In this document: positions 1-64,000 of the stretch, one piece after another | How positions within the stretch are numbered: the first letter of the stretch is position 1 | Layout: the number at the start of each line of letters is the position of its first letter | NCBI GenBank assembly: GCA_028023455.1 | Contig: JAQFVV010000007.1 | Location: 14,570,001-14,634,000, forward strand | DNA from: Epiperipatus broadwayi | Lineage: Eukaryota > Animalia > Onychophora | Length of the DNA stretch: 64,000 nucleotides | Direction: 5' to 3' | The notes under the pieces: generated by a model | What the model was told of the DNA's origin: nothing | Databases searched by the model: none | Seen by the model: only the letters and a program-made list of their open reading frames with translations | Program-made: the position numbers and the translations under genes

Positions 1-1027
1 TTATTTAATGTACATGTCAACAGCATTTAGCCAATTATAGATTGCACAGTAATGTAATTATTAGATACAAATCTAAATAAGCATTAAAAAAAATAATAAT
101 AATAAAATAAATAATACCAATAAAATAGAAAAACAATAAAATGCACAAATAAATAAAAAGGCAATATATCAAATAAAATCAAGGATAATATTTTTTATGA
201 GGACTTTAGTGAATTGTTTAAAATCCAAATTAAAAACATCATCATTACCAAAATATTTGTTATAAGTTCTAGGTAAACGAAATAAAAAGAAAAATTTTAA
301 TATATCAGATTTACAAATTTTCAGTTCAAAAACATTGTGAGTACGAGTGTTATAATTCTGTTTCTTAATACCTAAGTTAGAAAGCAAATTAGATACAGAA
401 ATATTCTGGGAGATGAATTTATGAAGAAGTTTGATATCTCTTGTTTTTCATCTCAGCAGTAAATCAACATAGTGTTCACTACCTAAACTATTTAATTTTG
501 CAAATTTGTCAAAAACAGACTGAATTCTTATGAAATCTGTCCTGTTATGAGGATTCCATATAATTGAACCATACTCCAATCCAGGAAGAACTAAGGATAT
601 AAAAAGTTTAATCTTTGTAAATTTATTAAATGCTTTTCCATATCTGTAAATAGCTCCTACAATTTTAAGAGATTTATTCACCATAAAATTAATGTGATTA
701 TGAAAAGATCCATTATTGGAAAATATTATTTCTAGATCTCTTTGATGATCATTTGTTATAATTTTAGAGTTTCCAATATAATAGGAAAACCTTAAGACTT
801 CAGATTTTCTAGAGTAAGAGACAATGGAGCACTTATTCATATTTATATCTATATAATTATATTCACACCAATTCAAAAAATTATCTATATCACTTTGAAG
901 AAAAAAACAGTCATTAATAGAATAAATATGCCTAAAAATTTTGCAATCATCTGCATAACATAGAAGATGTGAAAATTTAATGCATGTTTTAGGTCATCGA
1001 TGTATACATTAAATAATAAAGGTGCAG
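1..1027 (-). mobile_element. 5'-truncated, frameshifted CR1/L2/Jockey-group LINE (RT C-terminal half plus 3' UTR)
   Basis: Minus-strand translation across frameshifts gives APLLFNVYIDDL...LCYADDCKIF...LQSDIDNFLNWC...INMNKC...RDLEIIF...LEYGSIIWNPH, i.e. RT domains 4-7 and thumb. The fragment stops at the (AAT)n tract. The 3' limit at position 1 is approximate. Confidence 0.8.
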
Positions 1028-1028
1028 C

Positions 1029-1266
<238 letters not shown>

Positions 1267-1389
1267 TTAAGTGTGCTGAGAACAGCAATAGAGAAGCTGA
1301 GTGGATTAAAAATATATGATGGGTTAGCACCTTCGATGGCTAATTGTGCCTTTGTATTCATAGCACAATCAGAATAGAAAAATGATGAA

Positions 1390-1419
1390 TATATATATAT
1401 ATATAGATATATATATATG

Positions 1420-1452
<33 letters not shown>
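1390..1452. repeat. Interrupted (TA)n microsatellite
   Basis: Direct reading. Confidence 0.9.
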
Positions 1453-1455
<3 letters not shown>

Positions 1456-4363
1456 CAGATGGTATGCAAATGTATATATAATAATAAACATATAAGTTTA
1501 AATAATGTGATGTGTTTTTAGTTTAAAATTTAAAAAATACTACATCCAAAAAAATCTAATTTAATATATAAAATCTTTTTTTTCAGTTGATTCATATAAA
1601 AGTTCAATGGATTCAATACTTAGCTATTGTTTTGAAAACTTCATCATATAAACAGCCGACTCGAAAATGAGCACTTTTAACAAACTTAGTTCTCTGTATC
1701 TGTATTCATTTTTTCAGAAGATTACTGCTCTTATTGCACCTTTTATATATATGCGTGTGTGTTTGTTATGTGTATACAATGAACCCCATTAAAAAGATGA
1801 GTGCTGACTAATTCTTTCTCCTGGCTGTCTACAGCACCATCTCTAAATTAATGAATGTTACAGCATGTCATGCATTAACTATTCTACACCAATGTCTTAA
1901 GCCACTAGCAAATCAGGTTCATGAATTATAATATGAAATGTGATGGTGTGTTTAACACTTCAATCCACAATGGAGCAATGGGAAAACATTCAATTTTATT
2001 TTAAATTGGACAAAAATGAAACATTTGAAATAATTTAAATTGTAATGGTAGTAAAGCCATGTTTTGCAAGAATGTTTTCATATGGTTTTCAAAATTATAT
2101 GATGGCAAGGAGAGGATTGAAGACAACTAACAAAGGGCATGAAACATACTGTAACATATCAAGTATTAACTCATGATCTAAACACATTACCATCTTAAAA
2201 GTTTTGTAGTGAATAGTTAAATTGTTTTATTAAACCATACATTCATTTGTGAATGGCACGACAGGCTTGGAGAAAAAATGTTACCTTTTCACTAGGATAA
2301 ATTATATATATGACCAAATTCTTATAAAAAAATGCAAAAAAAGTTCAAAAGCAGTCCATCAATACAAAGTATAAATTCAGGATACAAACAATTCTTAGAG
2401 CTCGGATTATGTTTTTAGAATCAATCTATGATTTTGTTGCTTCCATTATTAACCAGCAATATATTTTTGAAAATATAGTGATTCCCCTTAGCTTTAAAGT
2501 CATGTTTTAATGTCATTTTGTCTATTCCTATATTTTATAGTGTTAAGCCTTGATAATGTCGCCTATCAAATAAAATCTTGTACATTCATGTGACATTTGA
2601 AAATATCAAAGGGGTAAATTCAATTGACAGTTTCATACTGTTAATCAATTTGTTGTTTTTTAGTTTTCTTAGCTGGAACTTGAATTACAGATATTTACTT
2701 TTGGACCATCACTTCCACCACTGGATTTTCTGGTTTAGTGCAGTTGTAGAGTATGGTGGATTCTGAAGCACAAGGTTTGAGAATTGTTTTTTTTTGTTCA
2801 TCATTTTCAAGTTCTCAAATATCTTAATAACTTCCACACAATAAACAATTTGACTATTACCACTGTGTTTAATATCCAGGACTTGCTATTAATTTATATC
2901 AATGTTTTAAATAGAATTAAGCTGGCTAATGACATTATTTTAAGAATTTAAGAGTTTGTTTTTAAATAACTTTCTCATGTAGAAGATTCATTAGCTATTG
3001 ACATATTTGTGGTTATTATAAACATAAGTTTCATTTCATTTATGCATGCTAATATCTCTTCCCTTTCAATGGTTCTTCACTTTGTTAGGTTTGAAACAAG
3101 AACTTATTACTTCTTGATTTAATGGAAGTTGGGGTATTAATTTTTCTTTTGCCAATAGATCATGAAATGATCAAAATTTTGATATTATTTAATTTCTGGA
3201 TAAATTGTAGCCAGGGTGTTCATATAAAAAGGCATGTAACTTTCAAGTCTCGAAAGTAGCAGAAATGTTAGTGAATTCTGACCTTTAGCTAAAGACCATT
3301 ATTCTAACCATGCATGAGATCATGCACTGTTCATTGTAAAGTATATAAATAAATAAAATATTTATTTTTATAATGATTGCTTTTAAAAGATTTCAATAAT
3401 TTGCAACTCTGACTAACATTGTTTTCTTAATAATAAATAATCTGAATGCCTTTTAGAGTAATAACAACTATATTGATTTCATCTTAAGAAAAATACAACA
3501 GAAATAAGTTTTTACATATGTATTGCTTTTATGTCTCTCACTTAAATAATAACACGTTAAGTATTTTTTATAAACAATTTAAAGATGCAGATTTTGAAAA
3601 ACACAAGTTATATAAACCTTTTAAATTTAATTATATATATTTTAAAAAGTTTCGTCTTATTGTCCATTGGAAAATTTGAATTTTAACTCTTGAAATTCTG
3701 TTTGCATAACGCGATTTTCAATTTTCTTAGTACATCGCTATTCCATTTTTCTAAACACATAATCTTTTTGAATGTCCTTTACACTCAGCAAAGCCGTTAA
3801 TCATTTTTCACTTTTAGTTTTAATGATCTAAATTTCAATTTTAAAGTCACACACACACGCTTATACATATGCACTTAAAACAGAACAATTTGGCGGCATA
3901 CATTAAATTTGGGGTTTTGGTAAATAAATAGTTATCATTAAAGGTATATATATATATATCATCCCCACGCCTTAACCCTTCAGTAATATCCAGAGCTTTT
4001 TCTTTCATTTATGACATTCAAAATATTTGGTTCAACCACCTCAAATTATATTATTTTACAATATTTCTCATTTCTTAAGTGTCCAATTAACAATATACTT
4101 CTTTTTGAAGTCCTTTTTTAATGTATCCTTTGTTGTTACTTCTATGTCTTTTTCACCAGGAACTTTTGTGGTGCTTGCAGTCAGGGGATTATTTGTGGAT
4201 CTAGATATATGTATGATTAAAACAAATAAGTTTCATTAATTACTTCATTAATTTGTAATTAATAATACGCAGATGCGTTGCGGTGAAACTTTTCTAAATA
4301 ACAATTTATGTAGGCTTAGCGCTTTCAGAGTTTGCTTATTTTTAAAAAATACAATACTAATTC

Positions 4364-4602
4364 TAATATTTAAACAGCATTAAACTATTGCACATGCGCT
4401 TTGAATTTTAACTATAAAATGAATGAATACTAACACTTCAAACACATGATAAAGTCTTTGGAAAAGATAGAATTGGATAAGACAGAATGGCCATTCTATC
4501 TTTTCCAAAGACTTTATCATGTGTTTGAAGTGTTAGTATTCATTCATTTTATAGTTTAAATCCAAAGTGCATGTACAACAGTTTAATGCTGTTTAAATAT
4601 TA
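4364..4602. repeat. Foldback inverted repeat, ~110-bp arms and ~19-nt loop
   Basis: Left arm TAATATTTAAACAGCATTAAACT...GGAAAAGATAGAAT is the near-perfect reverse complement of right arm ATTCTATCTTTTCC...ATGCTGTTTAAATATTA. Confidence 0.92.
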
Positions 4603-5603
4603 CAGTTTATAAAAAAACACCGTGTGCTATATAAAATAATTGACTTATTTAAATACTAATTCTACTAATGCAATGTGTTTATTATTATTTTGATCATCTT
4701 CATTCTCTCACTGCTATCAAGAAACCTCTCAAACCATTTGAAACAGTGCTTGTGATTCATGGCTTCATAGCCATACAAAGTTTGAATCATTTCAAATGTT
4801 TCTGTAGAAATTTTTCCACCCTTAAAATGAATTTAATGTTTGTATACTATTCCATTATGGGTTATTGAAAACTTATATCATGGAACACACCATCACACTT
4901 CATGTTATAACTTGTAATCCAAATAAGATTGGACCTTTAAATTTGTGTGGTAAACAATTTAAACTATATTCCAATAAAAATAACATACATTAATTCTTAG
5001 ATGCCATTGTTAAGCAATTTAAATAGAGGATCAAGTGTTAGTTATCTTTCCATTAGGACACATTGCATACATAAATTAAACTTTTTAAAGAAAGTTACTT
5101 CCTCTTGTCTACAGAAAATTTGGATTTTAAGTAAGCATTGCAAATATTTGTTTACATTTAAGACAGATCTTTAATTGTCTTTTTAAATCTATCATTGTTT
5201 TATAATGGGGCAAACACTCTTACCTACTTCTCCAGTTTTATTTTGAATCACTATTCAGTCTTTAACAAGCTCTTAACATTGTTTTCTATTAGAATACTGA
5301 TTTTCAAACTGAGTAAATTTAATCTTTCTCTATGAGCATTGACAGACAATCTGACAGGGATAGTTACACAAGTATAACTCTTTTAAAAGGAAAAGCAACT
5401 CAGTCTAATAATTTTTATCAAATTGACATTGAACAGTTCATTTTTCAGAAGCAAAATCATAACTTGAACAATCAACAACTTTTAATTTTCAAGACTCTTT
5501 CAAGAACAATTTATACTTTTCATTTTGTCACCTGTCTCCAATATCAGTACCAATTCTAATTCAAAACTTTTTTATCTTTACATTATAATCATCCCCTATG
5601 TCT

Positions 5604-7500
5604 TGCATGGCTTGATGCATAAGTATACTGGAATATCAGGAGCTCAAGATCTACAAAGTATGGCTTTGCCATATCCCTTATAATACTTGAATTTATTATG
5701 AACTCCTAAATAAAAAATATTCAATTACATCAGTCTTTCTGAGTTCCCAGCATACTTTGCTTCAGTGGTAGAGTGGCTGATTCTGGAGCCCAAGGTCCAT
5801 GAATCACAACTAGCTCTGTCACTTCTTATGAACTCCTGAATAATAAGCCATTCAGCATGCTTTGCTGCAGTGAAGGAGTGGCAGGCTCTGAAACTCAAGG
5901 TCCATTAAACTTCTTATGAATTCCAATCATTCAATTACTATATTTTTTCTGAATTTCCAGCATGCTTTGTTGCAGTGGAAGAGTGTCAGACTCTTGAGCT
6001 CAAAGTCTATGGATCACAGCCCAACTCTTTTACTGCTGATGCTTGAACTTCTTATGAACTCCTGAATAATAAACCACTCAATTATTATATTCTTTCTGAG
6101 TTTCCAGCATTATTTGCTGCAGTGGTAGACTGACAGACTCTGGAGCTCAAGGTCCATGGGTTACAGCCCAGCTCTTTTACTTCTGATGCTTGAACTTCTT
6201 ATGACCTCCTGAATAATAAACAATTCAATTACTATCTTTTTTCTGACTTCCCAGCATGCTTTGTTGAATTGGTAGAGTGGCAGATTCTGGAGCTCAAGAT
6301 CTATATCACAGTCCAGATTCATGACTTCTGATACTCAAATTTCTTATGACTTACTGAATAATAAACCACTCAATTATTGTATTTCTTCTGAGTTCCCAGC
6401 ATGTTTTTCTGTAATGGTAGAGTGGTAGAATATCAGCAACTGTAACTGGAGACTCATGAATCATGACCCAGTTTTATTACTTCTGGTTTTCATGAATTTA
6501 TCATATACTTCTGAGTATAAATCATTTAATTACTTTTATTTATTCCTATATTTAAAAATATTTTCACAAACAATTGAATAAGGAAAAGAAATTACCTAAC
6601 AGCCTTACTGTAATAAGAAAAATGTATTGTAATACTGAAAAGAACAAAGACATTGATTAAATACATTCAGCAGAAAAATCGCTTCATCAAAATCCGTAGA
6701 AAGGAGTAAAATAGCAACAGTACAATAAAGTAAAATGAAAAGGGAGAAAAGTAATATATACATATATGATTCAATTACTATTTTCTTTCTGAGTTCACAG
6801 CATGCTTTGCTGCAGTGGTAGAGTGGCAGACTGGGGAATTCACAATCCATGAATTGTTGCCCAGCTCTGTTACTTCTGTGAACTTCTTATGAACTCCTAA
6901 ATAACAAACCATTCCATTACTATATTCTGAGTTCCCAGCATGCTTTGCTGCAAGAGTAGAGTGGCAGACTCTGAGTTCAAAGTCCATGGATTATAGACCA
7001 GCTCTGTCCTTCTGATGTTTGAACTTCTTATGAACTCTTGAATAATAAGCCATTCAATTACTACATTCTTTCTGAGTTCCCAGCATGCTTTGCAACAGTG
7101 GTAGAGTGTCACACTCTGGAGCTCAAGGTCCATGGATCACATCCAAGCTCTGTCACTTCTGATTCTTGAAATTCTTATGAACTCCTGAATAATAAACATT
7201 CAATTACAACATTCTTCCTGAGTTCCTAATATGCTTTGCTGCAATGAGAATGAGAGGCCCTGGAGCTCAAGGTCTATGGATTGCACCCCAGCTCTGTCAC
7301 TTCTGATGCTTGAACTTCTTTTGAACTCCTGAATAATAAACCATTCAATTTCTGCACTCTTTTTTTAGTTCCAAGCATGCTTTGCTGCAGTGGTAAAGTG
7401 GCTTACTCTGGAGATCAAAGCCCATGTGTCAAAGCCCAGCTCTGTCACTTCTGATGCTTGGAAGTTTTTATGAATTCCAAAGCAATAAAGAATTTGATTA
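5604..7500 (+). repeat. Tandem array of ~12 diverged tRNA-derived (SINE-like) units, period mostly 145-147 bp
   Basis: Unit marker CATGCTTTGCTGCAGTGGTAGAGTGGCAGACTCTGGAGCTCAAGGTCC recurs at about 5751, 5857, 5961, 6108, 6255, 6400, 6801, 6939, 7084, 7230 and 7376, with a degenerate unit near 5604. An unrelated stretch interrupts at about 6540-6770. The head aligns by eye to the D-arm through T-arm of eukaryotic tRNA-Tyr-like sequences. Confidence 0.85.
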
Positions 7501-10500
7501 TTTTTACATTATTGTCTCTACATCTTTCATATTAATCAGCTCTACTATTTGGTCTGTAGCATCACATATTTCAGATCCTGGTCCATCTTTTCCTAATAAT
7601 TAAGGTTTCTAATTTGCTTTATATTGTAATTCTTATTCTTTATGCATTTTTTTTTATGTTATGCACTTTCTAATCAAATCAGAACCATTTTATGCATATA
7701 ATTGTTTTATAAAATCTGCTTTTATTACCATTAAATTATAAGGAAGATATATATATAACATAAACAATATCATTAAATGTTGATAATTCTGGATTTTATG
7801 CCATGTTTTTTAATGTTCATTTTTGTATATAATCTTTTTATAGACCAAAAAATAATTACAGAATGTAACCCTTCAAACAAAATTAATTTATCTATTTATA
7901 AAGTATGGTTAATAAAGTTACTAAATACCAGACAAATATTTCTTAAAGTTCCACTTGCAAAGTATATCAATGTGATTATATATTAAACTTTTGAATGGCA
8001 GTAATATTAAAAATAGACACGTCAAAATGTTGAAATGTATATAAATGCATAAATGTCCGTAGCCTAGAAATGATTACAAATATTAAGAAGAGTGCAGTAG
8101 AAAAATACAATCATCATTGTAAAGCTAAAAAAAGATTGGAAAAAATTTCTTGGTATTTACTTTTATTCTTCATGTAAGTGCACATGTTTCTATATATACT
8201 TGCATATCTTGAAGTCTTAGCAAAGTCAAATCACAACGGTTCTTCAAAATCAATAGATCAAAATGGACATAGGTATAGTAATGCTGGTGATAATCCAACC
8301 TTGTATTTTTCTGAATTTTAAATATAAATTAAATCGATGTTGGTTATTTATTCAATTATAATCTAAAAAGCCTAAAATCATTTAATGTATTTATATATAC
8401 ATCTTGCTTGTAAATTGTCTTAGTAATATATTCGAACTTGTTTGTCCTTGAAATAATTGTGTATGTATTTTTGCGTGTTATCTTACTTGACTCGATCTAT
8501 GCATATGAAAATACGAAAATCCTTAATAATGTTTATACTTAGTGTACTTTACACCCATCTAGGCTGTTAGAATGTAAAAAAAAAAAAAAATGGATTCGTT
8601 TTACTTTTGGTTCTTGATAGTTTCTTATAATTTTACGACGTACTAATTTATTAATATATTTTCTACTCTTAGAACTTAATAAATTAAAACTTAGAGAATA
8701 AATTTACAGATAAAGAACTAAATTTAAAATAATATATTTACGTAACTACTAAATATTATTTATCATTATTTATTTTACATCTATTTTTAGAAAAATGTAA
8801 AAATATTAGTTCAATTTCTGAAAGATATTCCAAGTAGCATAATTACTCGCGAACTTTGCCCAAAAGATTTCTTAAGGCAATTCAAACTGAAATCGATTAA
8901 TAAAAGTTTGAAACATATTGATTATAAAAATGATTCTTCTAAACTTTTGACATTTTATAATCTGTCAAAATTTCAATTCTCCACACTTTTTGCTTTTTAT
9001 TATAATTTCTTTTTTTTTTTTTAAAAAAAAAAAAAAAAGTAATATAAATAATGATGGCAATTTATACATGTTATGTTCTTTTACATGTAAATCCAGAATC
9101 GGGTTTATAATTAAGTGAATCTAAGTGAATCGCCTAAGGGTACTATGTCTTGAGATTAGTGAGGAAATCAAATTTGAACAGTTTGAAATTAGGAAATAAT
9201 TTTATTATAATTATTTTTAATTTTGTACCACCATAACTTTTCGGTGCGAATATCTCAAATATAGTGAAAAAAATTAATCATATTTATTCAATTAATAATA
9301 TACTGTATTGCTTTCTGTATCTAATAAATAAATTATAAGTAATCTTCTAAGGAATTCTGAAAATTGGATTGCGATTAGAAGGATTTTTATAACACACAAA
9401 GGATAATAATGATTTATTTAATTACATGTTATAAAAAATTTCCTGAACTGTATTGTTGCAATATGTTTCTAATTTTATCTATAAATTTTAAATCCAGGTC
9501 ATTGTTTTCTAACAACTTCACAGTTTTCTCGTTTAGTGAGTTTTTGGACATTGGTATATTGGCAAGTTCTGAAACTTAATTAAGATCATGTAATTCAAAG
9601 CTTATTTTTGACACTTACCCTTATTCTTTTTATGAACTCTCTAGCAGTAAACCATTTGATTATTTATAGCTTTAAAAAATATATAGTGCCTTTTCCTCAA
9701 GAGTTCAATTGTATCTTGAGATTTTCTTATGTAACCATGACTATGGTTGTTGTATGTAAGCAGCATTTCCCGTCAATTATAAGAAATGCTAATGGATTTA
9801 GATATAATGTAAGAGTGCTGAATATCTATCAATACTCATTAAAAATATATATAATTTACAAATAAAGTTTAAAAATATATAAATATAAGTTAGTTATTTT
9901 AAAATGGTCTATAGTATATACCTTAGACTACCTTAATTACTTGAATGAAATTGATATATACAACTTTCTGTTAAGATGGGTTATCTAATGATGATAGATA
10001 CTATACCTCAATATAATGTCTATTTTCAAGTCTTTTTTTTTGTCCTACTGTAATCATTTTGAATCATTGACTTCCTATACATCATCAATAATTTATTTTT
10101 TTCTTTTAACATCCACATACGCTTTTAAAACTTTCATTAATCATTATTTTGTATTTATGTATATGCACAGAACAATCTTTTTAGCATTTATAATTTCTTC
10201 AATAAAAAAGGTACTTTTCTCCCTTTTTAAAACACTTCATTATACAGATTCTGGTACTTACTTTTTAGATCTGCTACATCTTTTCACATTTGTATGATAG
10301 CTTTCTACTTATGTGATCTGACCAAATAAAGTGTACATTGTAATTTGTACAAACTTAAATGCAAGATTTACAAAGTTATCTGCAGTCTGAATACATATAT
10401 GGAAAGGCTAGAAGCTTTAATACATTATATTAAATGCACCAGACTAAATCAGAAAAATATCTTTTTAAAAATACTAAAAATATATTTTTAAAAATATGAA

Positions 10501-10889
10501 AAATATAAATTTCACACAAAAAGTAGTAGTTGTGATATGGCATTATGCAATTGCCAAATGTTACTTTAAATATGGATATTTAAACCTGTCATAAAATTAC
10601 AAAGCATTCACTAAAGCAAAATTGGCAAATAATAATAATAAAACTAAAGCATTACTATGTTTATATTTAAAATATTAGCATGTCTAAATATTATATCCAA
10701 AATATTATGTGCATATCTGGCATGAAATTACAAAATGCTTAAAATGAAAACATACTTACCATGTAATATAAAACAGGAATTGTCATGATGGTGAAACAGT
10801 CTTTCATCTGTTCTACTTTATTTTGAAGTGGATAATATTTTGTTCCAAAATGGAGCCTTAAAGCAATTTTTTTAAAAATGGAGACTTAC

Positions 10890-11300
10890 ATAATATGTGA
10901 TTCACATGAAAATAGTCAGTAATCAATAGCTCATAATTCAGCAGTTTCATAGGCCTTCCAACAGTCTGAATAAATTTTTCTCTTCCACATTCCATTTGAT
11001 GACTTCCATAAGAATTGCTGCAGTTCTATCATAAATAATTATGAAGAAACACTTGTCAGTCTCCCTGCACAAGCCATCAAACATCTACTCTTCCAGAAGA
11101 ATTTGTCTAGCTTGTTTTTTTTTTCTTTTTGTGCAAAAGGCTCTTGTCAATTTCAATGTTTTTGTTAAATCCTCCAATTTTGCATTTTTCTCTGCTAAAT
11201 AAAGTCTGTTTTCTCCCATTCTGTAGATGTTAGTTTGTGAACCCAGCTGTATATAAATTGGATCATCATCAAAAATAAAATTCTGGAACCCACCAACCAT
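10890..11300 (-). pseudogene. Merlin-family (IS1016/ISXO2-like) DDE transposase fossil
   Basis: Minus-strand reading KRKKKQARQILLEE*MFDGLCRETDKCFFIIIYDRTAAILMEVIKW, then after a frameshift YSDCWKAY and HVNH. This matches the Merlin pattern KRKY.RGR....WVFGG.ERET.KCF.....DR.A.TL..II...SDCWKAY...VNH. Contains a stop in place of W and a frameshift. Confidence 0.75.
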
Positions 11301-12109
11301 GTTCCCTTATGAAGGCCTATTTTATTATTACATACTTAAATGTTACAATGTTATTGCATGTCCAAAGTATGGATGTACTTAACCACATTGATCTCAGTAG
11401 TAGGTAAACTCCAAATGTTGCATCATTTTTTGCTATTTAAAAATATATAATATTAATTACAAAATGGAAAAATAAATCAGCACTGAAGTAAAAAAACACT
11501 TTGAGAGGAAATTGTCTGAATGAAATCTAGACAATAAATATTAAAGTATAAATTTAACACATTATTGGATGAGAACACTGGGTTTATTTGACAGGATCAC
11601 AAGATTAGACTTTTATCATGAATGTGAAAAGACATAGCATATCTTTTACATTGCAGATCTAGCAAGGATGTATCCAATTTTTTTTTCAACCCAAATTTTT
11701 AATCCTTCTCCCAATTTCCATCTTTAAGATCTCCAATCTATTCATCTCCTCTTTCAATTATAATGCTTAATGAAGTGATAATGAAGAAAAAAGTGAAAAA
11801 GTTAAAAAATAATATGACAGTTAATTATCTATGTAAACTTATTTTGTAACAATTATTACTACAAATAATTTTTGTGGTTTTTATTCATGAATATCATACT
11901 CCACTATATCACAATTCTTCACCAAAACTGAAATAAATAACTATCTCTGAATATGAATGCATTTTATGCATAGCCTCTTTTTAAGCAAACAAGACATTAA
12001 CACCTGAATATACATATCCATACTATCATCTCAATAACTTCCACTATACCATTTTCATGCAAGATAAGATCATCCCCAAAAGTAATATGGTGTGGAGCTT
12101 CTGGTGGTG

Positions 12110-12290
12110 ATGCTGTAAGCCATAGTAATCAATGGATGCTATAAAGTTTGTGAATAAAATCCCTATCTAGTACCTAATCATCCAATATATTCAGATTAGT
12201 TTCTACTTGTGGATTTGTGAGCACTGCACCTAGAGTTTTGAATCTAATGCAATCTTCCAGCAGCCACTTTTTACCTACTTAGTTAACTTT
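12110..12290 (-). mobile_element. Degenerate copy of hammerhead-bearing repeat family C (CUGAUGA core lost)
   Basis: Shares GTAATCAATGGATGC, AAAATCCCTATCTAGT, TAGTTTCTA and GAGCACTGCACCTA with the 55.7-kb and 32.0-kb copies. Shorter fragments lie near 12525-12590, 26040-26200 and 41165-41240. Confidence 0.7.
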
Positions 12291-13185
12291 AAAGCTAGAG
12301 CCCAAAATGGAAATACATTAATGTTTTCAATCCAAGCTAATTCACTTGTACAATCAGGCAGACCTGGACCAGGTTTAGTATTTGTGAATTTTAGTGTCTT
12401 GGGTATTTTAATAACCATAGCCACCATTATCCCATGGGTAGGATTGGTATTAAATCACTAAAACATCACATGGTCACCAATTCTTATGCTACCTCAAGTT
12501 GTTCAAACAATAGCAAACTGTTCCTTTAGTAATGCCACCCAGTCCAAGCCATGGTAATCAATGGATGCAAGAAGATTTGTTTTTATTTCCAGATCGTTTG
12601 AAGATGGATATTTTTTAAAGTGACATTCAGTTAAAACTGAGGATGCACTGATAAAAACAAAAGTGTGAAAATGTCATACTATAGGTTTAAGAAGTTAAAA
12701 TCATTTAAGTAGAATATATATATACACAAACATTTCTAATTTGGCTAATTTTAAAAAAAAAAATACTGCATATATATAAATGTGCACACATACATTTACA
12801 GTAATATTATTTCTTGTCTTGATATAAATATCAGAAATCTTCTAAAATACTGTCAAGTTATCCTCTATAAGTCTGAAATGTATCAACATGATTTATTAAA
12901 TATAAATTTGATCAAATATACAATGTAACATTGTGATTTCACCAATTCAATGAATACTTTGCTGGTTGAAGTCTTATAAATTAGACCTATGGAAACTACA
13001 TTAAATTGTATTAAGACTTTGAGATCCAGATATTAACTTATAGCTCATTTGGATCTGGAAATGCCTTTTGTGTAACTTTCTATTGAGCAAAAGTCTTTTC
13101 GATAACTCTCAAAGACAAACATCACAGAGGGTATTACTCATGAATGCAAATAAGTGAAATTTTGTTATGCTTTAGTTTAAAATGT

Positions 13186-13216
<31 letters not shown>

Positions 13217-13697
13217 GATAAGCCATTAATTATATTGTTAATTATTTTCATTATCATTCCAGAATTTATTTGTACTTATTTCCAAAAAATAATAAGAATT
13301 AAAGGTCTTATGATTTCATTTGGTTAAATAAATAATTATTCTGCTATTTTGTTGTTTTTTTTTATTTTTTTATTCGTCTGTCCATCATTTAAACATTACG
13401 AATATTACTAACAATCGACAATCTCAATATGTTGCCAAGACAACCTCCTTTTAACAATAAAAATGGAAATTCATCTTTATTTATATTTAAATATGTTTAT
13501 ATAGGCCTAAAAATTGCAACTTGACCACAGAAAATAAAATTATTGATATATATATATTGTGTGTGTATGCACGCTTTTCTGTTTATATATATACATAGTT
13601 GGGATAGAATAGAATTGAAATAAGAGATGAACTAATAAAAAACAAAAAAATTGAAAATATAAACTTTGTCAGACTCATACATTCACACACTCACACA

Positions 13698-13700
<3 letters not shown>

Positions 13701-13783
<83 letters not shown>
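13701..13783. repeat. (CA)n(TA)n compound microsatellite
   Basis: Direct reading. Confidence 0.95.
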
Positions 13784-13785
<2 letters not shown>

Positions 13786-15839
13786 TGATGTAATAATTAA
13801 TACATTATTTGACACATCCATTATATGGCATTTGAATCTAAAGTAATTTTGGAATCATTCATTCAGCTGAATACATTTCAAGTAAGCTACCCATGAACTA
13901 TAAACTAATACTAGCTATTCCCAGATTGAATGTAAAATAAAATGAAAAATGCCATAGGAACATTAAAATTAACTTAAATACTCTGTGGAAGCTGCCTCTT
14001 TTGTCTAAAGTGTGAAAGGTCTATATTTATATATGACCATTTGAAAATACATTTGTTTATATGAGCATTAAGACCCATTTCTTCTATTTTAGAGCCATCT
14101 AGTTTAGGTTTAGATAATTTATAGAACCTGGTTGCTCTACACAACATCTCCAAATATGGATTATAATACTTTATTGGTCAGGGGTGCACCTTTTGTTGCT
14201 ATAGCATTATTTGGAATTAAGCAAATTATACATCTTTATTCATTGTTTAAAAATGTGTGGTACAGTAAACATTTTATATACAACTAAGAAAAAATTATAC
14301 TGGAATAAGAGAGATGAAGTTAAATTAATTTTCTCATTTGTTTATGTTTAATTAAAAAGTAAATATGTCAATCTTTAATTGAGTGTAAAATGATATCACA
14401 ATTTCCAGCATAATAAATGTTTAATGAAAAATATTAATATATTCAGCTAAAGTTGATGATGTTAAAGTGGCAGTGCAGAAATCTTGATACTTGTAAATCA
14501 TATTATAATAAATTTGGTCTGGATAAATATTGAACCCATGATAAAGCAGTAAGTAGAAAATTGTGACTTGAACTAACTGAAGAATTCCAGTCTAGCAAGA
14601 AATGCAACTTGGGGAAAAGGTCAATTTATCTTTTTCAGATTCATATGATTCAAAAATGTGTGATGGACTGGATATTTTAAATATATCTAAGAAAAAACAA
14701 ATCTATTTGGGTATAAAGTATATGTGATGTATTAACTGCTTAAAAACTTTTATTATAATAAAAATTTGGTAGTTTTTCTTTCTTCCTCACCTCACACATT
14801 ATATATAATTTAAAAAACAACAACTGCCTGTTGTAAATGCAATTTAAAATAAAGTTCTGACAAGTAGATAGACTACATCATATATTTTATATTCAGCACT
14901 ACAGATGCATTAATCAACAATATATTTCTATGTAATCACAGACATATGCACTCTATTCTTTAAAATATTTTGATTACATATATCAATATCTTTAAATAAA
15001 TAAACAATAATAAAGCATTAATTATTAGGACTCTATTATTTAACAATAACAAAATCCTAATAATATTCTTTTTAAATGTATTTCTATGATAATATTTCAG
15101 TGGCAACCAGTATTGTTTTGACCAGTGATAAACTGACTGGAGAGTTATAAATTCTTGATTGAAGTCTAGTCTACTATTTCAGATGTGTTATCTCTTTAAT
15201 TGAGCTAATATAATTTGATTATTATTTCAAAGAATTTTTCTTAATGATTTTTAAAAATTAAATATGATAATAGTTAAACTGTGATTTATAGAGAAGATAG
15301 TTTTTTCCATATATATGTTTCAGAACAGGACAGTTCTTCATTTTTGAGCAAATTGTGATAAACCCTATTTTGTTATGATTAGAACAAAAAAAAAAAACAA
15401 GTTAAACTATTTCTTATTAATTATTTTCTTAAAAGAATATCTATATAATCATTTACTTCAGGTATTGTGAATGAATATAGATATATATATTTTACTGAGT
15501 CTTTATTTTGATTTGAAAATGATTTGAATCCTATCAGGTAATAATTTAGCATTGTTTTTCTTACTTCTTCTCAAAAAACAAAAGAAACAAATGCCAATAT
15601 CATACTTTTTTATTATTTACTTTTAATGATAATATATACATTATTTTATTCTTGATATATATTTGTACTAATATTTTTAATGAATTTATTAATGGTTATA
15701 TATAATTATATGCTGTTTGAAAGCTGCATTTTTATTTGTAATTGAACAGATATATCTATTTGTATTTTATTTATATTATAAATCTTAGAATTGTAATTTT
15801 TATTTGTGTTTAACATTAAAACTAAATCATTATACCTAA

Positions 15840-15843
<4 letters not shown>

Positions 15844-15893
<50 letters not shown>
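15844..15893. repeat. (TA)n microsatellite
   Basis: Direct reading. Confidence 0.95.
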
Positions 15894-15896
<3 letters not shown>

Positions 15897-18203
15897 TCTG
15901 ATGAGTTAATACATGCTCTTGAATCTTTGCATTTATTAATAAATCTGATTTTATATATTTTTTGTGCTGATTTGTATTTTTGATTTGTTATGTGTGCTTG
16001 CTAAATCAAATTTGTTGGAAAATTAACTATAATTCTATTTAATATACATTTTACAATGTTTGCTAAATGCCATATTGACTTTTATATGCATTTAGTTATA
16101 GATGCAATTTTCACAATAAAATTAAATTATATAATAATAATAATAATAAATATTAAATCTTCCATAAAACAAATGTAACATGATGGCAACATCTATAAAT
16201 AAGAATAATCCTTTCATGTTTCAACATTTTTTGCATTATTGCTAAACACAGTTGAGCTATTGTTCAACATTTTATATAGTATTAAAGCCTTTATTTCATA
16301 TTATAAATCAATATTTATACTTGATGTATTAGAAATATAAGTTTACAAATAAAAATACTATAAAAATCATGTTTAAACTTTACAAATATAGGAAAAATAA
16401 ATCATAAAGTGAATATGTAAATGAACAATGACTTTTTTTAGACAATTATGGCAATGCCATTAAAAAAATTAAATTAACAAATCTTGGTTAATTAAAGCTT
16501 AAACTTGAATGAATTATTATTAAGCCATCATAAAGATATGAAATTTCATTCTAAAATTTAAAATTGCTATCATAATTAATAAAATGTTACAAAAGTTGTG
16601 TCTGTGAGGTTTGACAGAATATTATTAATCATAGTTGCTTTTTGATTGTTATTATAAATTTCTTAAACTTGTAGTTATAAAAATAAAATATATTTGAATA
16701 AAATATAAGTGTAAATAGTTAAATAAATTATAGAAAATATATTTAAAAAATTATGCATGCTAACAAGTACTCTCACAACTGCTCTCAAATCTGAGATCAA
16801 AAGATCTACTAATCTGCAGTGCTAAATTGTAATTTGCAGATTACTGCTATCTTCAGATTTTTTAACTAATAAAACATTTTTTTTTAAATTGCCATTTCCT
16901 TCATTAAAGAAATACAATTGTTTTGTATATGTATGTGTGAATGCTTTACAAATCAGTTTTTTTTTCTTTTTTTAATATAGGTGAGTGTACTTTCAGTAAT
17001 GGCATGAAAAGAAATAAAAATTTACTTTGTAAAGTGCCATACCTCATTTTGCCTTTAGAAGTGGACTAGTCCAGATTCATTTTTAATCTGATTGGACTGA
17101 GCATTCATTGCCATTAACCAATGTATAAACAGATAGATAACACAATAAATGGTTAGTTTAGGCCAATAGGCAATGGTGCTCTCTGAATCTGATTGCTGAT
17201 CGGTAAGTTTATGGATCTTCCAATAAATAGTCAGCCATTTTGGAGGTAAAGCAAAGAACATCTGTTTTATCTAAATGATGGAACATGCTCTCAGTTGAAT
17301 CCACTGCTAATAGTGAACATTTCTATTATAGTCTATTTTGCTATAAGTCTACTATAGGGAGCCAAGTCCAAAATAGGACTGGAAGCTGCAAAGAATACAG
17401 CTGACTCAAGGCAAGTGGTCTATTACAGCTTGAAGAGTCTCTGGATAAAGTCACGAGGCAAGCTATTACATACAGCTGGAAGGGAGTCCAGTCATTTGGG
17501 CATGACTTGTCCAGTGTTAATTGAGATGCTATATGTAGCATTATGATTATTGATTGTATATTATGTAAATATATTTGATACTACTAAACTATATTAATTA
17601 AACTTTGAGTGTTCGTATTTTTCATACATAAAGCATACACACATACATATGCATAAGGGTTACATAAACATGTGAGAGTGAAACTAATATCACATTAAAT
17701 GAATGCACAACCAGCAAAATAGTTTTATAGATATGTATAAGTGTGTAAAATGCCAAAAGTAACAGCAGCACCATCATACTCCTAATATTATACCAATCAA
17801 AAGATATATCTAAATAAATCTCTGCTAATGGACATAGCTGGTATTTGGATTAATAATCAAATAAATGATAATTGTAATGCAAACAAAAGCCAATCCAAAT
17901 GATCAATGAAATAGAAATAATTAAAAAATGAAAGCAAAGCTGAATAGAATGAAATAATTTAGATGGAGATTAATAAGAAATATAAACTATATTATAAAGT
18001 ATAAGTTATCTGTCAATTCATAAGGACAGCATTTTACTTGTGATTATATCTTGGATTTTTATTATCTAGTTTTAATTCAAACTTTATTTAAAGTTTTTAA
18101 ATATAGGGGATTTGAACTCAGACTTTCAAGCACCCACTAACTATCCACACTATCTCATACAACTTATATACATGACCAACACATGTAGAAAAGACAAATA
18201 ATC

Positions 18204-18247
18204 ACCAATATATGTATTTCATGCTAAACCAGCACTCATCAGTTGAT
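18204..18247 (-). ncRNA. Minimal type-I hammerhead ribozyme motif (left arm of family A)
   Basis: RNA reads AUCAA CUGAUGA GUGCU-GGUUU-AGCAU GAAA UACAUA UA^ UUGGU: 5-bp helix I, 5-bp helix II, short helix III, complete core, AUA cleavage triplet. Confidence 0.75.
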
Positions 18248-18379
18248 CCAGATTATCATCTCCCACACACATATATATATAATCAGTGCTCAGTTTATGT
18301 TATGATAGCAAATCCTCACACTTTAATGGGCAGGCTACAATCTACTTCAATCTGCTATCTTAATATAAACTGAGCACAT

Positions 18380-18415
<36 letters not shown>

Positions 18416-18430
18416 ATGATGATAATCTGG

Positions 18431-18474
18431 ACCAACTGATGAATGTTTGTTTAGCATGAAATACATATATTGGC
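18431..18474 (+). ncRNA. Minimal type-I hammerhead ribozyme motif (right arm of family A)
   Basis: ACCAA CUGAUGA AUGUU-UGUUU-AGCAU GAAA UACAUA UA^ UUGG. Predicted cleavage after 18469. Confidence 0.72.
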
Positions 18475-19465
18475 GATTGTTTATCTTTTCTACATGTGTG
18501 TGGTTATGTATATCAGTTGTATAAGATAGTGTGTATAATTAATTGGTGGGTTCTTGAAGAACTGAATTCAAATCCCTATATTTATAATTAAGCTCCAGGT
18601 TTGTAAAGAGTGCCTGGTTTTCAAATATTTAAACTTTTTAAATACATTCAACTATTAATAATTGCACACAGATTAGTATATAACACAATGTTTAAAATGG
18701 TATTATTTTCTTCTTGCTCAGATGAGTCTAACAATGACCAAGATGACAATATAAACAGGTAGCCATGAAATCAAAGAAAACATATTATAGTGATCGCTCT
18801 AATTAGTTATGCAATTATATCTTTGATGAAATGACCTAATTGCTTTGAACATTATGTTAAATTTAGTATTCATAGTATTTAAAGTTCTACTTTAATTCCT
18901 ATACTAGTACTATCACTGAACTTGCCAAAATTACTCAAAGAAGAAAGAAAATTAACGCTATTTGAATTATATACTAATTTCTGTGTTATAATTAAGAGTT
19001 GTGTGTATTTGAAAAGTTTAAATAAAGTTTCTTTTTTTTTTTTAAAAAAAATTTAACAATTAAATTTACCGAGGATATATACTATGAGCATTCTTTTGGT
19101 TATCTGACATAACCAAGTAGATGTTTACAAATAATACCACAAAATTTTTCATTCTTTTTTTTTTAATCTTCAGAATCTACTTTTTGCAAATTCTTTTAAT
19201 TTTATTTTTAAAAATATTTCATAATATTTTTAATTATATATTTAACCATTTTCATAATCTAAGATAACAAAGAAATAAGCAAAATGCATAAAAATTACAA
19301 TTTTAATAAAATGAAAGAAATAGGAAAAAATAATAGAGAAAATAAAAAGGCCAATTCAAAAAAATTTTGAATAAAATCAATAGATAGAAAATGGCAAATA
19401 TATTGTATTACAAAAAAAAAATATAGCTAACAAAAAAGTATCACATTTACTATAAATCTCATATT

Positions 19466-21500
19466 CATCACCATCATTATCAACCATTATCAATCCACTG
19501 CAGTATGAAAGTCTCTCCAATTTCGATCCATCTTCTCTGATCTTTAGCTTCTCTTCTCTACATCATCCCTGCACACTTTCTTATTTCATCCTTCCATCTC
19601 ACATGTGGTCTCTTTCTGGGTCTTTTAAATCTCTTGAAATCCGATTTAAGATTTCAATTGTCCATGTATTATCATTTCTTCTAGCAATATGTCCATCCCA
19701 ACTCCATGTCAATCTTGTAATTTTTTCAATGAAGTTAGTAACACCTGCTTGTTCTCTTACCCATATATTGTGTTTTTGATTTTTTCTTGTTACTCTCAAC
19801 ATGCATCTCTCCAAACTTTTTTGAGTGGTCTGAAGTCTCTGTATTGCTCTTGTATCAAGTGTCCAATTCCCAGATCCATAAGTAAGAACTGGTAAAACAC
19901 ATTTATTAAAAAACCTTTCTTTTCAAACACGTAGGCATATTTCCTTTTAGTATCAAGTTATTTCTACCAAAAGCACTCCAACCAAGTTTAATTCTATGAT
20001 TAATTTCCTCTATTATGTTTCCATCTGTATTAATAATCTGACCAAGGTATTTGTAACTTCTAACTTCTTCTAACTCATCATAATTAATCTTTATTTTCAT
20101 ATTTTGAGAAAATCCATTAAACATTACTTTAATCTTTTTAACATTTATCTTTAGTCCTACTTTTCTACTTTCATCTGATAACTCCTGCAACACTTTCTGC
20201 AGCTCTAAAACATTATTTGCAAAAACAACTACATCATCTTCAAGCTCTAAATGACTTAAATAATCTCTATTTACTTTCACTTTTTTAGCTTCCCATTTTA
20301 ATCCACAAAATACTTCTTGCACCACTGCTGTAAAAAGTTTTGGAGATATGGACTCACCCTGTCTTACATCCTTCTCAATGTTGACTTTCCCAGTATCCTT
20401 ATGTAATCTAATTGTTACTGTTGCATTTTTATAAATATTCCTTAAAATATGACAATATCCTGGATCCAATACTTTAATCACTGAAGAAATATTTATAAAA
20501 TCAAATGCCTTTTCATAATCCACAAATCCAAGATATAATGGTAACTCATATTTATTTATCCTTTCTATAATTTCTCTCAATTCCTGGATATAATCTACTG
20601 TACTAAAACCACTTTTAAATCCTGCTTAAACAATATTTACAGTTGATATTCCTAATCTTCAGTGACATTCTAATGAATTAAAATTAGAACTTACAAATCA
20701 GTTTCAAGTATTAGTAGATTTTGAATATGATTCACATTTGAATGAAATTAATATGAAAATAACTGATATACTTTTAAAAACTGCAACAAAGATAGCTGAT
20801 AAAAAAAGCAGCAATTGACCAATAAAATTTTTACTGAGACTAGAGAATTTATGAAGAAAAGAGGGAGTATGAAGATATACAAAAATGATGCATTAAAAAG
20901 AATTGAATATCTCAAATTTTGTAAAATGGTGCGGAAAAGAGTTGAAAATGATATAAGAAAGTATAACTGTGAACTAGCAAGGAAAGCTGTAGAAGAGAAT
21001 AAAAGTCTCAATAGTATAAAACAACATTTTGGTATTCTGTAGGAAGTTTATATCTGCAATAAAAAAAAGATGAAATTAATACTAAAAAAAGAGATAACAT
21101 CATGAAATAGGTAGAAAACTTTTATCAAGAATTATATAGTAATAAAAAACAAGTACCTCCTATATCTATTACATCTTCTGAATTACCCAAAATTTTAAAT
21201 GAAGAAATGAGACATGCAATTAAATGTAAAAAAAAAAAGTAAAAGCTCCAGGTAATGATGAAATTATAATTGATATATTAAAAGAAGCAGGTGAAGAAAT
21301 ATAATTTTTTTTTAGCAAAGTTATATACCAAATGTCTAAATAATAAAGATGTACCAGATGATTGGAAGATTGCTGAATTAATATTAATATTTAAAAAAGG
21401 TGATAAAGAAGATATTAGAAATTACAGACCTATCAGCCTTTTATCAGTTTAACATAAAAAAATTACCAAGATAATTACAACTCGTCTACAGCGAGCATTG
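19466..21500 (-). mobile_element. RTE LINE copy with 5' inversion (twin-priming structure) and 12-bp TSD; decayed
   Basis: 19466-20627 (minus) matches the 3' 1.18 kb of the full-length element (28206-29385). 20628-21500 (plus) matches its 30279 to 29408 segment inverted. AAATCTCATATT flanks both ends (19454-19465 and 21501-21512). Contains frameshifts, stops and a broken RT motif (HLELEDD). Confidence 0.9.
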
Positions 21501-23135
21501 AAATCTCATATTACTATTTTGTATTTACACTCACTGTGCTAAAGTTTAAAGTAATTTCAGAATGGATTTTAAATATTAAGGATTAGACTAGAAGATCAAA
21601 TCATCTGTTACTTTCTATTATTGAGCTTGAATTCCAGAGTAATTAATCTTTTTTATTTTCTAAAGAAGTAATATAGTTCAGAAACCCTTGTTTTGAAGAT
21701 TTCTGACACTCACTGATAGTTTCATATTACTCAATAACTCATTTTATTAATTAAATACTCATTCACCAATTATTAGTAAGTTTACTAGATTAGCTACAAA
21801 TTGACTTATGCAAGTATATATATCTTGTTTGGGAAATACTCAATAACTTGTAGACAAATCTATTTATTTATGATTATGGAAGATAGTGCATTAAACATAA
21901 TATATAAGACCCATCCTACATATCCTGAAAAGAGTTCAATGACTATTGTACATGTACATGTTGTTATTTTATAGTTCTTTACATTTGAGGTCTGTTTGCA
22001 GCAGTGAAACCATTGGTTGTGTTTTAGAATTTATTTTTTGGCTTGTCTAATTGAGATAAGAATTTGGGATAATTTTGATTATGTATATCACAGGTATACA
22101 TTGAAAAGAATATAATGGTAAATGAAATCCAGTTTATTATGTAATTAGTAAAAAATTAGTAAATCAATTGATATTTTATAAAATCAAAACCCACACACGC
22201 GTATTTATTTTTCTCTTTGAGGATTTTATGAATTTGTACAAATGATTTTATATTTATAAATAAAAACAAGACTTAAAAAAAGAAGCATTATTTTTTAAAA
22301 CATGAAGTTTAATTATTTACTTTACTCAAAAGAAAATAATTAGTTATTAAACAAGTTTAACTTTAGCTTTCAAATAAAATTTAATTAAGATCTCGGTTTC
22401 ATATCCAATCAGTGGGATTAAATTTGTCGCACATGCGCATTATTGTCAAAAAATTTATTGAACCCTAAAAGAATTTATGAATTCTTTATTTAACTAGAAT
22501 TAATTGTAAAGTTGTATATACTTTGTATTATCAAAATTATACTTACAAAAATTTTATTAATATTGTATAAAGTAATAACACTCGTTATGACATGACTATA
22601 CAAAAAGAAGTTATAAATAAAAACATTGATACTATTAAATACAATATGGTGCATTTTTAGTGTGAGCATCTTTGTCAAAGATGATCCTTATACTCAATTA
22701 AAAGTGAAAACATGAAATTATGCAGTTAAACAGAAAAATGTGTATATTACAAAATACATCCAGGAACCTAATCGCTTTACACTTGTGATGAATAGAGAGA
22801 GACTGTTAATAGACAATTAAAGCAACATATAAAGATGTTAAAGTAGATCCTGTAGCAGCATTTTTCAAACTATACTCCTTGAAACACCGGTGTTATGTAG
22901 AAGATCAATAAAGTATTCCATGAAAATTAATATAACTCATATAATTTTACTACATTCATTTGAAACATGTTTGAACAGTGAGGCAGTAAGCATATGCCTA
23001 ACAATACTATGACATCAAGAGTTGTTAACAATCTGCCAAAATAAGTGAACATCCGCTTAACCAGATGAACAGATATTACAAATGACCTGTTTATTAAATA
23101 CATCATTGTATTATTTTGCTTTAAAATATAAGTTG

Positions 23136-23389
<254 letters not shown>

Positions 23390-26300
23390 TTTTGACTGTT
23401 TTGTTATAATAGATTTGGATTGGCTTGCAGAAATTGTGTAACTAATCATTTATTATTATTATGTTTTTATAATAATTATAAATTATTTCTTATTATAATT
23501 ACATTATTTATTTCAGTATTATAGCTTTCAATTATTGTACATTCTATTTCATTTATTATAATCTTATTTATTTGCAACTTTTAATTTTTGTTATTTTATC
23601 AAATCATTTTTACTACAATTGCTTTTACATTATTGACAATTTTTAATAATGAAATAAATTCTAAAGTAGATAACTTTCCAACATAATTTTAGAATGCCTC
23701 ATGACATATAATCCTTTTTTTTTTTCAAATATTTTCAAAATCCCATGAGGTCAATCCCTGAGTTCAGAATCCATTTCAGTGCAAATGATTTTAAAAATTT
23801 AGTTGATTTAAATACTGACTCTGATTTAAAACAAAAATACAAGAATCTGCCATTAAATTATTTCTGAATAGTACTGTTTTCTCTGGTTTATGAAGTGATA
23901 TTTAATTCAATACAATTTAGTGATGGAGTTATTTTAGGTTTTTTTAATAAGTTGTGAAATAAATATTGTAAATATTTTCAATATGGTAGCTATTTATAAA
24001 TGAAAATAGTCAAAAGCCTACAGAACTTTCAGCCTCATCAGCTGGTCTTTCCAAACATCATCAAAGCCATTTCTTAGCAAACAGATATCTACTGTATGAA
24101 TGGATGCCTTCTATTATTCATTATAATGCATTGAAATAGTATTAAACACACAATTATCACATGGTTCTTTTTGTTCTTTGTGTCATTTGGTGAAATGTCA
24201 GAATGTCATACTATGGGATGCAAGATCCTCAAATTGATTTCAATGCAGGTATTTCAAACACTCAAACTTCTTACGAAACTTGCTAGTAATAAAACCATCA
24301 GATTATTATTATAATTAAATTGTAATAAATTAATTAAATAATACTAGAGTCAATGTGTTTACTTATTGTGTACATGAAAGTTTTTAAATATATGTAGGTG
24401 TCTTATCAATCAATGATGTAAAAAAAATGTTAGTAACATTTGATTTAAATAGTTATCAGCCTGAGAACAGCAGCAAATCCTAATATAGTAGCACCACCCT
24501 ATTAAAGTCATAGTAATCAGCAGCTTGAACTAGGTGGCATTACTGTATGAATAGTTTTCTACTATTTTAACAACATGTGCAATCATAGTAAATGGTGATC
24601 TTATGTGATACAAGTTTGAAAAAAAATGTACTTGGGTATCTTGGTAGCTTTTTACATAAAATGTTGGATTCAAATACTAAGATACAGCAAGGTGACAATG
24701 GGTTATACTTAATAAGATAAATGACCAATCATTTCACTATAAATTTACTTTTTATTCTTATCAATGAATTTTTCATCTCAATTTCACAACATCCAATTAA
24801 TAATCAGTACAAAATTTCAGTAATCTTTTCTCACTATGCTGGCATTTAATGAACATTATCTATGATGTGAAATAGAATTATCATTCTCATACTCATGCTG
24901 AAAATTTAATAGTTTTCCATTACACATCTCTCAGGTAAAATAAAAACTGGTTTCTATCCACTTTTAGTACATTGTGGAAGGTTGAATAATTGTTGCATTA
25001 TGAAGAATATTTTTAAGTTTTTATCAATGCCCTCCTATCTCAACTTTACCAATATCACTAGCTAAATCAGTACAGAAATTTAGACTATATATTTTACTAT
25101 GCATACATTTTGTGAACAACCTTGGCTCATCAGATGACCTAGGGATTACATAAATCTGTGTGCACTATTTAATAGTATATGGAGGTTATTAGTCTTTCAA
25201 CTTTATTGAGACATAGATCTCACTTAAACATAATATAAAGACTATATTTTAAGATGCCAAATAACATTCTAAAAAAATATATTAGTAAGATTGTAAGACC
25301 AAATGCTATATGTCCTTCAGCTTTCTAGATGTTGTCATATTAAATCTACAATGGGAAGGACCCATTTTGATGGTGTTGATCATGTGATGCAGATGAAAAA
25401 TAATAGATCTAAAAAAGCCTTTTATTAAAACCTTAAGCATGTTTTCAAAAACAAAGCTGACTCCATTTATAATTTGAAAATTATATTGGAAACACTTTGA
25501 AGAAGTATAATCTTCATTGATTTTATTAAGAGTTGACTAAGAAATGATAAAAATAAATACTACAATTTGTTAGATATTTGCTGTTTTAGCAAAAAGGAGA
25601 TAGCATTAAAAAGCTGTATTACAACATGTCAAATTAACAGACTAGGGTATAATTCATATGAAAGATTAATGATTTATTGATTAATTTGTATGTCATTGCT
25701 AATGCATTTCTTTGTTTTCCTATTTGTTCTTTCTTTTTTTTTTGCTCAAGTTAAATGGTAATATCCACTTATTAGTATAGCTACAAAACATTAATTATAT
25801 ACTGATTTTATTTTATATTTTCACATGCTTAATGCTCTAGTCATAACAACATATAATAACCATATTATTACCAGAAAATAATTGAAATGGAAAGATGGTT
25901 GTTGAATTTGGAAAGGTGAATGTTCTTTAATATTTATTAAAATGTATTACTATACCTATTTGACATGTCTGTGACTGTATGTTTGAATATACATAGAGCT
26001 TGGAAATGTTTGTAAATCACTAAAAAATTTTGTCACAAGCAGCTCTCTATGTTAGTGCCATCTATTATAAGTTTTAATAATCAAGGATTACCAGATGCAC
26101 ATAAAATTCCCATCTTGTGTATTTAAACTGCAATATTCAGAGAAGTTTCTGGTTTTGTTCTTTGTGATGAAGTTTGGGATTCAAAGTTAGAAGTAATGTG
26201 GACAAACACTCATCAGCCATATTTGACTCAATTTTACTTGTCAATCTACAAACTTGGAAATTCAAAAACTCAAAAGCCAGAAAAAAATATAATAATAGAT

Positions 26301-27657
26301 TTAAATAGTAAGAACATGGATTTTATATGCATCTGGATAAGCTTTGATTACTCAAGCTTATAACTAGATAGTGCTAGAATAGATATCTGCTCTTCTCATA
26401 TTATTTAAGCTGAAAGTTTTATGATTTATTCTTAATTAAGGATTTCAAAACAATTTAAAAAGTTTTTCAAATTATACCACAATGAAATTAAAACAGGTAT
26501 CCACTTACTAGTCAGTAACTATATTCAGAACATTTGGCTTTCATGAATTAACAACATTCTAGGTCTCACAACATCAATGTCTAAATCACTAAACCAATGA
26601 ATGAGTAATTATTTATTGGTAAATACCTAAATAAACAGCCACTGTTTTTAGTTTAAAACTGAGTCAAAAAAAATTACTAAATAAATATTATCTGTCAGGA
26701 GTTTACTAGTCTGGTGAGGAATGTTTTTTATGCCAATGAATCCGGAGTTGATCAAATAGATGAGATAGAGAATGAACTCTGATTTATCAATCTTTGTGTC
26801 AGATGTTGAGCTCTATGCATTATTCTGATGAATCCACAATGCACTGACTTTAAAAAAAATAATTTAAATTATACTTAAAAGGGATGTGACACTTCCAAGG
26901 ATTGTGTCTATTTTTTTATATATTTTAAAAAATTGGTTTTATTTATTTTGTAAGTTTATTTTACTTTCTCAAGTTCTAAATATATGTCCTAATGTTTCTT
27001 TTCAAATTAATATATTTAATGCCATACAGGTTTCTGTGCAGTGATAGAATGGTGAACTGAAGGTTCATAGATGATGCCTCCACACACACACTTTTTGTAC
27101 TCAAACATCATATGATCTCATGAGCAATAAATCTTTAGTTTTTTTTTCTTTTAATCTATTTGATATTGATTAACAAAAAAATAAAACCAATTTTCTCAAT
27201 TCTGCAAAACTGGTTATGTCCTGTAGATTTGATTTCGAATCAAAGATAATATCAATAATATAATTGTTTCTATACCATATGAAACAATCTTATTATTGAT
27301 AGCTGAGTTACTGTTTATATACCAATAGACTAAAATATTTATCTTTAAAATAATCAAGTGGATTATTGCTTGGGAATTAGAAAGAAGTTCAAGCACTGGA
27401 AATAACAGTAAGATCACAATTGATAGATCTTAAACTCCAGTAGCTACCACTCTGCTATTAACCCGCACCACACATCATAATCTATTTTTAACACCCTATA
27501 TAGAAAAAGTTAGGAATTCTAAATCAATATCAATGTAAATATTTATTTATAAAATAAAGTTGCAAAAACGTTTTTCATGATAAGGTAAAGCTTGGAAGAA
27601 AACACTAGCATATAAAATATTTAACTACTTCTTCTTATTGCATTGCCACATGTATAC

Positions 27658-27945
27658 CATATAATACTAAATCATCATGAACTTTACTACTGTTACACAA
27701 TGCTTTATTTACCACTTTCTTTTACAGTTTACAGTTTTGATTGACCCAGCAATCTTCTTAAGAACTTTTATATCTTTTAACTTCAACTGCTAAATTTGGC
27801 AGTTGAAATTAAGAGATATAATAGTTCTGAAGAAGATTGCTGGGGCAGATTGCTGGTGCAATCGAAACTGTAAACTGTAAAATAGGATTGTAAATAAAGC
27901 CTTGTGTATCAGTAGTAAAGTGCTTGAATGATTTAGTATTATATG
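27658..27945. mobile_element. Palindromic element (family B), ~140-bp arms, hammerhead motif in each arm (left one mutated)
   Basis: CATATAATACTAAATCAT...TTCAACTGC, a short loop, then GCAGTTGAA...ATGATTTAGTATTATATG. A solo relative lies at 59094-59138. Confidence 0.8.
27821..27878 (+). ncRNA. Minimal type-I hammerhead ribozyme motif (family B)
   Basis: AUAGUU CUGAAGA A GAUUGC...GCAAUC GAAA CUG UA^ AACUGU: 6-bp helix I, 6-bp helix II, complete core, GUA triplet. Helix III has only a 1-nt loop, so it could form only in a dimer. Confidence 0.7.
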
Positions 27946-28222
27946 ATATAAAATATTTGTTAGTTTTTATCAAAGAATCTTAAAGTTTTTATCATATCTG
28001 CTGACCCAACATATCTAAATAAAATTATTGTGGCTTGTTCTCATAAAAAAGTATTAAGCTTGAAGTCCTAAGAAAGAAACACAAAATATGAAAAAAATTT
28101 TAAAAAATTTTTTTTATTTTTATAAAGATATTAAAAAGTTAAAAAAAGCATCTTCAGCCTCACATTATTCTCATGACACTGTTACCAAAAATGAAAGTGT
28201 GGGATCATCATCATCATCATTA

Positions 28223-31210
28223 TCAACCATTATCAATCCACTGCAGGATGAAGGTCTCTCCAAGTTTAATCCATCTTCTCCGATCTTTAGCTTCTCTTCT
28301 CCACATCACCCCTACACATTTTCTTATTTCATCCATCCATCTTACATGTGGTCTCCTTCTGGGTCTTTTACAATCTCTTGGAATCCAGTTTAAAATTTCA
28401 ATTGTCCATCTATTATCATCTCTTCTAGCAATATGTCCAGCCCAACTCCACTTCAATCTTTTAATTTTTTCAATGAGGTCAGTAACACCTGTTTGTTCTC
28501 TTACCCATACATTGCGTTTTCGATCTCTTCTTGTTACTCCCAACATACATCTCTCCATACTTCTTTGAGTGGTCTGAAGTCTCTGTATTGATCTTCTATT
28601 AAGTGTCCAAGTCTCAGATCCATAAGTAAGAACTGGTAAAACACATTTGTTAAAAACCTTTCTTTTCAAACACATAGGCATATTTCCTTTTAATATCAAG
28701 TTATTTCTACCAAAAGCACTCCAACCAAGTTTAATTCTATGATTAATTTCCTCTATTATGTTTCCATCTGTATTAATAATCTGGCCAAGGTATTTGTAAC
28801 TCTTAACTTCTTCTAATTCATCATAATCAATCTTTATTTTCATATTTGGAGCAAATCGATTAAACATTACTTTAGTCTTTTTAACATTTATCTTCAGTCC
28901 TACTTTCCTACTTTCATCTGATAACTCCTGCAACATTTCCTGCAGCTCGGAAGCATTATTTGCAAAAACAACTACATCATCTGCGAAATCTAAATGACTT
29001 AAATAATCTCCATTTACTTTCACTCCTTTAGTTTCCCATTTTAATCCACAAAATACTTCTTGCAGCACTGCTGTAAAAAGTTTTGGAGATATGGAGTCAC
29101 CTTGTCTTACACCTTTCTCAATGTTGACTTTCCCAGTATCATTATGTAATCTAATTGTTGCTGTTGCATTTTTATAAATATTCTTTAAAATATGACAATA
29201 TCCTGGATCTATACCTTGATGATCCAATGCTTTAATCACTGAAGAAATGTTTATAGAATCAAATGCCTTTTCATAATCTACAAATCCAAAACATAATGAC
29301 AACTCATATTCATTTGTCCTTTCTATAACTTCTCTCAATACTTGAATATGATCTACTGTACTAAAACCACTTTTAAATCCAGCTTGTTCTCTTGGTTGGT
29401 GAAAATCCAAGGTTCTCTGTAGACGAGTTGTAATTATCTTGGTAAAAATTTTATATAAAACTGATAAAAGGCTGATAGGTCTGTAATTTCTAATATCTTC
29501 TTTATCACCTTTTTTAAATATTAATATTATTACTGCATTCTTCCAATCATCCGGTACATCTTTATCATTTAGACATTTGGTATATAACTTTGCTAATATT
29601 TTTTCTGTTTCTTCACCTGCTTCTTTTAATATATCAATTATAATTCCATCATTACCTGGAGCCTTTTCTTTTTTCATACATTTAATTGCATTTCTCACTT
29701 CTTCATTTAAAATTCTGGGCAATTCGGAAGATGTAATAGATATAGGAGGTACTTGTTCTTTATTACTATATAATTCTTGATAAAAATCTTCTACCAATTT
29801 CATAATGTCATCCCTCTTTTTAGTAATAATTCCATCTTTTTTCCTTATTGCAGATATAAATTTCCTACCAATACCAAAATGTTGTTTTACATTCTTAAGA
29901 CTTTTATTTTCTTCTACAGCTTTTCTTGCTAGTTCACAGTTATACTTTCTTATATCATTTTCAACTCTTTTCCGTACCATTTTACAAAATTCGAGATATT
30001 CAATTCTTTTTAATGCATCATTCTTGCATATCTTCATATTCCTTCTTTTCTTCATAAGTTCTCTAGTCTCAGTAGAAATTTTATTAGTCAATTGCTGCTT
30101 TTTTCTACCAGCTATCTTTGTTGCATTTTTTAAAAGTGTATCAGTTATTTTCATATTAATTTCATTCAAATCTGAATCATGTTCAAAATCTACTAATACT
30201 TGAAACCGATTTGTAAGTTCTAATTTAAATTCATTAGAATGTTTCTGAAGATTAGGAATATCAACTGTAAATATAGTTTTTCTTAATAATTTTTGTCTCT
30301 CTAGTTTTACATTAACATGTATCTTACCCCTTACTAATCGATGATCACTTCCTGTGTTAAATTTATTAAGAACATTACAATCTTGAAATATGTATTTCCT
30401 GTCAGTCAAAATATAATCCAATTCTGCTGTACCTTCATTTGGATGCTTCCATGTCCATTTCCTTCTAACATTTTTCTCAAAAAAAGAATTCATAATATAA
30501 AGTTTTTCCTTCTCTGCAAACTCCACAAGTCTATGTCCTCTCTCATTTCTATTACCATAACCAAAATTACCTACAACACTTTCATCTTTCATTTTTTTAC
30601 CAATTCTAGCATTAAAATCTCCCATAACAATTTTAAAATGTTGTTTACTCTGATCAAAAACCTTTTGTACATCCATATAAAAATCTTCTACTACTTCATC
30701 ACTGTGAGAACTTGTTGGGGCATAAACCTGAATTATCTGCATTTGATATCTGCTATTAAGTTGTATAACTAATCTTGCCACTCTGTCTGATACACCATCA
30801 ATCTCCACAATATTGTTCTTCCACTTTTTATTTATAATGAATCCTACTCCACTTGTATTTCCAATATTTGTGCCTTTATAATAGAGCATATGTCCACTTT
30901 TTAAATCAATTGTCTCTTCACCTTTTCTTCTAACTTCACAAAGTCCAATAATATCCCATTTAATATAAGAGAGCTCTTCTTCTAATTCTTGCAATCTTCC
31001 TTCACTTGAAAGTGATCTGCAGTTGTAAGTACCTAAATAAAAAGTCGGCATCAAATGGCAGCCTGGGTCCACCTCCAGGATATTCTTAGCACCCTCCGCC
31101 TTCGGCCACCAACCGCTGCCTTGGTTGGTGACTTTACAGCCTCCTGGGATTAAGGGCCATGCTTTATTTTTGTCTGTCATAATTGTATAATTGGGAAAAA
31201 TCTTTATCAT
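28223..31210 (-). CDS. RTE retrotransposon polyprotein: APE-like endonuclease plus reverse transcriptase (995 aa, uninterrupted)
   Basis: EN motifs [47 protein letters not shown] motifs [55 protein letters not shown]-terminal [10 protein letters not shown] and [12 protein letters not shown]. The true start codon is uncertain. Confidence 0.96.
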
Positions 31211-31336
31211 TTACACAAACATTCATTCTGCCTTATCAGGCACTGAGAAGAAAGACCATGGGGTTTCTTGATCTTAAACTCAGAGGTAAAAAGCCAATAA
31301 ACTCACCACGCTGGCTAATGCGTGTTGGTGAGCAGC

Positions 31337-31502
31337 CCATCCATGTTCGTATACTATATGAATAAACATATAGTAATAACAGCTGCAACGACAAGAACGT
31401 ATGGAGTGGACATTAGGAATTTGCCCTGCTCGGTTCCTTTAAGGCCTCCAAGAGGAATCAAAGGGTCTCCTTTCAGTTAATAGCAAACTCCTTTCTGCAG
31501 CC
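31337..31502 (-). ncRNA. HDV-like (CPEB3-type) self-cleaving ribozyme forming the element's 5' end
   Basis: P1 GGCUGCA (31502-31496) pairs with UGCAGCU (31387-31381), with the G1.U wobble. P2 CCA(C)UCCAU/AUGGAUGG. P3 ACG/CGU. L3 UUCUUGU. J1/4 GU. P4 UACUAUAUG/CAUAUAGUA. J4/2 CGAAC with the putative catalytic C at 31349. J1/2 is an 86-nt structured insert. Confidence 0.9.
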
Positions 31503-32022
31503 AAGTGTGGGATACTCATATTTAAAAATATTCTTAAACTATTTCTGAACATAAAGTGTATTCTTTTATGAAAGCTAAAGAAAATTTATTTACTTTATAT
31601 CAAGGATTGGCAAACGTTTTAACACAAAGAGCTATTTTTTACCTCCCCCCCCTCCTTCATTAAAGAGCTGCAAAAAAAAGAGATGAATATTCATGAAAAA
31701 TTCGAATTTCTGAATGGCTGTGCATATATTTGAATAGTTACTTTAGTAATAGAACATAAGAGAATCTGTATATATCCTAATGAAATTAAAAATACTTTTA
31801 AAACTAACTAAATAAAAACGAAATATTACTTTGATAGTTTGATTTATTCACAAATTTTTAATATTTAAATACTTATCATATACAATAATAAGACTAAATT
31901 CAAAAAACAATGTTATAATTTGCATTTTTCCTCTTCTAGAGTCATAACAATATTTATTCACAAATTAAAAGAGGAAATAAAAAATGTATCTATATATATC
32001 ATGATAAAAAATGCCTTTAAAG

Positions 32023-32311
32023 CAGGAAAAACTCTCCATACAATAATGCTATTCAGTGCTAGCCAGAAGTCTTGTGCATAAAATCCCTATCTAGTGCCTA
32101 TATATCCAATATTCCCAGACTGGTTTATGGCTTATGGCCTTCATCAGTGAAGATCTGAGAGCAGATCCAAGACTCCTTACTGATAAAGGTGACAAGCCAA
32201 AACTATTGGATGAATAGTCACTAGATGGGGATTTTATGCACAAGCCTTCTGGCATCCTTTGATTTCTCTGAATTGCACTGAGTGGCGCTGCTGTATGGAG
32301 AGTTTTGCCTG
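32023..32311. mobile_element. Family C insertion with ~90-bp terminal inverted arms and a mutated hammerhead core (minus strand)
   Basis: CAGGAAAAACTCTCCATAC... is mirrored by ...GTATGGAGAGTTTTGCCTG. The minus strand at 32112-32153 reads CUGAUGA A GGC-CAUAA-GCC A UAAAC CAGUC (G12 mutated to U). Flanks are CTTTAAAG and CTTTAATA. Confidence 0.7.
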
Positions 32312-32856
32312 CTTTAATAACAGTTATGAGCAAGCATAAGAAATGGGATCATGTGATGTTTTGTGATAAAAAATACCTCAGGATTTGAATCAAAGATCCA
32401 CATTTGACTCATGAGCTGCAATTTATCAACTCATTCTTTAGCATGATTCTGAAGATGAGCATTTCATTTTGATTTTTGATTATGTAGTATCAAGAATATT
32501 TGGAAATGTGTAAAAAATTACTTTTACTACATTTTAGACTATTTATATGAATAATAATGTTTCTTTAATTTTTTTTCTTTTTTACTTTCAAGTTTTATGT
32601 ATGGTCATTGTGGTAGTTTCAGCTTTCTAATACTTTGTTGTCATCACTTTCATTCCAATGATTACAGTGACAAATAACAGTCTATATTTTAATACTTTTA
32701 TTATTGGTTGTTAGAGGGTTAATTTTAAGCATTTTTAAAATGTTGAATGAAATTGAATGTGTTTTCAATGAATCAGTCATTCCATTTTAAATTACAAAAA
32801 GTATTTTTAAATACCATTAGCAAAATGTGACATATAAAAATTTAATTTTTTGTCAA

Positions 32857-32927
32857 GCATTGGTGGCCCAGCAGTTAGCATAGCTGCCTTCCCAACATCT
32901 GACCTGGGTTCACTGCCCAGTCAACGC
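32857..32927 (+). pseudogene. tRNA-Gly(TCC)-like pseudogene
   Basis: GCATTGGTGG...GTTAGCATAGCTGCCTTCC...GACCTGGGTTCACTGCCCAGTCAACGC follows the eukaryotic tRNA-Gly-TCC pattern. The anticodon stem and T-loop are disrupted. Confidence 0.7.
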
Positions 32928-35900
32928 TTTAACATATATAAAAAAAAGAAAATTCATTTTGATGCTAAAATTGTATGCAACTTTTAAAATATGTATTGCC
33001 ATTGAGGATACTTGTGTGTATAAATTTTAACTGGATCAGAAATTAGAAAATGTGTGAAATTTGACTTACAAAATTTTATCTAATCAGACTAAAAACAGAG
33101 AATGTTAAATAAAAGCATATAATAATCAAACATTTTGATGCTTAGAAGTTGAAAAGAGGTTCAAGTTTTTGAAGTGGCATAACTGTATCGTGTATTAATG
33201 CACCAAATGATGTAGGATACATGGATAATTTATTAATATTAATACATGCTTCTTATATAATAACAAAAAAGATTTAAATTATATTCTGATTTATTTTATA
33301 AAAAGAATAAAAAATAAAATGAACTCTGTGTCTAAACCCTAAATAATAAAACTTACATAAATCACTATGTTAAAGAGAGTAATTTCTATCTTTAAAAATA
33401 TTAATAGCTGAACACATTTTCAATACAATATATTAGACTTATGATAAATAACTATTAAAAAATAACTATTTAAGGATCAAAACTCCAGAGCTTGCTCACT
33501 CATACACTAATAAATCTTGACTTATAACATTATTAGAATTAACAATGTATTAAGCTTCTTTAATTCCCCCTATCATTTGAATTACTACATGTATGCCAAT
33601 CTTTTGAAGATAATAAACTTATCCAGAATTTTTTTGTAATTAAAAAACAGAATTAAATTAAGAATCAGATCTACATATTTTATACTGACAAATACCTAAA
33701 TCAAATGTATAGACAAGCAGGCCTTAATAACAGAACAACCAGTTACCTTACATGCAATAGAATACATAATGTGGGAGAGGGTAATATCATTTATTATGAT
33801 GAAACTAAGTTTTATTTGTCTATATATTTAAGGCAGCACATGTGCCAATACTCAACTTAATTCTGTTTTTTTTTAATTATGAGAAAACTTCTATACTAGA
33901 TTCTTGTTCTCTGAAAATCAGTATCATATATAGTGTATAAAATGATAGAAAAAAATGTTAAGGAATCTTGGCACATTGTTAATTTCAATAATGTTATAAA
34001 TCAAAGATTTAGTAATTGTAGAACTGAGCATGGTCTAAAATTCTGATTGTTAAATAATGTTTTGTAGCTGGCTACCATGATTTTGTATGTTGTACTGAAA
34101 GCACATTTGAATATTAATATTTTGAAAAGATAATTATTCTATTTAACACATTGATTTAACTGTAAAAAGCATATCATGTGCAACACAATAAAAATAACCT
34201 TACATTAGAATTAAAAAAATAAATCCTACATCTGGTGACTGTACAATTATAATACCTTTGCCTTCAACATTCCCATTCATCTGAAGCACTTAAATAAGAC
34301 TGGTATCTTTACATTCTAACTAATAATTTTAGGTACTCATTTGCTAACTGAAAATGAGTGATAGCTGTGGGTTGCTTTCTAAAATAACATTTTTTAACCT
34401 TTGTGTGATCTGAAGAAATATTAAAAAATTGTCTAAACTAATCTCAAACTCTAGCATGGGCAAGATAGAAGGATAGTTGAGTCAATGCACCACTATTTAT
34501 CTTGTGATTTATTGTTGAGCATTGGAAGTGACAATGTTGGATGAAGTATATGAAGCTTGAGTTTAAAAATCTGAAGGTCTACCACAGCACCAAACCATGC
34601 AGAGTATATTATTCTTTGATTACTTTGTTATAACAGCTCTACTACTTTACAGCTTTTCTTTTATATATAAATTTCATTTGTTTGCAAATTGGTTGCATAT
34701 TCTTCCAACATAATTGACAAAGTTATTATGATTTATCAAAACACTAAATTTATAAGAAACTGTATTTAATTACTTTTTAAGGTGCTTTTGAATTTTCAAG
34801 TAAACCAAGATGACAGTCTGCATTTTTGATAAATCTACAATTTCAGGAGGCTCCAAAAAATGTTTCCAAGAAAATGCCTGCTAAATATTTACACTTTAAT
34901 TTTTATTGTTGTTATTTTAAAAAAAGAAATCATAGAAAAATTAATTACAAATTTACAATTTTTTTTATTATCTTATTAACAGAAAAATGAAAAAAATAAT
35001 AGAAATACTATATTTACACTTTATTCATGTCAGTAGCATGCAATCATATTGCGACTATTAATGCATACCTTTTAGAAAGGCAGGATCCCATACTTATGGA
35101 AATAATCCACTCCATCATGTTCTGTGACAGGAAGATACCAAATTTTTATCATTATGACAATTTTACTACAAAAACTGCTAACAAAAACAAACATGTTGAG
35201 TTGAATCAAAGTATAACAATGTTAACAGCAACTATCTCATCATTCCTACATTATTATATATATATATATATGGAATAAAGTTTCTTGATGTAATTTATCA
35301 CAATTTATTTCTTTTTCAAATTTAACAGTCAATTTATTAATTTTGTTTCAATTTAACAACTGACACATCTTTGTTAGCCCTCAAAACTGTATATTTATCA
35401 AAAAATATGGGGTTTCATATTAGTTTACTTGAAATTTCACATGCATCATTTTTAATTACACCAAACAAAGCACTTTATGAATTACAACTTACATTTAACA
35501 CCCACATTATAAGTAGTAATAATCCATTTGTGCCTACTGATTACTTATACTCTTACAATAGATAGCACTAGAGTCATATGAAACACTCTCATTCCTAAAA
35601 CAATTTTTATACTGCATAAAAAGAGATGTTAAATATTGCAGCATCTGTTACAATTTAACTAAATTTAACAAATGGGTATTTTATTACTATTGTTGTTTTC
35701 TTTTACTTGATAAACTAAAAGTATAATTTAATTTTAACATGAACTTACTAGAGGTGAGTTTTATATCTCTGGCCAGAGAAAAATTTTTAAGATCCTTAGA
35801 AAAAAATTTTACTTTATGTTTAGCAATGTTTTATAAATTAAAATTTTCTAGCACTCCAAAGTCTCAAATTTTATGAAGAATCTAAACCATAAAGTTTTTG

Positions 35901-36716
35901 ATTCATTATTAATTTCAAGCTTATTTTATTTGAAATGTTTCCTAATAATTCAATGTTTTAAATATTGTGGTGTCTAATTTTAACTAAAACCTTTTATCTC
36001 CTGTTACATCTTCTGTTTGATGCATGGTTTTATTTAACATATTTTATTTTTTAGTTTGTCTAGATAAAATCTTGCACATCAAATTTTCACTCATTTTCCA
36101 ATTTCTCATTTAGATTTTTACATACATATGTTTTCTTTAAAGTCAGTATTTTTTTTTTAGATTTTGTCAGCAATTTTAGTATAAAAAATAGTGAAAATTT
36201 CAAATTTTTAATTTTATATGAGATTCAATTTAAATATGTGCAATTTTATCCAGCATTTAACTAAACATTTTTAATTGCATAAAAGCAATAAAAAAATAAT
36301 TTTCTTAAGTTTTTACACTATTCTTGGTATCATGTCACTAAAAATACAAATACAGAGTACTCATGTTTAAAAATATTCTTAATTATTCTTTACAATATAT
36401 ATATATATATTTCAAATACATAGTAAGAAAATGATTAATATATTGTATTTTTTATTTGGTAAGAAGCTTATGCTAGCTGATAGAAAATGTAACTAAGACT
36501 ACAGTATTTCCAAATATGAACCCTCCATGCATTTATTTTTGAGTACATAGTACCAAGAATAGCAAAAGATAAAGAAAATTATTTTTTTACTGTTTAGCAC
36601 ACTTATGTAAACAAAATATCTCTGCTAACCTTTATTGCTATGTAAAATTTCAAAATGTTAACAAAGAATATATATAATTAATTACTAATTACTATTTATT
36701 ATGATATATTTAGCTG

Positions 36717-37640
36717 CAACATTGAGAAGAGTGTAAGATAGGGTGACTCCATATCTCCAAAACCTTTTACAGAAGTGCTGCAAGAAGTATTTTGTAGATT
36801 AAAACGGGAAGCTAAAGGAGTGACAATAAATGGAGATTATTTAAATCATTTACATTTTGCAGATGATGTAGTTGTTTTTGCAAATAATGCTTTAGAGATG
36901 CAGGAAATGTTGCAGGAGTTATCAGATGAAAGTAGGAAAGTAGGACTAAAAATAAATATTAGAAAGGCTAAAGTAATGTTTAATGGATTTTCTCAAAATA
37001 TAAAAAATAAAGATTGATTATGATGTATTAGAAGATGTTAACAGCTACAAATATCTTGGTCAGATTATTAATACATATAGGAACATAATGAATGAAATTA
37101 ATCATAGAATTAAACTTGGTTGGAGTGCTTTTGGTAGAAATAACTTGATACTAAAAGGAAATATGCTTATATGTTTGAAAAGAAAGGTTTTTTTTTTTAA
37201 TAAAAGTGTTTTACCAGTTCTTACTTATGAATCTGAGACTGGGATACTTAATAGAATAGCAATACAGAGACTTCAGACCACTCAAAGAAGTATGGTGAGA
37301 TGCATGTTGGGAGTAACAAGAAGAGATCGAAAATGCAATATATGGGTAAGAGAACAAACAGGTGTTACTGATCTCATTGAAAAAATTAAAAGACTGAAGT
37401 GGAGTTGGGCTAGACATATTGCTAGAAGAGATGATAATAGATGGACAGCTGAAATCTTAAACTGAATTCCAAGAGATTGTAAAAGACCTAAAAAGAGACC
37501 ACATGTGAGATGGATGGATAAAATAAGAACGTTTACAGGAATGATGTGGAGAAGAGAAGCTAAAGATCAGATAAGATGGATTGAACTTGGAGAGACCTTC
37601 ATCCTACAGTGGATTGATAATGGTTGGTGATGATGATGAT
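36717..37640 (+). mobile_element. 5'-truncated RTE copy (RT end plus tail), decayed
   Basis: Homologous to the 3' ~930 nt of the full-length element (HLHFADD, KWSWARHIAR). Ends GGATTGATAATGGTTGGTGATGATGATGAT. A TSD, if any, is eroded. Confidence 0.93.
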
Positions 37641-37704
37641 TTTTCCTGCAAGTTTAGTGCAGGAATAAAAGGGAAGATTCTGGATTTCAAAGACTTATAT
37701 AATT

Positions 37705-37770
37705 GCCCTGCATGATTACTGCAGTGGTAGGATGGACAGATTCTGAGATTCAAACTTCCTGGATTGTGTT
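37705..37770 (+). repeat. Dispersed copy of the tRNA-derived unit of the 5.6-7.5 kb array
   Basis: CCCTGCATGATTACTGCAGTGGTAGGATGGACAGATTCTGAGATTCAA resembles the array unit head. Confidence 0.55.
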
Positions 37771-37779
37771 TCCATTTTA

Positions 37780-37850
37780 TGAGTTTCGGCCTTGTGGTTA
37801 GCATAGCAGCCTTCCAAGCAGCTGGACCGGGTTCGCTTCCTGGTCAACGC
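37780..37850 (+). pseudogene. tRNA-Gly(TCC)-like pseudogene
   Basis: GTGGTTAGCATAGCAGCCTTCCAAGCAGCTGGACCGGGTTCGCTTCCTGGTCAACGC. The 3' two-thirds is recognisable; the 5' acceptor strand is degenerate. Confidence 0.7.
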
Positions 37851-38959
37851 TTTGACACAGAAATAAAAAAAAGTTTTTATAAGTTTCTAAGCATTTACCC
37901 ATTCAATTATTCTTTTATATTACAAATTACTATTAATCACTTTTTTTTTAAAAAAAGAAACTTTAAATAAAAATTCCTTTACCGCAAGTACTTCGTCGTT
38001 ACAATTTTCGAAAGTATGAAATTAAAAAAAAATAAAAACTACGTTTTTATGTATTTGTGTAACATTAAAAAAAAATACTAATGGTATTTAACCATACTGA
38101 AATTTAATTTCGTTTATGGCCTTCAATATATTTTTTTCTAGACTTAAAAATAATTGAGTTTTTTCTTACTAAATTAAAATAACACTTTGAAAAATGCATG
38201 ATTGAAAATGAACTCAACTAAATTATATTAAATTGTTTTTTTTTTTACAAGTCTAAGAAATGTTTGCGAGTATGCGGGGAATGTTTATTGTGGAAACTTG
38301 TTTATACGTATAGGAATGTGAAGGAAAAATGAAAATTTGTTTTCACATATTACGTGAAACATCACTGTAACAAGAGATTATTGTTTGTGAAAGTTTTCAA
38401 GATTGATTAACAGGAAGAACCAGTTAATATGTATGTACTGTATATACAAGGGTTTTTTTCATGTTTGTCTGAAAGTTTGGGTTAATGTCCATTTATTATA
38501 ACTTTGTAATAAACTATTTCCATCATTTACCTAAATGATTTTAAAACAATTTAAACTATTTATTTTTCAATTACATCACTGTCAGTAATTGAACCGATGT
38601 TAGTATATTACACCCAACTGGCATTCTCCGCTCTTCAGGTCATAACACTAAAAGCAAGGGACGTGAACTAGTAATAAACTCTTATTGACTATAATATCAT
38701 TTTAAATTTAATATTTATGAATTTAAATCTCACAATTTTATTCCCATGCTAGTACTATTACTAGATAGACAAACAACCACACAAAGAAAGGATAAGAATA
38801 AGAATATATGAAACAATGTGTTATATACTAACGTGCGGATTATTAGTTACTCTTGAATGTAAAGTTTCACTTATTTAAAAAAAACAAAAACATTTTATTG
38901 TCGTTGATGTTATGAATTAATTTACTAATAAAAACTTTCATTAAATATTAAAACTTAAC

Positions 38960-39330
38960 AAAGAGGTTCCAATTCTTACTTATAAGTCTGAGCTGTGAAC
39001 ACTTAACAGAGGAATAATGCAGAGACTTTAGACCTCTCAAAAACAAACATACATATATCACTGATATCATTGAAAGAAATAAAACTGAAATGGAATTGGA
39101 CTGAACATATCACTGGAAAAGAATATACTAGCTGGTCAGTTGATTTTTTAAATTCAGTGTAAAAGACCTAGAAAAAGACCAGCTGTGGGATAGATAAATG
39201 AAATAACAATGACTGCTAATGCGATGTGGAAAAAAAGATGCTAGGAATCGGAAAAAGTGAATTAAACTTGGACGACCTTCATCCTATTGTGAATTAATTA
39301 TGACTAAAAATAATAATAATGATGGTGATT
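38960..39330 (+). mobile_element. Old RTE 3'-end fragment
   Basis: Degenerate matches to the PVLTY...TLNR, LKW.W..HI, KRPRKRP and ACCTTCATCCTA 3' end of the RTE. Confidence 0.7.
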
Positions 39331-39649
39331 TATTAACCATTGTGATTTATCACTTGAAAATAATAAAGTTGTATGCTTCTGCCGTGTAAGAGAATTACAA
39401 TTAAATTATTATATCCATGCATAAATATTTTTTGTATTATTAAGACTTGCCTTCATTATTTATTTATAACCGTAATCCAGTTTTATCATTATTCTGTATG
39501 CATATATCTTTATTGGAAAAGGCAAGGCCAGCTCTTTTTGATTTGGAAAAAAAAAATCAGCTGTTTGCTATGAACAATGCTTGTTGTTAAATTATGCGTA
39601 TTTTCATTTAGCTACTTAAACAATAACCTAATTATGTTTGACTGTCTGC

Positions 39650-41050
39650 CTATCTGATATTCCAATCATCTTTCTTCATCTATCTATCTATGTATCTGTT
39701 TATCATCTATTTATTTAGCTAGATGTCTAACTGTTCATGTGTTCACTTATCTATCTCTCATCCATTTATCTATATATGTATATATTTTGACTGTCTTTAT
39801 AACTTTTCATCTATTCGTTTGTCAATTCAATTATACATACGTCCATGTGTCTATCTATCTATCTATTTTTCAAACTGTTTATCTATTATTCCAGTCATCT
39901 AATTGTTTAGCCAATCATCTACACATGAATTAATTTATCTATTTACCTATTTCTATCTCTCTCTATATATATATGTAATTTGACTCCCAATTTTTCCATC
40001 TGTTTATTTTTTAGTCTATTCATTTTTCCATCTATAAATCCAATTATTTATTTATCTCTCTGTCTATATATCTAATTATATTTTACTATGTATGTATATT
40101 TCTATCTGTCTTTTGAGACTGTGTATCTGTTGGTTATGCCTATCTACTCATTTATCCATTGATCTATTTGTATGCCGATATATATATATTTGCATTTTTA
40201 CCTACTATCTACTTATTTGTCTAACTGCCCATCCATTCATCTATTTGTCCATCATCCATCCATTTATCTATCTATTTATCAATTTAAACTACCTATCAAT
40301 TTATTTAACTGATCACTTGTTTATATTTTGTTCTGTTTATTTATATGTTCATCCATCCATCTATTTGTACATCCATTAATCTATTTATTTATCTATATCT
40401 AGCATATCTACATATCTGTCTAGTTGTTTATTTATTCATCCATCCATCTATCTATTCATCTACTCATACATATGTACCTTGATTTATTTATCTCTTTAAT
40501 ATATTTTCTTGAGAGTCTGTTAATCTCTCTACTTATCTATTTGTTTGCCTATTCATAAATACATTTACCTATCTATTTATACAGTTATGTATCTGACTGT
40601 CTCTCTATTATAAGTTTATCCATTTATAAATCTATTTATTTATTTATTTATTATATAGCTAAATGATTACTTTGTCTGTGTCTATCAATCCATTAGTTCA
40701 TCAATCTATCTGGCCATGCAACTATCAATCAATTCTATCTATCTGTTAATATGTTTTATCTACCTGTCCACCTTTTATTCATATATCTGTTTGTCTTTTG
40801 ATATATACAACCATTTATTTATCTATTTATTTGTTGATCCATTTATTTATTTATCAGTTTATTTATTTGTCTATCCATCTATCTATTTATTTCTCCTCTA
40901 TACATCCATTATTGATTTATTAATTATTTAACTATTTATCTATCTGTCTGTCTCTTTAACTGTCCATCCATATATCTATCTGTTCATCTATATGTCTATT
41001 TATATTTTTATCTGTCTATATATTTATCTTTCTATCTATTTATCTATATA
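39650..41050. repeat. Long low-complexity tract of decayed (ATCT/ATTT/ATCC)n tetranucleotide repeats
   Basis: Strongly G-poor on the + strand with recurrent TATCTATC, TATTTATT and CATCCATC. Confidence 0.85.
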
Positions 41051-41594
41051 ATGATCATATTTATGATTTTACAAATGATCTCATATTTATCTCTTCATAC
41101 TTTAAAATAGCCACAGCTAAAGTTGAATGATAGACATGCATATATTATAAACAAAATTCTCCTTAGAGTTGTACCACCCAGTGCAAGACAGAGTAACCAA
41201 TGGATGCAAGAAGGTTTGTCATAAAATCCCTATCTAGTGTCATGTGATATTTAATGGTTTAATACATATATTATAAAAATGCATCAATATCCAGATTACA
41301 AAAATATCCAACAAAGTTAACATAGCCACTTTTCCAGTTAACAACATTCATGGAAAAAATGGAAATATTCATTTGAGATTTGAAACATTACCTAAGTTGT
41401 TTTTATAAGTTATATAATCAATCTCAATAATCCTAATCTAATAACTAAGACCATCAGTAATTAAAATTCAATATATTAGATTTATATACAAAAGAATTGA
41501 CCTTAGTTATGAGGTACTGAAAAATTCAAATCTTATCTGTCATCTTTAAGTCATTTTTAACATCAGCTGTCCCTAATATTTATTTAAGGATACA

Positions 41595-41975
41595 GTATAG
41601 GATGTTGCAGACGTCTCCATACATAAAAAAAATTGGAAAATAGTAGTTTAGTATACCTTTATTTATAAAATATTCATTACAAAATTGTATAAAATATTCT
41701 TTATATGTTACTGCTTTATACACACAAAGGATGTCTTCTCTCCATTCATGGCAAAGACATCTTTACACAAGTAATTTTATTTTTTTAGTAGATCCATGTT
41801 TCTAATATTTTTTGTACAAAATCACTATTAAATGACCTTAACACCTAAAAGTCAAATAAAGGAGAAATAGGAGATTTCACAGGGCTGCAGCAACCAATCC
41901 ACAAATATGGAAGCAATTGATATTAAATATAAATTTGGTCATTTTTTTTATGTATGAGGATGTTTAGAATATTCT
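41595..41975. mobile_element. Possible old MITE with degenerate terminal inverted repeats
   Basis: CAGACGTCTCCATACATAAAAAAAATT near 41608 versus the reverse complement of ATTTTTTTTATGTATGAGGATGTTTAG near 41941-41967. Boundaries are approximate. Confidence 0.35.
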
Positions 41976-43414
41976 TGAATTTTATATATTAGAGATTGAT
42001 TGCTTACCTGAATATTATTTATTTAATTATCTCAGCATTATTACCATCTCTATCAATTTCTATCAATCTAGCACATGATAAAGATATTTTTAAATTCAAT
42101 ACAGTATTTCAATCCATAGTTTCACCATATCACTCCAGTAAATCTCTTTATTTTTTACATCCCTTTTTATGAAGGTTCTTTATATTGATATTTGATTGTA
42201 GAAATTTATCCTGACCTACTCCATTTTAGCCTTTTAATTTTCTCATTGATGTGAATAATACTTGTTTGTTTTCTCATTCATTTTTAACTCATTTTTTAAA
42301 TCTCAACTCCATATTATATAGTTTAAAGGTCTATGATGTTTTTATGTTTGGATGTGAGACTGGTAAGAATTCTTCTATAGATTGCATTTTAAATTTAATA
42401 CAAAAAGATGCCTCTAATAAATTGATAACTCATGAGAAGCACAGTTGAGAATCGATAGTCCTTCTGTCATATTAATATTTAAATGAACTATAACTTACTG
42501 CTTCAAAATAAATTAATAAATACATATTTGAGAAAAAATTTAATAATTATTTTTAGGCATAATTCTTCTCAGTTTAGTTTTTAAACAAATTTATTTAAGT
42601 TAGTATTTATTTCTTCATTTGTTTAGGCAATATCATATAATCTATTTTTAACAGACTTCTATCACATAGATTTTTGTCAAATTCGCAAGTGGTATTTCAA
42701 TCTGCATGGATGTACTTCAGTATGGTTTCAGTGATATGCAATAGATGGCAGTATATTAAAAAAACACTTTCATTGAATTTCATGATTAAGTGACAAAAAA
42801 ACATTTTGAGTTAATTAAAATAGAAAGAAAAGGAAATGAAGGGTAAAAATCTTAATTTCTTTCGGTTGTTGAATTAACACTTGTTTTTAATGCTGTCTTC
42901 ATAAACATTAACATCTTGTAAACAATTTTTAACACATATTTCATTTCAAATATTGCAAATACAGTGACATTGTTTGATTGTCAGTTTTAAATATGAATAC
43001 CCAAAAAGAACCATTGTAAAATATCTGAATACTAAAAAGTAATAAACACTTTAGATCATAAATATAGCTTGATCCTCCTCCCCTTTATTGTTAAATGAAT
43101 AGTTGCTTTGACAAATGAATGAGATTGTTGGTTGTTATTGGTATTGTTTAAGTGTTGACTTCTTTCAATGAATTTAAACTTATCTAGCCTTAAGCATTAT
43201 TAGTTTTATTATTTAAGTAATACATTATTGGAGTGCAGTTGAAAGTTATAATTGCAGTTTGACAGGTGTTATAATTGACTATTTTTAATCTATTTTCAGA
43301 ACAGTTTATATTTTTCCATTTAATGAGGTTTATTTAAACTTCTTTGTATAAATAATTTCACTTTCTGTGTTCAAGTTGCAATCTTTAGTGTTTATATAAA
43401 CATATCAGACCATA

Positions 43415-43530
43415 AATAAAGGTGGATTTCCACCTTTATTGTTAAAAAAGGTTGCCTTGACAACAGATTGAGATTGGTGATTGTGTTGATATTGGCATTG
43501 TTTAAGTATTGACTGCTTTCAATAAATGTA
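43415..43530 (+). repeat. Dispersed repeat family D: terminal hairpin plus AAAGGTTGCCTTGACAACAGATTG core
   Basis: Perfect hairpin AATAAAGGTGGA-TT-TCCACCTTTATT at 43415-43440. Related copies near 13420-13490 (-), 43070-43190, 52285-52330 (-), 60755-60840 and 61080-61135. Confidence 0.7.
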
Positions 43531-46500
43531 CATATATATATATATGTTTGATTAAAAACACATTTGATTTGTTAAATAATGCACTAAAACCTTAAAACTT
43601 TTTTCTTCAACTACAATTTTGACTACTATGTGCAAGTTATACTATAAGTATGAAGCAGCTTCAAGTTGAATTAATTAATTGATGTATGCCCCATACTTTT
43701 AATTCAAGTATTTTAATAAAATATTATATATATATTGTAACGAGCACAGATGTTCGTTACATTGTTGTTGCTTTTTTATTTATTAAACATGAAAGTAAAT
43801 TAAAAAGTTCGCATTTAAAAATTTTCTTTTAGAATTAAAAATTGAAATTAAATATCATCTTAAACTCGTATATATTAAATCGCACAGATAAAAAAAAATT
43901 ATTAAAATAAAAATGTATTAAAAATAGAAAGGTATTTTAAAAACAAAAACTTAAAAAGATTTAGAGATAAAAGTGTATATTTGATTTGGAAAACAGGTTA
44001 ATTAATCAGAAATGAAAATGATTGTTAATTAGTTAAATGTAAACCAGCCTTGTGCATTTAAATGTAAAAACATCGGTCAGATACGGAAACAATAGAAACT
44101 TTTAGCAAATGAAATAAATCCATTGGGAAATCGGACCTCAACGAAAAGGATCATCACATCGATGACGTAATGTTAAGTCAATCTTTCAAAGTAATATAAA
44201 AGGACAAGTTAAGAAATTATTAATTAGTCATAGATTATTGATTATTACGATGTGACTATATGTATTAGTACGGAGTTGAGGTGAAGGAATTGACAGACGC
44301 ACCGTCAATTCTTTCAGCTGTTAAAGAAAAGAGAAATGAACTATCATTTTTCTACATTGAGGACCAGTTAAAACAAAAACCTCCGGATGGATAAATAAAT
44401 CGCCCAACAGAATATCAATCTTAGGACGGCGTGGGAATTTATGTTCATGGCAAGCAACAGATAAAGTTGGACGTTTTAAAAATCGTAAGAACTTTATATT
44501 CACTTGAAACAATAAGAACTCTAAATTTTAAAACTTTTTAGTAAATAATGCAATAGAATCCTATCTGACCAAACTAAATTCTTTATTAATAGTGTTATTT
44601 GATGTATTTTTTTTTCTTATTTATGTAAAATCATTTCCATTTAATTATTTTTTGTTCTTTAAGTTTTTATCATGATTTTTTTTTTGTTTTTCGTTAAATT
44701 AATTATATAAGTGTTAAACTTAAGTCGGGCGTGAATGGCTGTATAGATTTGTAAAGTTATATTAGGGGAGGGTAATCTTAGGTTATTTGTTTCATGGTTA
44801 AATTGGGTCAATGGATTGGATATATTGGTGTGATTAGTAGATGTAATATTGATTCGCTACGGGCAGAATCGCTTCATACGCCGCACACTTCCGTTTGCCT
44901 ATGGAAGGAATTATAAGTCGGATACCGCAGTTCCTTTCTATGGAGTTTTTTGTTTTATTGCTCTTCTTTGCAGATAGATGTAATATTCCTATCTCATAAG
45001 AGGCAATTTCTTCTCTTAACCTTTTGTGCTGCCGTATTTTATTACATTGAATACATCGATATATCAGATGAATTGATGCCAGTTTGACTACGAATTTTAG
45101 CCTAAGGTTAAATAGGGATAGAATGTTTATTTTCAAAAGCAAATTTATGTGGTCTATTCATACTCGACCCTAAATAAAAATGCAGTAAATTTAAGTTGTT
45201 TATAGACGCTTGCATGGATTGGTTATTGGTTAAGTATGTTTTGGGTTTTCATATTTGATCAAAATATATAGACATTCGATAAATAATGATACCTTACGGT
45301 GAGTATCTAAAATGTATTTATTCGGATGTCTTTTAAGTTATTGGTGACAATGCAAGTATCTTATGATGAATACTATTGGGTTATGTATAAATTTCCCTCC
45401 GCAATTGTCAGTAATCAATAATTTTGTATTTTGACTGTTTATGTTTACTTTGAAATGTTTTTGACCGTGAAATCTATGTAACCGATCTATATTCAACATT
45501 ATAAACAAGCTTTCATCAATTTATCTGTGCGAACTTAATTAAAATGTAAAATTAGAATATAATAGTAATTAAATGTAAATTAAAGTCAAAAATCAAAGTT
45601 AAAAATAATGTTAAATGTTAAAATGTAAAACTAATACTAAAATAATTTTAAATCTTATATATATGTGCATAAATAAATGTTTGTATGTTAATTACTGGCA
45701 GTGGCTTATTTTATTTATTTTTTAATGTTGAAATCTAATTAGATAAGATATTATATTATTTAATCTCTGCTATTCCACTGAGCTAGTGACATGGGCTAAC
45801 GACCGGAACCAAAATATTTAAAAAAAAAAAAAATTTTTTTTTTTTTTGACTTACGTATCTGCCTACTTTATAAATTTTTCTAGGTTCAAATGCCTAGATG
45901 GCACCCTGTAGTGCAGTTTACGTTAAGTCGCTTTCTCCGGATCTTTACAATATATATATATATTGCAACAACATGGAACAAGATGTAAATATGTAGAATT
46001 GGGAAACCATCATCATACATTTAATAAATCATCACTCATTGGCATGATAGACTAAATCATCAAATATAAGATCAGCATAAACAAAAGTAATCAAATCATT
46101 CATCATCATGCACAATTACCAAAAAAAAATCAAGTCAATCTTGTCACTGGATTTAGAAGGTGCCCATTATAAATAAGCTAAGTATCTAGCCACTGCCAAA
46201 CTTAGGGTGGAAATACAACATAATTATCTGAATGCACAGGTAATTCCTCAGAATATAAAAAAATCAAATAATGCTGAAACATGCTGCTCATCATCAAATG
46301 CCCTGGACATATAGTTAATGCACTGGAAACTGTAAATGTAATTTCTAATAATAAAAAATATCTAATGTAGTACATGGACATTAAAGGATATACCTTTGCA
46401 CTATCCAGGACTTTCATCTGGGTGTCCAAAATCACAATGTAAACCCAAATATTTCTATAAGTAACTATTATGATCTAATCTAGTTCAGGAAACAAAAACT

Positions 46501-49500
46501 CTATAAACAGTTGCTGTGGAAAAAGTATAAATAAATAAAAATAACAGCTTGTTCAAAATTAGTTTAATCCTAGTATAATTTAATATTTTAACTGGGATAA
46601 TTTAAAAATTTTAGAATATTAAGCTGAATTAAAATCAGATCACACTGCCAATTCATAGAACAGATTGGTGGAAAAACTGATTAATAATAAATAGAAATAA
46701 GAAATGATATGATAATATGAAACTTTAAACATTCATTTTATCAAAAAAAATATAGTTTCATAAAAAAAATTATTATATTAACCATTTGATTTTTTCATTA
46801 AATTAATTAACTTTTAATTCATTAAATTATTTCTTTAAATAACCAAAAGTTGGAAAACAACATTTTTTTTTAAATCATAGATAGCAATCTTTAAATTAGT
46901 TTAACTAATCTTTTGTTGACATTTGGAGGGAAAAATAAATGAATGAAAAAAAACATGTTTCAAAAAGATAAAATTATAAATTAACAATGTTAATTTTTTC
47001 AAAAAACTCCTTTTATAATTTTGAAGAAAGAAAGAAAATTAAATGGATAAAAAATCATGTTTCACAAGAACATATATTAATAAAAATTATTTAAAATTAT
47101 CAATGATTACTTTTATATAAAAAAAAACAATATTTTTAAACTATAACTGAAAATAGAACATGCACATAAAACACTACCTTTAACCATGATTTTAAAATTC
47201 TTTAAAGTCCTTTGCAGTTATAATTTCTCATTTTTCCAGGTAAGTTTTCTTCTTGAAGGTTTCTACCCAGTATACATTATTAATTGTTCCTTCTTGGAAG
47301 TGTAGTATTTTCAAGGTAACAAATAGCAAAAATTTATTTATTTATTTCAAATAAATTTTCCAAGTGACACAGACCTATAAAGATTTGTGCTCTTTGTTGA
47401 AGACAGGGTTGCACATTATTTCAGGGGCATTTTCTTCTTTACATTTTATTCCAGGAAGCAGGTTACATGGAAGAAGATGATTTCTAGCATTTAGCTTACT
47501 TAGTATATGGTTTTGATTGTAGAAAACATTTTTCTAACTAAAATCATAGAGTGCTAATAGCTTGTTTAAAAATATTTTGGCTTCTTTTCTTCTTTAGTAG
47601 ATAAGTATGAAACATCTTTTCTTTTTTAGCAATTGGAGCAAGGTTTTCTTCTCCTGTTGTCCTCTTCAGCAGTTAGGTCAATACTTTTTTTTACAAGGCA
47701 CTTAGGTCTTCTGAAAATCCCACATTCCTACTTTTTCTATGGAACAACTGTCTTCAAGCCAATCACATTTCTGTCTCCAACATGACATAATTAGTAGTAA
47801 ACAATTAGGACAATTTTTACAAATACAATTGTGTAGTGATTCCCCCCCCCCCATCAACATTCACATTGAAAAACAAGTCAAAAATTTAAATTAAAATCAT
47901 AAAAAAATTTAACATTTTTTTTTACTTAAAAAAATTTCTTGCCAAAAGAAAACAAGATGATCAGATTAATTAGACTGATTTCATAAACACTATCTTTTTT
48001 CTTGAAGAGAAAGATAAAAATAAAAGAAAGAAATAAAACTCTAATTAAAATAAAATTTTAATAAAGTGCTAAATTCATATTTTTTCTTCTTTTTTTTAAA
48101 TACTATTAAACATAAAATTGTATTTATTTTATTTTTTTTCAAAAGTTAAAACCAAAAGTTTCAATAAACTTTTCAAAATCAAAACTGGTAAATAGTTAAT
48201 AATTTTTGAAGAGAGAAAACAAAAGAAATTATTTATTTGATTTTATATTTTTCTCTCTCTTTTACAACTATTTATAAATTAGTAAAATACTCATATTACT
48301 ATTGTTTTTAAAAAGTCTAGAATATTTATATTACCATTTAGAAAGAAAAAGAATTAAATGAAATGAAATACTCATTATTATTATAACAAAAACACAGAAA
48401 ATTACATATTAATTAAAACTAAATTTAAACTTTAGGAGCTTATAATATTAGCATGACTAGTGCCCACAATATAAATATAATCCACTGTCTTGAGCTAATA
48501 ATTTGTATTGTGCTATTCTTAATGACACTATCGGTTTGAGTTGTTTAATTAAACATTATCTTGTATCCCTTGATGTAGCATTAAGACTGCCAATAGACAA
48601 ACTTGTTGAGCATTAAATAAACTAGCAACCAATCAGATAAAAAATCCCTGATTTTTTAATTTATGATTTACTTTGATTAGCTAATTGCAAAGATCTATTT
48701 TTTTATCCATCTTTCAAACATTTTCAATAAAACCCACACCAGAAAATTCTATGCCCACCAAATATTTAAGTAACTGCCCAACCTATGTAAATAATGTCTA
48801 CTTTAAAAACATCTTCAGCATTCCAGACAGAAATATAGTCTGTGTAACCAATAATAAAAAACCCATCAAAACTTTTTAACTGATAATGCATGACCATCAT
48901 TGAATAAAACTTTAATATGGATTGCTTTCACATCCTCCATGAATTCATCAATTAAATTTTGTGAAGCAATGATCCAGAATTAACAATTATATTTTGACTG
49001 AAGGGTTTATATTTGTGGTAAAGTACTAAGGAAATGTAAAACATTAATGGATGGTTCAAATACAGCACGCAAAGAAATCTCTTTCCAAATTAATGTCTCA
49101 ATATTTATTATATTTACTGTATGATTTTTTAAATGTCATTTGCTTTCAATCCCATATTTAAACTTCAATTACTTTTATTCAATAAATCCAATAAGATTAA
49201 AATTAAGAATCACACTCTACCCTCCCCTTTTTCCCCAAATGTGTATGCAGTTACATGGAGTTTTTGGCATTGATTGAAAATTGATAATAAAGACAAACTA
49301 CGCAATGGTTATCATTATAATATAAATATATTTATTTATTTATTTTTTTGATACAGCATTAATTGTAAAAGTTCGGAAGTGATTTTCATGCCTTCACGTT
49401 TTCTAATTTTCTATATAGATGTAATTATACTCTATCCATTTACACAAATTTAAATAATAGTTATGTGCTTAATGCAATTTTCTGGACATATTCATTTGCC

Positions 49501-49530
49501 TAAGAGATCATCTGTCTTGCAATCCTAGTT

Positions 49531-49694
49531 TAATATATAGGGTATATAAGCACAGACTTTCATACTACCCACCACTATCCACACTGATACACTTATCTTT
49601 TCAACATATATGTGTTCAAGTGTATCAGTGTTATGAGATAGTATGGAGAGTGATGGGTAGTGTAAAAGTCTGTGCTTATATACCCTATATATTA
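49531..49694. mobile_element. Short palindromic family-A relative (outer ends only, no hammerhead)
   Basis: TAATATATAGGGTATATAAGCACAGACTTT is mirrored by AAAGTCTGTGCTTATATACCCTATATATTA. Shares CAGACTTTCA and ACTATCCACACT with the 18.1-kb element. Confidence 0.75.
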
Positions 49695-49944
49695 CTTATA
49701 TAGACACAGGTATATAATAAGCCTGTGTGTTTCAGTTAACCCTAGTTTAAGTAAATTTATTATCAATAAATTATACATAAAGTAATTCAAGTTGTGAAAA
49801 AACACATTTACTTAAATATATTTTTTTTAGTATACTAACTTATTTTTCTTCATATTAAGTAATTTCTATTAAAAACACTTAAGTTTAATTCAGCAATTAG
49901 TTTCATCTATTGTTTTCATCATAAGTAAAAATCTATTTAAAACC

Positions 49945-50030
49945 CTGCATGGTTTGATACAGTTGGACTCTAATTTGGAATCAGGTGATCCCAGAATTGA
50001 CTCCGGTGCTCACAGATCTGGTATCCAAAC
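49945..50030 (+). repeat. Dispersed tRNA-derived SINE-like head
   Basis: CCCTGCATGGTTTGATACAGTTGGACTCTAATTTGGAATCAGGTGATC; similar to 56415-56492 (minus) and to the array unit start. Confidence 0.5.
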
Positions 50031-50169
50031 TTCTTATCAACTCCTGAGCAATAAAGCTATATGCCTTTTTATCTATTTAAAGTATTTGTTGTTGTTAATA
50101 TTTTTATTCATCATGAACTTTCTGTATATTATCATCATTGGAAATTCATTGAGTATTATATCTTTTTTA

Positions 50170-50395
50170 GTATTTATCTTTAGTCTTACATTTTACTTTC
50201 ATCTTATAATGTTTATAATTGTTTCTGAAGATTCCAAGCATATTCTCAAATAACAACCATTTCATCTGCGTAATCTATGTGGTTTAAGCAATCTTCATTT
50301 TTTCTTGATAGTTTCTATTTTTAATTTACCAGAATACTTCTTTTAAAATTACTGTAAAAGATTTTGGCAATACAGAATCACCCTGTTTAATGTTA
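50170..50395 (-). mobile_element. Old RTE RT fragment
   Basis: Minus-strand reading KQGDSVLPKSFTVILKEVF...DCLNHIDYADE. Confidence 0.7.
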
Positions 50396-51219
50396 TGCAT
50401 GGTTTGGGTTACTGGAAGTGTAGTAGGATCAAAGCCAATCTCTGTCACTTCTGTTTCTCAAATGTTTTATGAATTTCTGAACAATAAACTATTTGGTTTA
50501 TTATGATTATTATTGTTATTATTGTGGTTATTATTACTACTATTACTGCTGTCAATAATATCAATGTTCCTCTTCTTAGAGTCACCATGTGATTTATCTA
50601 CTGCTGATGCATTTTAATTAATATTTTTAGACATTGACAATATTCTGAATTTATATTTTGATATTCTAAAGCTAACTCCATTGCATTAAAGTTTGAAGAA
50701 TCAAATGATTTTCTTTATAATCTATAAATCCAATGCAAAAAGTCATGCTCATTGGTATTTTTTTATATACCATTAATATTCAGATGTGTTCTACATGTAA
50801 AAAATAAACACATATAAACCCTATCATGTTATTTGAGTTGGTACTAGTCTTACAATTTCTGTAGATGAGTTGTATAATATTAATAAAGATTTTACATGAA
50901 ATTTACAGATAGATGTCTGTAATCTTTAAAATTTTTCTTTTTACCTTTCTTAAAAATTCTATCATCTGATATATTCTTATTGAGTTATCGGTTTATATAT
51001 AAGTTAGCCAACAATTTTATATTTTTCCATCTTCTTTTAAAACTTTATCATTGCTAAAACTGCCCACATCGTTTTGTTCAATGATAGAGTTTCAGACTAT
51101 CAAATATATGGTCCTCTGATTGATTTCTTTTTAGCGCTTCTGACTTTTAAACTTCTTAGGAAATTTTGAGAAAGATTTGAAATACAGGCATTCTTATACC
51201 TGAAACTTAATTGTAAATT

Positions 51220-51585
51220 TAAAAGATTTGAACTCAGACTTTCAACTATCCACACTATCTCATACTACTGATACACATGACCACACACATGTAAATAAGA
51301 TAAATAATCACCAATATACATATTTTATGCTGAACCAGCAATTATCAATTGGTCCAGATTATCATCTCCCACACATATATATAATCAGTGCTCAGTTTAT
51401 ATTAAGATAGCAAATATTTATACTTTAATGGACAGGCTTTAATCTACTCCAACTCTTCAGCCATCTATACCATTGAAAATCTGATAATAGAATGTCCAAT
51501 GCATGTAAGATCATGTTTATCAGTAGTATGAAATAATGTGGATAGTTGAAGTTGCTTAAAAATCTGAGTTCAAATCCCCTAAATT
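51220..51585. mobile_element. Family-A insertion with one full arm (degenerate hammerhead) and a short inverted outer arm
   Basis: 51228-51455 aligns to 18111-18340. 51528-51578 is the inverted outer ~55 nt (...CTGAGTTCAAATCCCCTA). Confidence 0.8.
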
Positions 51586-53124
51586 CGTAAATTTTGAGAA
51601 ATAAAACCATTCAATGTTTTTTAATCATCTAGAATTTATCATATTTAAATTTTACTGTATGTCATTCTTTTTACTTAAATTATATTGAATTTTAAAATAT
51701 GTTCTTTTCTAGAAAGAAGAACAGGGCATTGCATTAGAGGGTGTGCAACTAATTGTAATTTATGCTTATAGTCATGAAAAAAAATATGGCTCTCATTTCC
51801 TGATGGCTATGAAGTTGTTAATTAAGGCAAATACCATCAATTATAACCTAGTGTACTAAAATTCTCCTAATTTTGAACCCAGGCCATCATTTGTTAATGG
51901 ACTTTCCTATAGCTACCTATAATTGTAGAGTGCTTTCACATAAAGAAAGACTGCATAAATTGAAAAGTAGAATTCATAATACTTTTTACTTCATACTTTT
52001 TTTTCAAAGCTCATTTTATGTCATCATAAAATTACAATAATGTGGTCATTCAAATATTTAAAGATAATATACCACACCTGCTTTATGCATGTAGAAAATA
52101 ATTTAAATATAACATTTGTCTATGACAAAAAGGGAGCTCAGCTACAAAAATACATTAAGGTCATATTTAATGATTTCCATATTTTCTCTATGCATAACAC
52201 ATTTATAATATTACCTTAATGAAAATATAAATTGGATGTGATATGTATAATCACAAGATAACAACAACCATCTCATCTAAACAATTACATTTCAATCTGT
52301 TGTCAAGGCAACCTCCACAAGTAAAAGATGGCAAAATGATATTTGAAGCGTAAAAAATTGAGATTTTTATATTCCCAGTATTTATTTTGTGAAAGAGAAG
52401 AATTCATTTTCTATTTATGAAAGCTGTTCTTAAGAATGGATTAAAAATTCATAGTTTGAATAAGCTTCTGTTTCCTATCATAAGATTACTTTTATCAAAT
52501 CAGCCATCTTTCATCAAAATCATGTACAAATAGAAACAATGCATAATAACTCTACTGAAATATATATATAATTTAAAAGTCAATAGCTACAAAATTCAAT
52601 CTTTTCTTTATTTAAAGGAGGAGTGTAGCTGAAAGAATATAACTACGGGCCATCTAAAATAATATATATATAACCATCAAAAAAATATTGATAAAATATT
52701 ATGAATTTTAAAAATCTGGATTCTATTTGAAAAGAAAATTGGATAGTTAAATTTTTAAAGTTTTAAATATTACTTTGGAAAAGAACTATATAATATTAAG
52801 CAAGTCACTATCAGATTTTGTAAAATTAGGAGGAAATGTAAAGAGTTAATTGATTTGAGAAGCCAGATGTGTAATTTGTGTTATGTGTTCAAAGACGAAG
52901 AATATATGAAATATGATTTACCATAAGAAGAAGAATATTATGTAAGTTGATGCTATATTGGGCAGTTTTTGTCAAAATAAATTGAACTAATGGAAGATGC
53001 CAAATATATATAATTTAAATTTATTCAAACTTATTTCAAAGCAACTACATATGAATACATTACTACAATAATTTACAAATCAGATTCCTAAAGATCATCA
53101 TCATCAAACTTGCAAACAATACCC

Positions 53125-53324
53125 ACTTTCTCATATCAATGCCAATCTGACCACCATATTATTTTAAGTAAATCAGACATGGGCACTCAAAATGATAAAA
53201 CTTTATATTATGACTTTTTTAGAATTATTAATCAATCCTGTTTACAAATTTAAATAATATTGTGGAGGTCAGATAAAGTGACCATCTTTGTCTGACCACT
53301 AGATTAGCATTAGTATGAGAAAGT
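53125..53324. repeat. Degenerate inverted repeat with an internal perfect hairpin
   Basis: CTTTCTCATATCAATGCCAATCTGACC is mirrored by AGATTAGCATTAGTATGAGAAAG. Inner hairpin GGTCAGATAAAG-TGACCAT-CTTTGTCTGACC. Confidence 0.6.
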
Positions 53325-53879
53325 AGACTTTTTTGGAGTTTGTTTAAAAATGATTTTTTAAAAATATGACTTGTGAATTATGATAGTAATATGTTAGGAT
53401 TTGGGTGCTTTATATTTTAAGTATTTCATGCGTACCTAGTAACTGTAATTTATATATCAGATTATTAAAATAATTATACTTTTATTGATAAAAATTGAAT
53501 ACCTTTGATCAGTTTAAATTATATTATAATATTCTCATGGGATATTGTAATGCTAAGCCTGAAAGATAACTGAATGTTAAAAATTCCAGAAATGACAGGT
53601 AGAAATGAAAATAGAAGTAATCAAATAAAGATATGGCGAAACAGGATCATCATTTAATTAACAGAAAATAAAGTGTTCATGATCTTAGCATGCTTAATAG
53701 ATTTTACATAAGAAGAGATAATATATTACTGAAATAAAACTAAATGTTATTTGAAAACTATTAAGGTAGTGTTTTGTTCTATTGTCTCACCACTTGATAG
53801 TGTTGATGCTAAGCAAAAACACATAGATATAATGTTATTACGCCAGTGATTCTATAGAACTGTTGATGTTATTTTTGGA

Positions 53880-54480
53880 ATAGGAAATAATAGTAAATTA
53901 TATTACGATTTTCATAAAATTAAAAAATTCAAACAAAATATAAATATGTAGGCCGACTTTTTGGACTTTTTGGGATGGTAATTAATCAGAGACTGGCTTT
54001 TATGTGTGTGTATGTGTGGATATAAAAAGCTATGTTCTTTCTTTAATAGAAAATAAGAGTAAATTTTAGCCTTTGGGGTCATTAATTAATCAGACACTGT
54101 GTTTTGAAATCAAAGTAAATTATATTACAATTTCCACAAAATTTAACAAATTTAAACAAAATTTTACAATGAAAGCCAACTTTGACCTTTTTGGGACAGT
54201 AATTAATTAGAGAGTGGCATTTTTTCGTGAGTGTGTGTGCATATATAAAAAGTTACATTACTTTTTTAATAACAAATAATAGTAAATATAGCGGAAACTT
54301 ATTTGGACAGTAATTAATCAGAGACGGGCTTCTTTGTGTGTGTGTGTGTGGATCAGAAAAGTTACAGTATTTTTTTAATAAAAAATAAAAATAAATTTTA
54401 CTCCTTTTTTGGACAAAAAAGTAAATTAGATTTCAATTTACCCACTAAAGTTAATAAAATAACAAACTATTAAAATGAAA
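53880..54480. repeat. Degenerate ~115-bp tandem repeat with (GT)n cores, probably internal to a DNA transposon remnant
   Basis: TTTGGGACAGTAATTAATCAGAGAC-like motif at about 53965, 54070, 54188 and 54302. Confidence 0.65.
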
Positions 54481-55730
54481 GCCGACTCTGGTGCCTGGCA
54501 ATTGCCAATTTTCAGAGTTCGAAGCAGCCATCTTCCTTGTCTCAGATGATTTCTCGTGGATATGTTACTTTCATCAGGATCTTCGAAATAGTGCTGTGCC
54601 ACACTCTACAATCCAATTTGTGAGGGTTACACAGTCCTGATGGAACAGTGATAACACTGTTAAAACTAAGTCAGTTCACATGAAAAAAAAAGTTGGATCT
54701 GAAAAGTTCAATTATTTAGACACGATGCAGTCAACACACCCCCACATAATATTGTAGTGAAAATAGACAACCCGGCATTAAGATAAAATGCGTAACACAA
54801 TGAAGGCATTTTTTTGTGCTTTTAGCATATAAAAAAGAAGCTACAACAGTAGCCAGCAGCTGAGTAAATGGACTTTTTCTGTGTTTTATCATAGAAAGAA
54901 GGCTATCTGCTTGGCTGCAGCTGCAGAAATAGCATATTTCTAAAACTTTAGCTAGAAATAGTGCCATCAAGTGGCTGATATGATAGAACATAACATTACC
55001 ACTATTAAGAGAGAAAGTATTATCAGTTGATAGTCTTAACCTTATCTTATATAACAGTATTCTGGAGCATTAACTTTGTCTTTTTCCAGTCTAAGGATTA
55101 TAAAAATTAGTATGATCTTTTCCAATAAAACTTAACTCTAATAAAATCTTACTCTATTAATATTTAACTTTCTTTCAGCAATATAATATCTCTTCTTATA
55201 TAGAATCTATTAAGCATACTAAGATCTTGAACACTTTATTTTCTGTTAATTAAACTATGATCATGATTCACTTCATCTTTATTTGAATACTTCTATTTTC
55301 ACTTCTATTATTTCTGGAATTTTCAAATTTCAACCATCTTTCAGTTCTAGCATTAAAATATCATATGAAAATATTATAATGTAATTTAAACTGGTCAAAG
55401 ATATTCCATTTATATCAATAAAATTGTTATCAAATTAACAGATGCTATGACATTTAATGTCAACTTTTTACAAACTGCTTAAAAGCACATTTATTAATGT
55501 GATTATAGGGTCTACCCATCTCATTGCTAGCTATTTTAAACAACCAATCTTTCCAAGCATTATAGCAGAGAATCTATAATGGATACCCCAGACATACTTG
55601 CATTATTAAAGCATTTTAGTACATTGAACCTCTGATTACAAAAATTAAAAGGGGATTCTTTTGTAAAATAATTTTAAACCACTAAGCATCACATGATCAC
55701 CTTTCTTAATGTGTAAACAAGCTATTAACA

Positions 55731-55960
55731 TAGAGCCCAAACTCTTCATACAATAGCACCACTCAGTTCAAGCCCAAGTAATCAATGGATGCAGGAAAGT
55801 TTGTGCATAAATTCTCTATATATTGCCTACTCATCCAATATCCCAGACTAGTTTCTAGCTTATAGCTTTCATCAGTGAAAAACATTGAATCTGTGAGCAC
55901 TGCACCTACATCTTAGAATCTAATGCAATCCTCCAGCTGTCACCTTTTACCTTATTAGCC
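55731..55960 (-). mobile_element. Family C repeat copy with intact hammerhead core
   Basis: Aligns to the 32023 and 12110 copies. Confidence 0.7.
55842..55879 (-). ncRNA. Minimal type-I hammerhead ribozyme motif (family C)
   Basis: UUCA CUGAUGA A AGCU-AUA-AGCU A GAAA CUAG UC^ UGGG. Helix III is the palindrome ACUAGU, the triplet is GUC, and helix I is weak (two G.U pairs). Confidence 0.65.
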
Positions 55961-56414
55961 TTGTAAGCATAAAGAATGGTGATAATATGATGTTTATTGG
56001 TTTTATACCAATTCTAACCAATTTTCTCTCTCAGTAATTAGATTATTTTTTTAAATAATTGCTATATCATGTCTAGTAGTATAATTGCATACCAGTGGGA
56101 AAGGTGAGTGGTTGTTTCTTCAAACTGCTTAATGTGCCATCTCTGAATCAATGCATATTTTATATAGTAATATAGTTTATCTATTTACTGCAAGAAGTTT
56201 TTGACACTGGCATGTTTGGATTATGAGTTACAACATCAAAAATACTAATGGCCATATTGCTTAGTAGTTCATAAAAAATTTAATTGCCAGAACTGTGCAT
56301 ACAAGAATAGATCCTGGGATCTGTTGATCCAAATTGTACAATCTACCAACTGCATTAAACCAAACAGGGTAATAAAAATGCTAATGGCTTTATTGCTCAT
56401 GAGTTTGTAAAAAC

Positions 56415-56492
56415 ATTTGAGTATCAGAATTAATCACGTGACCTCCTGATCCCAAGTCAGATGCTCTATCAAATACATCAAACCATGCAGGA
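56415..56492 (-). pseudogene. tRNA-derived element (tRNA-like anticodon arm TCTGA-CTTGGGA-TCAGG)
   Basis: Minus strand reads CCTGCATGGTTTGATGTATTTGATAGAGCATCTGACTTGGGATCAGGAGGTC. T-arm and acceptor stem are broken. Confidence 0.55.
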
Positions 56493-59093
56493 TAGTTGCA
56501 ACATAAAATGCTGCAATGTGCTTTAAACCTTTGTAAATTATCTTTAATATATATGCCATCATGAAGTCTTGCAAACTATGTGAACTTAACATAGTGATTC
56601 TTTGTTTTACTGTCATATATACTTTGAATCATTTCAAACATTTCAGTAGAGATTTTGCCTAATTTAAACAAAATGTAATAATAGGGTGTTGGTCCATAGG
56701 TATGAAATATACTGCTACATTTCATGTCAAAACGTGATCCAAATATGCTAAATTTTTGTGGAACATAACTAAATTATATTGCTATATAACATGTGATCAG
56801 AAAAAACATTGCAGAAAGCTTGGAATGAAAACTAACTGCTTGTCACCTTCCACTTGCACACACTGTGAAACTATGATGATATTTCTATTTTTTCCTTTTT
56901 TTAGACCTTACTGTAACACCTTATTCTTTTTATTTCAAATGTCTATGTAGTTTTTAACATCTGAACTAGAACCAAGTTTCAAGATACTACTGGTCTTTTT
57001 ACAATAACAACTAATGGTTCAAGTGCAAAGGGAATGATTTTTTATCCTCAATGACTATTTTTTTCTTTACATTAATTTATAAATGTATGATTTTATTAAA
57101 GTGGAAGTCAAACCTCCGATAATGCGCTATTTTTTAAATATTATAAATCTCCACGCACTCACCCACCAGTAGTGAATCACTTAAGTTTAGAGCATGTTTG
57201 TATGTACACCAACTCTCACTGATCATGCTTAAATCAGGGCTTGTGCCTATTGTGTGCCTGATGTTATAATCAAATATTGAATTATACAAATTTAGTTAAC
57301 CTATCACAGGAGAAAGACAGTGTCTCATTTTTACCACCTACAATTAGACTTATATGACTTGTAATAGATTTTAATGCATGATTTGCATATTTTACACTTA
57401 AAGCAGGTTTGTGGATTTAGATAAAACAAATTAATCCAAAATTGATCAGTTACTACACAAAAAATTACTAGAGACCACAGTAAGAGAGAAAATGAACTGG
57501 TGCTAAACCTTATTATCATTGATAAGTTGTGACAACTTGTAAGAAATTAATAATATTTATTCTACTATTTCTTATATAATGCTACAATATACAACATTTG
57601 TTAACCAAGCATTAGTAATCTTGAACCTTAAACGGTTTAGTTCTGTGAGGAATGAGAGACATGACGGCCAAAATGTTTTGGATTAAAAGTCGATCTATAA
57701 CTTCTGATTTCCAAATATTTAAATAATCTCCCAAGAAACTAATCATATGTTAACATTTACTTAGTCATCTTGAATTATCTTATTATCTAAATCACCCATC
57801 GACTTTTATTGCATTACTTAGTGCAATGAAGAATTAACTGGCTACTAAAAGTATTATTTTTCTGTAATTTACTCAAACCTGACTAATCTTTAAAAAAATA
57901 AAATTAAATTATTTTAAAAAGCTAAAAAAAAATGTTTATTTAAGAATGATTTTAATTATTAATCAATTTTAAATTAAAATACAAGTTATTTTATTTCATC
58001 ACAAAAAAAAATAACATTTATATATTAAAGTATATTTTCTCTAAGTAATGATGTAATACAATATTTCAATGTTTTTCTAAAACACTTATTTGGATGTCAT
58101 GAAATTAATAAGTTTGTGATTGATCTTTGTACTTTAGCTTCACGGAAAATGACGGTCAGAACTAAATCTTCCTAGGTCAAAGTTCACCCTGCTACTTACT
58201 GGCATTTCCTTTTTCTATTACCCCCCGCCCATGCCCTTTAGCACAGCAAATCAATTTAAAATTTTAAATGTAAACTAATTAAAAATTAAAATTTATTTTT
58301 GAGTAATCATTTCAAGTTTTACTTAGCATAAATTTGAACCTCAGATAGCAAGCATGAAGGCATGTAAGCTATATCCTATCCATGAAATGTATATAGTTAG
58401 TAATATTATTAGCTGGGATGTTTCATGGAGATTTTAATTTTATTTTCTGGTTGATCCTTGACTCCCAATTAACTTTTACTCCAGTAGAAATTAATCTAAG
58501 AATAAAATATTTGGAAACAATGACAACCCAGTGAAATTTTTAAGCAAAGGTGCTTTGTTACTGTATCGGCCACTAAAAATATTTTGCAACCACACAGCCA
58601 TTTTATTTTTTCATATCAACCATTGTTAAAACATCTAATGTATTTCTTGTTTTATTATCTGCTATTTGATATTAATAATATTTATGTTCTTTATTACTTT
58701 GTACAATGCTTTTTACAATCCACTATTGATTGTTATAATCATTATTTATTTACCCACATATATCTTTATATATTTCTCTCTATATAATTATTTTTTATAT
58801 ATTATACATTTCAATCTTTTTATATTCTATATTTATCAATCAATACTTCCTATAATCATATTTATTTATTTATTTCATTTATTCTTATTTTATTCTTATT
58901 ATTTTTTTTAATATTTAACTCTAACATTATATATTCATATTTTTACATTTTACATCACTATTATTATTCATTATATTAACATTCAATATGTATAATTTTT
59001 CTTAATGTATAAAATATTTTTATCATATTTCTGATACCTTCAAATATTATATTTTCAAATATTAACTGCTATCAATCCAAAATTTTTAATTTT

Positions 59094-59138
59094 ACAGTTC
59101 TGAAGAAGACTGCTGGGACAATTGAAACCATCAATAGT
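59094..59138 (+). mobile_element. Solo degenerate family-B hammerhead segment
   Basis: ACAGTT CTGAAGA AGACTG CTGGGA CAATT GAAAC CATC AATAGT. Confidence 0.6.
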
Positions 59139-60359
59139 GGGCTGTAAAAAGCATTGTAAAAAGTAATAAAGATCATAAATGAAAAAATAAAGTTATAACT
59201 GCTATTTGATAAGTAATATCTGGAGTAGATGGCTCTTTACTTTTTATTTCAATTGGTTCATATAATGTCAATTGGGAAAATATATTATTTTTGTATATTC
59301 GACACTAACACTCATCTGATAAATATTTAAAATAATATTTCTTTTATTATTTTATATTTTTCTGTAATAAATATTTATAATATTAATTTATAAATGTTAA
59401 TTACAAAAAGTAAACAATATTTTATTGCTTATTCTAAATGAAAACAATTAAAATGTATTCACTCTGAAGAGAAACCAGAATAGATAAACACATCACTCTT
59501 AAATAATTACTGATACTGCATCAAGAAGCAACTCCAGTGGTGGTATTTTTCCCACCGATAGGAACAAAAAAATCTCTGTGGAACTTGTTAAAATTCACTG
59601 AATATGACATTTCTGACACTCCTATAATTGCAGCGTCTATGAATAGAACTACAAGCATTAGTTAAAGTAATTATTTTTCTAAATGATTTAATTAGTTGTA
59701 GTTACATAATAATTATGCAAAATATTGAATTAATGTTATAGTATTGATATTTTAAAGCATAAATTTAATAATTAAATTTGTATTTTTTTCCGGAGGAGCT
59801 GCATCATTGTAGGGCTTATGGGCCAGCTCCCACTGTTTAAAAATCAAAAGAAATTAAAAATATGTATAAATTTCTATTTATAAATTAAAATTACAAAAAT
59901 AAAATACTTTTATTATCAAAATTATTCTGAAAATAGCACTATGAATTGTGATTAGGTCATTTATTGCAATAGGATATTAGACAAACTCATTGATATATTT
60001 AATCAATGTTAAGACAAACTGAATATATTTATTCAATGTTGACAATAAACTCTTGATTGCATATTGATTGTTACAGCTTTATCTATGATCACACATTTGA
60101 AATTCTAGCATATAGATTTTTTGATGTCTAGTGCTAAAGATAAAGTAATAAATAATAAAGTGCCTTCTATCATTAAAAATAATCACTACTTCAAAATACT
60201 CAAATGCAATGAAACCAATATTTGTACAAAATCTCACACTTTCAAATTTAATTTTAAAAGCATCTGATAAATACTCAAATCCAGTACAATGAAAAATGGT
60301 AAATAATTGAATACAGGTAGGTATTTAAAAAAATAGACAGAAGACAACTTCAAAAAGCA

Positions 60360-60615
60360 ACTATCTCACCTGCAAAATCTAGATGACTTAAATAATCAAT
60401 TACTTTTACTCCCTTAGCTATTTTAATTCACAAAATAGTTCTTGAAAAACTGTTGTAAAAAGTTTTGAAGATATGGAGTCATCCTGTTGTACACCCTTCA
60501 CAATCAATGTTAATTTTTTTAGTATCTTTATGCTACCTAATTGCTGCTGTTGCATTTTTCCTGGATCTATATCTTGATGATCCAAGGCTTTAATGATTGA
60601 AGAAGTACTTATAGT
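60360..60615 (-). mobile_element. Old RTE RT fragment
   Basis: Minus-strand reading IIKALDHQDIDPG...GVQQDDSISSKLFTTVFQELF...HLDFA. Confidence 0.85.
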
Positions 60616-61964
60616 ATCACTTGTTAAATTTCCCTTCTTTATAAAAGAACTTACATAACAAATGTAAATAACCACTTCACACTTGCTGACTTTCTAAAAA
60701 AAAAATACAGTATAAAGTCATTTTCATTCCTTACACACTATATATATATATATATATTGTTAAAAGGTTGCCTTGACAACAATTTGAAATTGATTGTTAT
60801 TGATATTGGGATTGTTTAAGTGTTGATTGTATTTTAATGATATATATATATAAGTGTTGATTGTATTTTAATGATATATATATATATATACTACTTAGGT
60901 TCATGCAATATTACATTAATAGCACACAGTGAGATTTGAAAGTTTTAAAAATGACTATTTGTCTGCTTTCAATCACATTATAATTGCTTCTTTGATAGGC
61001 TTATTTAAGCTTCTAGTAATATAAAATCCTCAATCTGTGCCAGGTTTTTTCATCTATAGTAAGATCTTAAACCAGAGTGAAATGTGGATTCCATTTTTTA
61101 CTTACAAAAGTTGCCTTGGCAACAGATTGAAGATTCATGGCTTAGATAAGCTTAAGCTGTTACCATGCAATATATAGATGGGTGGATTTTATTACTGCAA
61201 CTTGATTAATAGTTATAAACATTCCTGTATTTGCATCATTAATAGCATCCATTTTAGATATAATAGTAATGATTACTATTAATCATTTATTAGAGTGTGT
61301 TTCAGGAAAGTGTGTCAGGATAAAAGTTTTAAATATTCAGTATGATTCGGTGCCATCTCTTAATCAATACTTGAATTACATAGCAATATAGTTTAGCTAT
61401 TTCTTATAAAACCTTTAAGGCACTTATGTATCTGTATCATCAGTTGTAACATATATTGTGACTGTGTTATATCTTAGCCCACAACAGAATAATGCACTAA
61501 CATTAAATTCTCTTAAAAGGGCAAAACTGCTACTAAAAGGGTTAAAATAATTCATTCTATGTATGACATTAAATCCATGATTTTCAAGAAAGTTTCAAGT
61601 TGTTTGCAAGATTTTGTGATGGCATGAGGAGCAATAAAGACGATCCACAAAGGTTAGAAACATGTCACAATTCATAGTGAACATGAAATACAAATAAGTT
61701 AGCACCTTAATATTTTATGGTATATAACTGAGATTTGGTGCTTAAGGTAACTTAAGATAGAATCAGTCATTGTTTCACTGAAACACACACTCTATACATG
61801 TGTGTGTCAAAAATTTATATTATCGAGGATTTGTTACTACCGGCAAATTTTAATATATGCAATGGCTTAGAATTAAATATCATGGATATGATAAAACTAT
61901 TAATATTACTAATTTCAACAGCATATAAATAACTTTTCTACTGCTTCAATATGTAAAATTTAGA

Positions 61965-62232
61965 ATTAAAATCATATCATAGAACGTTTTCATTTCAAAT
62001 ATGTTACTCTGAACTATTTTGCAGATGACTCATAATGAGTCAATAAACTTGAAAATAGAATTTTACTTTTTATTTATCAATGCTCATTCTTTTTTTGTCA
62101 CGTTGAATGAATGGGCATTGATAAATGAAAAATAAAATTGTATTTTCAAGTTTATTGATTCATTATGAGTCACCTGCAAAATAGTTCAGAGTAACATATT
62201 GGAGTGAGAGCATTCTGTGGTATGATTATTAA
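61965..62232. repeat. Foldback inverted repeat, ~125-bp arms
   Basis: AATATGTTACTCTGAACTATTTTGCAG...CAATGCTCATTC is mirrored by GAATGGGCATTG...CTGCAAAATAGTTCAGAGTAACATATT. Confidence 0.88.
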
Positions 62233-63133
62233 CTATTAATACATACAACATTTATAAAAAATTTACTACTGAATATGGGAAATCTAATCCATACTGAATT
62301 TTATACCAATTATGACTACCTTTTAATATAAAGTCAAATCATTATGTTTAGTTTATAAAAATTCTTATCTAATATAATGTCTGTTTAAAGATAACTATTG
62401 TTCAGCAACATTTTTTTTTTCATAAGTTCTATCAATAAGCACATCTATGTACTTTAAACATATTTCCTTTGCAGTTTATAACTTTTTTTCTGATACAATC
62501 CATAAGTAAATAATTACCTTTTAGAAACATAATATATCAAATAAATAAATGTCAGATTACCTGAGTAAAATCTTAATTCATTTAGAAGTCTGGAGTGAAA
62601 ATAAATACTTAACACTAACTCAGACAGCAAATGTTTTAATCTATTTTTTTTCCTTAAAAACAAGTGTGCCATTATTAAAAAGATGCCTTGCTGAATAATA
62701 CAATGAATATTTTCTTAACCTCAGCAATATCTAGTCTTTTATGGGTTTTTGAAAACTTAGGGTATCAAACATATCACTCTGTGTCATTTTGTGCTAATTT
62801 TGAAATGGACTTCTTGAAGTTAATAAACATCACACAACCCCCATTTTTTATGCTTGCACTGAGTGGAAATACATATAGAGAGTTCTTGAAGTTCTTATGA
62901 ATTTCCTCCTTTCTAATTAGTTAAACAAATTAGCAAATCTAAAATATTTATTTATTTTTTTGCAATTTCTAATAAATTATAACTCTTAAATATGCAACTT
63001 ATATTAAGAATATAAATAATATATGGTAAGTTCAAAAATATTTGTTGTTAGGCTTCAAATCCTTATAATAATATACCTCACTTATTTCCTATCAGCTAAA
63101 AAATATAATGTGCACATAAAGTATATTTTAAAG

Positions 63134-64000
63134 CAGGGATGCCCAACCCGTAGCTCGCGAGTCACATGTGGCTCGCGTAACTGTTTAATGTGGCTCGAAT
63201 TGCACTCTTCAAAAAAATTGATAAAATATTTTATGTTCCTTGATGGCACATGCACACACTAAAAAATAAACATTTTTACAATACAAACAATAACGATATG
63301 CAGTGTCAGGTTTCACATTAAATAAAATATATTTTTCCTGTAATTGTAATTTATATGTATGTTACCAAATTTTTAATAAATAAAATGTATTTACATTTTT
63401 TTTTCTTTTTAACATATTACACCATTTTTTTTTTTTGCTGTACACGTTTGGTTTGGTGCTATATATATATTGTGTTTAGTGCTCTTGTATATATTGTTGT
63501 TTTTATCGAGAAAGATCCTTGTAGACGTTTGGTTTGGTGCTGTATATATATTGTGTTTAGTGCTGGAAATAGTTTTTATCGAGATAGATCCATGTACACG
63601 TATATATTTTGCTGTATATATCGATGTTTAGTGCTGTAAAGAGTTGTTTTTATCCGTGTACACGTATATATTTTGCTGTATATATATATATTGATGTTTA
63701 GTGCTGTAAATAGTTGTTTTTATCGAGATAGATTCGTGTACACATATATATTGCTGTATATATTGATGTTTTCATCGAGAAAGATCCGTGTACACGTTAT
63801 TTTGGCCACATTAGAAATGGCGGATTGATACCAATGTGAATAAGCCATCCCCCCCCCCCCACCTATCTCCCTACATTGCAGGTTTAGTACACAAGTATCA
63901 TGTTTATAAATGTAATATGAAAAATGTAATATATAATTGTGGCTCCCCAAATTTTTTTAAATTCTCAACTGGCTCGCGTCAAGTTAAAGGTTGGGCACCA
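63134..64000. mobile_element. Non-autonomous hAT-type transposon (MITE); right TIR cut by the window edge
   Basis: Left end CAGGGATGCCCAACC, right end GGTTGGGCACCA. Repeated subterminal TGGCTCGCG motifs. The left 8-bp flank TTTTAAAG fits a hAT-like target; the right TSD is not visible. Confidence 0.75.
63430..63800. repeat. Irregular minisatellite inside the hAT element
   Basis: Recurring TGTACACGT, TGTTTAGTGCTG and GTTTTTATCGAGA blocks. Confidence 0.8.

Follow-up and report, generated by a model that had tools for sequence, protein, structure and literature searches.

A putative HDV-like ribozyme at the exact 5' end of an intact RTE retrotransposon in the onychophoran Epiperipatus broadwayi

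The stretch of DNA analysed here, hereafter the window, covers 64,000 nucleotides (64 kb) of the genome of the onychophoran Epiperipatus broadwayi and contains, on its minus strand, a complete retrotransposon of the RTE clade, which runs from position 31502 to position 28206 and measures 3297 bp (about 3.3 kb). Its open reading frame (28223 to 31210, minus strand) encodes 995 aa with an AP endonuclease and a reverse transcriptase (Pfam Exo_endo_phos, 1.9e-09, and RVT_1, 9.2e-38) and aligns end to end with relatives of about 1000 aa. All residues that are invariant in an alignment of 17 proteins are present, including F-A-D-D at 742-745 and D289/H290. The 3' UTR (28206 to 28222, minus strand) was read as 17 nt carrying an (ATG)5 tail, which places the end of the element 17 bases past the stop codon; homologous elements have (GAT)n at their 3' ends. 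The insertion is flanked by a perfect target-site duplication, the 11-mer ATCCCACACTT, which occurs exactly twice in the window: on the minus strand, the 5' copy at 31513-31503, found by exact match and by direct reading, and the 3' copy, found by exact match, at 28205-28195. No base intervenes between the 5' copy and the first base of the element, G+1, at 31502. As the first AT of the duplication can be assigned equally well to the (ATG)n tail, its length lies between 9 and 11 bp; the 5' junction is unaffected by this. The first-pass annotation had described an intact RTE insertion whose 11-bp duplication adjoins G+1 without an extra base, and on both counts the sequence agrees with it.

A single frame of about 1000 codons for a protein whose AP endonuclease lies N-terminally and is accompanied by a reverse transcriptase, an element length of about 3.2-3.3 kb, a very short 3' UTR, a simple-repeat tail instead of poly(A) and a target-site duplication are all characteristic of the RTE clade. 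An exact-protein look-up of the translated frame returned no record. The closest public proteins are 57-60% identical to it and are encoded on metagenome contigs of about 3.3 kb; identity to one related protein, P0001, is 59% across 99% of the length of the frame. Two Bombyx proteins recorded as 'endonuclease-reverse transcriptase', D7F157 and D7F165, show 42-44% identity (E about 1e-256 to 1e-270), and on this basis the window protein can be grouped with named RTE elements, the grouping being one of protein identity to the Bombyx entries. We take these two entries to belong to the BmRTE set of PMC2887409. Trinucleotide tails of the TGA type are known from insect RTEs, and lepidopteran RTEs carry TGA repeats and 10-bp duplications (PMC2887409); the size, single frame, trinucleotide tail and duplication read here follow the RTE pattern known from these insect elements (PMC2887409). 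Other copies of the same family in the window, with about 91% identity, are 5'-truncated, which is the usual pattern of non-LTR elements. A long ORF of host origin was not found in the window.

With regard to the 5' UTR, direct reading of the minus strand confirmed that the first 168 nt of the element (31335 to 31502) contain every part of a predicted HDV-like ribozyme, with the cut expected between 31503 and 31502; a covariance model and homologous sequences point to the same segment. The parts follow one another in the order P1-J1/2-P2-P3-L3-P3'-P1'-J1/4-P4-J4/2-P2', which is the nested double pseudoknot of the HDV type. The 5' strand of P1, GGCUGCA (31496 to 31502, beginning with G+1), pairs with the 3' strand UGCAGCU (31381 to 31387), found by direct reading and in an alignment of four sequences, and the resulting 7 bp are closed by the wobble G31502.U31381. 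Between P1 and P2 lies an 84-nt J1/2 peripheral domain, P1.2 (31412 to 31495), which folding and covariation describe as a stable branched hairpin; folded alone, it reaches -29.5 kcal/mol (z = -3.2 vs shuffles) and is joined to P1 and to P2 by 3-nt linkers. P2 comprises 10 bp plus one bulged C, its 5' strand being GUCCACUCCAU (GUCCA-C-UCCAU, 31401 to 31411) and its 3' strand, taken from the four-sequence alignment, AUGGAUGGGC (31335 to 31344).

The remaining parts complete the core. P3 (ACG/CGU, 31400-31398 with 31390-31388, thus 31388 to 31400) encloses the loop L3, UUCUUGU (31391 to 31397), both read directly, and J1/4, GU (31379 to 31380), offers its G to C31395 of L3 as a one-pair P1.1, a C-G pair in three sequences. 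The P4 hairpin (31350 to 31378), found by reading and by folding (-9.0 kcal/mol, z = -3.9 vs shuffles), has 9 contiguous bp, 2 more after a bulged U and the loop UUUAUU. J4/2, CGAAC (31345 to 31349), opens with the putative catalytic cytosine at 31349. Three features expected of HDV-like ribozymes were accordingly found: a cytosine that opens J4/2 and is followed by N-R-A (CGAA, 31349-31346), a P1.1 contact between L3 and J1/4 (C31395-G31380) together with a U...G pair within L3, and G+1 placed in the G.U wobble that closes P1 (G31502.U31381). The roles ascribed to P1.1 and to the L3 U...G pair, including the holding of a metal ion, come from work on the CPEB3 ribozyme (PMC4836649). Each structural element named by the first-pass annotation was recovered where it had been placed, the catalytic cytosine included.

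A fold of this kind can be drawn by accident, and one explanation to be weighed is that it was assembled from short complementary segments in an AT-rich window of 64 kb. An enumerating descriptor, which asked for a P1 of 6-7 bp starting with G, a P3 of 3 bp, an L3 that spans 6-9 nt and contains a C, a J1/4 G, C-N-R-A and a P2 of 5 bp, found two sites in the window, one of which is the ribozyme site, vs 1.4 expected per dinucleotide-shuffled window. Restricted to a 7-bp P1, the chance expectation falls to 0.4 matches per shuffled window. Because the loose descriptor matches about 1.4 sites per window by chance, the drawing of the fold is not significant by itself. The second site, with its G1 at 11617, is AT-rich and clearly spurious. 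A loose regex descriptor was discarded, as its greedy matching missed the true site and it returned many false matches.

Significance arises instead from two other observations. The first is that G+1 coincides with the insertion junction, a single base that is set independently by the target-site duplication and corresponds to one position in about 128,000. The paired segments also exceed the descriptor minimum, with 10 bp in P2 and 11 bp in P4. The second observation is covariation in homologs, and on these two the case for the candidate ribozyme rests.

The comparative set consisted of the window and three related metagenome contigs (L001, L002 and L210), whose proteins form one starred clade with the window protein in the protein tree. 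Each of the three elements lies in a (TA)n microsatellite, ends 3' in (GAT)n, starts at GGCUGCA within 0-5 nt of the flank and shows the ribozyme parts in the same order as the window. In the four-sequence alignment, 89.7% of the cells are paired, compared with 36-46% (maximum 45.8%) in slid controls, in which the 3' partners were shifted by 1-3 columns. A total of 18 pairs are changed on both sides, and the observed covariation score was reached by none of 500 shuffles, although with only four sequences that are related to one another such shuffle controls may overstate the significance.

The changes are distributed unevenly over the structure. P2 pairs completely in each of the four sequences and includes three compensatory pairs (A-U/G-C, U-A/C-G and A-U/U-A), and the basal stem of J1/2 is changed on both sides in 6 of its 11 pairs, with covariation in the inner stems as well. 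In P1, which fixes the cut site, five of the seven pairs never vary and no compensatory change is seen in the four sequences; the first pair is G.U in three of them and in L002 is either G-C or a G.U in a shifted register, and the seventh is unpaired in L001. P1 as predicted is therefore supported by complementarity and conservation, without covariation. P3 becomes ACC/GGU in L002 and L210 and has an A.G mismatch at its base in L001. The length of P4 varies freely, from 11 bp down to almost nothing in L002, as expected of a dispensable helix.

The single-stranded positions are far more constant. All four sequences share the L3 pattern UUCNNGU, the homologs having UUCUCGU, UUCCCGU(U) and, in L210, UUCACGU, so that the U at position 1 and the G at position 6 are kept throughout. 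J1/4 can be read in three of the four rows, and each of these shows GU and the C-G pair of P1.1. In J4/2, none of the four sequences departs from the C or from either A; the second base does differ, as L210 has C (CCAAC) where the other three have G, and this is the one position at which the HDV-like family is free to vary. The same fold with compensatory changes in three independent homologs is difficult to reconcile with an accidental drawing, and we consider that explanation effectively refuted by the comparative data, with next to no probability left to it.

The first-pass annotation had also proposed model searches, of which the descriptor recovered the site and the Rfam models did not. 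No HDV-family model of Rfam (release 15) matched in the window at the gathering score or in the region at E <= 10, nor did any match among 16 related loci at E <= 1. These models, which presumably include drz-Agam-1 and drz-Agam-2-2, have no detectable sequence similarity to the window ribozyme. Their silence is probably explained by the 84-nt J1/2 insertion and by the unmodelled pseudoknots, and it nonetheless counts as a failed independent test. Recognition by the Rfam covariance models for the HDV-like class, which is lacking here, is a weak test of membership, since these models encode neither pseudoknots nor a long J1/2.

A covariance model of the ribozyme core, with P2 and P3 nested, scored 85.7 bits at 31335-31411. 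Its second match in the window (41892-41965, 16.8 bits, E = 0.077) has neither P3 nor L3 and was set aside as a chance match or a decayed relic; among 38 other RTE loci this model found no match. Neither nhmmer nor the covariance model detected the ribozyme in any of 80 RTE loci from a protein-anchored metagenome scan, and protein-anchored scans of genome contigs and of viral contigs yielded no relatives. In L083 and L209, the nearest relatives from psyllids, as in L084-L086, no copy of the window ribozyme could be recognised. A DNA pattern search for J4/2-P2 gave only chance matches, in bacterial and viral contigs.

The 5' boundary of the family was also visible in four public runs, from four coded organisms, whose contigs were mapped to 28000-32000; these are assembled contigs, and whether they represent RNA or DNA is uncertain. 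Summed word depth over the element reaches 10^3-10^6 and drops just outside 31502 from 10^4-10^5 to about 10; it is about 0-25 past 31618, apart from one higher bin in X5, and 0 below 28134. In one run, at least 13 contigs diverge from the window at 31500-31503 into flanks that are mutually dissimilar and often rich in (TA)n. Other copies of the family thus end where the window copy ends; whether other copies start at the same G was a check that the first-pass annotation had proposed. Thousands of run contigs match the window copy at 99% or more, which points to recent activity of this RTE family.

The state of this particular copy is evenly balanced: the family may have a working ribozyme while the window copy is transcriptionally silent, a possibility that we rate at about even. 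The depth of about 0-25 over the unique flank in the public runs is compatible with silence, and an upstream promoter or host transcription unit was not identified. The perfect duplication, the open reading frame and the intact helices speak for a copy that is still whole, and the thousands of nearly identical contigs for a family that was recently active. Silence would in any case concern the activity of the locus and not the identity of the sequence.

A rival to the ribozyme reading is that the 5' UTR may be conserved as a structured RNA that has no cleavage activity, such as a platform for translation initiation or protein binding. An internal promoter or initiator at GGCUGCA would then define the 5' end, and the HDV topology would be a relic or a mimic. 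Covariation backs P2, the J1/2 stem and a hairpin downstream of the ribozyme and is mute on catalysis, and a conserved initiator sequence would equally account for a P1 without compensatory change. Two distant RTEs that lack the fold, L012 and L014, moreover have a GGCUGCAAAAGG-like string inside their 5' regions, and the absence of an Rfam HDV match would also fit this explanation. Nevertheless, the positions that matter for catalysis alone (the C and the A-A of J4/2, and U..C..G of L3) are invariant although the proteins are only 57-60% identical, and the G of J1/4 and the G1.U wobble are kept in three of the four sequences. Cleavage at the first base is, in addition, the published behaviour of RTE ribozymes (PMC3774820). 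We therefore regard a non-cleaving structure as quite improbable and consider it very likely that the 5' UTR of this intact RTE opens with an HDV-like self-cleaving ribozyme.

For the predicted ribozyme, a mechanism can be proposed in which the element is transcribed inside a longer RNA from an upstream host or transposon promoter. The nested double pseudoknot, a fold supported by the sequence and by covariation, would then form, with the 84-nt J1/2 hairpin clamping the outer ends of P1 and P2. The cut, 5' of G31502, would be catalysed by C31349 of J4/2 together with an Mg2+ ion that the L3 U...G pair and the G1.U wobble keep in place, and the product RNA would carry a 5'-OH at the first base of the element, free of flanking sequence. 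Self-scission of HDV-like ribozymes depends on Mg2+ and leaves 2',3'-cyclic phosphate and 5'-OH ends. Full-length target-primed reverse transcription would copy the ribozyme into the new site, and daughter copies would again start with it. The duplication would adjoin G+1 because reverse transcription reaches the end of the self-cleaved RNA; the end state of this process is what is observed in the window. More speculatively, the ribozyme or the downstream hairpin might also aid cap-independent translation or the binding of the protein of the element.

This scheme has well-described precedents. RTE and baggins elements without promoters of their own have HDV-like ribozymes at the head, and release from read-through transcripts is the model published for them (PMC6765202, PMC3774820); the ribozymes of the RTE, R4 and L1 clades cleave at the exact 5' junction (PMC3774820). 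The class to which the first-pass annotation had assigned the sequence is accordingly a known one, and co-transcription followed by self-cleavage that sets the 5' end would match the published ribozymes of RTE, R2 and L1Tc elements. The closest counterpart is the drz-Agam-2 family of Anopheles, found at RTE 5' ends (Webb et al. 2009 and Ruminski et al. 2011, as cited in PMC6765202, PMC3774820 and PMC4908430). Like the ribozyme predicted in the window, its members belong to the RTE clade, lie at the extreme 5' end with the cleavage site at the first base of the element, have a large structured J1/2 (P1.2) and are presumed to act in release from read-through transcripts. Set against the published descriptions, the window ribozyme differs in its CPEB3-like core junctions and in a host genome of about 27% GC. 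In drz-Agam-2-1, the stable J1/2 helix P1.2 pinches P1 and P2 together and raises the rate nearly 1000-fold (PMC4908430), and the 84-nt J1/2 hairpin described here would correspond, by analogy, to that peripheral domain.

Two further systems process the 5' ends of non-LTR elements in a comparable manner. The R2 5' ribozyme forms an HDV-like double pseudoknot within the first ~170-180 nt and in Drosophila cuts at the exact 5' junction (Eickbush & Eickbush 2010; PMC3774820). Like the ribozyme proposed here, it processes the co-transcript of a non-LTR element. R2, however, is site-specific in 28S rDNA and relies on a restriction-like endonuclease and on transcription by Pol I, whereas insertions of the window element are dispersed and flanked by target-site duplications, and its endonuclease is of the AP type; in many species, moreover, the P1 of R2 uses 28S sequence and the cut lies upstream of the junction. 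Variants of the twister ribozyme are found at the 5' ends of RTEs such as Perere-3 of Schistosoma (PMC8501958; de la Pena 2020, PMC7761336). These elements are of the same clade as the window element and follow the logic proposed here, a self-cleaving RNA at the 5' end in place of a promoter-defined start. Nevertheless, twister is another ribozyme class with another fold, and the window element has no twister match.

The core of the window ribozyme resembles that of the mammalian CPEB3 ribozyme. In CPEB3, J4/2 reads CGAA and L3 reads UUCACGU, the latter being identical to the L3 of L210. The two ribozymes have in common a 7-nt L3 of the form UUCNNGU, a P1.1 with one C-G and one U.U pair, J1/4 GU and J4/2 CGAA. 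The CPEB3 residues named in L3 (U20, C22, A23 and G25; PMC4836649) are consistent with UUCACGU, P1.1 is described as one G-C and one U-U pair, and J4/2 is a 4-nt joining strand with the catalytic C57 and its neighbours G58, A59 and A60 (PMC4836649). The one-pair P1.1 (C31395-G31380), the pair U31396.U31379 and CGAA of the window match this description, as the first-pass annotation had suggested. CPEB3, in contrast, is a single-copy ribozyme of 68 nt that lies in an intron, outside any transposon context, and its J1/2 measures a few nt. The window ribozyme has an 84-nt J1/2, a P2 that is longer, at 10 bp, and one additional C following CGAA. On the sequences, the likeness is a resemblance and not a demonstrated homology.

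Directly beyond the ribozyme, 2 nt downstream, lies a further conserved hairpin (31302 to 31332, minus strand), found by folding and by covariation, with a 6-bp outer stem, an AAC bulge, a 4-bp inner stem and a loop containing GCCAG (-14.9 kcal/mol, z = -3.6 vs shuffles). It is present in all 11 aligned RTE 5' UTRs, where 86% of the cells are paired vs at most 58% in the slid controls and 16 cells are changed on both sides. These 5' UTRs come from several RTE branches, and in some of them no ribozyme can be recognised. The distant relative L014 has, at its 5' end, a truncated match to twister-P1 (38.8 bits, E = 5.5e-05), the one ribozyme match that the Rfam models gave among the 16 related loci. 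A very permissive descriptor run across all RTE loci was uninformative save for flagging L085. There an HDV-like candidate of a different topology can be drawn, in which J1/2 is short and P4 is long.

Taken together, the conservation of the hairpin and the cases of L014 and L085 suggest that ribozyme units turn over beside a more constant hairpin at RTE 5' ends. A modular organization, with the hairpin as a constant core, for example in protein binding or translation, and ribozymes as interchangeable cassettes, is a rather unlikely reading that we put forward tentatively; the hairpin was seen in the 11 aligned 5' UTRs, and L014 contributes the twister match alone. If it were true, a retrotransposon origin of the mammalian CPEB3 ribozyme would also be in keeping with a CPEB3-type core in an RTE of an invertebrate.

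Ribozyme-defined 5' ends of RTE, R2, R4 and L1Tc elements are established. The class, the arrangement with cleavage at the first base (in RTE, since 2009-2011) and the structured J1/2 were all known already, and the current understanding is unchanged. What is new is a lineage of putative HDV-like ribozymes that is well supported, both by covariation and by the element boundary, and was missed by the models of Rfam release 15. This lineage would be distinguished by its 84-nt J1/2 clamp and its CPEB3-type core, and the RTE family that carries it is intact and very abundant and seems to have been active recently. It may serve the annotation of genomes, where a ribozyme would be expected in every full-length copy of the family, the improvement of search models for HDV-like ribozymes, and as a test set for the "pinch" model of J1/2.

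A hairpin located downstream of the ribozyme was found to be conserved in the 5' UTRs of 11 RTE elements, namely that of the window and ten related loci. In the window it occupies positions 31302-31332 (-) and starts 2 nt after the end of the predicted HDV-like ribozyme. In the relatives, it lies at L001:228-262, L002:247-277, L210:179-209, L003:256-287, L004:303-334, L084:396-425, L085:215-246, L083:712-747, L209:863-897 and L006:410-444. It consists of an outer stem of 6 bp, an AAC-type bulge, an inner stem of 3-4 bp and a loop containing GCCAG, and AUU-GGCC often follows on its 3' side. Across the 11 UTRs, 86% of the hairpin cells were paired, compared with at most 58% in slid controls, in which pairing was recounted after shifting the 3' partners along the alignment, and two-sided changes were observed in 16 cells. 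The hairpin is also present in RTE elements without a recognised ribozyme, among them the psyllid elements L083 (Diaphorina citri) and L209 (Cyamophila willieti), which are sister to L001 and L002 in the protein tree. Both psyllid elements have retained the hairpin in their 5' UTRs, and no HDV-like ribozyme was recognisable upstream of it by eye, with nhmmer or with the covariance model. Either the ribozyme has been replaced in these elements, or these copies have been rearranged at their 5' end. The hairpin itself may bind a protein or act in translation.

Two loci carry other ribozyme candidates at their 5' ends. L014, a distant RTE relative with a protein identity of 37%, showed a truncated type-P1 twister match at 114-168 (E = 5.5e-05, with a score of 38.8 bits that lies under the gathering threshold), from which the P2 stem-loop is absent. 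The 3' part of this match, GGCUGCAAAAGGAGG, is close to the opening bases of the window's element. Truncated twisters have been noted in published work on RTEs (PMC7761336), with which this match is consistent. In L085, which belongs to a separate RTE lineage (the clade of proteins P0006, P0007 and P0009), positions 76-215, directly after a (TA)n flank, can be drawn as a candidate HDV-like ribozyme with a topology unlike that of the window's ribozyme. The candidate comprises P1 ACCCCUCC/GGAGGGGU, P2 UUCAUU/AAUGAA, P3 GCC/GGC, L3 UCAACGG, a P4 domain of ~70 nt and J4/2 CCAAAU; its first pair is A-U rather than G.U, and the J1/2 insert is absent.

Within the window, a second, weak covariance-model match was identified at 41883-41965 (+) (16.8 bits, E = 0.077). 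It starts with GGGCUGCAG, after which comes CAACCAAUCCAC, resembling P1 and the 5' strand of P2, without the J1/2 domain, P3 or L3, and may be a decayed relic or a chance match. The window also contains 5'-truncated copies of the RTE family at 19465-21508 and 36717-37640, with ~91% identity. In the former, element positions 2118-3295 (19465-20627, (-)) and 1224-2103 (20628-21508, (+)) abut in opposite orientations at 20627/20628, and an RVT_1 ORF of 224 aa lies at 19906-20580. This arrangement is a 5'-inversion of the kind that is attributed to twin priming in L1.

With regard to the spread of the family, public sequencing runs X1-X14 were compared with positions 28000-32000 and 30900-31900 of the window. 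The family is hugely abundant, small runs each containing tens of thousands of its contigs. Across five studies, copies sharing 90-99+% identity were found in runs whose coded labels distinguish at least nine organisms, which reflects either a species group with a common, recently active family or horizontal spread.

The relatives L001, L002 and L210, inspected at both ends, lie within (TA)n microsatellites and have (GAT)n termini; several of these eukaryotic contigs are catalogued under bacterial MAGs and under metagenomes of gut or environmental origin. The 5' flanks of many copies of the window's family (contigs diverging at 31503) are (TA)n-like. Given these surroundings and ends, our results suggest that the RTE elements prefer TA repeats as targets and that they seed trinucleotide microsatellites, as has been described for lepidopteran RTEs.
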